This document shows, one piece after another, positions 1 through 64,000 of a DNA stretch of 64,000 bases. Under the pieces are notes generated by a model. That model saw only the letters and a list, made by a program, of their open reading frames with translations. It searched no databases and had not been told where the DNA came from. Positions within the stretch are counted from its first letter, which is position 1, and each line of letters starts with the position of its first letter. This DNA comes from a virus, in IMG/VR virus record IMGVR_UViG_3300021364_003460, positions 1 through 64,000 of that record. One strand, given 5' to 3'. The position numbers and the translations under genes are program-made.

Positions 1-9831: not shown

Positions 9832-10749
9832 ATGAAAGAAGGAATAAAGAAAGCCCTGGAGTTATCTGGGGCTTTTACAATGAATACTAAAATAAGAAAG
9901 TATACTCTTGAGTTGGCAACCAAACTCCAACATAAAGGAAGTAATGGTTACTGGAATATAGACTTAACTAGTAAAGGTATCCTAACTCAAACTCTTAAAG
10001 AAATCCTAGAGCAGTTAGGTTGCTTTAGATTTTATTCTACTAATTCAGGTGAGTACATTATTAGCTACCATCAAATCCACTGGTTTCTTTATACTGGATT
10101 TAAGTGGCTACAAAAAGGAATTACTGTCTCAAAAGAAACTCATAGTCTTCATCATAAGAATTCTAATAAGGATGACAACAGGTTATCAAATTTAGTGATG
10201 CTTACTAATGAAGACCATCACTACATAACTAGAGTAGTTAATGAATCATTAGGTCTACATGACTTTGTAACTGAGATTAATCCTGATGCAGTTAGATACA
10301 ATAACCAAGGTCACAAAGTTAAAGATGCTGAAGAGTTTCTTTGTAATATCTTAGCTGAAACCTTATACAGCACTATTAAGTTTATGGAAAAGGCTGCTCA
10401 AGGTAAAGGTATCTTTGCTAAGTTTGCAGGTTTAGCTAAGTACACTTATGATTGGGTTACTACAAGAATCAAACAGTTAACTCAAGTTAGAGTGCTGGCT
10501 GGAGTAGAAGAACCTACTGTACTTTACCAACCTGAAGAAGAGTGGGATGCCTTAACTAGGCTGGCTGAAAGCTTAATGGAGACTTTTGGCTCTCAATTCC
10601 ACTACACTATAGAAGAATTTAAGAAGTTAGTAGGTTTAGATTTTATTGAGAATGAGCCTGTTTCTCCTTGCAGTCAAAGAGTGCAAGCTGCTACTGTGGC
10701 AATCGCCCCATCAACAGACAACTATATTGAAGATAACTTTCCTTTCTAA
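9832..10749 (+). CDS. HNH endonuclease (HNH_3-type core) with long C-terminal extension
   Basis: YHQIHWFLYTG...SLHHKNSNKDDNRLSNLVMLTNEDHH intact HNH motif. Confidence 0.8.
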   Translation: MKEGIKKALELSGAFTMNTKIRKYTLELATKLQHKGSNGYWNIDLTSKGILTQTLKEILEQLGCFRFYSTNSGEYIISYHQIHWFLYTGFKWLQKGITVSKETHSLHHKNSNKDDNRLSNLVMLTNEDHHYITRVVNESLGLHDFVTEINPDAVRYNNQGHKVKDAEEFLCNILAETLYSTIKFMEKAAQGKGIFAKFAGLAKYTYDWVTTRIKQLTQVRVLAGVEEPTVLYQPEEEWDALTRLAESLMETFGSQFHYTIEEFKKLVGLDFIENEPVSPCSQRVQAATVAIAPSTDNYIEDNFPF

Positions 10750-10755
10750 ACTAAT

Positions 10756-12638
10756 ATGAAAATACTAAACACAGAAGAATTTGCCAAGTTACCTGAAGGT
10801 GTACTATTTAGTGAGTATATCCAATGTAGTTTATCTGCCCTTTGTATTAAAGGTGAGACTACTAACTTTGATTCTGATACTAAGTGGGTTCAGTTTTGGG
10901 ATGCTAGTGTAAATGATATACTAGCTAATGATTGTAATACCATTGAGTTCCTTAAGCCAGGTGACAGCAGCCCCCTTGATATTGCTTATACTAGAAATGT
11001 TCACCCTCCTGAAAGAATGTTTGCAGTCTGGGAATTAGATGATTTACAAAAGTTGGCAGAGATTGTAAACAATGCTATTGAGGTTACAGAATTATGATTG
11101 AAGAATTAGATGTAGTCAAAGTAGTCAACTGTCCTGTTAACTTTCCTGAGTATTGGGATAAAATTGGTACTGTAGTATGCACTTATCCTAAACACCCTGA
11201 CTACTATTTAGTAGAGTTTACTAATAATGAACTACATAACTTACATAAAAATTATCTTGAAGTTACTTGGATATTAGATGAAACTAGCCAACATTGTTAA
11301 ACTTAGTAAAGTAAAAATAGTAGACAAACTAAGGTGGAAACATAGAGTTAAGTACACTTTAGTTTTCTTTAATAAATATTTTCTTACTTGGAAAGGAATT
11401 AGAAAATTGAGAAAGGTTAGATAGATGCCTTACTACATAAAATCTCATGAGTCTCCAAATGACAAGCCTAAAAGAAATAAGAAAGGAAAGTTAAAGAGTG
11501 CTAGATTAAGACAACTAAAGAAAAGTAGAAATAAGTTGAGGAAGAAGTTAAAAGATGACTCAGTGGAATGAGCCAAATGTAAATATAATTGAATCTATAA
11601 AAAGATTTAAAGATTGGTTTGCTAATGAGACTGTTTCCTACACTTATGTGATTAGCCCTCAAGAATTAGACTTATTAATAAATAAGTTTGAGTTAGTTAT
11701 AAAAGAGTAGAGTAAAGGAAACTGCATGACTTACTTAATTTTGAAAACAAGTTACAGTCATATACTATATAAAGATGGACAATTACTTACAAGCATAGAT
11801 AACAATTCAATAGATAAAAAATACAGTATTATACCTTCTCCTACTAAAACAATGAGAGAAGCATCTTACCTATTAGACACTATAAATGTTAGTGATATTG
11901 AAGATAACTTTTTAAAGTTTATAGGTAAGTTTAATAATCCTAAACTGGAATACTGTTGGCAAGTTGACCGCTACCTTATTAATCTACTAGAAGAAAACAA
12001 CACAGTTACTATTAAAGCCTTTACTAAAGTAGAAGATGTTTGGTTAAGTAGTAATATTAATAATGCTAACTTCTTAGCTGATATCTGGGATAGTTTGTGG
12101 AGTAGTAAAATACTAGCAGCTTGCTGGTACGCTCAACAAAGTTTAGAAAATGGTAGCTGTTATTGGGACTTAACTGACACCACTATTACAGTAAATAAAT
12201 TATTTAAAGAATTATATGAGTATACTGATTGGGTAGTAAAGTTAAATAAAGATAGACAGAGCGGGGAGTGGAAGATTATACATGATAATTAAAAATGAAA
12301 TAGAACTGTTTACTAGAGTAGAAGTTATCAATCAATACAACTCTTTAGTAAATCAACTTAATAACTTAGGTTTAAATTTAGATAAGTTAGCTATTGCAGA
12401 AACCTACAGTGATGACTTGTTCGCAGATTATGATTGGGTAGATTCCTACAATCAAGAGTATACTTATGAATGCTTATCTGAGCTTAAAATTGCTTTCAAA
12501 AAGAATACAGGAGCAGAACTTGAGTTGGTCTATTTAGAGATTAGTGAGCTTACTGTATGGAGAGTAAGTAACTTTTATATAGAGGTCATCAATCCTGAAG
12601 TATTTGGTATTTGTAAACAGGATTTATTACATGAATAA
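10756..12638 (+). other. hypothetical ORFs (10756-11097, 11094-11300 SH3-like/DUF4926-like, 11726-12292, 12282-12638)
   Basis: ORF track; 11094 has an ELDVVKV...GTVV...YLVEF pattern. Confidence 0.55.
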
Positions 12639-12960
12639 ACTTACAGTAGTACATTTAGATGGTACTAAGATTACTGACAAACAAAGCTTTCTAAAAGAGA
12701 TAGCTGAAGCATTAGAGTTTCCTGAGGGGTTTGGTCACAATTGGGACGCTTTAGAAGATTGCTTAAGATATTTGAAAAAAAAGTATTTTATAGTGTGGAC
12801 TAACTATGTTTACTTAGATTCAATAGCTAAAGGAGTAGAACTACTAGAAGAGTATGGTTATATAATTTCAACTGGAGAATCTCAAGTTAACTTAAGGAAT
12901 AACTATTTCTTTGAGGCTATACTAGATATGCTTGAAGTGCCTCACACTTGGTATGATTAA
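12604..12960 (+). CDS. barstar-family ribonuclease inhibitor
   Basis: LDGTKITDKQSFLKEIAEALEFPEGFGHNWDALEDCL matches the barstar signature FP.YFG.NWDAL.DCL. Confidence 0.85.
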   Translation: MVFVNRIYYMNKLTVVHLDGTKITDKQSFLKEIAEALEFPEGFGHNWDALEDCLRYLKKKYFIVWTNYVYLDSIAKGVELLEEYGYIISTGESQVNLRNNYFFEAILDMLEVPHTWYD

Positions 12961-13170
12961 TAACATTTATTAAAAGGAGATTGCACATGAAAAACCTAAC
13001 TGAGAAAAAAGAGTTCTATAGTCTGTTTGTATTGTGGCTATTCTGCTATCTTATGATAACTCTGCTAATATCCCCTAGAGTATTTTTAGTATCTTTTATA
13101 GCCAGTATTATGGCTATGATACTAACATCTGTACTTATATTGATAAAGAATCTATTTATCAGAAATTAAT

Positions 13171-14007
13171 ATGCAAGTAACTTGTGAAAACATTACATGG
13201 GTAATAGAACGCCATATCTTTGAAGAAGACAAAGAGTTAGCTCTAATTGAAGAGGTTAAAAAACAAGGAGGCTTAATTGAAGTAATTGACCCCCTTAGCA
13301 AACGTAACTTTCCTTGGGAGCAATATGGCTGGGAATTAGAAAACAAGCCAGTAATCTTTAGAGGTTCACTTAACATAGGTAAGAAAGCTAAACAGCAAGA
13401 GTGGTATCCTGGAGTTATCTGTAATCAGAAAGCTTTTAACTGCTCTACTTACTATACTTATTGGGGTAAGTGGATGTTGAATGAAGATTATATGTTATTA
13501 CCTATGGCTGAGTTAAAAAGAAAAGCGTCAGATAGTTGTTTCAAAGCTGGCTATGCACAAAAAGCTTTCATTAGACCTGACTCAGGAATGAAGCAGTTTG
13601 CAGGAGGAGTATTTAACTTATCTGATTTAAGTTTACTAAAAGATATTGAAGCAGAGACTCTAGTATTAATAGCTCCAGTTAAAAAAGTAAATAAAGAGTG
13701 GAGATTTGTAATAGCTGATAATAAAGTTATTACAGGAAGTCAATACTATGAAAAAGGTGAATATGTTACTGAACAAAATGTAGACTTCAATAATAAAGCA
13801 GCTTACTTCTTAGAAAGTATATTAGAAAAGATTACTTGGCAGCCTGATCCTATCTATACTGTAGATGTTTGTGAATCAGAAGATGAATATCATATACTTG
13901 AACTCAACAGTTTTTCATGCTCTGCATTATATAATTGTGATACATCTAAAGTTGTTGAAGCTGCTAATAAAGTAGCTATTAAAGATTGGAGAGAAGTGAA
14001 TGATTGA
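13171..14007 (+). CDS. ATP-grasp domain protein (DUF4343/R2K type)
   Basis: PVIFRGSL, FIRPDSGMKQFAG, EWRFVI...VITGSQY, YTVDV, ILELNSFSCSALY. Confidence 0.8.
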   Translation: MQVTCENITWVIERHIFEEDKELALIEEVKKQGGLIEVIDPLSKRNFPWEQYGWELENKPVIFRGSLNIGKKAKQQEWYPGVICNQKAFNCSTYYTYWGKWMLNEDYMLLPMAELKRKASDSCFKAGYAQKAFIRPDSGMKQFAGGVFNLSDLSLLKDIEAETLVLIAPVKKVNKEWRFVIADNKVITGSQYYEKGEYVTEQNVDFNNKAAYFLESILEKITWQPDPIYTVDVCESEDEYHILELNSFSCSALYNCDTSKVVEAANKVAIKDWREVND

Positions 14008-14509
14008 CATAGTAAAACACCTACTAGAGCTTATAGGTAAACGCATCTGGTATATACTAACAGGTAGCTTACTAATTATAGTTGCCTTCTTTAGTTTTAC
14101 ATTCAATTACCCCATCAAGATACAAGTTAACTCTTATATACAGAAAGAAGAACAGTATCAACTACATAACACTACTTATATAATGAGGTCAGTGGTTGAA
14201 AAGACTAGCAACCACTAATGATATAAAAGTTGAGGCTAAACTCAAAACAGTTAATGACAATCAAGCTTTTGAAATCAGAGCTATTGTAGTTGACTCAATG
14301 TATGTTTGCAGAACTTGGTTAACTCATAAGAAGAGATGGTATTACTTTGTAGAACACTATAGCTTCTTTGAGGTTAATATTGAGTTTAATAATCTTTATG
14401 TTAGGTAATTAATACTTAATATCTTGTATTACGTCAGTAAATTAAGCATCCTACACATAGCTAAAAGTATTAAGTATTCTGTAATAGTAAACTTAATATA
14501 AATAACTAT

Positions 14510-14836
14510 ATGGCTAAAGTAGGGTCAAAACGTGGAGTAAAAAAATCAGCTAAACATAAAGCTGCTATCTCTAAAGCTCAACAATTAAATAATAACTCTA
14601 ATTGGAAACATGGGAAAAGAATAGAGTACAGAGAAAAACTAGGATTAAAACCTAATGATGGAAAAATTGTTTCACATAAAAACGGCAAGAGACATGGTAT
14701 AAAAAACAATAAGAAATCTAATTTAGAAATCTTAAATGACCCACCTAAACCTGGTACTAAACGTAGCGGGCGCAATAACACCCCTAAACATAGCAGAATT
14801 ACACATGCTTCAGGAGTCTATAAAAAGAAAAAATAA
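14510..14836 (+). CDS. small basic NUMOD3-like + HNH-like protein
   Basis: KHKAAISKA...NNSNWKHG (NUMOD3-like) followed by IVSHKNG...NNKKSNLEIL (HNH-like). Confidence 0.5.
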   Translation: MAKVGSKRGVKKSAKHKAAISKAQQLNNNSNWKHGKRIEYREKLGLKPNDGKIVSHKNGKRHGIKNNKKSNLEILNDPPKPGTKRSGRNNTPKHSRITHASGVYKKKK

Positions 14837-14846
14837 CCTTAATAGT

Positions 14847-14873
14847 AAGTTAACTTAGTATAGTTGACTTTTT
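14847..14873 (+). terminator. probable intrinsic terminator
   Basis: AAGTTAACT / AGTTGACTT stem followed by T run, after the 14836 stop. Confidence 0.5.
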
Positions 14874-15056
14874 AGTTAGTAAAAAAGATAACTTACTTGA
14901 TAATAATAAAACTAGAAAGCTGTGGAATAAGTGTTATGAAAAAGGACACTCTGGTGGGTTATCTGAAGTATGTAATGAATGGCATGACTTAGTAGACTTA
15001 ATTAAAAATGACTAACCTACCTTTCACCCTACTCTTCTTATATAGTAATCTTTGTA

Positions 15057-15251
15057 ATGACTAATTACATACAAATGATTATTAATGAGAAAAATTCTAA
15101 TATGAAAATGAATAAAAAAGCAGCAGGTAAGATGCAAACAGGTAAAAAAATGAAAATGTCTGCTGGTAAAATGAAAGCAGAAAAAATACCTATGAAAAGC
15201 AAGATGCAAAAGATGTCTTCAATGAAGATGGCTAAAAAGAAAGGTTACTAA
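15057..15251 (+). CDS. Met/Lys-rich low-complexity small protein
   Basis: GKMQTGKKMKMSAGKMKAEK repeats. Confidence 0.55.
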   Translation: MTNYIQMIINEKNSNMKMNKKAAGKMQTGKKMKMSAGKMKAEKIPMKSKMQKMSSMKMAKKKGY

Positions 15252-15269
15252 GTTAAGTAAAAAGAAAAC

Positions 15270-15305
15270 AAAGAGCAGTTGACTTCACAGTTGGCTGCTC
15301 TTTTT
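15270..15305 (+). terminator. intrinsic terminator
   Basis: AAAGAGCAGTTGAC-ttcaca-GTTGGCTGCTCTTTTT hairpin with T tract. Confidence 0.7.
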
Positions 15306-15326
15306 AATGTTTATAAAGGAGAGTAC

Positions 15327-17354
15327 ATGAAATTACCAGTTAGTGAACACAAATTAGAAACCAATGTTGAGAATGCTGTTGATGTAGTAATAAGTCAAGA
15401 GCAAAGTAGTAAGATTCTTACTTTCCTTAGAGATAACATTTATGAGTCACCTAAGGAAAGTATGGTTAAAGAATTAATCTCTAATTCATTAGATGTCCAT
15501 GTAGAAAACAATGTAACTAAACCTATTGAGATTACTTTACCCAATACCTTTAATAACTTATTTATTATTAGAGATTTTGGAACAGGGTTGTCTAAAGAGT
15601 TTATGACTACCAAGTATACTCAAGTAGGCTTCTCTACTAAAGAGGAAAATGAGCTATCACTTGGGGCTTACGGTATAGGAAGACTTAGCCCACTAGCCTA
15701 CACTGATGTTTACTACATAGACAGCTACTATGAGTACATTCATAGTAAGTATATGCTAACTGTCTATGATGAAGGAGCTAAAAAGAAAGTAAGTTTACTT
15801 AACCTTGGAGAGTGGGCTAGTAATGAACCTTCAGGATTAAAAGTTAGTATTCCTATTAAAGAGGAAGATTACTACACTATAGAAAGCATAGTTAGAGAGC
15901 ATTGTAGATACTTACACAACCAACCTCCTCTAATCAATGGTAAGCCTGTTGAGTTAGTACCTAAAATTATAGAAGGTAATGATTGGTACATAACCTACGC
16001 TTTCTCTAATTGTATAGTAGGCTTAATAGGAGGAATGCCTAATAAACTAAAAGATATTACAGACTATACTAAATCTACATATAATGAAAGATATACTTAC
16101 AATAGATTAGGTTTAGTTATTAATATACCTATTGGTGGTGTTAATCAAACAGCTAGTAAAGACATTCAAAGAACTAAGTTTACTGAAAATACCATAACTA
16201 AGTTATTATATAAAGTTAAAGCTGAGATAATAGAAGCCTATCAAACTAAACTAAATAGTATAAATAACTTAGTTGAAGCTATCCACTTAATAAGCCCTTT
16301 AGATAGTAGTTTATATAGCCAACTTAAATGGAAACATATAAATTTTAATATCTACTATGGAGTTATTGTAAATCACTGTACAATTAGTAAGCTTAAAAGT
16401 AAAAACAAAGGTAAGTCTTTATATCTTTCTCAAACAAGTGATTACTTACCTATAGCCAACTATTACAAAGTTTACATTAATGATTTAGAAACTCCTAATC
16501 AAAAGATTCTATGTGAACAGTTACAAAAAAAGTGTGGAGATAATGTATATATTATTTCTGATATAGAAAAAGAAGATTTTAATGATGTATACAACTTTCC
16601 CTTATTATCTAGTGTTATTTCTCCAGAAGACTTAATTCCCCCAAAGAAAATAAAAGTTATATCTACTAAGCCTAAAAAAAAAGTAGATACTTCTGAAGTG
16701 ACTACTTATTATCTAAGAGAGAATCCTAGTTTAAAAGCTTACTGCACTTCTAACAAAGAAAGAGTACCTAAATCTCCAGATACTACAAAATATTATCTTG
16801 AGTTAACTGAGAGTAATAAAAAGTTAGTTTGGAATAATAAATTCTACAACCAGCAGGTTAAATATACCAACATTTATCTATTTGAAAACATAGCTAAATT
16901 AGATTTAGAAGTATGGGTAGACTTTCATGACTACTTAAAAGAGAAAATTAGTAAACTTTTAGAGCAGACCTCAAAGCTACTAGAGTTTGTAGACTTTTAT
17001 GATAACTATAATAACTTGTGGAAAATACTAGAATGGTTTAAAGATGTGCAAGATTGTGACTTAAAAAAGTTTTATGAAGAGTGTAATGAACTACTTAAAG
17101 TTTACCATCATTTAGAGTCAGAAGAAGCTAACTTATTAAGACTAGAAGTATATAACCAAACTAAGTTAAATGAACTCAAGCTAGATAATACCTTGCTGAA
17201 AGATTATAGGTACTTAGAAAGTAAGTATCCTTTAATTTTTAAACATTACAGAAGGCACAACAATATTACAGAATACTACGTTTCTTACAGATTTAAAGAT
17301 ACAGAATTGACGTTAGAAGAAGTAAATAACTACATACAATTAGTAAACAAATAA
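15327..17354 (+). CDS. rIIA: rIIA-like protein with N-terminal GHKL/HSP90-type ATPase
   Basis: KELISNSLD, IRDFGTGL, GFSTK, GAYGIG; adjacent to rIIB; ATG 15327 follows AAGGAGAG (track start 15279 lies inside the terminator). Confidence 0.85.
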   Translation: MKLPVSEHKLETNVENAVDVVISQEQSSKILTFLRDNIYESPKESMVKELISNSLDVHVENNVTKPIEITLPNTFNNLFIIRDFGTGLSKEFMTTKYTQVGFSTKEENELSLGAYGIGRLSPLAYTDVYYIDSYYEYIHSKYMLTVYDEGAKKKVSLLNLGEWASNEPSGLKVSIPIKEEDYYTIESIVREHCRYLHNQPPLINGKPVELVPKIIEGNDWYITYAFSNCIVGLIGGMPNKLKDITDYTKSTYNERYTYNRLGLVINIPIGGVNQTASKDIQRTKFTENTITKLLYKVKAEIIEAYQTKLNSINNLVEAIHLISPLDSSLYSQLKWKHINFNIYYGVIVNHCTISKLKSKNKGKSLYLSQTSDYLPIANYYKVYINDLETPNQKILCEQLQKKCGDNVYIISDIEKEDFNDVYNFPLLSSVISPEDLIPPKKIKVISTKPKKKVDTSEVTTYYLRENPSLKAYCTSNKERVPKSPDTTKYYLELTESNKKLVWNNKFYNQQVKYTNIYLFENIAKLDLEVWVDFHDYLKEKISKLLEQTSKLLEFVDFYDNYNNLWKILEWFKDVQDCDLKKFYEECNELLKVYHHLESEEANLLRLEVYNQTKLNELKLDNTLLKDYRYLESKYPLIFKHYRRHNNITEYYVSYRFKDTELTLEEVNNYIQLVNK

Positions 17355-17355
17355 T

Positions 17356-18204
17356 ATGCAATCAACACACTTTGATAATGGAAAAGTTATTACTGTTTAT
17401 CACAATGATCAAGTATTAACTTTCAATAGAGAAGACAATGAAAGAGTATTCTTACAAGTAAGAGAACTTTACAAAGTAGGTGACTATGAAGCTATTTCTA
17501 AGTTAGTATTAACTGCTGAAAACATTAACCTTAGATATGCTGACAGTGACCTTTCTATTAGTAAAGAAGGTGTAGTCACTATTAATGGAGATGTACTACC
17601 AGCTTCACTTAGCAAAGTAATAGTAGCTTTGTATAAAGAAGATGCCCCTATTGACTGCTTTATTAACTTTTGGAATAATTTAAATCAGAATCCTTTTGCT
17701 ACTACAGTACAAAGATTATATGATTTTATTGAAAGGCATAATATTACTTTACTACCTAACGGAGATTTGTTAATGTATAAGGTAGTTAAAAGAACAGAAA
17801 ATCCTAATGTATTTATAGATATCTGGTCAGAAACAATTAGACAATCTGTTGGGGACACTATACAAGTACCCTATAACAAAGTGGATAATAGAAATGAAGT
17901 GGCTTGCTCATTTGGTTTACACACTTCAGGATGGGATTATGTACCTAAATATGGTAGGGCTATGTCAGGGATTGATGTTTGTATCAATGTTAGTGTTAAC
18001 CCCAAAGATATCTGTGCAGTACCTTATGATGATATCTCTAAAATTAGAGGTAGATGTTATACCATCTTAGGAGTTAATACACAGCTAACTGAGATTAGAC
18101 AGACATACTACAGTCAACAGTTAGAAGATTCTTCTTATGATGAAAATGAAGATTATGATGACTATTGGGATAACGTAGAAGATGACAATGATGAAGATTA
18201 CTAA
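17356..18204 (+). CDS. rIIB: rIIB-like protein
   Basis: FWNNLNQNP, LYDFI, GDLLMYKVV, CSFGLH, VNPKDICAVPYD; acidic C-terminal tail. Confidence 0.88.
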   Translation: MQSTHFDNGKVITVYHNDQVLTFNREDNERVFLQVRELYKVGDYEAISKLVLTAENINLRYADSDLSISKEGVVTINGDVLPASLSKVIVALYKEDAPIDCFINFWNNLNQNPFATTVQRLYDFIERHNITLLPNGDLLMYKVVKRTENPNVFIDIWSETIRQSVGDTIQVPYNKVDNRNEVACSFGLHTSGWDYVPKYGRAMSGIDVCINVSVNPKDICAVPYDDISKIRGRCYTILGVNTQLTEIRQTYYSQQLEDSSYDENEDYDDYWDNVEDDNDEDY

Positions 18205-18248
18205 CTAATGATTGGCTCTCTATATGGGGGCTATTAAAAGAAATTTAT

Positions 18249-19060
18249 ATGATTATTCCACAACTACAAAAATACTTTCCTAAAGTTAACTGGGTATATT
18301 TCAGTAAAAAGGAAGATAAGGGTTACTGTACAGGTACTTTAAATGGATGGGAATTTATTTACCATTATAGAGCTGGCTATGGTGACTTTACTATACGGTA
18401 TACAAAATTACAGCATTTAATTTATACTGGGCAACATTATTCTAATCCTCCTAAAGTAACTTGTCTCCATTGGCATACTACATTAGAAGAAGTGTTACAA
18501 GATGCTAAGAATAAGTTAACTATACTAAAAAATAAAACAAGTGAAGTAATATGAATGACAGTTCAGTAAACCAAGTAGATGTTTTATTAGATAAATTAGT
18601 AAATGGGCATTCTAGTAACCCTTATTATCTTAAACAAACTCTAAGAGAAATCAGAAGTTTAGTACATCAAGCTAACCTACAAGCTGATGAACTAATAATA
18701 AAAGACTGGTTTAAAGACTTTGACTTTAAAGATACTATAGATACTTTAACTAAAGAGTTCCCTAAATTAAATTGGGAAGAAGATGTCTGTGATACTGGAT
18801 ATTTGACTGAAGGGACTTTAGGTAAATTAACTGTAAGTGTAGAGTATAAAGTTAGTTTTATGGATAGTGTGTTTAAATCAGAGAAAGAAGTAACGCCATA
18901 TTGGGAATTAGATATTTACTTGAGAGATAGTAGTGAATCTGTTATTACTTTATACAACCCTCTGACAAAAAAGTTTGATAACTTAAAACAGGTTATTGTA
19001 GTTATCAAACACACCCTTAAACCTTTATGTAGTTTGTTTAGTAAATTGGAGATTACATGA
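18249..19060 (+). other. two hypothetical ORFs (18249-18554, 18551-19060)
   Basis: ORF track; ATGA overlaps. Confidence 0.55.
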
Positions 19061-19485
19061 TTTCTATCAATGACATCATACCTAAGTTTACTAGCTGGGG
19101 CAACTACTCAGTGCATATTGAATTCTGTATAAAAGGAGGTAAATCAGGTAGAGATATACTATTTAACAACCCTAACTGGGTTCATCAGAGAAATGATAGC
19201 TATAGTGACTTTGTACTTGTAGATGGATTACAGAGGATAACTGCTGTAACTAAATTTATGGGCAATGAGTTAGCAGTATTTGGTGGCAACTTCTTAAAAG
19301 ACTTTACAGGAAGTGTTGGAGATGTAAAAAGACAGATACTCAGAGGACAAAGGTTTACATTTTATATTAATGACTTGCAATCTAAAAAAGAAGTCTTACA
19401 GTGGTATCTTGACTTAAATAGTGGTGGTGTAGTTCACTCACAAGAGGAATTAGATAAAGTTAAAAGAATGTTAAAAGGTATCTAA
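19057..19485 (+). CDS. DUF262/ParB-like protein, apparently internally deleted
   Basis: VLVDGLQRITAV matches the DUF262 DGQQRLT motif; no FQR motif upstream. Confidence 0.6.
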   Translation: MISINDIIPKFTSWGNYSVHIEFCIKGGKSGRDILFNNPNWVHQRNDSYSDFVLVDGLQRITAVTKFMGNELAVFGGNFLKDFTGSVGDVKRQILRGQRFTFYINDLQSKKEVLQWYLDLNSGGVVHSQEELDKVKRMLKGI

Positions 19486-19486
19486 T

Positions 19487-20651
19487 ATGGGTTGTCATAC
19501 TTGGTTCTTCAAATCTGTTGATATAACTTATGAACAAGCTAAAAAGTTAGTTATAGACTATTTAACTAATCAATTAGAAAAATGGACTATAGAAAACATA
19601 CTTTATACTGCTCATGAGTTTGGAGACATAAATCCTTATAACTGGACAGAAGATGTAGTTATTAAACAAAGAGCTTACTTTATTAGATGGCTTAATAGAA
19701 TAAAGAGTGGTTTACCTATTTGGAAAGGTGCAGTTTGGTATTTTCTTGCATTAAAAGAAAGTAAAGTTAGTAGATACTATAAAGGTAAATACTATATTGA
19801 CACTAATTATCATGATTACTTTAGAGTAAGTTGGGATTTAGCTAATACAAGATTAACTTCACTTCAAGAAACTTTAGAGTTTTGTGAGAAAAATAAAAAT
19901 GTAGTCTGGTTTGCAGATAATTGGCTTGAAGAAATAACTGAGTTTTGGCAGCTATATCCAGATGGTTTAATTGAGTTTAGTTAAGAAGATAACTACATGA
20001 CTTGGTATAGATTAACTAAAGACGTAGAGTTAACTTATAATTTTTTAGGTAGATGGGTAGATAGTAAAACTGTAAGCTATAAAAAAGGTAGTTATATAGA
20101 AGGGTTAGAAAGGAAGCTTTACTCAGAGCAAGCTGATTATACTATTACTGAACAGATACCAGAAGACTCTGTAGAAAAGTTTGAATGTAATCCTTATCCT
20201 ACTTTCTATTATGGAGAAGATGGAAATGAATATTATGCTGACTGGGGAGAATGGAAAGAAGATTTACAAAAGTGTGAGTTTGAAGATGACCCTATAAAAA
20301 CAGGAGATAGAGTTTACTTTGAGTAACTACCAAATTAACAAACCTTACTGGTATGAAGCTAAATTTAAGGATTTTAAAATAGCTACTATTATAATGGCTC
20401 AACTAAAAGCTAACCTTATAGTGTTTGCTAGTTGGGGCAGTAATAATTATATAGACTTAGGTGATGGTTTAAAGTTTAATGTAAAAGGTAGAAAGTTTAA
20501 AGGTCAAGTAATCATTAAACTTAACTTAGATGATACTTATACTATCTTGTTTGGAAAGATAATTAATAATGAGTGGATTCTAAAAGAAGTATATGAAAAT
20601 GTCTATTGTGACCAACTACATGAGCTGATTGATGGATATGTAGAAACATGA
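19487..20651 (+). other. three hypothetical ORFs (19487-19984, 19997-20326, 20319-20651)
   Basis: ORF track; tight packing. Confidence 0.6.
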
Positions 20652-20809
20652 AAAATATTACTAAAGAAAAGATACAAGAGTTAGCTAATAAAGGTTTACA
20701 TCAAGCAGAAATAGCAAGGCAGCTTAACTGTAGTAGGGAGAACATTAGACAGTGGTGTAAAAGGTGCAATATTAAACTTACTAAACATAGATATAACAGA
20801 TATGTTTGA
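20648..20809 (+). CDS. small helix-turn-helix protein, 53 aa, not in ORF track
   Basis: Hand translation MKNITKEKIQELANKGLHQAEIARQLNCSRENIRQWCKRCNIK...; classic HTH pattern G....EIARQLN.SR..I..W. Confidence 0.75.
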   Translation: MKNITKEKIQELANKGLHQAEIARQLNCSRENIRQWCKRCNIKLTKHRYNRYV

Positions 20810-21908
20810 AGCAGAAGATGAAGGTGTAGATATCTGGATTAAGGTATCTTGTAGAGCAGCTAACTTAGAGAAAGCTAACAAACTAAGTTTTCTTTACTTT
20901 GAAAATGGAGATATTAGAGGGCTTGAAGATGAAGAAGGTAATATTTATGTTCCTCACTTAGCTTTAGATGTGAATAGTGGAGAAGACTTATTAAAGTCTG
21001 AAAAGGAAATAGAAGATAAATTGGGTTTACAAATTGTTGACTATGTAAAGTATGGAATTAGTGAAGTTTACTGAAGATGATAATTAATGAAAGCCAACAA
21101 ATAGATGTCTGGATAAAAGCTACATTACATATAGCAGACTTAAAGAAAGCTAAACAGTTATCTTTAGAATATGATATGTATGAAAAACCTACCTCACTAT
21201 TAATAGATAATAAAGAGTGGAGTCCTGCTATATGCTTTCATAATATTAAAGATGAAACTGAACCTGTAATCTTTTCTGATGATGAAATGAAAACAGAGTT
21301 AGGTTTAGTCATAAGAGAATACAAGGAAATTAAATTAAGTGAGGTTTACTAATGATTATTTGTATTTGGGAAAACTCTGCTTCTTGGGATGAATACGCAA
21401 AACCATATTTGTTAAATACAGAAAAATTAACTAATCAAAAATTAAAATCTATTTTAGAAACAGCCTCTAATGATGATATTCTCTTTTCCTATGATGAGCT
21501 AAAAGGATTAACTTGTGATAAAGAAAATAACTGGCTTCCTAAAATTAAAGAAGATGTTCAGCAATCTATAGTATATCCACCTCAAACAGTAAATAAATTG
21601 TTAACAATAGGATTTGAGGGTTACTAATGATTATTTGCATTACAGAAAACTCTCCTTATTGGGATGCTTATGGTATTCCTTATCTAATAGATACTTCTAA
21701 ACTTGATAAAGCTAGTTGGTTTAGGAAGTTATTAGAAGAGACTACAGAAAAATCTATCGTGTTAAAAAAAATAAACAAAATTAAACCATCTTTTGACTCA
21801 TATAGTTATCATGATTGGTTTACTTCTCTTGTTTATGAAGACATACAGCAAGCTATAGTTGAGCCGCCTCAAATGGTAGATAAATTACTTAGTATAGTAT
21901 TTGAATAA
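20802..21908 (+). other. two tandem pairs of paralogous small ORFs (20802-21074 with 21077-21352; 21352-21627 with 21627-21908)
   Basis: D(I/V)WIK...L.KA..LS...(I/L)SEVY shared by pair 1; MIICI.ENS..WD.Y..PYL..T.KL...EDxQQ.IV.PPQ.V.KLL shared by pair 2. Confidence 0.75.
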
Positions 21909-22255
21909 AATGAATTGGACTTTTCTTTACTACAGTAATACTAACTGTATTGCTAGTTTCAAAAGAAGACATAACATAGAAAGAGATGGATTTACTCCTT
22001 GTATGTCAATAGATTATGGAGACTGTATTGAAGATATATACAAAGATATTAAAGGAGACTGCTATAGAGAGATTGTGTATACTGACAACACTGAATGTAG
22101 ATTATATAAGAAAATAAATATTAGATGACAAAGTAATCCCACTACTTATGTAATTGAACATAGTAGTCTCTTCAATTACGTCAATTTAAAGTCCTGTAAT
22201 CAACTGGTTTTTTGTTTAGAGAACTACAGGCAACTGTTGAATTCAAATTTTATTA

Positions 22256-22684
22256 ATGATTAAAAAACTAATTTCAATTGTATTATCTACAAGTTTAAGT
22301 TTAAGTGCAGTTAACTTAGCAAATATACTGCCAGCAGAAGCTCACCATACTAGAAATTATAAGTTAAGAAGAGCAGTTAGAAGTAATTCATCTCAAGTGG
22401 GTATAGCCTCATGGTATGGTCATAATGATGGTTATCATGGTAGAAAGACTGCTAATGGAGAAAGGTTTAATAAATGGGGTAATACAGCAGCACATAGATA
22501 CCTCCCCTTTGGAACTAAAGTAAAAGTAACCAACCTCAATAATGGTAAATCAACTGTAGTTAGAATAACAGATCGTGGACCGTTTATTAAGAACAGAATA
22601 TTAGATTTATCTTATGGTAGTTTTAGTAAAATAGCTCCAGTAAACCAAGGACTTATTAGAGTTAGAATTGAGAGAGTAAAGTAA
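22256..22684 (+). CDS. rlpA: RlpA-family lytic transglycosylase (DPBB) with signal peptide
   Basis: GIASWYG, GRKTANGERF, TAAHRYLPFGT.VKVTNLNNGK, VRITDRGPF, ILDLS. Confidence 0.92.
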   Translation: MIKKLISIVLSTSLSLSAVNLANILPAEAHHTRNYKLRRAVRSNSSQVGIASWYGHNDGYHGRKTANGERFNKWGNTAAHRYLPFGTKVKVTNLNNGKSTVVRITDRGPFIKNRILDLSYGSFSKIAPVNQGLIRVRIERVK

Positions 22685-22690
22685 AAATTA

Positions 22691-22716
22691 GGAGGGGCTA
22701 ATTACAGCCCTCTTTT
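22691..22716 (+). terminator. intrinsic terminator
   Basis: GGGGCT-aattac-AGCCCT-CTTTT after the rlpA stop; the same loop occurs at 52819-52824. Confidence 0.65.
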
Positions 22717-22719
22717 AGT

Positions 22720-23384
22720 AAGGAGAGTTAACATGAAAGTTTTCAACACAAAAGATGACTTTGTAATAGGTTGTGGAAAAAGAGTTAATCCTAGAAGTAT
22801 GTACTATTTACGTATTAGTAAGTTATACAGATTAATAGATATTAAACTTTTACCTTGTTGGCAATTAAGAGTATAGTTTTACAGTCAATTAGTTCCTGCT
22901 GTAGAAAAAGGTATGGGATCTGGTCTTTTAAAGGACTAGGTTTACAAATAGAAATAGATAAAATTTACATCCTTAAGGGAGGTTTACATGAACATAACTA
23001 TTAAAATTGATGCTCCTAAATTTAAGATAGGAGATTATATTAAGTTTACTAACAGATGTATTGCTGAAGTATATGATTACAATATTGAAGTTTACTCTGA
23101 GTTTAGTTTAAGAAAAGATAAATTAAATGTAGGAAGTCAAGAAGCTTATTATACCTTAGTTGTGCAAGAAAGTTACTGTGATAACTTAATACCTTCTGAT
23201 ATATTGCTATTTAGTAACTTAAAAGTTGATAATGAAGGTAAGAAAATAGAATACACTGGTAAAAGATTTAAACCCAAGGTTGCTTACAACTATAATAAAT
23301 AAAGTCTACTAAAATGTCTGCTGGTATGCATTATCATAAGCTTCTTGAGTGTGACTCCATTGCCAAGTCATGTTAACTCTCCTT
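22720..23384. repeat. 17-bp perfect inverted repeat pair (22720-22736 / 23368-23384)
   Basis: AAGGAGAGTTAACATGA and its reverse complement TCATGTTAACTCTCCTT. Confidence 0.8.
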
Positions 23385-23911
23385 TATATAATGCTTCAGA
23401 ATTAAGAGAATGCACTAATGGAGGACATGAAGCATACATCTGTCCTTATGGTTGCCACCAAATTTCCTTTGATAGAGAGGTATTACATGAATAAACAATC
23501 AGTTATCTTAACTAAGTGGGTTACAGATTCTAATACTCTATTAGAAGATTACTCTCAATTGATTTTACTAATAGAGCAGCTTTATGAAGTGCACTTACCA
23601 GAAAGTAGAACCTCAGAATTATTAAATCAGATAGACAATATGATAGCTAACTCTGATGTAGGTACTAAGTGGAAATTGACTTTAGAGAAGGTTGAAGAAT
23701 GAATGAAGTAATAGCTGAAGAATTAATGAATCAAATTGAGGGGTTAAAACTTATAGAGTATAGTTCAGGTTGGAAGTGGGAGTATAAGGAAAGAGCATTG
23801 TGTGAGTATTACAGTGAAAGCCTTCTTGATGCCTTTATAGACTTTACTAAAACAATCTTAGAACTAAATGATAAGTTAACTAGTGGTGACATTTCTTATG
23901 ATGAAGATTAA
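22988..23911 (+). other. three hypothetical ORFs (22988-23302, 23418-23702, 23699-23911)
   Basis: ORF track; strong GGAGG RBS before 22988. Confidence 0.55.
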
Positions 23912-24148
23912 AGTCAAATGGCTGAAAGGAAGTTTTCTTCAAAAGGTTGATTTTTCATTTTTAGCTAACTAAAGGGTAGGTTACTGGAAGTGAGAGAACT
24001 AAGGAAAGAGAGATGAGATAGAGGAGACTGAGAGAAGGAAGACTGAAGAAGAGAAGAGTAAGAAGAAGTAGAGATATAGTAGATACGTTAATAGGCTAGA
24101 ACCCATACACAGTAAGGATTTCAGCCTAAAAACACAGTTTTGTAGCTT

Positions 24149-25648
24149 TTATAAAAATGGTTTTTCTTCTAATATGGCATACTTCAAACCTGACTCTTTT
24201 CTAGCATAATCAATAGCTTCTTCAGGTATTTTGCCTATAACTATTAAGCCATCATGCTGATTGTTTAAACAAGTAAAATTGTATTGTTTACTAACTACTG
24301 TTAAGTGGTGAATAAACGCAGCTTCTCCCCCTTGAAGTAAAAAAGCACAAAGTTTTCTTTTAAACTTGACTAAATCTTTCCACTTACCATTATCAGTTTT
24401 AAAATCACTAATACATAAAGTCATTCCAGTTCTGTTAACTAAATACTGATTACCATGCTTGTTAACAGCAGTTATAGGGATATAATCATTAATTAACCAC
24501 TCTTTCCATTTATCAAGACTTTTAATTAAGGGTTGTACTACCTCATAAAATCTAAAGTAGTATTTTAAAGCTAACTCTTCATCACCTTTAGCCTCCTGTA
24601 GTAAATAGTTTAATATAGAAATATCTTCAGAACACATTTCTTTATTTACTTTAGTAGGTAAATAAGCATTCATTACTAAAGATAGAAAGCAGCTTTTCCA
24701 ACAATCTATTGAGATATTTACAGCCTTAGCGTAATCAGACTTGGATCTACTTAAATAAGTGTGCAGCCAAAAAGAGTCTATATTGGCAAACTCAAACCAT
24801 TGAATTAAACCATATACTTGACTTGATTTAAGATCATAGTTTCTAATTCCAGGTATGTTACTAAAAGCTACTGCTTTCATTTCTCTAGTACAACTTTGCA
24901 TTCCGCCTCATATTTCTGATATTCTTCCTGACATTTGCACTTCATAGCTAGGATGATATTCTATTAGCCCTTTTTCTAATAACTTAATATCTGTTTGCCT
25001 TAAGTTATCATAACAAGATTTATTATTTATATATCTATAATTTTCTTTACTATTTTTACCTGACCATACTGCGTCCACATATAATCCCACAAGATGATCA
25101 GTAACAGCAGAGTCATTAATTATACAACTTTCTATAGATAAAATTGAATCCTTAATTAACTTAGGAATATTCTTTACAGTATTATCCTTTTCTATAGTAA
25201 ACTTATGTCTTTTGAATACTTTCATTTTATGAGTAGTCATTAAATTGTAATACTCACAGTCAACAAAGTCTTTAGTATGATGAGGAAATTCATCTAATAT
25301 TTTTTGAGCTATTTGAAGATTTACTCTAAATTCTCTACTGAGTCCTCTCAGTTTAGAGTAGTCTTGCTCTACTCCATCTATAACACCAATAACTTTAACT
25401 TCAATTAGATTATCTTCTTTAAGTTTTTCCCAATTGGGTTTCAATCTGCCCCACTCTTTCTGCATTAATTTAGATCCAACTGGAACCCAACCTTCCTCTT
25501 CTCTTTTAATAGTATGAAGTGTACCAAAGAGAACATGAACAAAGAATTCTTTAGTTGATTTATCATAGTTTTTAAGTAGTTCTAAATGAACGTAATTATT
25601 GACTACTTTTGGAACTCTAAAAGAGTTGATAATATATGATTTAGACAT
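24149..25648 (-). pseudogene. family-A-polymerase-like gene (paralog of 60759-62234) interrupted by one in-frame TGA at 24910-24908
   Basis: Reads ...MSGRISEI*GGMQSCTREMK... in one frame; YDLKSSQ (motif A), WKSCFLSLV (B-like), QGGEA, NQHDGL (motif C). Confidence 0.7.
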
Positions 25649-25685
25649 TATAATTATTATAGATAGTATAATATATGTTTTATAA

Positions 25686-25710
25686 AGAGAGCTACTGAAC
25701 CCAGCTCTCT
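25686..25710. promoter_or_regulatory. hairpin upstream of polA-like gene
   Basis: AGAGAGCT-actgaaccc-AGCTCTCT; related elements at 62293-62321 and 1759-1770. Confidence 0.55.
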
Positions 25711-25771
25711 ATTTTAATAAGTATATAAATTTAATTATACCATTTTGTAATCAAAGAATTAAGGAGGTTAC

Positions 25772-27229
25772 ATGAACATAAACCCAGGAGATTACATACT
25801 AGATACCTCTTTCTTTTGGACATTAGGTAAAGTTACCAAAGTAATTCCAGCAGGTAATTTATGTAATGAAAATTTAGTAGAGTACAAAGAATTTTACTTA
25901 TTTAAAGATAAGATATACAGCAACCTGTATAGACTAGCTAAATTAAAAGATGTTGTACTTTATCATCCAATATTTATAACTAATTTTAAAAACAATTTAG
26001 AGATTATAGAAAAGGTATCTAACCCATGATAGATCCAAATGAAGACTTAGAAAATGCACTAACTTACCTCAAGTTAAAACAAGAAGAATATGACTTCTTA
26101 GATCAAGATATGTCATACACAGATGCTATAGAAGACTTAGAAAATTTTATTGATGAAATGGAGATTGAAGATGAAGAAAATTGAATTCGCAATTAAACAT
26201 TTACAAACTTGTTATTTGAATCACAAACTAAACTTTGCTCACAATAATGAAAGACCTGAAGAAGAACAAGAACTTTTGTTAAGAGGATACCATAAAGCAA
26301 TATTAGATTTAAAAGAGTTACTAAATGAAACTGAGTAATGATGTTAAGTGGAATAAAATTAAGGCTATTGAAAACAAGCTAATTCCTATCTATGCTAAAT
26401 GTGTTCAAAGTAATGCTCTTAAAGGAAAAGAGATAGCCCATAAAATAGCTAAATTAAAAGTCTGGTTACTAGCTAATGAAATCTATGACATTGCTACTGA
26501 AGGGCTAACCTCAGATAGATATGGGGATTCTTTTCCAGAACATCCAGAACATTGGACTTCCCTTTTAAAAAGGATAAATAGAGTAGGTAGTTCTAAATAC
26601 TCAGAAGATAAAATGAAGCAAAAAGTCATAGAAGAATTTTGGGCTGAGTATGACTATACAAACAGTTAACTTCCATACTTTTGTATTAGACTACATTAAA
26701 CAGTTTGAGAATACTTGGGCTTACTATGAATTTGATATACCTGAAATATTCTTATATAACTGGAGTTGGAATAATGCTGAAGAGTTGTTTTTAGTATGGT
26801 TTGACTATTTACAAAATAACCTATTGTGGGATCATCAAATGTCTGCAAGCAAATTATCTGTAATAGGAAAACATAGTAAACATAGAAGAATCATGTCAGC
26901 TTTAAGATGGTCTTACAAGCTAGAAGAGTTATATACTAAGGAGAGTATACATGAGAAACCTAATGATTAGTAATTTATATTTTGAGTTGGCAGCCTACTT
27001 AAAGTGGATGCCTTCTAAAACAAGAAAATTAATATGTTTAGGTCTTTCTCCAAAAGGATATTTAACAGTAATTCCCCATAAAGGCATAACTACTCAAGGT
27101 ATTCTAATAGATAAAGAACCAATTATAAAATACTTTTTATCTAAAGGTTACAAACAAGTGCCTAACAAAAAAGAAGAAAACCCAGAAAAGTTTGAATGGA
27201 AACTTACATTTATAAAAAATGACAACTGA
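25772..27229 (+). other. five hypothetical ORFs (25772-26029, 26150-26338, 26325-26669, 26650-26970, 26951-27229)
   Basis: ORF track; overlapping ends. Confidence 0.55.
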
Positions 27230-27749
27230 ATATAGAATTGATTTAAAAGGAAACTCTCTATACTTTAGTGGAAATATTAATGAGTCTTCTGCACATGACT
27301 TTGTAATTAAGTTAAAAGAATTAGAATACTCAATTCAAGATAAACAAAGTAAAGAATGTAATTTATATCTCTCTTCTCCTGGGGGTAGTGTAGTTTCAGG
27401 TATTAGAATGTATGAAGCTCTTAAATTGTTTAAAGGTAAAATAACTTGTTACACAGAAGGTTTTGTAGCTAGTATGGGGATTATAGTAATGTGTGGGGCT
27501 ACCTGTGTAAAATGTTCTCCTTTAACTACATTTCTAATTCATCAAACAACTTCTTGGTTTGATGGAAAGTTTCATGATAACAAAGCCTTTCTAAATTGGG
27601 TAGAGACTTGTTTAAATTATATGGTAGATATCTACAACAAAAAAACTAAGGGTAAAGTAACTGCTGAAATGTTAAAAGATGAAGTTTACTTAACCGCACA
27701 GCAAGCTCTTGATTTAGGTTTAGTAGATGAAATATTAAACTACTTTTAA
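27219..27749 (+). CDS. clpP: ClpP-like serine protease
   Basis: LYLSSPGGSV, GFVASMG (catalytic Ser), FLIHQ (His), YLTAQQALDLGLVDEI. Confidence 0.88.
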   Translation: MTTEYRIDLKGNSLYFSGNINESSAHDFVIKLKELEYSIQDKQSKECNLYLSSPGGSVVSGIRMYEALKLFKGKITCYTEGFVASMGIIVMCGATCVKCSPLTTFLIHQTTSWFDGKFHDNKAFLNWVETCLNYMVDIYNKKTKGKVTAEMLKDEVYLTAQQALDLGLVDEILNYF

Positions 27750-27801
27750 TTCTTATAAATATCTTATAGTCTATTTAAAAATAGAATAAAAGGATATTAT
27801 T

Positions 27802-28200
27802 TTGGAAGAAAGCGTACTTCAAGAGTGGGTGACTAAGCTGCCTCTTAAAATGCAAACCTGTTTAATAACAGCAATTAGAGGAGGGGATGGATTAGCCTAT
27901 GATGATTTAAGTAAACCTATTATCAGGGCATTAAGAGGGCTAATAGTAAAGTCAACTACTATTAACAATAACTACTCTAGTCTGTCTGTTAGTAAAAGAG
28001 ATATAGAAGCTTTTTGTGAAGACATAGATAGGTATATAGTTCACTTTGTAAGTCACCTCTATCAAGCTATAGAAGTAGTAGGTTATAAACATCCTGACTT
28101 TAAAGTAAGGAACTTTTGGCTACAAGTTTATATTTCTATAGTGGCTGCCTTATGTTTGAAGATAGAAAAAGAAGAAGATTTAGATAGAAGATTAAGATGA
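27802..28200 (+). CDS. conserved phage hypothetical protein
   Basis: SVLQEWV..LP..MQ..LI.AIRG.DG and HF..H...A.EV.GYKHP pattern recalled from phage proteins; function unknown. Confidence 0.55.
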   Translation: MEESVLQEWVTKLPLKMQTCLITAIRGGDGLAYDDLSKPIIRALRGLIVKSTTINNNYSSLSVSKRDIEAFCEDIDRYIVHFVSHLYQAIEVVGYKHPDFKVRNFWLQVYISIVAALCLKIEKEEDLDRRLR

Positions 28201-28371
28201 TAGTAATCAACTTTAAAGAGGAAGCAGAGTATCCTAACTTAAAAGAAGGTCAAGTAGTAGTTTGTACTCAACCTTCTTTTTTTTGTGATGGAACTAAGCA
28301 TACAATAGGTCAAAGGTTTGTAGTAAGTAAAAAAGACTCAGCTTACTTTAGTATATTTTTAGGACAAGGAT

Positions 28372-28848
28372 ATGAACTTTATAATTAAAGTAACTAATAA
28401 AAGGACTGCTGAAGTTATCAAGTTTGATATCCCTTATATTGTTATTTCTATTTACTCTACTAATAGTCAGCCTGCTAAGATTCCTCTACATCCTAAATGT
28501 TTAGATGTATTATCAATCCAATTTGATGATGTTGACTCAGATGACTGGCAGATTGGGTGTAAGAGTATTACAGAAAAGCAAGCTAACCAAATATGGACTT
28601 TTGTAGATTACTACCTACAAAGAAATCACACTAATCCTAAATTAGATAACACTAAGGCAGAACTAATTCTTATTCATTGTAATGCAGGTGTTTGTAGGTC
28701 TCCAGCACTAGCAGCCGCTATCAGTAGAATATACACAGGAGAAGATAAAGAATGGTTTCAGAAACCTTACTTACCTAATATGAAAGTTTACAACACAATG
28801 TTAAAAGTAGAGTTAGCTAAAGAAGTAAATGTACTTATACTTACTTAA
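28372..28848 (+). CDS. Cys-dependent (PTP/dual-specificity-like) phosphatase
   Basis: LIHCNAGVCRSPALAAAI = HCxxGxxRS; upstream FDD loop; PNM motif. Confidence 0.85.
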   Translation: MNFIIKVTNKRTAEVIKFDIPYIVISIYSTNSQPAKIPLHPKCLDVLSIQFDDVDSDDWQIGCKSITEKQANQIWTFVDYYLQRNHTNPKLDNTKAELILIHCNAGVCRSPALAAAISRIYTGEDKEWFQKPYLPNMKVYNTMLKVELAKEVNVLILT

Positions 28849-30304
28849 ATTGAAATCCAAAGAGGATTTGTATCCATACTTTTATTATGTAGACTGTGTG
28901 GTAGCAGCAGATTCTTCAGAAGAAGCTAAAACTATTCATCCTTGTAGTAAATATAGGTGGAGTGGGTTTAACCCTGAAGAACCTTGGGAAACTAAGGAAT
29001 GGAATGACTGTAGAAACAATAGAGATTGGAATGAGTTAACTGAACCTACTTACTTTGAAAGAGTAGATAACTGGACTAATAATCTAGATAATATTAAAGT
29101 TACTTTGCTTGGTAAAGCTGAATCTAATATTTCTAACGGTTTAATAACATCTTCTCACTACAGTTATGATTAAGTTAAAAATGATATGTTGGAGTTTAAT
29201 TGTAGCTGGCTTTATTTTTGGAATGTCAGATAGATGGCTGCAAGCTGACTTAAATAGCCTTGGTATAGCAGCCATATTTAGTGTTTTAGTAATTCCACTT
29301 AACCCCTTATTTAAATAAAGTATGATATTACTTCAATACCGCAGAACTAAGTCTGATAGAGGCTTAGAACTCTGGATTAATGAAACAGGTACATGGTTTA
29401 ACTACAAACAGAGTAAGTATTATAAACCAGAATCTAAAATCTATTCATCTCAAAGTGGGTTTCATACAGCTCAAGTTTACTTAAAGATGGGAGCTAAATT
29501 TATCCCTATTACTCCAGAAGATTATAAAGTACCTGAAGAGAATTAAATTATGATAACAACTAAAAACAAAACTATTATTTTATCTCAAGTAAATAATGGG
29601 AATAAATATATTACTTATATTTGTGAGCAAGATAGGTTTATGTTAGACAAAGAAGACGGTTCTCTTATATATCCAGAAGTCTCTAACTTTAATGCTGCTG
29701 AACTTATAGATATAGGTAGACATTTAGTTAACTTGTGGAGAGAAAACAGTAGAGAACTTCCTATGTTTATTGAACTAAATTTAAATTAATTATTATGAAC
29801 ATTATAAATAAAGTTAAATCAGTAATTTACTCTAAGCAGTTAGCAGATTTAGAATTAAAGTTAGTAGAAATGCAGTCTGCTTACAATACTCTAGATGACA
29901 AAAGAATGGATCTGCATCTAGAGTTAAAAGAGAAAGATAAGTATATTAAAGAGTTAGAAGACAAAGTTAGTAAGTTAACTGCACTTAATTTAGGCAGCAA
30001 TGAATATGTTATTAAATTGCAGGAAGCTTTTCAAACTAAGATTGATGAATTAAAGAAAACTTCAGATGAATTCTTTACATTTTAAATTATGGAAGATTAT
30101 AAATGGTTAGAAGCCTTTAATAAAGAAGACTTAATTAAACTTCTAAATGAGATATTACCTGATTTGTATGCAGAAATAGAAGAGAACAGTAGTTACGGTC
30201 ACTTATCAGGACATTTATACACTATAGATAATATTTTGTATGAATGGCAGGAATCAACACTAGATATACAAAACCCTGAATTAAGAAAAGCTTTTGAAGA
30301 ATAA
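28829..30304 (+). other. five hypothetical ORFs (28829-29173, 29322-29546, 29550-29789, 29795-30085 coiled-coil, 30089-30304)
   Basis: ORF track. Confidence 0.55.
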
Positions 30305-30365
30305 CTAACAATCAGCCTTCTTTTATAGAGGGCTATTTTATTAACTTTATAAAAGGAGGTATTAC

Positions 30366-31160
30366 ATGACTACATTAGTAACTAAAGGAGTTTTTGATGT
30401 ACTGCACTCTAATCATAAAATCTTCCTATCTACTTTAATAGAGAAGTCTAATTGTAACTCTATATTAATACTGTTATCTAATGATGAGAGAGCAGCTTTT
30501 TTTAAAGGTAAAGAGAGACCTTTATTTATTTATGAGTGGAGACAACTAGACTTACATAAATTTATTAGTAAACAGTTTCCTAACATCAGACTTAGATTTA
30601 AGTCTATTAAAGTAGATAAAACTGATGAACAGAGTTTAGGGTTCTATATGAATAATAAACAATACATTATTGGATTAAAAGGTCAGTATAGTTGGCTTAA
30701 AAATCAATATAGAGGTTTAGATAACCTAATACTACTAGAAGAACAATCAGGACATCATACCTCTGATATTAGTAATCTAATTATTAACGGAGAAGAAATG
30801 TCAGGCTGCACCGCAACTAGATCAGCAGCAGTTAGAGTCAGGGATGGTATGATGCAAGAAGTAGGTAGAAATGGTATACAGCTTAGTAATGTAACTAAGA
30901 TATGTCAGCCTACATCCTGTCACAAATGCTCTCCAGGTAGATGTAATTACTATAATGAGACTGAGATTGCTTTAGCTAGTGCTGTACCTGGAGATGACTT
31001 ATTCTTATCTTATGTCCCTGACTTGAGTAGAGCTAAACTAATCTTAGATAGAAAAGTTAATAGAGTAGTTTACTTCAAAGATAGTGACAATAGAGAAGGT
31101 TTAGAATATCTAAAAGCTAATAAAGTTAAAATTAAGAAAGCTGGAGTTTACTATAACTAA
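30366..31160 (+). CDS. fusion of cytidylyltransferase-like (HIGH) domain and degenerate dCMP-deaminase-like domain
   Basis: KGVFDVLHSNH at the N-terminus; C..RSAAV.VRDG...EVGRNG, NETEIA, YVPDLSRAKLI, VNRVVY, GLEYLK at the C-terminus. Confidence 0.65.
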   Translation: MTTLVTKGVFDVLHSNHKIFLSTLIEKSNCNSILILLSNDERAAFFKGKERPLFIYEWRQLDLHKFISKQFPNIRLRFKSIKVDKTDEQSLGFYMNNKQYIIGLKGQYSWLKNQYRGLDNLILLEEQSGHHTSDISNLIINGEEMSGCTATRSAAVRVRDGMMQEVGRNGIQLSNVTKICQPTSCHKCSPGRCNYYNETEIALASAVPGDDLFLSYVPDLSRAKLILDRKVNRVVYFKDSDNREGLEYLKANKVKIKKAGVYYN

Positions 31161-31161
31161 T

Positions 31162-32660
31162 ATGAAAATTATATACGCTGACTTTAACAATGTAGATGAA
31201 GAAGGCTGCATTAGACTTAACTCTACTAAAACACTTGAAGATATTGAATCTCAAAATATCAAACTAAAGTCTGGTTTAAAAGTTAAGTTAACTGATGGAG
31301 AGCTAGAAGTAGAAGGTAGACTACAGTATTCTAAAGCTGAAGGTATCTGGACTGCATTAATTAATTGGAGTGATTTATGAGTACAACTAAAGGTTATATT
31401 ATTAAAAAAGATAAAGGAAATGGTAGATATATCTTATTTGATGGAGTTATCTACACTAACTATGACATGGCTAATGCTATCTTACACAGGTTATCTGATG
31501 AGTGGGACATATATGAGGTAAAAAGTGATGATTAGAATTGGTTGGTTATTAGAAGAAAAGGGTTTTTACTCAGATGAAGATTGGGTTGTTATAAAAGTAT
31601 TTATGAACTACAATGCTGCTGTAAAAGAGTTAAATATTCTTAAAAATGACTCTACTAGAAAAGATTATGTAGAGAGACTAAAACAAATTAATGTAGAAGA
31701 AGATGACCAGTCTATAGATGACTTCTACAATCAGATTGAACAAGAAGACCCTAAATTTCAAGCTGCACTAGAGAAAGCATTAACTGAAGTTAAACAAGAA
31801 ATAGAAAACCCCACTCCTATTAATAACCCCTATGTTGATAATACAGGTAAGGTTACTAACTTTGTAAAGTATTTAAAACATATTTCTGATGAAGCTGCTG
31901 ATAAGAATTGGTTAAGTAAAGTTAGCATTTGCGGTGGAGATTACTAAAATCTAATTATAAATTTATAAACCTTAGATGATCTAAGCTAACAACTTAGGTC
32001 TTTTTTACTATGCACTATTTACTAGAAACAAAAGAATGTGAAGAGTATGGAGGTATAGGATTTATTATCAAAGGTAAACCTAACAGACCTCATTTTCAAC
32101 CATCTCAATCAGCATTAGGGTTAACCCATGATATACTAGAACATTCTTATAAACCAATAGGTAATGCTGTAGAAGATGAACTCTTTGCTTTAGGAGCCTT
32201 TTACTATATAAGAATACTAGGTTGTTATGATAATGGTTGTAGGTACTCTACAGTACAAGATTTAGGAAGTGAAATAGCAGACTTATTAGGATATCAAAAA
32301 GACTATCTGCAAGATCCTAAACAATACTGGACTAAAGATAAATATGTTAATGCTGACTTAAAAGAAGCAGCTAGAAAAGGTATTAAACTTTATAAAGAAG
32401 AATACCAAGATGAAGATTACATACCAGACTTTAATCAAAAATATATAATAGGTTGGTTAGCTAAAGGTTACTCCTACACTAAGGTTAGATATAAGAAATG
32501 GGATTCTTATGAGTTGGCTTACAAGTTTAAAAGAGTATCTAATCAGCTAGAAAAATTAGTTAAGTCTATAGATTATGAAGGTCAGCAGTTTAAGCTAAAC
32601 ATAAACCTGCAAACAGATAAAGTTACTTGGGAGGAATTACATGAAGAAGCTTACTATTAA
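31162..32660 (+). other. hypothetical ORFs (31162-31380, 31525-31947, 32010-32660)
   Basis: ORF track. Confidence 0.55.
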
Positions 32661-32827
32661 GCAGACGGAAGATAAATTAATTTTAAAGTTTGACAATATT
32701 AGTCAACATGAAGCTGATTACTGGGAAGGTATTTATCTCAAGCAGCTTTACTATAACACTATGTAAATGGCTAGTAGAAGTTAAAGATAGAAATTTATTA
32801 TAGTTAACAATCCTGAAAGTAAACAAA

Positions 32828-33373
32828 ATGACTAGAATAATTACAGTAACAGGTCATAGACCTAAGTATTTTAAAAATGGCTATAGTGAGCAGCATAATA
32901 AACTTCTCTATAACTTATTTTATAACTGGCTATTTAAAGCTCACTCTGAGAATACAATAGATATCTACATCTCAGGTATGGCGTTGGGAGTAGATATTCA
33001 GTCAACTAAAGCTGCTTTAGATTTAGAGATACCTGTAATAGCAGGAGTACCATTTAAAAACCAAGATGCTAGGTGGTCAGTTAAACAACAAGCTGAGTAC
33101 AGACATTTGCTAACTTTAGTAAAAGAAGTAGTTTATGTAGATGAGCTAACTGACTCCCAATACTTAGTTAAGAACAGTAAACCAGGTTTATATAATCCTT
33201 ACAAACTGCTATTAAGAAACAACTGGATGATTGACCAATGTACAGAAGTGTTAGCCCTTTGGAACAGAAACCCAGAGGGAGGAACTTATCAGGCAGTAAA
33301 GTATGCTAAAAGTAAAGGGCTAACTATAACTAACTTGTGGGATAAATATGAAACTTACAATCAAAGAAGCTAG
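32828..33373 (+). CDS. SLOG-superfamily YspA/DUF1273-like protein
   Basis: VTGHRPK, SGMALGVD, VPFKNQDARW, RNNWMID, GGTYQAVKYA. Confidence 0.85.
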   Translation: MTRIITVTGHRPKYFKNGYSEQHNKLLYNLFYNWLFKAHSENTIDIYISGMALGVDIQSTKAALDLEIPVIAGVPFKNQDARWSVKQQAEYRHLLTLVKEVVYVDELTDSQYLVKNSKPGLYNPYKLLLRNNWMIDQCTEVLALWNRNPEGGTYQAVKYAKSKGLTITNLWDKYETYNQRS

Positions 33374-34154
33374 ATATCTAGTTAAAGGGTTAGAAGAGTT
33401 AATCAGCAGTATAGATTTACTAGCTGAAATTTATGCACCTACTGACAAAAAAGAAGAGATTGCTGAGATTGTAGAAAAGCAAAGTGAGGGGTTACTTAAA
33501 TTACACAGAGAGTTAAGTGAATATATAACTAAAGTTGAGTGTACAACTCAAATAGAATTTAACTTTGAAGATTACTTATGAACTTAGAAACTATACAAGT
33601 TTAAAAAAGTGCAATGGGTACAGATATTTATGTACCTTATCTTAGTAATCTAAATAATAAAAAGATAATTTGTGTTACTGTTTCAGATAGTGAAATTAAT
33701 TTAGCTTCTACAAGTACACTTAATAAAACAGGTCAACAAGCTCTACAAGATGGTTTACTTCTAGCTAAGTTGTTACAGAAGTATAATATTGATATAAAAA
33801 GTTAACCTAGAACCTTCTACTATTAAGAGACTTTTAAATTAATGAATAATTATGCAAATTTAGCAAGAGAAAAAATACGTTCTATTATAAATAGAGAAAA
33901 TAATAGAAGAGAACTGTGGTTAAAAAGTTGCTGTAATAAACTCTACCCTACCCTAAGTATTGAAGAGTTATCTAGAATAATAAAGTGCATGGAGCTAACT
34001 ATCTATAAAGATGTAGATAATGACGTAGAATACTTAGCTTATGCACGTGACTTTGTAGAAGGAAAACATATAGATTACATAGCTAGTTTTTATAAATAAG
34101 GTTATACTTTACCTACTTTTAAAGATGGAGAACTACAGAAAACTAGGCATTACT

Positions 34155-34760
34155 ATGAATAAAGTAGAACAAAAGATTGTGTTTGGGGTAGATGGAGTAG
34201 CTAGAGGTAATTATGCAGGTATCAACATTTGGTGTATATGCTGAATACCTGAAGGAGTTATCTTACCTGTAAAAGACTCTAAGAAGACTAACAAAAAACA
34301 GAGAATAGAGATAGTAAACCAGATTAAGGATAAGTGTATATGGAGTTTAGGTAGTAGCACTCCTCAGCAAATAGATAGTTTTATTAATGGTATAAATGCA
34401 GCAGAACAACTATCTTTAATGTCAGCTTATAAAGTATTAGAAGAAAGAGGATACCAAGTTAAAGAGGTATATGGAGACTTAGGTATGCCTTCTATATCAG
34501 GATTTAAATCTATTAAACTAAAAGATGCAGATGATTCTATTCCAGCAGTCTCAGCAGCTTCTATCTTTGCTAAGTATGCTTTGGATTTATATTGGGAAAG
34601 GGTTCATGAATATTACCCTCAATATGAGTTTACTAAGAATGCTGGCTATGGAGTCAAAGCTAAAGAAAAAATAACTGAGTTTGAGTTGATTGAAGGCGTA
34701 CATAGATGTAGTTACAAACCTTGTAGTAAGTATTTAGAATCATGCTTGAACAAAGTTTAA
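34155..34760 (+). pseudogene. rnhB: ribonuclease HII-like gene with in-frame TGA at 34242-34244
   Basis: FGVDGVARGNYAG, KDSKK, DSIPAVSAASIFAK, YPQYEFTKNAGYG, HRCSYKP; the track ORF 34419 is the in-frame 3' part. Confidence 0.8.
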
Positions 34761-37700
34761 TCAATTATTTAAATAAGTTGTTACCTATCATTACAAATGA
34801 AGATTTAAACATAGTAGAAATAGTAACTATTTTCCAAGAAATAGACTTACATTTAAGTAGAGAATTAAATAATGAAATAAAAGGTTACTATTCTTCTTAT
34901 GATGAAGAAGAAGGTATTTACTTTATGTATGATAAGTTTTTAGGGTGGCAAGTAATATGAGAAAAGTAATTAGAGATAACAAAGTTGCAGTCATCTTAGG
35001 TAACAGGTGGTACACCTCTAACAAAGTATTAGAGTGGGCTTTCTTACCAGAATTAGTTGAGTTAATAGAGTCAGTAGCATATCAAGACATGACTGAAGAA
35101 AAGTCTTATTTTTATAGAGAGAAAAAGCAGCAAATGGTGATAGATTGTTTGCTTAAAGTAGGGTATCAGTTTACTGAAAAAGATTTAGATATTAATAATT
35201 ATTTAAGAGAGTCTGATATTGACACACTCTCAAATATAGAAATAAGTGAACCTGTAGTAATTGCTGATAAATATCTTAATAATAAATTAATTAATGGAGA
35301 TAATTTATATATAGAGTGGGCTGATTGTAATAGAGACTTCTCAATTGATTATTCAGACTATGGTGAATACATAATCTATAAAGATAATATTAAGTGGCTA
35401 AATATAGATGAAAAAGATAACTAAAGAAGAGCTATTGACCTATACTAAACCTACTATATTTGAAATAACTTCATGTACTGATACTGAAGAAGAAAAACAT
35501 TATCCAGATAGTTTATGTTTATATGTGAGTCCCCATTGTGAATGTGAAGGATTTGGAGCTTACTTAATTGGAGAGTTTCATACAGAGTATAGCTATGAAA
35601 CTCTTTATTTAACAAGAAGTATAAACTGGGTCTGGGTTTATGAAGAACAAGATTTAATTAACTTAAGAAATCTAATTGATGGAGTTTTAAAAGGTATTAG
35701 TGTAATAGATGTAGAGTGTAGGATAATCAATGAAAATAGTTTACTAGTTAGAGGATACTATTTACCTCTGTATATTAAAGAAGAATTAAAGAAAACTAGT
35801 TTACTTATTAAAGCTATTAATAAGGTTTTAGATTATAAGGGCTACAAAGTAATAGGAATTATTAAAGAAGAAATAATTATAGGTGGTTGCTATAACTATT
35901 ACAGTCACCCTTATGATACTTCTTTACTAGATAAAATATTAAGTTTTGAAGGTTGTGAATTTAAAAAATATAAAGGAGAATAATATATGTTTGACACAAT
36001 TGAATCAAGTAATTTACCAGCTAACTGGGATAACTATACATTAGAAGAAAGATTACAATATTTAGATAGACAAGAGGCTGCCAAACAAGTTAGAACTTTT
36101 GATTATCCTTTAGACAGTAGCAAACTTAGTAGAAGAAATCCTACAGTTAATGATAAATATATTAATCTGATAAAAGTATTCTTTGCTATTAGAGAAGAAT
36201 GCCATAGGGGTAACTTGGGTACTACATCCAGAGGACAACTAAAAGAATTAAGGTCTATTGAAAAGTTTGAGAAAGTATTTATGTTAAGGTTTACTAACTG
36301 TAGACCTCAATTCTTTAGCTTCAAAAAAGCTGCTGAACTAACAGGACTTTCTGTAGAAGATATAAATAATATTAAAGCTAAACCAAACGGTAAGTATGAA
36401 GGTATTAGATTTGATATTACAGACTTCTTTAACTTGATTGAAGAAACTACTAAAGCAGACTGGGAACAAGATATCTACTCTGCTACTTTGTTTGATAGTG
36501 ATTTAGAAAGGTTGTTGTATAGAGATGTTTTCTATCAAGATAAGATGGTGCAGCTTAAAGAGCATTACTGTTTTAGAAAGCTGTGTACTTATGAGAATGA
36601 AAGAATCAACCCTAATAAAGTTGAATATGCTAAGTTCACTCCAGAGGATAAACAACTACCTGATTGGTATATTCACTTTAGATATGGTACTTTTGATGAA
36701 CTTAAAAGAAAAGAACAATTAGTAGCGTTCTTTAATAACTATGATGATAGATATGATTCTAATGTAGATTACCAAGTTGAGCCAGCTACAGAAGAGCAAA
36801 TTAAAATACACAGAAGTTGGAAGAATAATAACAAAGAAGTGAAAAACTAAAGGAGGAACTTTATATATGTTCAATACTATTGTTAGAGTAGATACAGTTT
36901 TAAGAAACTTAGGAGCAACTATACCTAGTGCAGTATGGAATAATATTAGAAATAAAGATGGAGAAATCTTTAACTATGTAGTAATGAAGGATAAAGAAAC
37001 TGGAGTAGAATATATTCAAGAGTCTGCATTAGGTTTACTTAAATCTATGTATCAAAGATTATATGAAGAACCTAATTATCCTACTACAGAAAACTTAACT
37101 AAGCAAAAAGTTCAGTTAATCACTCAATACAAATATGTAATTGAAGGTAAAGGTTTCAATGACTCAGAAGAATTAAGATTATACTTATCTCAAATGTTGA
37201 GGTCTTATAAAGAGAATCAAAGTTTAACTCAACAAGATAAAGCTTTCTTGGGAGACTTGCTATCTAGGAGTCTTATTGTCAAAGATGAAGTTAATAAATA
37301 TGGTAAAGTAGTTGACTTGATGGTGGCTATTAAACCAGGACACAAGAGTAAAACTTTTCATATAATCTACTCTAATGGTAGAAAGCAGAGTATTAGTATG
37401 AAGAATTATGTTGACCCTGGTAAAGAAGTGTTGGTTAATATTTGGGAAAATTAAATGAATATTAGAGCTACTGAATATTTAATTAACAATAAAGGTAAAC
37501 AAGGTATTTATTTCTATGGTTCTAAAATCTATAGTTTTGATGTACCTGACCAATTAGCCAGCTATGAGTTTGTCCTGTTTCTAAAAGATAATGAAGGTAA
37601 TGTAGAACCTATTACTTTTATAGATACCTTAAATTTAAGAAATTTACCTACTAAGCAAATTAAATTACGTAAATTCTTAGATACTGATAACCCTATTAAA

Positions 37701-38762
37701 ACTATAGTTGACTGGGATACTTTTGTACAACAAACTCAACCTGAACTTTATAAGTACCATAAAAAAAGGTTACTTAGAAAAGCAGCTAAAGTTATACCTT
37801 CTAAAAAAGAGATAGTAGTGCCTTGGCTTAGTGAAGAGGATAAGTTAGATTTCTTAGAGTTTACTAATAACCATGCTTTTAGTTTTGAGCTAGAAAGTAA
37901 ATATGGAGCAGCAGCTTGTATAAGTAGTTCCCAAATATTTGGTTACTCTAATTATCCTTTTGACCTAGCTCCTCTAGAAGAAGTCTGGAGAGATGTAGAT
38001 TTACCCTATGGATTTACTTATAAATCTACAAGAGATAAAGTAATAGACTTTAATAATTTTCCTTTAAATATACAATTAGAGTTAGCTAAAAGGTATATTA
38101 ATTCCATTAAGCACTCAGAGAAGTATTTACCTTACCAGGTTTATCTAGCAGGTACAGATGACTTTTCTTATAGTAAATACTTTTGTACTTTAGAGGAAGC
38201 TGAACAAGAGTTAGATTACTTAAGAATGATGCAACCTTTAGACGTTAAATTAGATATTTTAGATAGAGGATATTTGTTTACTAATTAACTATGATTGATA
38301 CATTAAACTTATACCCAGACTTTGTAATGTCAGAAGTTTGGAACTATTATCTAACTAAAATTAGAGAGCTCTCTCCTAAGTTAGCTGATATTATTAACAA
38401 ATATGGAATAGGCACTAAAGTTAACTTAGATGGGTATGACTTTGAAAGTGGACAGCTATTAGATGACATTCCTAAAGTTTACAAAAAAGAGATATATGAG
38501 TCTACTGTTTATGATTTAATATGTGAGTTAGCTAATGAATATGGAAATTGGTGTTTACAGCATAGCTAACTGCCCTAACTGTAAAAAGTTAGTAATACCT
38601 ACCTCTTCTGGTGGAGTGGGCTATGTACACAAAGAATACTTTTATGAAGAGCAAGAAGTTTGGAGTTACACTTGCCCTGAATGTAACTACTCTGATATAG
38701 ATGATAACTGGAGTATTGAAGAAGGATTTTGTAATTTAGAAGAGAAGGAATATTATACTTGA
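34742..38762 (+). other. run of hypothetical ORFs (34742, 34945, 35408, 35987, 36867, 37455, 38291, 38535 Zn-ribbon)
   Basis: ORF track; 38535 has CPNC...CPEC; 35987 has an FDSDLE...PDWYI nuclease-like stretch (weak). Confidence 0.55.
36867..37454 (+). CDS. protein with C-terminal DUF3223/DCL-like domain
   Basis: DKAFLGDLL...KYG.VV...V......KTFHIIYSNG.KQSIS pattern. Confidence 0.5.
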   Translation: MFNTIVRVDTVLRNLGATIPSAVWNNIRNKDGEIFNYVVMKDKETGVEYIQESALGLLKSMYQRLYEEPNYPTTENLTKQKVQLITQYKYVIEGKGFNDSEELRLYLSQMLRSYKENQSLTQQDKAFLGDLLSRSLIVKDEVNKYGKVVDLMVAIKPGHKSKTFHIIYSNGRKQSISMKNYVDPGKEVLVNIWEN

Positions 38763-39181
38763 CTGAACTAATTAAAATAGCTTCAATGAGAGGTAATCTA
38801 TTTCCTGAATTAGGTTATATAAATATTAGAGTAGATAGAGCTTCTGTACTGGGTAATCCTTTTGAGCTAACTAAAGAAGAAGATAGAGATAGAGTATGTG
38901 ATGCTTATGAAGAGTGGTTTCAATTTAACTTAAGTGAAAGTTACAAAGAAAATCACTATATTGATTTATCTTATTGGACTAATAAAGGTTTTAAGATAGC
39001 AGCCAAGTTTAAAGAACCAAGTTGTCAGCAAGTTACTAATGAAGTTAACAGACATGTAGATTTATTGTTTGAGGGTAAAAAGATTAGGTATATTTGTTGG
39101 TGCAAAAAACCTAAAGTAGAAGTTAGATGTCACGCTGACTCCATTAAAAAAGAAGTGTTAAGGAAATATAATACAAACTAA
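38759..39181 (+). CDS. DUF4326 domain protein
   Basis: VDRASVLGNPF, DRVCDAYEEW, ICWCK...CHAD. Confidence 0.85.
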   Translation: MTELIKIASMRGNLFPELGYINIRVDRASVLGNPFELTKEEDRDRVCDAYEEWFQFNLSESYKENHYIDLSYWTNKGFKIAAKFKEPSCQQVTNEVNRHVDLLFEGKKIRYICWCKKPKVEVRCHADSIKKEVLRKYNTN

Positions 39182-39602
39182 AACAAGAGAATTATTTAAC
39201 TTTGTTGTACTAATAAAAAATTCCCATATTGGGACTTTTCTAACTATGCTCCTACAGCAGATAATAAGTTTATTAGCCTCTATTGCTAAGAAGATACAGG
39301 TACTATAGATATTAGTTTACTAGATAATAATATGACTAATATATCAACAGTCTTAGAAGTAGGTGATCGCTCACAGATAACTACAGTGCTAGATATACTA
39401 CTGTTTGCTATAGAAAAAGATGAATAAAACTATGTGGGTTGAAGTTAAAAAGCCAACTACTTTAAATAAGTTTACAGAGTTAATACTCTTACAAGAAGAA
39501 ATAGAAAAGTTATTAAAAGAGTATGCTAACTTAAACAAAGAAGATGCAGAATTCAAAGAAGTATACCTTGAATATGGAAGAAAGGATTTAATAAAAACTT
39601 AG

Positions 39603-40067
39603 ATGAATACTTTAAACATCATAAACAAAGATATTCTAACTGTAGAGAAAGGTATCATAGTTCAACAAGTTAATGCTATAGGTAAAACTGGAGCTGGGCT
39701 AAGTGGAGCTATTAATACTAAGTATCCTAACGTTAGAGAACTATACTTAAAGATTAAAGAGTTAGATGGATTACAAATGGGAAATGTTATCTGGTCTAAA
39801 CCAACTAAAAACCTTTTCATAGCTTCTATAGTAGGGCAACAAAATGTAGGAACTTACAAAGTGCAAACTAATTTTGATGCCTTAAGAAAAGGATTACAAG
39901 AAGTAGCTAGGATAGTTAAAAATGGACATGAGGTGTTCATCCCTTACTATTTAGGTTCTGGCTTAGGAGGAGGACCAACTCAACAGACTAAACAAGAAAC
40001 ATGGGAGAAGGTAAGTAACATTATTTGGGAAGAAATACCTGATGCAATCATTTGTAGGAAAGTTTAA
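39603..40067 (+). CDS. macrodomain (ADP-ribose-binding/hydrolase) protein
   Basis: DILTVEKGIIVQQVNAIGKTGAGLSGAI..KYP; IPYYLGSGLGGG. Confidence 0.85.
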   Translation: MNTLNIINKDILTVEKGIIVQQVNAIGKTGAGLSGAINTKYPNVRELYLKIKELDGLQMGNVIWSKPTKNLFIASIVGQQNVGTYKVQTNFDALRKGLQEVARIVKNGHEVFIPYYLGSGLGGGPTQQTKQETWEKVSNIIWEEIPDAIICRKV

Positions 40068-40141
40068 AGATTCTCTTTAGAGAAAGCTCAGTTAAAGCTG
40101 ACTGAGTTTATTTTAATAGTTAAAGTTTAGAAAACATAATA

Positions 40142-40789
40142 ATGACTACAGAAGTAAGACTAAAGAAAACTTACAAGTCTGGCAGCAATGGGGATACTGG
40201 AATGAGTTATGTATTACATAACAGACCTCCTATTCTCAAATCTTCTCCTGCTTGTAAAGTTCAAGGTGAAATAGAAAAAGTAAGGCATAACATAGAAGAG
40301 TTACTGTATTCTTGTACTCTAATTCAAGAAGACTTAACTTATGTTCTTACTTGGTTAGATAGAAATCTATTTTCTCTAGCTAGTTTCTGTTATATGAAAG
40401 GAGAAAGTAGCAATCATGTATTACCTACAGAGTTGTTAGATTTCTTAGATAAGAAAACTGCTGAATTGAAAGTAGAAGTAGGTGATTGCCAAGACTTCTT
40501 AAATCAATCTCACATTAATCTGATTAAGTTAGATGGTATTAGAATTGAAGTTAGACAACTAGAGTCAGCTTATGTAGCTTGGTGGCATACTCAAGAAATG
40601 ATATCTTTCCTTATGGATAGAGATGACTTAATTACAGGAGTAAAACATCATGCAGCTATATTAAATAGATTGTCAGCTTACTTGTTTGAAGCTACTAGAA
40701 TGGAAGCTAAACTAATGAATACTAAAGATATTTATGTAGAGCAAAGACCTTGGCAAGCTAACTTAGAATCTTTTAATCCACCTTTATAA
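40142..40789 (+). CDS. PduO-type ATP:cob(I)alamin adenosyltransferase-like protein
   Basis: KTY.SG..GDTG, QGEIE, LFSL, RIEVRQLES (cf. RTVxRRAER), LNRLSAYLF. Confidence 0.75.
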   Translation: MTTEVRLKKTYKSGSNGDTGMSYVLHNRPPILKSSPACKVQGEIEKVRHNIEELLYSCTLIQEDLTYVLTWLDRNLFSLASFCYMKGESSNHVLPTELLDFLDKKTAELKVEVGDCQDFLNQSHINLIKLDGIRIEVRQLESAYVAWWHTQEMISFLMDRDDLITGVKHHAAILNRLSAYLFEATRMEAKLMNTKDIYVEQRPWQANLESFNPPL

Positions 40790-40828
40790 TAGAATTTATA
40801 TAAACTTACAATTTAATAACAACTAAAC

Positions 40829-43800
40829 ATGCAGACATTACAAGTAAATACTTTTAAAGCTTACTTTGACTTGCTCTCTCCTAAGTATGTAGATTGGGAA
40901 TTTTATAGTAAATATTTAGACAAAGAGCCTCCTTTTGGTGAATTAGGAGTAATAGTATTTTTAAGAACTTACAGTAGATTTATTGAACAATTAGGTAGAA
41001 GAGAATACTGGAGAGAAGTATGTTTAAGAGTCGTTGAGTACAGCCTGTCTTTAGATAAAGTAACTCCAGTTGAATTAAAAAAAGAAGAAGCTAAAAAGTT
41101 ATTTGATATGATGTTTAATCTTAGAGGATTTCCTGCTGGAAGGACTCTATGGATTGGCAACACTAAGATTACTGAAACAAATGGAACAGCAAATTTTAAC
41201 TGTTCTGCTGCTACTACAGATAGTATTTCTAAGTTTGCAGAATGTTTTTATATGTTACTAGTAGGTGCAGGATATGGCTTTAGTGTAGAAGACAAATACA
41301 TTAGTAACCTGCCCACTTTTTATCCTGGTAAAACTTTAGTCAATAAAGAGTATAACTACAACAAATACTTAAAAGTAGATGATACAGAGATTGAGTTTTA
41401 TAAAGATAATAAATTTCTGTCTTCAGTGGTTTATACAGAAAAGTCTTTATGTATAGAAGAAGATAATAAGTATTTATCTGTACCAGAAGACTGCAATAAA
41501 GTTAATATTCTGGTAGGAGACAGCCGTGTTGGTTGGGTTAACACTCTAAGACTTCTACTTACTTTACATACTTATTCAAATATAAAAGTTGTTGAAGTAG
41601 ATTATGATTATGTTAGACCAGAAGGTGCAATCTTAAAAACATTTGGAGGCAGGTCTAGTGGTCACACTGCTCTAGAGACTTTACTAAATAGAGTTGTAGA
41701 AATTATAAATGAGTTATCTAAACCTGGAAAATTAAGTAGCGTTCAATGTTTAGATATTAAAAATTCTATTGGTATAGCTGTAGTAGTTGGTGGAGTACGT
41801 AGGTCAAGTGAGTTAGTATTAGGAGATTTATTTGACACTAATTTTATTAATTCTAAAAAAGACTTGTGGAGTGATGAAAGTTTAGCTAATAAAAGAGCTA
41901 CTAGAGTTATGAGTAATAACTCAGTAACCTTATATGAAAACCCTGGTTTAGAATACTTTAAACAATTAATGGAAAGTGTTAGAACATCAGGTGAACCAGG
42001 AGTATATAGCATAGGTAACGCTCAAAAAAGAGCAGCTAACAGAAAACTTACCAACCCTTGCTTTACTGGTAGTATGAAACTTCTTACTAGTGAAGGTTAT
42101 GTTGAATTTAAAGAACTAGAAGATAAAGAAGTAGAAGTAATTAATAAAGAAGGTAATATTACTAAAAGTAAAGTTTGGTCTTCTGGAATTAAAGAGTGCA
42201 TTGAATTAAGACTTTCTAATAAAGAGACTCTACAATGCACTCCTGATCATATATGGTTAACAAATGAAGGAGAAATACAAGCTAAAGATTTAAAGAATAA
42301 ACAATTAGTACCTTTTCTAAAAGAACCTGATTTAGATATTAATTATACAAGATATGGTTTTATTCAGGGAGATGGCACTTTAAATAGACTTACTTCAGTT
42401 ATACACAAAGGGTTGGAAGTAAACATAGGATATAAAGATGGAGACATTTATTCTTTATTTGAAGGTTTAAATTATACAAATAAGAGTTATAGAGTTATTT
42501 ATTTAAATGACTCTAAAGACCTAGAGGTGATTAAATCTTTAGGATATCAAGCAGTTAAATTACCTCAAAGAACTTTACCAGATAAATATCCATCTTTCTC
42601 TTTCAAAGAGAAAGCTTCCTTTTTAAAAGGTTGCTATTCAGCAAATGGTTCTGTTCTTAGCTGTGGTAGAGTCACTTATAAAGCAACTTGTAAAGAATTA
42701 TTAGAACAAATTCAAGAATCTTTATATTTAGACTTTGGAATTGAATCTTATATAACTACTAATAAGTCTAAAGAAGTGCAGTTTAGTAATGGTGTTTATA
42801 CCTGTAGAGAAAGTTATGATTTAAATGTAAATAAGTTTACTGATAAAGTTAACTTCTTTAATGAAATTGGTTTTGTTCAAAGATATAAAGTTGAATTATT
42901 AGCTAAACACTTATTAAAATCTGCACCTTATATAACTTCTATTAAAAATATTGGTGAACATAAAGTTTATGATTTTACTGAACCTGAAACTCATTGGGGT
43001 GTAGTAAATCGCTTTATAGCTCATAATTGCGGTGAAATCCTCTTAGACGACAGAGGAGTGTGCAACTTAACTGAAGCTAATGTATTAGCTCATGTTAAAG
43101 AAGATAACACTTTTGATTGGGAAGTTTGGAAAGATACTATTACTTGGGTGACTAGAATGGGATCTAGAATAACCTTAGTTGATATGTGGCATCCTAAATG
43201 GCAAGAAACTCAGCAAAGAGATAGGTTACTTGGAGTATCAATGACAGGTATAGTAGAAGCTTTTGATGCTCTTAATTGGTCAGAAGAAGACATTACTTAC
43301 TTTTATAAAAAGACTCAAAGTATTGTTGATCTTGTTGCAGATAACTATCATAACTATCTAGGTATTCCAAAAAGTTTACTTAAAACTACTATCAAACCCA
43401 GTGGTTCATTGTCGCAATTGCCTACAGTTTCATCTGGTATACATAGACCTTATGCGCCTTATTACTTAAGAAGAATTAGAGTTAGTAAAACAGATCCTTT
43501 AGCTAAAACACTATATGATTTAGGATTAATTCCTGTTCCAGAAAACAGTCAAGGTGATGACTTGTTTGGAGAATACTGTAACACTTGGGTATTTACTTTC
43601 CCAGTTAAAACTAAAGCTAAATTAAATTCAATTGATGAACCAGCTTTAGTTCAGTTAGAAAGATATAAACAAGTAATGCAGCATTATGTTCAACACAACT
43701 GTTCTATTACTGTATCTGTTGCTGAACATGAATGGGAAGAAGTAGCTCAATGGTTGTATGAAAATTATGATTACTATATTGGAATAGCATTCTTGCCTAG

Positions 43801-44008
43801 ATTTGATCCATTAGATAAAGATGGGAAGGTTCTATATCCTAACTTACCTTATCAAACTTCAAATGAAAAAGAATACTTAGAACTTAAAGATAATACTCCC
43901 AATTTAACAGAAGGAGAATTAATTGAATTGTTAACTAAGTATGAAAAACAATATGAAGAATTAGATTTAGGTTCTGATTGTGCCTCTGGAGCTTGCCCCG
44001 TGCGCTGA
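40829..44008 (+). CDS. nrdJ: class II (B12-dependent) ribonucleotide reductase with intein
   Basis: RTYSR, PAGRTLW, FNCS, GGVRRS, NP[intein]CGEI, CNLTE, TIKPSG, C-terminal CASGACPVR. Confidence 0.93.
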   Translation: MQTLQVNTFKAYFDLLSPKYVDWEFYSKYLDKEPPFGELGVIVFLRTYSRFIEQLGRREYWREVCLRVVEYSLSLDKVTPVELKKEEAKKLFDMMFNLRGFPAGRTLWIGNTKITETNGTANFNCSAATTDSISKFAECFYMLLVGAGYGFSVEDKYISNLPTFYPGKTLVNKEYNYNKYLKVDDTEIEFYKDNKFLSSVVYTEKSLCIEEDNKYLSVPEDCNKVNILVGDSRVGWVNTLRLLLTLHTYSNIKVVEVDYDYVRPEGAILKTFGGRSSGHTALETLLNRVVEIINELSKPGKLSSVQCLDIKNSIGIAVVVGGVRRSSELVLGDLFDTNFINSKKDLWSDESLANKRATRVMSNNSVTLYENPGLEYFKQLMESVRTSGEPGVYSIGNAQKRAANRKLTNPCFTGSMKLLTSEGYVEFKELEDKEVEVINKEGNITKSKVWSSGIKECIELRLSNKETLQCTPDHIWLTNEGEIQAKDLKNKQLVPFLKEPDLDINYTRYGFIQGDGTLNRLTSVIHKGLEVNIGYKDGDIYSLFEGLNYTNKSYRVIYLNDSKDLEVIKSLGYQAVKLPQRTLPDKYPSFSFKEKASFLKGCYSANGSVLSCGRVTYKATCKELLEQIQESLYLDFGIESYITTNKSKEVQFSNGVYTCRESYDLNVNKFTDKVNFFNEIGFVQRYKVELLAKHLLKSAPYITSIKNIGEHKVYDFTEPETHWGVVNRFIAHNCGEILLDDRGVCNLTEANVLAHVKEDNTFDWEVWKDTITWVTRMGSRITLVDMWHPKWQETQQRDRLLGVSMTGIVEAFDALNWSEEDITYFYKKTQSIVDLVADNYHNYLGIPKSLLKTTIKPSGSLSQLPTVSSGIHRPYAPYYLRRIRVSKTDPLAKTLYDLGLIPVPENSQGDDLFGEYCNTWVFTFPVKTKAKLNSIDEPALVQLERYKQVMQHYVQHNCSITVSVAEHEWEEVAQWLYENYDYYIGIAFLPRFDPLDKDGKVLYPNLPYQTSNEKEYLELKDNTPNLTEGELIELLTKYEKQYEELDLGSDCASGACPVR
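42059..43027 (+). mobile_element. 323-aa intein with LAGLIDADG homing endonuclease
   Basis: Starts CFTGSMKLLT, block B CTPDH, YGFIQGDG and FLKGCYSANGS, ends VYDF...FIAHN; the +1 residue is the Cys of NPCGE. Confidence 0.92.
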
Positions 44009-44940
44009 TGAATTATGACAGCTTTATTTCCAAACTATGTAATATTATCAACCTTTAGTTTAATTCATTTAAAAGAACTATCCTTATTTTATGGATTAAA
44101 GCTACCTCAGATTTATTACCTAAGTAAGCATCAACTTATTATAGAAATCTTAAAGTATTATTCTTGGTTTAATTAAACTTTACTTAGCCAGCCTAATAGT
44201 TCCTCTTGACAGAGAGAGCTTCCTAACAAGAGGCTGGCTACTTTTATTAATGATAACTAGACGTGGTAATTTTATTCAACTAAACAAACCTGAGTGGTTT
44301 AAAGATAAAGCTTTCTTAAGCTGCCTTGAAAATGAGTGGACTTGGTACAGCATTCAGAAGTCTCCTGAGTTTTGGGATACTATATTTCACTATGAAGAGA
44401 ATGCTGGCAGTCTTGACTATTTACCTCACTATATAGCTGAGGAATTAGAAAGTATATGTAAATCAGAATGTTTAAGAGAAGGATTAATATGGATAACAAA
44501 CCTACCAAACTAAAGTTTCATAACTTTAAAAATAGACAATATAAAAGACAACCTTATATACTAGAATTTAATATTTGGTATAAGTCTTTTATATTATGTT
44601 TCTATCCTCCTTGTATTGATACAGTTAACACATTTAGAGGAATAGATTATTTTCTTTCATTACCTGGATTTAAGTTTTCTTATAAAGATTACAAAGAATA
44701 TCATTATGAAAACTTAACTGATAATGATTGGTATAACTTACTAGAGGAAGAGCCTTTTTAATTATGAGAATTGAAATATCTGATTTTGGTAGATTAGAAA
44801 TCTTACTAGGTTCTCTCTACTTTGTTTTCAACTGTAGACCAACTCAATTTAGTGAGTTTGGTTACACTACTGTCTACTGGAATGGTAGACCTGTTTGGTA
44901 CGCTTAATTTATATTTTTAAATTTATTAAAACTAAATATT

Positions 44941-45375
44941 ATGTATAACAATCAAACTATCTGGTTAACTTTAAAGTCTGATGTTCCTAATAACTTACCC
45001 CAAGTATTTACTTTAGCTGATGGGGGTAAATTAGTTTACTATCCAGATGGTAATATTAATAATTCAAAAGGAGTTAAGAAAATAAATTCTAACTCCTATA
45101 AAATGTACTCTCCTTGTGGTGAGATTGTTGAAGTTACTAATTTAAGTAGCTTTTGTAAAGCACTATTTGGTACTACAGTAAATACTGATAGACCTAAGTT
45201 TGTATCTTCTTTTAGTGATATGTTTACTGGTATTAGAAAGGAAAATAATGTAATGGGCTGGACTAAGTTTCAAGAACCTAATGTTGCTGAACCTCAACAA
45301 CAAGAACCTGACAATCCTAATGGTGAAGAGGAAGAAGAGGATACAGAAGCCTTAGAACTATTATGTGTAGCGTAA
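44941..45375 (+). CDS. hypothetical protein with NUMOD1-like segment and acidic tail
   Basis: YKMYSPCGEIVEVTNLSSFC...GWTK pattern. Confidence 0.45.
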   Translation: MYNNQTIWLTLKSDVPNNLPQVFTLADGGKLVYYPDGNINNSKGVKKINSNSYKMYSPCGEIVEVTNLSSFCKALFGTTVNTDRPKFVSSFSDMFTGIRKENNVMGWTKFQEPNVAEPQQQEPDNPNGEEEEEDTEALELLCVA

Positions 45376-45397
45376 GCTAAGTAATACCTAAGTTATT

Positions 45398-46126
45398 TTA
45401 ACTTGGCATCTCCCAACCTATCTTCCAATCTAAAGCAAGTAATCTAGTAATAGCTTCTTTTTCAGTCTCCATTTGAGTCTGCTCAAAAGCTCTAACTACA
45501 TCTAACCATTTACCTCTAGTGCCAGCTATAAAGTTAGCATAGTTAATTAAGTATTCATTAGATTGAAGTATCTGGTTAACTACTGCTAACAACCCAGCTT
45601 TAAACTCAGGTAGATTAGTATCTGTAATACCAGTTCTTACTATATGTTGAGCAGTTAGGTTAGGAGCATCTAAAGAATTTTGGCTAACTGAATATGCTTG
45701 TGCTTCAGGTAATATTGTAGTAGTCCACCTATCTCTTTCAGCATCAGAGTAATCAGATACAGCTTGTCTTTGTAAACTAGATGCGTAACTATAAATATCT
45801 TTTTCTACTTGCAACTTAGCTTCTACTAAAGTTTGAGGAAGTAAGTCTTCAATAACTTGCTGTCTTAACTCTTCTTGTAGTTCTAGGTAAATAGTTATTT
45901 TAGTAATGTAATAATCATATACTTCATTACTAGGATTTAAAGATTCTACAGTACCATTAAAATGTCTTAACTCATACAATACATCAGGATAGTATTCTAC
46001 TTGTTTGATATTAACAGGCAAACTAAAGGTAGATTCTAATTGTAGAAATTCTTCTCTAGTAGACTTTAATGTACTAACTTCATCATAAATCTGAATGTAG
46101 TTATCTCTAATTATAAAGTGTTTCAT
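45398..46126 (-). CDS. putative tail-fibre assembly/chaperone protein
   Basis: Directly downstream of the tail-fibre gene; YSDAERDRW...EAQAY segment as in fibre chaperone-like proteins. Confidence 0.5.
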   Translation of the reverse strand: MKHFIIRDNYIQIYDEVSTLKSTREEFLQLESTFSLPVNIKQVEYYPDVLYELRHFNGTVESLNPSNEVYDYYITKITIYLELQEELRQQVIEDLLPQTLVEAKLQVEKDIYSYASSLQRQAVSDYSDAERDRWTTTILPEAQAYSVSQNSLDAPNLTAQHIVRTGITDTNLPEFKAGLLAVVNQILQSNEYLINYANFIAGTRGKWLDVVRAFEQTQMETEKEAITRLLALDWKIGWEMPS

Positions 46127-46127
46127 C

Positions 46128-47276
46128 TTATTTTACTTTTACTATGTAGTTGAGAACTATATAAGGCTGCATGTTGTTGTGAGCTGCTCCTCCTCCAGTG
46201 TTACTTGTAGGAGTAGAGGAAGAAGAGATAGTAATGCCTGTAGTTGATGTACTTACTAAATCTTTGTCTGCTGAGTTTTTAGAAATATAATCTTTATTTG
46301 TTGGATAAACTCCAGCAACTTCTCCAGCTACAGCAACATCTAAAGATGGTCTTAAAAAAGAATCAACATTTATATCAGAGTTTCCTCCCTCACTTCCTCC
46401 TCCTAACTTCCAAGCATATAAATCATGAGAGTGTCCTGCCCCTTCTTCTACTGTATGGGTATGTTCATTACTATGACTATGTGCAGGTAACTCACTTTCA
46501 GTTAATGTATGTGTAGCTTCACCTCCAGTAGACCCTAAAGCAAATCCAATACCAACTCCTACAGGTATTTTTTGTTCTAAGTTAGGTAAGTTAAAGGTAG
46601 AGCTGCCATCTCCTGCACCATAAGTAGTACCAAATCTACTAAACAAAACATTATAAGTTGTTCTATTAATAGCTTGACCATTAGCAAACATAAAGTTGTC
46701 ATCTGGTACAACACTACCTCCATAAGGGATAATTGCACCTACAGGTAAACTACCCCCTACAGAAGTAATATAACCAACAGTAGCTATTTGATTTGGGTCT
46801 GCCTCAGCTAGAGGAGTAGGAGCTTTAGGAATACCTGTAAAAGTAGGGCTATTAATATTGGCTTTACTGTTTTGTAAGCTAGTAATAGAGTTAGATATAG
46901 AAACTAAACTACTATTGATAGTTGCAATGTTAGTTTCTGCTGTGGTGACTCTTAAAGTGAGGGCAGTCAAATCAGCTTGTAACTGAGTTATCTCTAATAG
47001 TAAATCATTTCTTAAATTGTTAATAAGAACAGATAACTCTCCATCTCCAAAAATAGAGTCTTGTAAGTTAGTTAATTGATTAGTTAATTCAGTACAGCAT
47101 TGTTGAAGTGCAGCAATGAAATCATAGTTTTCTACTGTAGTGTAGAGGTCTGAAATGGTGCTGCTCAGTTGAGTTCCTGTGTGAAGGGATCTGTCAAGTA
47201 CAGCTAGAAAATTGTTATCTAACGTTTGGCAATCTAAGGGCGTATTTTGATTACCTCTTAAAGTTAATACTGGCAT
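46128..47276 (-). CDS. tail fibre protein with phage tail-collar domain
   Basis: DRSLHTGTQ..STISD, coiled coil, KANINSPTFTG.PKAPT, LPVGAIIPY, ANGQAI.R..Y..LF..GTTYGAGDGSSTFNLP, HNNMQPYIVLNYIVK. Confidence 0.9.
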   Translation of the reverse strand: MPVLTLRGNQNTPLDCQTLDNNFLAVLDRSLHTGTQLSSTISDLYTTVENYDFIAALQQCCTELTNQLTNLQDSIFGDGELSVLINNLRNDLLLEITQLQADLTALTLRVTTAETNIATINSSLVSISNSITSLQNSKANINSPTFTGIPKAPTPLAEADPNQIATVGYITSVGGSLPVGAIIPYGGSVVPDDNFMFANGQAINRTTYNVLFSRFGTTYGAGDGSSTFNLPNLEQKIPVGVGIGFALGSTGGEATHTLTESELPAHSHSNEHTHTVEEGAGHSHDLYAWKLGGGSEGGNSDINVDSFLRPSLDVAVAGEVAGVYPTNKDYISKNSADKDLVSTSTTGITISSSSTPTSNTGGGAAHNNMQPYIVLNYIVKVK

Positions 47277-47390
47277 GTATACATTTTTATAAAGTTAACT
47301 TACTTCCAGTTAACTAGATTTCACATGAATAAATAAGGCAATAAATTTAACTTGTTAAATTTACACTTTTGTAAACAAAGCAATAATCAC

Positions 47391-48647
47391 ATGGCATTTT
47401 TAAGTATTGAAAGTAGCAATCCAAAGTTCAGTTACATTATTAATAAGAATCCTAGTAACCCTGCTATAGCTAAACCTATTAGGCAAGGTACTGCTATTGG
47501 GTGGTTTGCTAATGAACAGAAGTATTGTGTTAGGTTTGTAGACCCTCCTCAAAAGATGTCTTACAACAAAGCTGAGTATGAATACCTTGATGTGACAGCT
47601 TTGAGTTCACCAGCAGCTTACAGTAATCTTATTAGAGATTTCTTTAATGGATTGTTAAAAAAAGAAAGTGAGTTTGATGTAATTGAGCATGACTTTCATA
47701 AAATAGAATTAGGATTTATTAAATGTAGTAAAAGAAACCTTGAACACTTTACTAAGTTCTTTCCACAAGTTACCTATATAGAACTAGCTAAAAATACTTA
47801 TCAAGTAACCTTTTTTGATAAAAAATTAAGTTCTCTTAGAAAGCTACTTCATTTAACTAATCTATTCTGTATCTTCATGATGGTAGCTGATGATGACTTC
47901 TATGTTGACATTAATGAAGATGTTATCAAAAAGTATCTAGTTTCATTACAAGTTATAAAAGTTCCATACTATATAGCTAACCTATTCAAAATACAGTTTC
48001 TCAAAACTAAAGCTCTGTTTACTAAGTTTGCACCTACCTTACAAGAAGCCTGCACTGAAGAAGTTACCTTTGAGTTTGGTACTGTATTAGATGCTAGAAA
48101 GAGGTGGATTGAAAGTAACCTTTCTTTTAAGAACAATATAGTAGACATTGGTGCAGGAGAAGACTTTAACTACGCTTACCTGTCTAGAAACATTAAAGGC
48201 ATCTATTACCCAGTAGATAGAGATGAAGAAGCTAGAAAGTCTATTACTAGAAAGATTGAGTATAAGAAGTTTGATAAGGTAGCTGAACCTTTAGCTGACT
48301 GGAATGAAATTAAGGAACTATTAGATAGTGACACTGAAGTTATTTTAACTGAGATACTTGAACATAATAGTTTGAAGGAAGCTAGAGCTTTGTTAACAGA
48401 GGTCTTAAGTCATCCACAAGTTAAACGTTTACTTATAACCTTACCTTGGATGCCTTTCAACAAATACTATTTATTAGATACAGAGTTTAGGCATGATGAC
48501 CACAAATGGGAAGCTGATAATGAAGTATTAACTAAACTTTATTATGTTGTCAGATCAGAAAAGAAATATAAAGTTGCAGAAGCTTTTATAGGGGATTTAA
48601 TTTATGGAATATCTCCAACAGTAGGAATAATTATTGAGAAGGTGTAA
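47391..48647 (+). CDS. hen1: Hen1 3'-terminal RNA 2'-O-methyltransferase
   Basis: N-terminal FSYIINKNP (cf. GYLLHKHP); SAM motif VDIGAGE; metal ligands EILEH and FRHDDHKWE; SPT near the end; ATG 47391 (track start 47352). Confidence 0.88.
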   Translation: MAFLSIESSNPKFSYIINKNPSNPAIAKPIRQGTAIGWFANEQKYCVRFVDPPQKMSYNKAEYEYLDVTALSSPAAYSNLIRDFFNGLLKKESEFDVIEHDFHKIELGFIKCSKRNLEHFTKFFPQVTYIELAKNTYQVTFFDKKLSSLRKLLHLTNLFCIFMMVADDDFYVDINEDVIKKYLVSLQVIKVPYYIANLFKIQFLKTKALFTKFAPTLQEACTEEVTFEFGTVLDARKRWIESNLSFKNNIVDIGAGEDFNYAYLSRNIKGIYYPVDRDEEARKSITRKIEYKKFDKVAEPLADWNEIKELLDSDTEVILTEILEHNSLKEARALLTEVLSHPQVKRLLITLPWMPFNKYYLLDTEFRHDDHKWEADNEVLTKLYYVVRSEKKYKVAEAFIGDLIYGISPTVGIIIEKV

Positions 48648-48651
48648 TTAC

Positions 48652-51291
48652 ATGACAATTAATATTCAAATACCCATGCACACTGTAGTCACTATGGTGG
48701 CTCCTTCATGCTCAGGTAAATCTCTACTAGTAGAAACATTAGTAAATCAATTAGAAAGAACTTATCAATTAGGTTTAAGTAAACTCAACTTCCATGTAAT
48801 CTCTTCAGATGATATACGTAGAGAGCTTATTGGGGAAGACTTACATAAACATGACAATGAAATGCTTTATGCTTCTGGGGCTGCATTTGATTTACTATTT
48901 TGTAAGTTGAGAAACCTACTTCAGTTTCCTCTTAGTTTAAAGAATGCAGTAGTGTTTGTAGATACTACTGGTTTAAGTAAAGAGTTTAGAGACCAGGTAA
49001 ATAAAGTAGCTGAGAGATATGGTTATAATACAGCAGCCATTGTATTAGACTACAAAGAATATCAAGACTACTTTAAGTTAGCTGAAAATGATGAGAGAGT
49101 AGATAAGTCAGTTGTTAGCAATCATGTAAAAAGACTCAGAACTAAAACTCTACCTCAAATGAGGAGGAAAGACTACTCAGCAGGTATCTTTAAAATTAAA
49201 CAGCTAGATTACCTTTGGCACAACGTTGAAATTCAGTTAACTAATGCAAATGAATATATCAACTGTAGGCTACCTATTAAAACTGCTGAAGGGGAAAGGA
49301 TAGAGTATACTTGTTTAGGGGATAGTCATGGTTGTTATGATGAGGTAATACAAGTATTAACTAAAGCTGGGTTTACTATTGAAGAGGGGTTAATTAAAAA
49401 TCCTGGCAACAAAAGAATTGTTTGTTTAGATGACTACATTGATAAAGGAAGTAAGCAAAAAGAGCTTATTCAATTCTTCTATAACAACCAAGATTACATT
49501 TACCATGTTTTAGCTAATCATGAGGATTTTGTTGTAAGGTACTTTACTGGAGATATCAAACCAGATAAAGACTCTTTACAATACTTTGATTCTATTAGCT
49601 GGCTTAAAGATACTCCTGAGTTGGAAGAATTAAAATGGCTACATTCTCAAGCTAAACCCTTCTTAATTCACCCTGACTTTATCTGTACTCACTCTCCTTG
49701 TAAACTAAAACACTTAGGTAAACTAGATAAGGAATCTAAGAGAGCTCAACTTAAGCATAGACTACCTTCTATCTATGGTAAAGACTTTGATACTGAGGAA
49801 GAATACAAAAATGTACTAGAAACTAATTTAAATTGGTTAAAGGAGCAAGCTGTAGCTAACTTTCCTTTTATCTTCTCTGGTCATCTTTCATTCAGTAATG
49901 TTGTCAGACTAGGTAGCCAAGTAATGTTAGATACTGGAGCAGTCTATGGGAATAAACTTACCGCTTGTACTGTAAAAGGAAGAAAGCTAGACTTTACTCA
50001 AGTTCAAGCTAAAGAAGCATACTACCCTATTAAGTATCTAACAACTATCTTTGATACTAAAGATAAAGTTAACTTAAATAGTCTAGACTCTAGGGAACAG
50101 AGAAGAATTAAGAGAGCTTTAGGAGAGAAACCAATCAACTGGCTATCAGGAACTATGTCACCTAGTGCTAGTAATGATTCTCAGTTAGAACCTATTGAAA
50201 CAGCATTAGAATACTATAAATCTAAAGGTGTTACTGACCTAGTAATGCAATGTAAAGAAATGGGCAGTAATGCTTCCTTCTATTGGCTGCCTAATCCAGA
50301 AGACTGCTACATGGTTAGTAGAAATGGCTATCTTATTAATCAAGTAGACATTAAACCTATAGTAGATAAGTTCCACTCTCTAATTGCAGAAAGGTTTCCT
50401 GATGCTACTCAAGTAATAGTTTTTGGAGAATTGAAACCTTGGTCTGCTTTAGGTAAAGGTTTAATTGACCACCACTTCATCCCTATCTACTCAGGGATGA
50501 AAACTGAGTTAGAGTTCTCTAAAACTAATGGTTTTGATACAGCTTTCTCTAGTTTGTTATCTCAAGCTAAAGAAGAGTTTGCTCATGACAGAGGTAAGTT
50601 ATCTAAAGCTGAGTTAAGGGCTAAGTATGGAGATGCTAAAGTAGAGTGGTATAACAGTGTACTACAAGCTGCTAAGTATGTTAATCCTGTAGATATTGAT
50701 TTAGCTGAGGTAGAAGCCTACAAGGAAGAGTTAGATGGGTATACTCAAGATAGTGAGTTAGATTTCCAACCTTTCCAAGTATTAAAGATTGAAAGAGGTG
50801 ATAAAGTAGAAGTGTTACCTTTTGATAACTATGAAGGGTTTAAACTATTTAACTCTAATCAAATTATAAAATTAGATTTAAATTCTAAGGAAGGTTATGA
50901 TACTGAAGTTTTGTATGCTAGATATGTGTACAAAAACTGGGTATCTGCTCCACAAGACTTCTTTGGTTATACTAAGTTAGAAGGTGTAGTTATTAAACCT
51001 TTAGACCCTAAGCTGACTAATGTAGCTCCTTATATTAAAGTAAGAAATCCTCAGTACCTTAAGTTAGTGTATGGGCCAACTTACAATTTAGAACCTACCT
51101 ATAGTAAACTAGTTAAATCTAAAAGGATTAGTAGAAAGATTAAGTCTTCCATTAATGAATGGCAGCTAGGTTTAGAAATGTTAGGTATTCATTCTAGTCA
51201 GATGACATTAGATAACTCTAAAGCAGTAGACTTAATGATTAAGTTTATTGCAGAAGAAAGGAAAGTGGAAGTGTTAGATCCAAGGTTGTAA
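48652..51291 (+). CDS. pnkp: polynucleotide kinase-phosphatase-ligase (bacterial Pnkp type)
   Basis: P-loop APSCSGKS, SSDDIR; GDSHGC, DYIDKG, NHED, LDTGAVYGNKLTA; ligase KEMGS, EGVVIKP, KVRNPQYLKLVYG; terminal DPRL. Confidence 0.93.
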   Translation: MTINIQIPMHTVVTMVAPSCSGKSLLVETLVNQLERTYQLGLSKLNFHVISSDDIRRELIGEDLHKHDNEMLYASGAAFDLLFCKLRNLLQFPLSLKNAVVFVDTTGLSKEFRDQVNKVAERYGYNTAAIVLDYKEYQDYFKLAENDERVDKSVVSNHVKRLRTKTLPQMRRKDYSAGIFKIKQLDYLWHNVEIQLTNANEYINCRLPIKTAEGERIEYTCLGDSHGCYDEVIQVLTKAGFTIEEGLIKNPGNKRIVCLDDYIDKGSKQKELIQFFYNNQDYIYHVLANHEDFVVRYFTGDIKPDKDSLQYFDSISWLKDTPELEELKWLHSQAKPFLIHPDFICTHSPCKLKHLGKLDKESKRAQLKHRLPSIYGKDFDTEEEYKNVLETNLNWLKEQAVANFPFIFSGHLSFSNVVRLGSQVMLDTGAVYGNKLTACTVKGRKLDFTQVQAKEAYYPIKYLTTIFDTKDKVNLNSLDSREQRRIKRALGEKPINWLSGTMSPSASNDSQLEPIETALEYYKSKGVTDLVMQCKEMGSNASFYWLPNPEDCYMVSRNGYLINQVDIKPIVDKFHSLIAERFPDATQVIVFGELKPWSALGKGLIDHHFIPIYSGMKTELEFSKTNGFDTAFSSLLSQAKEEFAHDRGKLSKAELRAKYGDAKVEWYNSVLQAAKYVNPVDIDLAEVEAYKEELDGYTQDSELDFQPFQVLKIERGDKVEVLPFDNYEGFKLFNSNQIIKLDLNSKEGYDTEVLYARYVYKNWVSAPQDFFGYTKLEGVVIKPLDPKLTNVAPYIKVRNPQYLKLVYGPTYNLEPTYSKLVKSKRISRKIKSSINEWQLGLEMLGIHSSQMTLDNSKAVDLMIKFIAEERKVEVLDPRL

Positions 51292-52010
51292 ATTATGGAA
51301 ACTTATTATGTCATGTACTTTTATGAAAATGAAGAAGTGCATTCTGTAATAGAATTACAGGCTTCTTATTTACACTCTGATTTGCTAAGTAAAATAGAAG
51401 CAAATGCACCAATGGAAGATTACTATTATCAGGTAGTCACAAAAAAAGTATATGAAGACTATAATTCTAGCAAACCAGAAACCTAAGTACAGTTCTCTTC
51501 ACTTTACTACTCAGTACAAATTTAGTAATCTAATAATATAAACTTTAACTTAACTATATATCTATGAAACTAAATACTACTCCTTACATTGTTCAAGAAC
51601 TCTTAGATAAAGGTTACATTAGTTCTGACAATAAAGATAAAGTAGCTGAAGTGCTTGCTAATGAAGGTAAGCTTAGTAAAGAGTACCAGGTTAAAAGTAA
51701 GATTCTAAACTATCTAGAATACTTCTCTGGTTCTCTAGTTAAAGAAGTAGATGTTAATTCAATTTACTCTAATATCAAAGCTAAATTTAAAGAAGATGCT
51801 GAACTTGAAAATGGTGATATTAGATACCAAGTATTAGATTATCTAAAGAAAGAAAAGAAGTTAAGTCATTATGCTGAATTGAGTGAAACATTAACTGATT
51901 CATTAAAATTAACTACTAATGTAGTTGAAATGTTAAAGCCTTTTCAGGTAGTAGGATATAGGAAAATATTGTAGTAGACTGACCACCTAACTCAAGTTAA
52001 CTAGTCCATT

Positions 52011-52793
52011 ATGGTAAATAATCTTTATTTTAAAACCATAATGGCTAGAAAGAAAAGAGTTACTAGAAGGGCTAAAGTTGAGTATACTGAATCTAAACTT
52101 ACTTATCAAGAAACTGAATACAAGCAGTTTACAGGAAAGATTCAGACTACTAAATTGATTAGACCTCTGAATCCTAGACAAAGAGAATATATTTGGTTAA
52201 TTAAAGAGAAGACTGTTATCATTGCCCAAGGAGATAGCGGCACTTCTAAGAGCTTTCTAGCCCTACATACAGCTATTCAACTGTTCAATAATGAGTCTTC
52301 TCCAATAGAGAAGATTTTTTATATTAGGGCTAATGTAGGACTTAGTGAAGAGAAAGACTTAGGGTACATGAAAGGTGATTTGAAAGAGAAAATATTACCT
52401 CTAGCCTACCCAGTCTTAGACTCTTTAATAGGATTCATGAATGAAAGTCAAGCTAAGTATTTAGTAGAATCAGGTAAAATAGAAGTCTTACCTGTAGCTA
52501 TGGTTAGAGGGCGTACCTTCAACAACTCTATAGTAATTGTTGATGAAGCTCAATCATGTAGTCCTACTAGTATACTCACCTTACTTACTAGAATAGGTCA
52601 GAATAGTAAAATGCTTCTACTGGGTAACTGTTCTAACTACCAAAAAGATACTAAAGCTAATATTAATGATGGGCTTAATGATGCTATTAATAGACTTCAA
52701 GGATTACCTGATGTAGGTTATATCAGATTTAGAAGAGAAGATATAGTTAGAAATAGTGTTATCAAAAACATTTTAGCTAGGTATGAAGATTAA
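52011..52793 (+). CDS. phoH: PhoH-family ATPase
   Basis: PLNPRQ, GDSGTSKS, GYMKGDL.EK, MVRGRTF, IVDEAQ, LLTRIG, DIVRN. Confidence 0.92.
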   Translation: MVNNLYFKTIMARKKRVTRRAKVEYTESKLTYQETEYKQFTGKIQTTKLIRPLNPRQREYIWLIKEKTVIIAQGDSGTSKSFLALHTAIQLFNNESSPIEKIFYIRANVGLSEEKDLGYMKGDLKEKILPLAYPVLDSLIGFMNESQAKYLVESGKIEVLPVAMVRGRTFNNSIVIVDEAQSCSPTSILTLLTRIGQNSKMLLLGNCSNYQKDTKANINDGLNDAINRLQGLPDVGYIRFRREDIVRNSVIKNILARYED

Positions 52794-52810
52794 TAAGTAA
52801 ACAAATCAAT

Positions 52811-52832
52811 AGGAGACTAATTACAGTCTCCT
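52811..52832 (+). terminator. hairpin after phoH
   Basis: AGGAGACT-aattac-AGTCTCCT perfect 8-bp stem. Confidence 0.55.
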
Positions 52833-53902
52833 TAAACTTTTATTAACTAACATTTATTAAACAAATGAGAACAACATTAATTAAAAAAAAAGATATTCAA
52901 TCTCAAAACTCTGGAGAATACAACTATGAAGATTACAGTAAAACAAAAGCTTTTAAAAGAATTCAAGTGTTGGAGGTCACTGGTGTAAAAAAGCTTAAGT
53001 GGGAGTGGACTGCTCCTACACCTAATGAACTAGGAATACATCCTTACTCTAGAAGAACAATTAGAAAGTATACATTTCATGAACTTACAACAAGCAATTA
53101 TTGAATTAGAGTGCTGCCTTAGTAAAGTAGTAAAAGTATCTGAATCAGAAGCCTATCAGTTAGCTACTAAAGAGGGTCACTCAAGTTTAGCTACTGACTT
53201 AGAAGATGTTAAACATAACTTAGAAAATACTTTAAATAACTTACAGGACTTGTTAGATATTGAGTTTATAGAATCTTTAGAAATAGATTTAAATGAATGT
53301 GTGCCTTTGACAAAAGAAATGTATGAAAGGGCTACTAAACTTACTAAAAATATGGAAGTTGATTTAAATGAAGATTTAGAAGGAGACTTTTAGTAATGGC
53401 TAATAGAAATTATGTACATGAATTAAGTAAATTTCTTAAAGAAAATGTAATGTCTTCTCCTCAAGAACAACATTTTGAAACTATAGTTTATCTTAAAATT
53501 AATAAGTTTCTTTCTGATAATAATTTAGTTATTACTACAAAATGGGATTAACTCTAATGACTAATGAAGAGTTTGCTAAGAAGTTAATAAGTAAATTATG
53601 TAGTAGAAATTATATTAGTTGGCAAGAAGGTATACAAGGAGAAGTAACTCAGTTTCTACAAGAAAACAATCTCCAAGTTATTAATACTAAAGATCAACTA
53701 TTAGGTTACTGTGTTGAAGATGTAATTATCTATTACTTCCAAGAATTAGAGCATTATCAAGAGAAGTATGGAAGTAATATACCATCAGAACTTACTAGAG
53801 AACAAAGTCAGTATTTACTAGAGTTAGCTGATAGATTAAACAGCAAGCATGAATTAACTTTTTGTTGGGATGACATTGATGAAGCAATTGAAGAATGGTT
53901 AG

Positions 53903-54272
53903 GTGAAAACTATGCTACCTCATTGGACTAAAGTTAGACTTACTGAAGATATTGCTTGCTCTACAGTAGAAAAAGGTGATGAAGGTGTTGTGATAGATTC
54001 CATTCTAATACCAAACAAAACTTTTTATTTAGTTCAAGTAACAGATAAAGAAGAAATTATTACAGCGGTAGAAGAAAGTTTAGTAAATGTGGATTTAAAC
54101 TAATATGACTTTTAAGAAAGGTGACAAAGTAAAGTTAACTAAAGACTTTCCTCCTAAGTATAAACAAGGTGAAGAAGTCAATGTAACAGAAGCTTATGAA
54201 GCGGTAGATTACTCTACTATGTATTATGAAGTTAACGCTGACATTACTGTAGAAGAAGAGGATATTGAATGA
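53903..54272 (+). other. two small SH3-like beta-barrel ORFs (53903-54103; 54105-54272, not in track)
   Basis: KVRLTED...KGDEGVV...YLV and FKKGDKVKLTKD...G...V...YYEV patterns. Confidence 0.5.
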
Positions 54273-54499
54273 TGGATGAATTAGACAACTTATTAGACAA
54301 CTATAGTAAACCTGATTTAGAAATACCTTTAGAAAAAAGATTTGAAATAGCTAAATTTAATAATCTTATTGAAGGTGCTAGTAAAGAGCAAGCTATTGAG
54401 TTAGCTAAACAAGCTTGGAAATTGATGCTTATTAGAGAGCATACTATGAATGAACTACTCAAGTATGAATGGGGATTAACGGATACCAAAGCTGCATAA
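54269..54499 (+). CDS. nblA: phycobilisome degradation protein NblA
   Basis: LEIPLEKRFEIAKF...S.EQA.EL....WKLMLIREHTMNELLKYEWG matches NblA LSLEQQF...MS.EQA...L..QM..RE..Y..LLK..WG. Confidence 0.88.
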   Translation: MMDELDNLLDNYSKPDLEIPLEKRFEIAKFNNLIEGASKEQAIELAKQAWKLMLIREHTMNELLKYEWGLTDTKAA

Positions 54500-55100
54500 A
54501 GTGGATATTAAATATGAAGCTCTTAATAAAGGGTTATTTAAACACACTACTAATCCAGGATTAATAAAAGAAGTTCTGTTAGAAAACTACATTGAAAAGT
54601 GTCCTAACAGAACTAGGTTAGTAAAAGAAATAGCTTACTGTCTTGTTACTTCTATTGGAGAAAGAGTTGTTAGGAAAGAATACAGAGTAGCTTACTATAG
54701 CTGCTCCACTACTGATTGGAAATATAAAGTAGTCTTTCCTAGAGTTAAATACTTTAAGTCACTTAATGATTTGATAATAATAGATATCTCTATTTTAGAA
54801 ACAAATAGAGATATATTATTTGATAAATATAGATGGTTTAAAGAAGATTTAATTAAAGAGTTAGAAAACTATGGAGAATGAAAAATATTTTGTATCTCAG
54901 GCGTTATTAGAAAATAATAGTAGTAAACCTTTACTAATTAGAAGCCCAGATTTTCCTGAGTTAAATAATCAAAGTTTACCTGTTGGATTTAGCGGTATTA
55001 TGCAGTTTATTTACCCTAGTGATTTAAAGTTAAGAAAAGATAGCTGGATTAATAGTAAGGGTACTCCTGTGGTCTATTTAGAATTAGTAGATAAAGATTT

Positions 55101-55505
55101 CTAAATTGTACCAACTAAAAACAAAGTTAAATCTATTGCTTCTACAGAAGTATTTCTAATAGTAATAGTATTAGAATTAAGAGTAGTTGGTAATGCAGCA
55201 GGCACTATATTATCTACAAACAGAATAGTACCTTCTACAACTTGAGTACCATAGGTTAACTCTATCTTTTGAGTAGTATCTACAGCTATAGACTTTAGAA
55301 ACTTAATTCCTAAGTCAGCTAATACTACATTAACAATCTGACCAGCAGTTAACAAATAAGGTAGCTTGTAAGATTTACAGTTCTCAATTACATTATCATT
55401 AGCTTGCAGAATGAAGTGTTCTTCTCTTTCTTTATAAGTAGAAGGACTTGTACCGCTAACTTCTTTAGTATTGTAATTTAAATTATATGAGTAAAGTAAA
55501 GACAT
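55101..55505 (-). CDS. hypothetical beta-rich protein, possibly structural
   Basis: Isolated minus-strand ORF; V/I/T-rich. Confidence 0.5.
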   Translation of the reverse strand: MSLLYSYNLNYNTKEVSGTSPSTYKEREEHFILQANDNVIENCKSYKLPYLLTAGQIVNVVLADLGIKFLKSIAVDTTQKIELTYGTQVVEGTILFVDNIVPAALPTTLNSNTITIRNTSVEAIDLTLFLVGTI

Positions 55506-56046
55506 GATTTATAATGAAAGTAATGAATACTTATTCTGCCCTGAATACTTTAGACTTAACTGTGCAAGCTATGAAGTAAAGTGTTCTGAGTGTGGAGGCT
55601 GCACTGGTGAAGGTAGTTTAGAGTATATTCCTATTAAACCTTATCCTTTATTAGCTAAGAAAAAACATCCTTATTTACTACATCAAAAGAAAACTAAGAA
55701 AGATGCTACTAGAAAAGAAAAGTTAGCAAAGAGGTCTACTGAAACTAGTAAGATTGTTAAGAAAGCTCTTAGAAGTGAACGCAACAGTCTAAAAAGTATA
55801 GGAGCTAAAGGTACTATTGCTAGTGGAAGGTTTGATGGTTCTGGAGATGGATTTATATCAATCAATGATATCAAATACTATATAGAAGTAAAAACTAGAT
55901 ATTCTGATAATGCTTCTATGTTTCCTACTAGTGCTGAATGGAATAAAGCAACCAACCAAGGCTGCAAGTTATTTGTAGTAGAATCAGCTAGAGGTAGTAC
56001 AGTTACTATGAGTAAAGAAACATTTATGGAGATATTAGGTTTATAA
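55504..56046 (+). CDS. PD-(D/E)XK nuclease, Holliday-junction-resolvase-like, with N-terminal Cys cluster
   Basis: C...NC...C.EC; SG....SGDG...YIEVKT; lies upstream of recA. Confidence 0.6.
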   Translation: MIYNESNEYLFCPEYFRLNCASYEVKCSECGGCTGEGSLEYIPIKPYPLLAKKKHPYLLHQKKTKKDATRKEKLAKRSTETSKIVKKALRSERNSLKSIGAKGTIASGRFDGSGDGFISINDIKYYIEVKTRYSDNASMFPTSAEWNKATNQGCKLFVVESARGSTVTMSKETFMEILGL

Positions 56047-56688
56047 TTATGCAAACTATAATAATGATGGCTGAGTTTGAAGGTAAATGCTTCTGGCAAC
56101 CTAAAAATGATTACTCAGCAGAATGGAAATTATGGCTACCTACTGGAGCAGCTATTGATATAGAAGACTTACCTTTAAGTTGGGAACTAAATAATCAACT
56201 AACTGAATGGGTAGAGTTCTATGATGAACACTTTGATAATACCAAGTTAATTTCTTTAGCAAAAAAAGAAGTAGCAAAAGATAACTTTGATATTTTAGGT
56301 AAACATTTATGGCAGCTAGTTAAAGAAGAATTAGCTGGTGAATATAATGTAGTTTACTATAGTGAGTTAGAAAAAAAGGTGTTAGATGCTTAATGAAGAA
56401 TTGAAAAAAGAATTAAAAGAACTAATTATACAATTATTAGGAATGGGATTAATATTAACTATTCTTGCTTTAGTTGTAATACCTTTTTGTTTTTTACTAA
56501 CAGTTTTATCTTATTATATAATTACATTTTTAATAGACTTACTATTTTAGTTATGACTAAAGAAAAGAAAGAAGAGCAGCAGGAAAAAGAAGATAAGAAA
56601 GAAAAGTATGTAAATAAACCTGGTGGTAGAAAGTAATACTTAGAGAAGCTCAGGTAGATAACAACAGTTAAATATACAACTGAATAAT

Positions 56689-57747
56689 ATGTCAGATGAA
56701 ATCACTTCATTGAAAGAATTAAAAGCTTTAGACTCTCAAATGTTTAAAATGTTTGGGGAGGATTATTATGGTATAACTAATAGGAAAAAAAATGTACAAA
56801 AATATACTTTCTTTCCTACTAGATGTCACTCTATTAATAAAGCTTTAGGTGGTAAAGGTATACCAGAAGGGGGAGTAATTAACATAGCAGGTCAAAAATC
56901 CACAGGGAAATCAGCTTTAGCCCAACTAATAATGGCTGATTTCCAAGCTCAGAATAAAATAGTAGCTTATTTTGAAGCTGGTGAAGCTTCCTTTGACCCT
57001 AGAATAGCTAATTCTTTAGGTCTAGATATAAATAAAATGATTTATGTACCTGGACCTGCCTCTGCTGAACAGATATTAGAAGGTATGAGAACAGTAATTA
57101 AAAGTGGGGTAGTTTCTTTAGTTTGTTTAGATTCAGTTAGTGGACTTAGCCCTAGAGTAGAACAAGAAGAAAAGTCCTTAGATGAAGCTACTATGGCTAT
57201 TGTACCTAGATTGCTTAGTAGATTACTAAAAGAAGTGGCTCCTATTTGTAGAAAAAATAAAACCACATTATTATTTATTAACCAAGTTAGGTCTAATTTA
57301 GGAGGTTATGGAAGTAGTGAAGTAGAACCAGGAGGTAATGCTATACCTTTTTATGCAACTATATTAGCTAAAACTAGAAGAGTAGAAATATTAAAGAAAG
57401 GAGCTAATGAAATAGGTATAAAAATAGAACTTAAAACTAACAAAAACAAAGTAGCTCCTCCCTTTACTAAAGGTACTTTTGATATCTTATTTGGGGATGA
57501 GAATGAACCAGGTTGTATAGATATCTATGGAGATGTAATAGATATAGCTTTTGATAAAGGTATAATTAAAGGTAGTAAATCTTGGATGGAATACCCTGCT
57601 GGTAATAAAATTAATGGTAGGGAAAAAATGAGAGAATACTTAAAAGATAACTCTAATATATTTACTCAATTAAGAGAAGAATTAAAACATGACAACACCA
57701 CTACAGAAACCACAGAGGAAAAAGACTACCAAGAAGAGGCAGCTTAA
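56689..57747 (+). CDS. recA: RecA/UvsX recombinase
   Basis: GQKSTGKS, LDSVSGL, FINQVR, PGGNAIPFYA, KNKVAPPF. Confidence 0.95.
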   Translation: MSDEITSLKELKALDSQMFKMFGEDYYGITNRKKNVQKYTFFPTRCHSINKALGGKGIPEGGVINIAGQKSTGKSALAQLIMADFQAQNKIVAYFEAGEASFDPRIANSLGLDINKMIYVPGPASAEQILEGMRTVIKSGVVSLVCLDSVSGLSPRVEQEEKSLDEATMAIVPRLLSRLLKEVAPICRKNKTTLLFINQVRSNLGGYGSSEVEPGGNAIPFYATILAKTRRVEILKKGANEIGIKIELKTNKNKVAPPFTKGTFDILFGDENEPGCIDIYGDVIDIAFDKGIIKGSKSWMEYPAGNKINGREKMREYLKDNSNIFTQLREELKHDNTTTETTEEKDYQEEAA

Positions 57748-58372
57748 TAAACTACCTGCTAGTCTACCTAACTATAAGTATGAAGCTTTTAGTTATAAAG
57801 ATATTCAGAGAGCTGCCAGTTACTTCCAAGCTGAGTTAGCTAAAATTGAAAAGCTTATAGGTAAAGTAACTCAAATTAATAAACCTGAATCAGTTAGATA
57901 TGGTAGTACAGTAAATACTCCAAACTTCTATAATGCTGCTTTTACTCAAGCTACTAATCCTGCTAGTTATCTAGATTTACCTCCTCAACCTCCTAGAGTA
58001 TTCCCTGCTGGTACAGGAATCAATCCATATCAGCCTGGTATTGCTGGAGCTACTTTAGATATGCCAACTGTAGGTGGAGGTATTACTCCTAAAGCAGAAG
58101 TGTATGAGACTTTACAACAACCCGCAATAGTAGATAACAGTGCCGACTTAGAAAGTGAACTAAAAGATATGTTAAATCAGAATGCAAATTAGTTTAAAAG
58201 ATAGTATTGAACACAAGGCAAAGTTAGCTTATCAAGAATTCTATAATGAATACAAACATTCTTTCTGTTTAGGTAGCTGGGAACAGTTAATTGAAGAGCA
58301 GAAGCAACATTATAGAAAAAAAGCTGCTAAACAAATATGGTCTAGTTGGGACTATGAGAAATAAATAAAAGT

Positions 58373-58400
58373 AAAGCTCTCTAGTAATAGAGGGCTTTTA
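58373..58400 (+). terminator. intrinsic terminator
   Basis: AAAGCTCTCT-agtaat-AGAGGGCTTTTT. Confidence 0.65.
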
Positions 58401-58405
58401 AACTT

Positions 58406-59437
58406 ATGTCTAACAAAGGATTAAGTAAACACACTTTAAAAAGCTACAGTAAAAAGAAACCTCAGTTACGTAGGTATATTAAACAAGGTTATGAAGAACA
58501 TACTTTGTTACCTAATAGAAGTATTAGACATAGAAAATGGGATAGAAGAAATCCTTATAAAATAGTTGAAAAGTATTTAGAGTCTAAAGTAGGTTGCAAC
58601 TGGAATGATGTTTACTCAGAACTTAGAAGTAAAATAGGATATTTTAAAGTAGAAGATTATATCAAATCTTTTACTATTAAAAAATATAAAAGACTAACTT
58701 GGAGTAGATATGGTAAAGTTTACTATTCTATAGATAAAAAAATTAAAGGTATTAGACCAGGTGAATTTTATATAGACTCAAATAACTTACTTCAACAAGT
58801 ACCCAAAAAGAGAAAGATAAATAAAGTAAAAAAACCTATAGTTATCAAGATAGATGATAACCATGAGTATAGATATTTAGAGAATAAAGCTAGTTGGTAT
58901 TACTATTACAAAGATATTACTAAAAAAGTAAAGAAAAGATTAGTAGTAGACAGTAAAGGCAAACCTGTTTTTTACAATAGACTTAACTGTAAAATATTAG
59001 ACCCTATGTTGTTAGGTACTCCTATGTTTACTTATCAGACTGTAGAAAAGGTAACTTGGGAAAGAGATCCTATAGATACGTTTGGTAATTATCATAGATT
59101 AAAACTTAGAAATTTAGGAGTGTTCTTATGATAGTAAAAAGTGGTCAAGATGATTATGACTGGCATTAGAGAAAAACTCTACTCTGAAATCTTTGTTGAG
59201 TTACCTATATTAGCTAAAGAACAAAAGTGGGCTATAACTGCTGACCACTGTATAGGAAGAATAATTTATGACTCTGTAATGAGTTGTAAGTGGAGTAAGG
59301 TAGTTAAGTCACCTTTCTATAAGAATGCTGAGTTGAGTAAAGTTGAGGAAGCTCTATTAGTGTGCGATCGCCTAAAGGTGGAAGGTAAAATATTAGCTGA
59401 CAAGTTGAATGAAGAGAGTTTGAGATATAGAAAATGA
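58406..59437 (+). other. two conserved hypothetical ORFs (58406-59131 basic; 59141-59437)
   Basis: YLESKVGCNWNDVYSE; DHCIGRIIYD...W...P.YK...LNEESLRYR patterns; function unknown. Confidence 0.6.
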
Positions 59438-60531
59438 TAGATATTTACAGCTTAAATGAGATACCTAAAAAGTTTAATAAACAAGGACTCTGTTATTTTG
59501 GTAAGCTGACTAAAGAAGAGTTGCCTTTAGATTGTGAGCTAGAGTATGTTCCAGGCTATACCAATATATACCTAAACTCATTTGAAGAAGACTTTGTGCA
59601 GTTTGAGTACATGGATGGATTTAGTCCTAACCTTAATAAGAAGCTACACTTAGGTCATCTTAGTAACTTTATCTTTGCTAAAACTTTTCAATCACTGGGA
59701 GTTAGTAAACAAACTATTGCTATCTATGGAGATACCTTAAAAGGAACTGACTACACCAATAAAAATCAGATAATGTTTGACTACAAAGTAGATAAAGAAT
59801 ACTTTGCTAGTCAGATGACACTTAGTGATGACAGTATATTAAGTAATGGTAAGGGTAAGTATGAAGGTGCTAAAGTCTGGCAAGATAATGTAATGATTAA
59901 GTCCAATGGAGGTACTACATACTTCTATCAAGATGTAGCTCTAAGACAGCATCTAAAGTTACCAACTCTATACTTAACTGGACAAGAACAAGTAAATCAC
60001 TTTGCTGAACTTAAAAAGTATGATGGCAATGTTACTCATATAGGATTAGGTTTAGTCAACCTTAATGGCAGCAAGATGAGTTCTAGAGAAGGTAATGTTG
60101 TCTTTATGGAAGAAGTTGTAAGTAAACTAAATGAAGGTTTTAATAACTTAAAGTTAACTTACAATGTGCTGGCTGGTAGTCTTATTAAAAGTAATCCCAC
60201 TACTAATAAGAATATAAACATGACTGACTTAATGGATGTAAAGAAATCATTAGGTCTGTATGTGAGCTATTCACTGGCTAGATTAGATAAGCTACCTATT
60301 GAGTTTGAAAAGGTAGAAATTAGCCCTTTAGTTAAGTATCTGTATGCTAAGTCTAAAATTAAGTTGAATCCTTCTATATTGTTCAATAAGTTAGTAGAGG
60401 TGTGTCAAGCTTTCAATGGAGACTATGAAAGTAAAAGTAGTCAGGAGAATGTTGAGTTGTATTCTCAATATAAGGTAGATGCGGAGTATATGTTTGATAA
60501 GTTAGGGTTGTATAAGGTTGAGAAGGTGTAG
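59434..60531 (+). CDS. argS: miniature arginyl-tRNA-synthetase-like protein
   Basis: FSPNLNKKLHLGHL (HIGH), KSNGGTTYFYQD, YLTGQEQ..HF, KMSSREG, YVSYSLARL. Confidence 0.78.
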   Translation: MIDIYSLNEIPKKFNKQGLCYFGKLTKEELPLDCELEYVPGYTNIYLNSFEEDFVQFEYMDGFSPNLNKKLHLGHLSNFIFAKTFQSLGVSKQTIAIYGDTLKGTDYTNKNQIMFDYKVDKEYFASQMTLSDDSILSNGKGKYEGAKVWQDNVMIKSNGGTTYFYQDVALRQHLKLPTLYLTGQEQVNHFAELKKYDGNVTHIGLGLVNLNGSKMSSREGNVVFMEEVVSKLNEGFNNLKLTYNVLAGSLIKSNPTTNKNINMTDLMDVKKSLGLYVSYSLARLDKLPIEFEKVEISPLVKYLYAKSKIKLNPSILFNKLVEVCQAFNGDYESKSSQENVELYSQYKVDAEYMFDKLGLYKVEKV

Positions 60532-60758
60532 ATAGCAAGTATCAAGCTTGTTCAACTTTTCCATTCACCTTTTCAGACTTTTCTTTGAGTCAAATAGGTT
60601 GTAGCCTTTCTATTGAGCAACTAGACAAATAACAAGAGTAAGTTAACCTAAAGATAGTAAGATAAGTAAGACTACTAGAAGTCAACCTAGAATAAGACCT
60701 CTAAGTGAGAACCTAAGAGGTCTAAGACTAAGTAGTCTATCTAGATAGCAACCCTAAG

Positions 60759-62234
60759 CTAAGTTATAAGACCTCCCTCTAAGTCTGTAGTTATCCTAAG
60801 TAAGGAAGCTTGCGCCCTAACAGCCTCCTTCATTTTACTCTCTAAAGACTTTACTAAATTACCTTTATTGTAGTGTACTGTAAATCCATCATGCTGAAAG
60901 AGAGTAATAGACATATATTTACTATTCTCTTTAGCTATATCAAAGACTGGCTTAAGTAATACCATCTCCATTAGTTGAGCCTCCTGAGCTAACAAAGACT
61001 TAACACAGTCATGTCTTTCTTTATCAGTATTACCTTCTACTAAAAGTTCTCTACCATCATGCCAGTCTAAAGTTAACTTACCCTCTTCTAAGACTTTAGT
61101 TATCTTAGCTTCTCTGGCTTTATAAAGAGCTGCCATAATGGGACGGGCTAACACATCAGCACCCTTCTTGGCTATCTTTAGTTTCTTAAATCCTTTAGTC
61201 AGTCTAGCTAATAAACATGACTTCTTCATACCATAAATAAGAGAATAAAGACTTTCTTTAAGTAAACCTTTGAGAGCATCAAACCAACCAGGGTTATTTA
61301 ATTTATTGTAAGTATAGTTAATTCCTAAATGAGTAAAGAGGGAAGTCCAGATATGGTTGCCTGATTGTAAGAATTCTTGTACTTCTGTTATGTTCCATAG
61401 TTTAGCTACTATAGCCAACTGACTACTAACTAAATCATACTCATACCAACCCTTACAGATGGCTTTTCTTAGCTTTCTACAAAGAAGTAGTATACTTTCC
61501 CCATGAGGAAATATCCTTACTGTTCTACCAGCACTGCTAGGTTTGTAGTAAGGCTTAGGATTCTCATATATAGATAGAAGTATCTTAGTTTCTATTTCTC
61601 TTAAAGTAGCGTCCTTAGTAGGCTTGAGTTTAGGGTTAGTTTCATTAGACTCTAATCTAGCCAGCACACTAGACACATGGTCAAGGTTTTCTTTAACTTT
61701 GCTAGTAAAAAGATTAGAAGGTAAATTATTTAAGTATTCTAATAAAGGTAGTGCCTCTACAGAAGCATTATCATAGAATCTCTTAACTTCCTCTTCTAAC
61801 TCCTTTCTAATTTCACCAGGAGTATTCTTATTAGCTTTCTTTAAAGTAATAAAGTTGATCATGTTTGTACTGTTACCTATAGGAAAATAACCTAACTCTT
61901 TTTGAATATAATACTGTACTTCTAAAGCAAAGTAAGGAATAGCTGACCTAGCTTTACCTTCTTCATAACTGTACTCTTTAATAGCTAACTTTAAACCTGT
62001 TTCTTCTTGAAATTTAGTTAGATAGTTGCCTGCATTGTAGCGGTGATTTTTAAGTTTCTTATAGCAACCTTCACAACTAGCTAAAGTATGTCTATCTAAA
62101 ACAGTATAGTTTTCTTTGTTCTTACTAAAGATAAGTTTGAGAACTAGCTTTCTGTAACCAGCATTATCTTTAAGAACTGGGTAATGTTCAAGAAGAGAGT
62201 TAGTTAACTCTTGAGATATTAATCTTTTTATCAT
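60759..62234 (-). CDS. stand-alone family-A-polymerase-like palm/fingers protein with no exonuclease motifs seen
   Basis: YDLVSSQ (motif A), LLKESLYSLIYG (motif B), AQEAQLME, FQHDGF (motif C). Confidence 0.7.
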   Translation of the reverse strand: MIKRLISQELTNSLLEHYPVLKDNAGYRKLVLKLIFSKNKENYTVLDRHTLASCEGCYKKLKNHRYNAGNYLTKFQEETGLKLAIKEYSYEEGKARSAIPYFALEVQYYIQKELGYFPIGNSTNMINFITLKKANKNTPGEIRKELEEEVKRFYDNASVEALPLLEYLNNLPSNLFTSKVKENLDHVSSVLARLESNETNPKLKPTKDATLREIETKILLSIYENPKPYYKPSSAGRTVRIFPHGESILLLCRKLRKAICKGWYEYDLVSSQLAIVAKLWNITEVQEFLQSGNHIWTSLFTHLGINYTYNKLNNPGWFDALKGLLKESLYSLIYGMKKSCLLARLTKGFKKLKIAKKGADVLARPIMAALYKAREAKITKVLEEGKLTLDWHDGRELLVEGNTDKERHDCVKSLLAQEAQLMEMVLLKPVFDIAKENSKYMSITLFQHDGFTVHYNKGNLVKSLESKMKEAVRAQASLLRITTDLEGGLIT

Positions 62235-62361
62235 ATAATTAAAATATATATTGAGATTGGATTGAAATATATAAGTTAGACTTAGTAGTTAAAGAGGGAG
62301 TTATTAGAAGTAGCTGCCTCTATTTTAATGTATACATTTATAGTACCAAAAAGGGCTAGTT

Positions 62362-62511
62362 ATGGCAAGGAGAAAGTGGGTTGAAAAAAGAATTAAAATA
62401 AGCTTTTCACAAACAGAAATAGATAAATTAGAAGCTTATTGTGAAAAGCATGAAAGAGAATATAGTGATGTGATTAGAGAGCTAGTAAGAAATCTAAAAG
62501 TGGAGGATTAA
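62362..62511 (+). CDS. CopG/ribbon-helix-helix protein, 49 aa, not in ORF track
   Basis: Hand translation MARRKWVEKRIKISFSQTEIDKLEAYCEKHEREYSDVIRELVRNLKVED. Confidence 0.75.
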   Translation: MARRKWVEKRIKISFSQTEIDKLEAYCEKHEREYSDVIRELVRNLKVED

Positions 62512-62740
62512 AAATGACAACTTACATTGAAGTAGAATCAACCTTAGACTTGCATAATAAAGTAGATGAACTAATAGGAGACTTACCTATTGCTTGGTCT
62601 ACTGCTAACAGATTACAGTATCCCCATGCAGAAGTAACTTATGAAACTTCTTATATTAATGGACTTAAAAAAGCTAAAGTTAGATTAGTTAAAGATGTAT
62701 ATGATGAATCTAAAGTAGAGGAGTATGAGGTAACTTTAAA

Positions 62741-63841
62741 ATGATTAACCTTTACCTTAAAGACAGTTTAACCAACCAACTAAAACTGTTTACTCCTATT
62801 CAACCTAACCATGTAAACATATATGCTTGTGGAATAACCCCTTATGATTTCTCTCATATAGGTCATGCTAGATCAGCTATTACATGGGATATTTTAATCA
62901 GGTATTTAAAGTACCTTGGTTATTCAGTCAACTACATTAACAACGTAACTGACATAGATGACAAGATTATTGAGAAAGCAAAAGTTAATAATGCTCCTGC
63001 TTTAGAAGTTAGTGATTACTACTTTAAAGAATATCAGAAAGAGTTAGCAGCTTTAAATGTGATACCTGCTGATAACTACCCTAAAGTTAGTGAAAATATA
63101 CCTCATATTATTAAGTTTATTCAAGAGTTAATTGCTAAAGAGGCAGCTTATGTGGCAGGAGATGGAGTTTACTTTAACCTCAACTCAGCAGCTAACTACG
63201 GTAAATTATCTAACAGAGATAGTCAAAGTTGCAGCTATCAAGACTTTGCTTTATGGAAATTAACTAAAGATAATGGCTGGGATAGTCTTTGGGGTTATGG
63301 TAGACCCGGCTGGCATATTGAGTGTTCTACATTTATAAAAATTTATATAGGAGATACAGTAGATATACATTGTGGAGGTAGTGATTTAGTATTTCCACAT
63401 CATGAGAATGAAATAGCACAGTCAGAAACCTTAACTGGTAAACCTTTAGCAAACTATTGGTTACATAATGGTATGGTTAAAATTGATGGTAAAAAGATGT
63501 CTAAGTCATTAGGTAATACTATTACTATCAAAGATGTGTTAGCTAAATATCATCCTCACACTCTTAGAATGTTATTCCTACAAACTGGGTATCACAAACC
63601 AGTTAACATTACAGAAGAGTCTTTAAAGGCTGCTGAAAATGCTTATCTTAAATTAGAGAAATCTGCTAACTTATCTCATACTTATATACTATCTGAAGAA
63701 AATCCTTACCTTAAAAAGTTTGAAGAATATATGTCAGACGACTTAAATACAGCTAAGGTATCTGCACTAATGTTTAAGTTAGCTAAAGAAAAAAAGTATT
63801 CTATTTTAAAACAAATAATGAATTTAGTTGGATTACTATGA
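62741..63841 (+). CDS. cysS: cysteinyl-tRNA synthetase, C-terminally short
   Basis: YACGITPYD, HIGH, DIDDKII, DFALWK, GRPGWHIECS, HCGGSDLVFPHHENE, KMSKSLGN, DDLNT. Confidence 0.93.
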   Translation: MINLYLKDSLTNQLKLFTPIQPNHVNIYACGITPYDFSHIGHARSAITWDILIRYLKYLGYSVNYINNVTDIDDKIIEKAKVNNAPALEVSDYYFKEYQKELAALNVIPADNYPKVSENIPHIIKFIQELIAKEAAYVAGDGVYFNLNSAANYGKLSNRDSQSCSYQDFALWKLTKDNGWDSLWGYGRPGWHIECSTFIKIYIGDTVDIHCGGSDLVFPHHENEIAQSETLTGKPLANYWLHNGMVKIDGKKMSKSLGNTITIKDVLAKYHPHTLRMLFLQTGYHKPVNITEESLKAAENAYLKLEKSANLSHTYILSEENPYLKKFEEYMSDDLNTAKVSALMFKLAKEKKYSILKQIMNLVGLL

Positions 63842-64000
63842 GTAGAAAGCAAACAATAGAATTAGAGTGGTTTAATATAGAAGATAAAGAACCTGACCCT
63901 TTAACTCCTATAATTACAGATTGGGACTATTCATACATTTTAGTAAAAGAAGAAGATAGTGGATACTATGTTAAGGCTAATGACGTAGATGACTTTTCAA

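Follow-up and report, generated by a model that had tools for sequence, protein, structure and literature searches.

A predicted RNA repair cassette of non-classical Hen1-Pnkp type in a large, probably cyanobacterial phage

We analyzed a window of 64,000 nucleotides (positions 1 to 64,000 of the IMG/VR virus record IMGVR_UViG_3300021364_003460) and report a cassette of two adjacent genes, hen1 and pnkp. On balance, we read it as a working two-gene RNA repair cassette which would serve a large, probably cyanobacterial phage in counter-defence. By sequence comparison the pair belongs to a separate, non-classical lineage and not to the classical Anabaena/Clostridium Pnkp-Hen1: its ligase and Hen1 most resemble their counterparts in the Capnocytophaga Pnkp1-Rnl-Hen1 complex, and its healing domains, the kinase and the metallophosphatase, are classical. 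Both the architecture and the predicted chemistry correspond to a known system, and its occurrence in phages is already on record. The novelty implied by an earlier note on this DNA was overstated, as a PNKP together with a Hen1 homologue was reported for phage XacN1 in 2018 (PMC5852040). We therefore regard the find as solid but moderate, a cassette of a little-studied type.

Gene layout

Reading of the open reading frames places hen1 at 47391-48647 (+ strand, ATG at 47391, stop codon TAA at 48645-48647, 418 amino acids) and pnkp at 48652-51291 (+ strand, ATG at 48652, stop codon ending at 51291, 879 amino acids), with a spacer of 4 nt (48648-48651) between them. A TTG further upstream (47352) was considered as the start of hen1 and rejected, because every homologue starts with MAFL. 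The homologues of pnkp start at the position matching ATG 48652 in the alignment. A Shine-Dalgarno-like GAGAAGGTG is located at 48636-48644 within the 3' end of hen1, 7 nt upstream of the pnkp ATG (9 nt for its AAGG core), and its position inside hen1 is consistent with translational coupling of the two genes. Past the pnkp stop follows an ORF of 63 amino acids, possibly co-transcribed with hen1 and pnkp, which has no counterpart adjoining the cassette at any other locus compared. Scanning for promoters and terminators gave no enrichment compared to shuffled sequences. The features are:

47391..48647, + strand: hen1, RNA 3'-terminal ribose 2'-O-methyltransferase with N-terminal ligase-activating domain (ORF, Pfam, 4XRP_C match, AF2/Foldseek)
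47400..48047, + strand: Hen1 N-terminal (ligase-activating) domain, residues 4-219 (PF22032 positions 2-219 of 222, E 3e-50)
48066..48644, + strand: Hen1 methyltransferase domain, residues about 226-418 (invariant motifs, structural match)
48636..48651, + strand: Shine-Dalgarno-like GAGAAGGTG, hen1 stop codon and 4-nt spacer (sequence reading)
48652..51291, + strand: pnkp, trifunctional polynucleotide kinase / 2',3'-phosphatase / RNA ligase, 879 amino acids (ORF, Pfam, homologues)
48652..49251, + strand: 5'-OH polynucleotide kinase domain, residues 1 to about 200 (AAA_33, invariant motifs)
49303..50025, + strand: binuclear metallophosphoesterase (2',3'-cyclic phosphodiesterase/phosphatase) domain, residues about 218-458 (Metallophos, 4J6O match)
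50128..51288, + strand: Rnl-type ATP-dependent RNA ligase domain, residues 493-879 (Capnocytophaga Rnl match, invariant motifs)
51295..51486, + strand: 63-amino-acid ORF, beginning 4 nt (3 bases between) past the pnkp stop (ORF)

Domain organization of Hen1 and Pnkp

The earlier note had described a complete Hen1-Pnkp pair, 4 nt apart, with kinase, metallophosphatase and ligase motifs, and this description is borne out by the open reading frames, the Pfam matches and the invariant catalytic residues. Judging from their E-values the Pfam matches of both proteins are not due to chance.

Hen1 matches the whole Pfam model Hen1_N (171 bits, E 3e-50), and its only sequence match in the PDB is to Capnocytophaga Hen1 (4XRP_C, 91 bits, full-length). 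The AF2 model (pLDDT 86) resembles the Hen1 of 4XRP over its full length with a Foldseek TM of 0.83, and the Hen1 methyltransferase domains of Anabaena and C. thermocellum with a TM of 0.77-0.79 (per target length). By the 4XRP_C match and the TM of 0.83 the protein is recognized as a Hen1 of the Capnocytophaga type, a distant type defined by an identity of about 20% to AvaHen1. The suggestion that its N-terminal half is divergent and may hold a new ligase-activating region is not supported, in view of the Hen1_N score and the structural similarity to Capnocytophaga Hen1. The methyltransferase half gave no match to any general Pfam methyltransferase model. Among 18 aligned homologues both the SAM loop (D252, G254, G256) and the metal and RNA-end motifs (E321, E324, H325, R367, H368, D370, H371, E374) are invariant. 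Residues 55-68 are conserved (S57, E64, Y65, L66) and modelled in the monomer with a pLDDT of less than 50; they may represent a loop contacting the partner protein.

Pnkp is a single ORF of 879 amino acids without internal stop, its ligase not being a separate protein, and matches the Pfam models AAA_33 (kinase, residues 12-136), Metallophos (220-411) and PNKP_ligase. All of its catalytic residues are invariant in the alignment of classical and non-classical Pnkp, including the P-loop of the kinase (G22, K23) followed by D53, R56 and R113. No match to HAD_PNKP was obtained; the phosphatase is a calcineurin-like metallophosphoesterase of the CthPnkp type (4J6O, 48.6 bits). Nine residues are essential in the CthPnkp phosphatase, namely D187, H189, D233, R237, N263, H264, H323, H376 and D392 (PMC3675462), and eight of them are found here as D224, H226, D261, N289, H290, H347, H411 and D427. 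The ninth, the phosphate-binding Arg237, corresponds to Lys265, and a lysine occupies this position throughout the non-classical clade. In CthPnkp the change R237K retains the cyclic phosphodiesterase activity, with a higher kcat and a higher Km (PMC3675462). The ligase domain (493-879) aligns continuously with residues 17-394 of Capnocytophaga Rnl (4XRU_B/4XRP_B) at 127-129 bits; the CthPnkp ligase scores about 35 bits. Its motif I (K535-x-MGS), R557, G559, E593, P596, W597, E777, G778, K782, K796 and R798 are invariant, as is the C-terminal DPRL.

One could argue that such a pair modifies RNA ends and does not repair breaks: certain RNAs of phage or host would be stabilised or inactivated by Hen1 through methylation of their 3' ends, and Pnkp would do no more than prepare these ends or would ligate for some other purpose, e.g. 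in the processing of phage transcripts. The eukaryotic HEN1 homologues are stand-alone 3'-end methylases, the AF2 model also matches plant HEN1 (3HTX), and the modules recombine freely among phages (forms with the ligase only, fusions of Hen1 to a T4-type Pnkp, split forms). However, the Hen1 reported here retains the full ligase-activating N-terminal domain, and the two genes, with 4 nt between them, have a ribosome-binding site of the kind expected for coupling. Joint action is further indicated by the flanks fetched for 23 IMG/VR loci, five isolate phages and 80 bacterial loci, in which a Pnkp-type ligase is missing near Hen1 at two IMG/VR loci only (L009 and L023). We therefore consider end modification improbable and keep to the reading as a repair cassette.

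A separate lineage

The classical Pnkp-Hen1 equivalogs of NCBIfam (TIGR04075 and TIGR04074) have curated cut-offs of 340 bits for Hen1 and 750 bits for Pnkp. Both proteins fail them, Hen1 with 25.4 bits and Pnkp with 154 bits, so that the assignment to the Anabaena/C. thermocellum type made by the earlier note gives way to a separate lineage. This is in agreement with the ligase domain, for which blastp yields 49-58 bits to four classical Pnkp versus 130-230 bits to non-classical sequences. In the ligase tree the SH-aLRT support for the split between the classical clade and the rest is 100%, and the Capnocytophaga Rnl clade, recognized through P0125 (497 bits to 4XRP_B), is nested inside the non-classical clade. 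The sequence from the window falls into a separate deep branch consisting of metagenomic sequences only.

The non-classical Hen1/Rnl-type family comprises a few hundred clusters at 50% identity across large phages, Bacillales and Bacteroidota; at least 80 Bacillales genomes have it on the chromosome, and about 20 large IMG/VR phage contigs carry it. A survey of phage databases for the operon, which the earlier note had proposed, recovered the same cassette, hen1 followed by a kinase-phosphatase-ligase gene, at about 18 of the 23 IMG/VR loci, on viral contigs of 66-530 kb. Relatives of Hen1 and Pnkp occur together on the same contigs and their divergence is matched. No gene is conserved alongside the cassette across the loci compared, and the context therefore gives no hint of a target.

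[quoted passage not shown] It differs in being phage-borne, in a Pnkp identity of just 23-25%, in a longer Rnl-type insertion of about 40 additional residues near 640-690 of the ligase, and in a phosphatase motif DKG instead of DRG. Chan, Zhou and Huang are said to have found in 2009 that the Anabaena Pnkp-Hen1 repairs RNA in vitro with 2'-O-methylation.

The best match to a solved structure for both the ligase domain and Hen1 is the Pnkp1-Rnl-Hen1 heterohexamer of Capnocytophaga gingivalis (4XRP/4XRU), with which the ligase shares its Rnl-type sequence including the insertion domain. In Capnocytophaga, however, the ligase is a separate protein, whereas here it is fused within Pnkp; healing there is done by a T4-type Pnkp1, whose phosphatase is of the HAD family, and not by a classical P-loop kinase with a metallophosphoesterase; and hen1 is distant from rnl-pnkp1 instead of 4 nt away from its partner. 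The Capnocytophaga complex performs RNA repair with 2'-O-methylation in vitro (Wang, Selvadurai and Huang 2015, PMC4411300).

Isolate phages have a Hen1 of non-classical lineage as well, with 26-27% identity over the full length (Xanthomonas XacN1, ORF197-199, PMC5852040; Vibrio RYC and vB_VpaM_sm033; Stenotrophomonas CM1 and RAS14), and in these phages, too, it adjoins an Rnl-type ligase. In contrast to the window, the ligase is a stand-alone gene in all three phages examined (XacN1, RYC and sm033), XacN1 has an additional separate small kinase gene, and in the Vibrio phages Hen1 is fused to a T4-type kinase-HAD Pnkp (HAD_PNKP match). No GenBank phage record covered at least 80% of the three-domain Pnkp. 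Architecture and gene order are kept at 80 of 80 retained loci of Paenibacillus, Brevibacillus, Cohnella and Gottfriedia, where pnkp is annotated as 'metallophosphoesterase'. These Bacillales pairs are below the TIGR04074 cut-off too (65-88 bits), and their Hen1 has its best match in Capnocytophaga Hen1 (136 bits). The one locus examined, in Paenibacillus chitinolyticus, differs from the window in being chromosomal and non-prophage, with a WYL-domain regulator upstream.

Phage origin of the cassette

The carrier is probably a large lake phage infecting cyanobacteria. Its record of 190,865 bp is rated 100% complete by CheckV, and the phage location given in the earlier note was upheld by this rating, the phage-gene flanks, an independent contig and the gene order of a relative. 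One must keep in mind that the record is classed as 'provirus' in IMG/VR, that a contig of 221,872 bp instead of 190,865 bp is listed for the same protein in a protein collection, and that the nearest named relatives are bacterial, all of which would suit host DNA brought in by misassembly, by a mis-trimmed provirus edge or as a recent non-functional passenger. We regard such an origin as very improbable. In the record 47 kb precede the cassette, which is set between a tail-collar fibre gene and PhoH, with RecA and NblA also among the flanking genes. An independent Logan assembly yielded a contig of 192,247 bp with identical genes and gene order, including NblA. A 76% relative (L127) retains the order tail-fibre gene, hen1, pnkp. 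Compared with this relative dN/dS is about 0.22 for hen1 and about 0.22 for the 5' part of pnkp; by this measure both genes are under purifying selection. The GC content of the cassette is 33.2% versus 31.4% for the genome, and its GC and GC3 resemble those of neighbouring phage genes. Finally, identity to the nearest bacterial homologues is no more than 31-35%, and their source is Bacillales rather than cyanobacteria. We conclude that the DNA of the cassette is phage and not host.

Proposed function

The following mechanism is modelled on the characterised homologues. The starting point would be an RNA cut by a transesterifying ribonuclease, with a 2',3'-cyclic phosphate on one side of the break and a 5'-OH on the other; a host tRNA is the most plausible substrate. 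The metallophosphatase domain of Pnkp would open the cyclic phosphate and then remove it, Hen1 would methylate the 2'-OH of the new 3'-terminal nucleotide, and the kinase domain would phosphorylate the 5'-OH end. The ligase domain, with the N-terminal domain of Hen1 as activator, could then seal the break via Lys535-AMP, and the 2'-O-methyl group at the repaired junction would make it resistant to re-cutting by the same kind of nuclease.

By analogy with known systems, a likely role of the cassette is counter-defence, aimed at the anticodon nucleases, ribotoxins or abortive-infection systems of RNase type in the host. No tRNA genes were found in the 190,865-bp genome; the phage would therefore depend on the host tRNA pool, which is why the cassette is read as counter-defence. 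A functional precedent, also cited in PMC12776372, is phage T4, whose Pnkp and Rnl1 repair tRNA-Lys cleaved by PrrC. The two have in common a phage-encoded heal-and-seal of RNA with 2',3'-cyclic phosphate and 5'-OH ends, but T4 has a HAD-type phosphatase and an Rnl1-family ligase where the window has a Pnkp/Rnl-type ligase, and it lacks a methylation step and hence protection from re-cutting.

The cassette might instead serve the general upkeep of the translation apparatus, in which any RNA nicked during infection is repaired, whether the nick stems from RNases of host toxin-antitoxin systems, from stress or from host-shutoff nucleases that the phage itself makes, with no particular defence system as the selective agent. 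The sequence by itself hardly allows this reading and counter-defence, which overlap, to be told apart. In Bacillales the non-classical family sits on chromosomes and cannot be anti-defence, and since these closest bacterial relatives are found in ordinary contexts the family is not intrinsically anti-defence. The phage also holds two further RNA-ligase ORFs (PF09414), a sign of investment in RNA repair that suits the counter-defence reading as well; PF09511 (Rnl1) had no match in the genome, but this search had none in any of its control genomes either. In addition, Wang et al. argue from the open ring architecture and the broad substrate range for a possibly generic RNA repair (PMC4411300). 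Against this stands the costly 2'-O-methylation, which pays mainly versus an enzyme re-cutting the same site. Moreover, T4 Pnkp/Rnl1 versus PrrC, to our knowledge the only phage RNA repair system understood by experiment, is a counter-defence. We hence consider general upkeep rather unlikely, though a more serious contender than end modification, and favor counter-defence.

Significance

The non-classical branch, which takes in phages, Bacillales (at least 80 genomes) and the Rnl and Hen1 of Capnocytophaga, has one characterised member, and the compact, intact pair reported here is a convenient candidate for biochemistry. Its fused form bridges two characterised architectures and could help to model how Hen1 activates the ligase in the Pnkp-Hen1 heterotetramer, for which no structure was known as of Wang et al. 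2015 (PMC4411300). In the literature searched we found no experimental test of any phage Hen1-Pnkp, and an 'immunising' tRNA strategy is so far not known from any phage. We tentatively suggest, as a possibility that goes well beyond the reading of this one cassette, a large phage-trafficked family of the non-classical Hen1/Rnl type in which a swap of the healing module led to the Capnocytophaga three-protein complex, together with an 'immunising' counter-defence in a cyanophage devoid of tRNA genes. If true, a host tRNA that an anticodon nuclease or other RNase defence had cut would be resealed and, beyond that, be permanently uncuttable. The textbook case of phage repair of defence-cut host tRNA is T4 Pnkp/Rnl1, where the repaired tRNA can be cut again; a phage Hen1-Pnkp whose methyl mark blocks re-cutting would be a stronger counter-defence than that of T4.

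The two genes and their borders

Both open reading frames were re-derived on the + strand, and the coordinates of the earlier note, as well as its statement that pnkp follows hen1 "4 nt later", proved to be exact:

47391 (ATG) to 48645-48647 (TAA), + strand, hen1, ORF of 418 aa
48652 (ATG) to a stop ending at 51291, + strand, pnkp, ORF of 879 aa
52011-52793, + strand, PhoH-like ATPase, 0.7 kb 3' of pnkp

The hen1 stop and the pnkp ATG are separated by a spacer of 4 nt. Longer TTG-initiated starts proposed by the ORF finder were rejected because the Hen1 homologues all start at the methionine of MAFL..., and a longer pnkp start was rejected since close Pnkp homologues start level with ATG 48652. 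The 3' end of hen1 contains GAGAAGGTG (48636-48644), 7 nt upstream of the pnkp ATG (9 nt for its AAGG core), a position that would fit translational coupling of the two genes. The promoter and terminator scan returned fewer promoter-like sites than were found in shuffled sequence, and no terminator was seen 3' of pnkp.

When 12 flanking ORFs were checked beside other cassette loci, none recurred except PhoH near the module of phage XacN1, and the cassette is therefore regarded as two genes only. In XacN1 the PhoH gene (L002:8712-9203; L-numbers denote fetched loci) lies on the opposite strand approximately 3.5 kb from the Hen1-Rnl module, and this shared neighbour may be a coincidence.

Phage origin and selection

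The window makes up the first 64 kb of an IMG/VR record of 190,865 bp, which is rated 100% complete by CheckV and is classed as "provirus" in IMG/VR. An identical Hen1 occurs on an independently assembled contig of 192,247 bp with the same neighbours including NblA, a gene associated with cyanophages. The flanks are phage-like (intein-bearing class II ribonucleotide reductase, tail-collar fibre, PhoH, RecA), the tail-collar fibre gene being located directly upstream of hen1 on the other strand. The 76%-identical relative L127, in which alone synteny was compared, has o144, the tail fibre, hen1 and pnkp arranged in the same way. A misassembled host contig, a possibility raised in the earlier note, is contradicted by the independent contig, the synteny in L127, the phage flanks and the CheckV result, and we give small weight to an artefact as explanation of the cassette.

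Nei-Gojobori comparison with L127 gave a dN of 0.149 and a dS of 0.68 (ratio 0.22) for hen1, and a dN of 0.215 and a dS of 0.99 (ratio 0.22) for the first 175 codons of pnkp. The GC content of the cassette is 33.2% vs 31.4% for the genome, and PhoH has a similar GC3. The cassette is real, intact and selectively maintained in a cyanophage-like virus. No close relative in culture was found: the nearest isolate judged by RecA shows 35% identity. The ribonucleotide reductase (40829-44008, + strand, 1059 aa) is B12-dependent and carries, at residues ~426-733, an intein that includes a LAGLIDADG homing-endonuclease domain.

Catalytic residues of Pnkp and Hen1

Pfam assigns an AAA_33 kinase (12-136), a Metallophos domain (220-411) and PNKP_ligase to Pnkp. 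Our alignment of Pnkp included 11 non-classical relatives as well as four classical (Anabaena/Clostridium-type) Pnkp, the latter drawn from genomes in which Hen1 scores above or just short of the NCBIfam cut-off. Invariant residues of the kinase are G22 and K23 in the P-loop, D53, R56 and R113, and those of the phosphatase are D224, H226, D261, H290, H347, H411 and D427, with N289 nearly invariant. The ligase keeps motif I (K535-x-M537-G538-S539, with K535 as the adenylylation lysine) together with R557, G559, E593, P596, W597, E777, G778, K782, K796, R798 and a C-terminal DPRL. In Clostridium thermocellum Pnkp (CthPnkp) the phosphatase residues found to be essential are Asp187, His189, Asp233, Arg237, Asn263, His264, His323, His376 and Asp392 (PMC3675462), and eight of these nine are matched here. 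The exception, Arg237, corresponds to Lys265, and lysine is found throughout the non-classical clade; the CthPnkp mutant R237K is still active as a cyclic phosphodiesterase, with a higher kcat and a higher Km (PMC3675462).

In Hen1 the SAM-binding loop (D252, G254, G256) and the motifs E321-x-x-E324-H325 and R367-H368-x-D370-H371-x-x-E374 are invariant among 18 homologues down to 29% identity. The earlier note regarded the N-terminal half as divergent and as possibly carrying a new ligase-activating region. This was not supported: that half matches Hen1_N strongly and completely, covering positions 2-219 of the 222 in the model (171 bits, E 3e-50). The unusual half is instead the C-terminal methyltransferase, for which Pfam finds no methyltransferase match and TIGR04074, the NCBIfam Hen1 equivalog, gives 25 bits only. 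Hen1 was also modelled with AlphaFold2 (mean pLDDT 86, pTM 0.81). In Foldseek the model aligned along its full length with the Hen1 of Capnocytophaga gingivalis (4XRP; TM 0.82-0.83), and it matched plant HEN1 and the methyltransferase domains of Anabaena and C. thermocellum Hen1 at TM 0.77-0.79 per target length. Motifs and predicted fold together identify the C-terminal half as a genuine Hen1 methyltransferase. Conservation is high at residues 55-68 (S57, E64, Y65, L66), yet their pLDDT is <50 in the monomer model, and this loop may contact a partner.

Both the complete Hen1 and the three-domain Pnkp claimed by the earlier note are therefore present with their catalytic residues kept. Sequence comparison thereby shows the domain content and the conservation of its chemistry.

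A lineage between two characterized systems

The assignment to the Anabaena/C. thermocellum type made in the earlier note did not hold, as both proteins score far under the equivalog thresholds of NCBIfam (25 bits for Hen1, where 340 are required, and 154 bits for Pnkp, where 750 are required). In PDB searches the ligase domain (493-879) matched C. gingivalis Rnl almost from end to end with 127-129 bits, vs approximately 35 bits over 70 residues for the C. thermocellum Pnkp ligase, and the single sequence match of Hen1 was C. gingivalis Hen1, over the full length. The phosphatase is a classical metallophosphoesterase (CthPnkp 4J6O, 48.6 bits), whereas T4 Pnkp and Capnocytophaga Pnkp1 possess a HAD-type phosphatase. 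From these domain-wise matches we conclude that the protein combines classical-style healing domains with a fused Rnl-type ligase: the healing style and the fusion in one chain are shared with classical Pnkp, the Rnl-type ligase and the type of Hen1 partner with Capnocytophaga. The Capnocytophaga system was described as a rare "hybrid" in 10 species (Wang et al., PMC4411300), with an insertion domain and a Hen1 N-terminal domain markedly unlike the classical ones (PMC4411300). Its Rnl-type features are common to our proteins, and the insertion in the ligase exceeds that of classical Pnkp by ~40 residues. Gene order was dropped as a distinctive trait: pnkp then hen1 had been expected for the classical type, and four classical loci also have hen1 then pnkp.

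In a ligase tree of 69 rows (quick IQ-TREE, SH-aLRT support only), long branches and a support of 100% set classical Pnkp apart from all other rows. The clade of stand-alone Rnl containing P0125 (a protein representative of Capnocytophaga type, 497 bits to 4XRP_B) nests inside the non-classical group beside a viral contig. Viral rows are scattered, and well-supported branches force at least four label changes. The clade of our ligase is well supported (99) and consists of metagenomic sequences only; since several rows have long branches, the deep branching order of the non-classical group is uncertain. These comparisons place the cassette in a non-classical branch bridging the two characterized systems. 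In the same clade, one metagenomic contig of 31,047 bp (P0110 and P0070) encodes a Hen1 of 58% identity and, in place of a fused Pnkp, a 345-aa protein that consists of the ligase alone and shares 51% identity with our ligase domain. Unless that gene call is incomplete, fusion or splitting may occur even among close relatives.

Occurrence in phages and bacteria

Searching 50,697 phage records with the cassette by blastn gave no match, and a single-protein query of IMG/VR gave no relative. When IMG/VR was queried with a Hen1 alignment, 23 loci were recovered, on contigs 66-530 kb long, and approximately 18 of these loci have the same arrangement of hen1 then kinase-phosphatase-ligase. Among the rest are loci whose phosphatase domain carries inserts, loci with extra sequence separating the two genes, loci with only a ligase as partner, and loci with the genes in reversed order. 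The inserts in L014 (8002-10144, ~1.4 kb) and L017 (7968-8915, ~0.3 kb) are positioned directly after the first metal-binding motif of the phosphatase, and L008 has 1.8 kb between hen1 and pnkp; each of the three may represent an intein, an intron or the insertion of a homing endonuclease.

Hen1 relatives are present in five of the 50,697 GenBank phage records, namely XacN1, the Vibrio phages RYC and vB_VpaM_sm033, and the Stenotrophomonas phages CM1 and RAS14. A three-domain Pnkp covered to at least 80% was found in none of the 50,697, a set that may lack records closely similar to this phage genome, with the window, classical and Paenibacillus proteins as queries, and in all three isolates examined (XacN1, RYC, sm033) the ligase is a stand-alone Rnl-type gene. 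For Xanthomonas phage XacN1, a "PNKP" and a Hen1 homologue were reported in 2018 (PMC5852040). The protein in question (ORF197, L002:3992-5206, AP018399.1, annotated "metallophosphoesterase") aligns to Pnkp residues 477-879 only; no kinase or phosphatase part was matched and no phosphatase partner identified nearby, so that by sequence this "PNKP" is the ligase alone. A 164-aa AAA_33 kinase (ORF199) is located upstream of hen1 (ORF198), two genes upstream of the ligase. The Vibrio phages encode Hen1 fusions:

L003:5143-7296 (RYC, AP014858.1), 717 aa, annotated "polynucleotide kinase"
L004:5215-7395 (vB_VpaM_sm033, OV032902.1), 726 aa, annotated "polynucleotide kinase"

Both have four domains (Hen1_N, methyltransferase, AAA_33 kinase and HAD_PNKP phosphatase) and are directly preceded by a stand-alone Rnl-type ligase annotated as hypothetical, an arrangement equivalent to the Capnocytophaga Pnkp1-Rnl-Hen1 system condensed into two genes. 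Further four-domain fusions may be represented by P0182, P0229, P0265 and P0292 (715-821 aa) from the search of Hen1 representatives. Putative Pnkp1-Rnl-Hen1 clusters were also reported for Borg elements (PMC11208441). Given XacN1 and the other recorded occurrences, phage carriage of Hen1 modules is therefore not new in itself.

Exhaustive searching of 1.84 billion cluster representatives with Hen1 (HMMER) returned 619, 488 and 255 clusters at E ≤1e-3, ≤1e-10 and ≤1e-30. Scanning one genome per bacterial species yielded at least 249 loci. The best 80 of these all belong to Paenibacillus, Brevibacillus, Cohnella, Gottfriedia and allies (31-35% identity), and all 80 have hen1 then kinase-phosphatase-ligase. 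Recent capture from a cyanobacterial host was rejected, since these best 80 of at least 249 loci are all from Bacillales at such identities and include no cyanobacterium. The Hen1 of these Bacillales loci likewise score only 65-88 bits against TIGR04074, and they match Capnocytophaga Hen1 best. The pair of Paenibacillus chitinolyticus sits among ordinary chromosomal genes, with one regulator nearby that, to judge from this one locus, may control the non-classical system in Bacillales:

L078:4814-6145 (NZ_CP173427.1), - strand, HTH-WYL-WCX regulator, ~0.85 kb upstream of hen1-pnkp, divergent

Potential function

By analogy with the homologues, we infer a repair-and-methylation pathway in which the phosphatase would act first, followed by 2'-O-methylation, the kinase and finally sealing activated by Hen1. 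The outcome would be an RNA junction that can no longer be cleaved. Target and selective agent can be suggested more tentatively. We consider it fairly probable that the cassette serves counter-defence through repair and methyl protection. Phage T4 provides a precedent of phage RNA repair, which is an argument for this proposal. The 190,865-bp genome contains no tRNA genes as candidate repair substrates, and translation of the phage genes hence depends entirely on host tRNAs, which likewise speaks for counter-defence. Outside the window there are two more PF09414 RNA_ligase ORFs:

G000 (whole phage genome) 96400-96888 (L126:979-2019), 346 aa, with a PHA02142 OB-fold domain
G000 183237-183692 (L125:1411-2022), 203 aa

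Including Pnkp, this tRNA-less genome thus encodes three ATP-dependent RNA-ligase-type enzymes. The two additional proteins show an investment in RNA end-joining and also argue for counter-defence. No RtcB was found in the phage genome, and a search for Rnl1 gave no match there, nor in any of its control genomes.

Two arguments count against counter-defence: Bacillales carry this family as a resident system of their chromosomes, and the neighbourhood of the cassette gives no pointer to a specific target. Generic RNA upkeep during infection is an alternative, which we regard as unlikely, and a role purely in RNA end modification receives small weight.

Two ORFs of the window resemble aminoacyl-tRNA synthetases:

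59434-60531, + strand, 365-aa ORF, faint match to the arginyl-tRNA synthetase catalytic domain (E 4.5e-5)
62741-63841, + strand, 366 aa, complete catalytic domain of a class I cysteinyl-tRNA synthetase (373 bits) and only the start of the DALR domain

In architecture and predicted chemistry the cassette corresponds to a known system. What goes beyond the first reading is the assignment to a non-classical lineage and the identity of the unusual Hen1 half. An "immunizing" phage counter-defence is an attractive and directly testable hypothesis, but phage occurrences have been recorded before.
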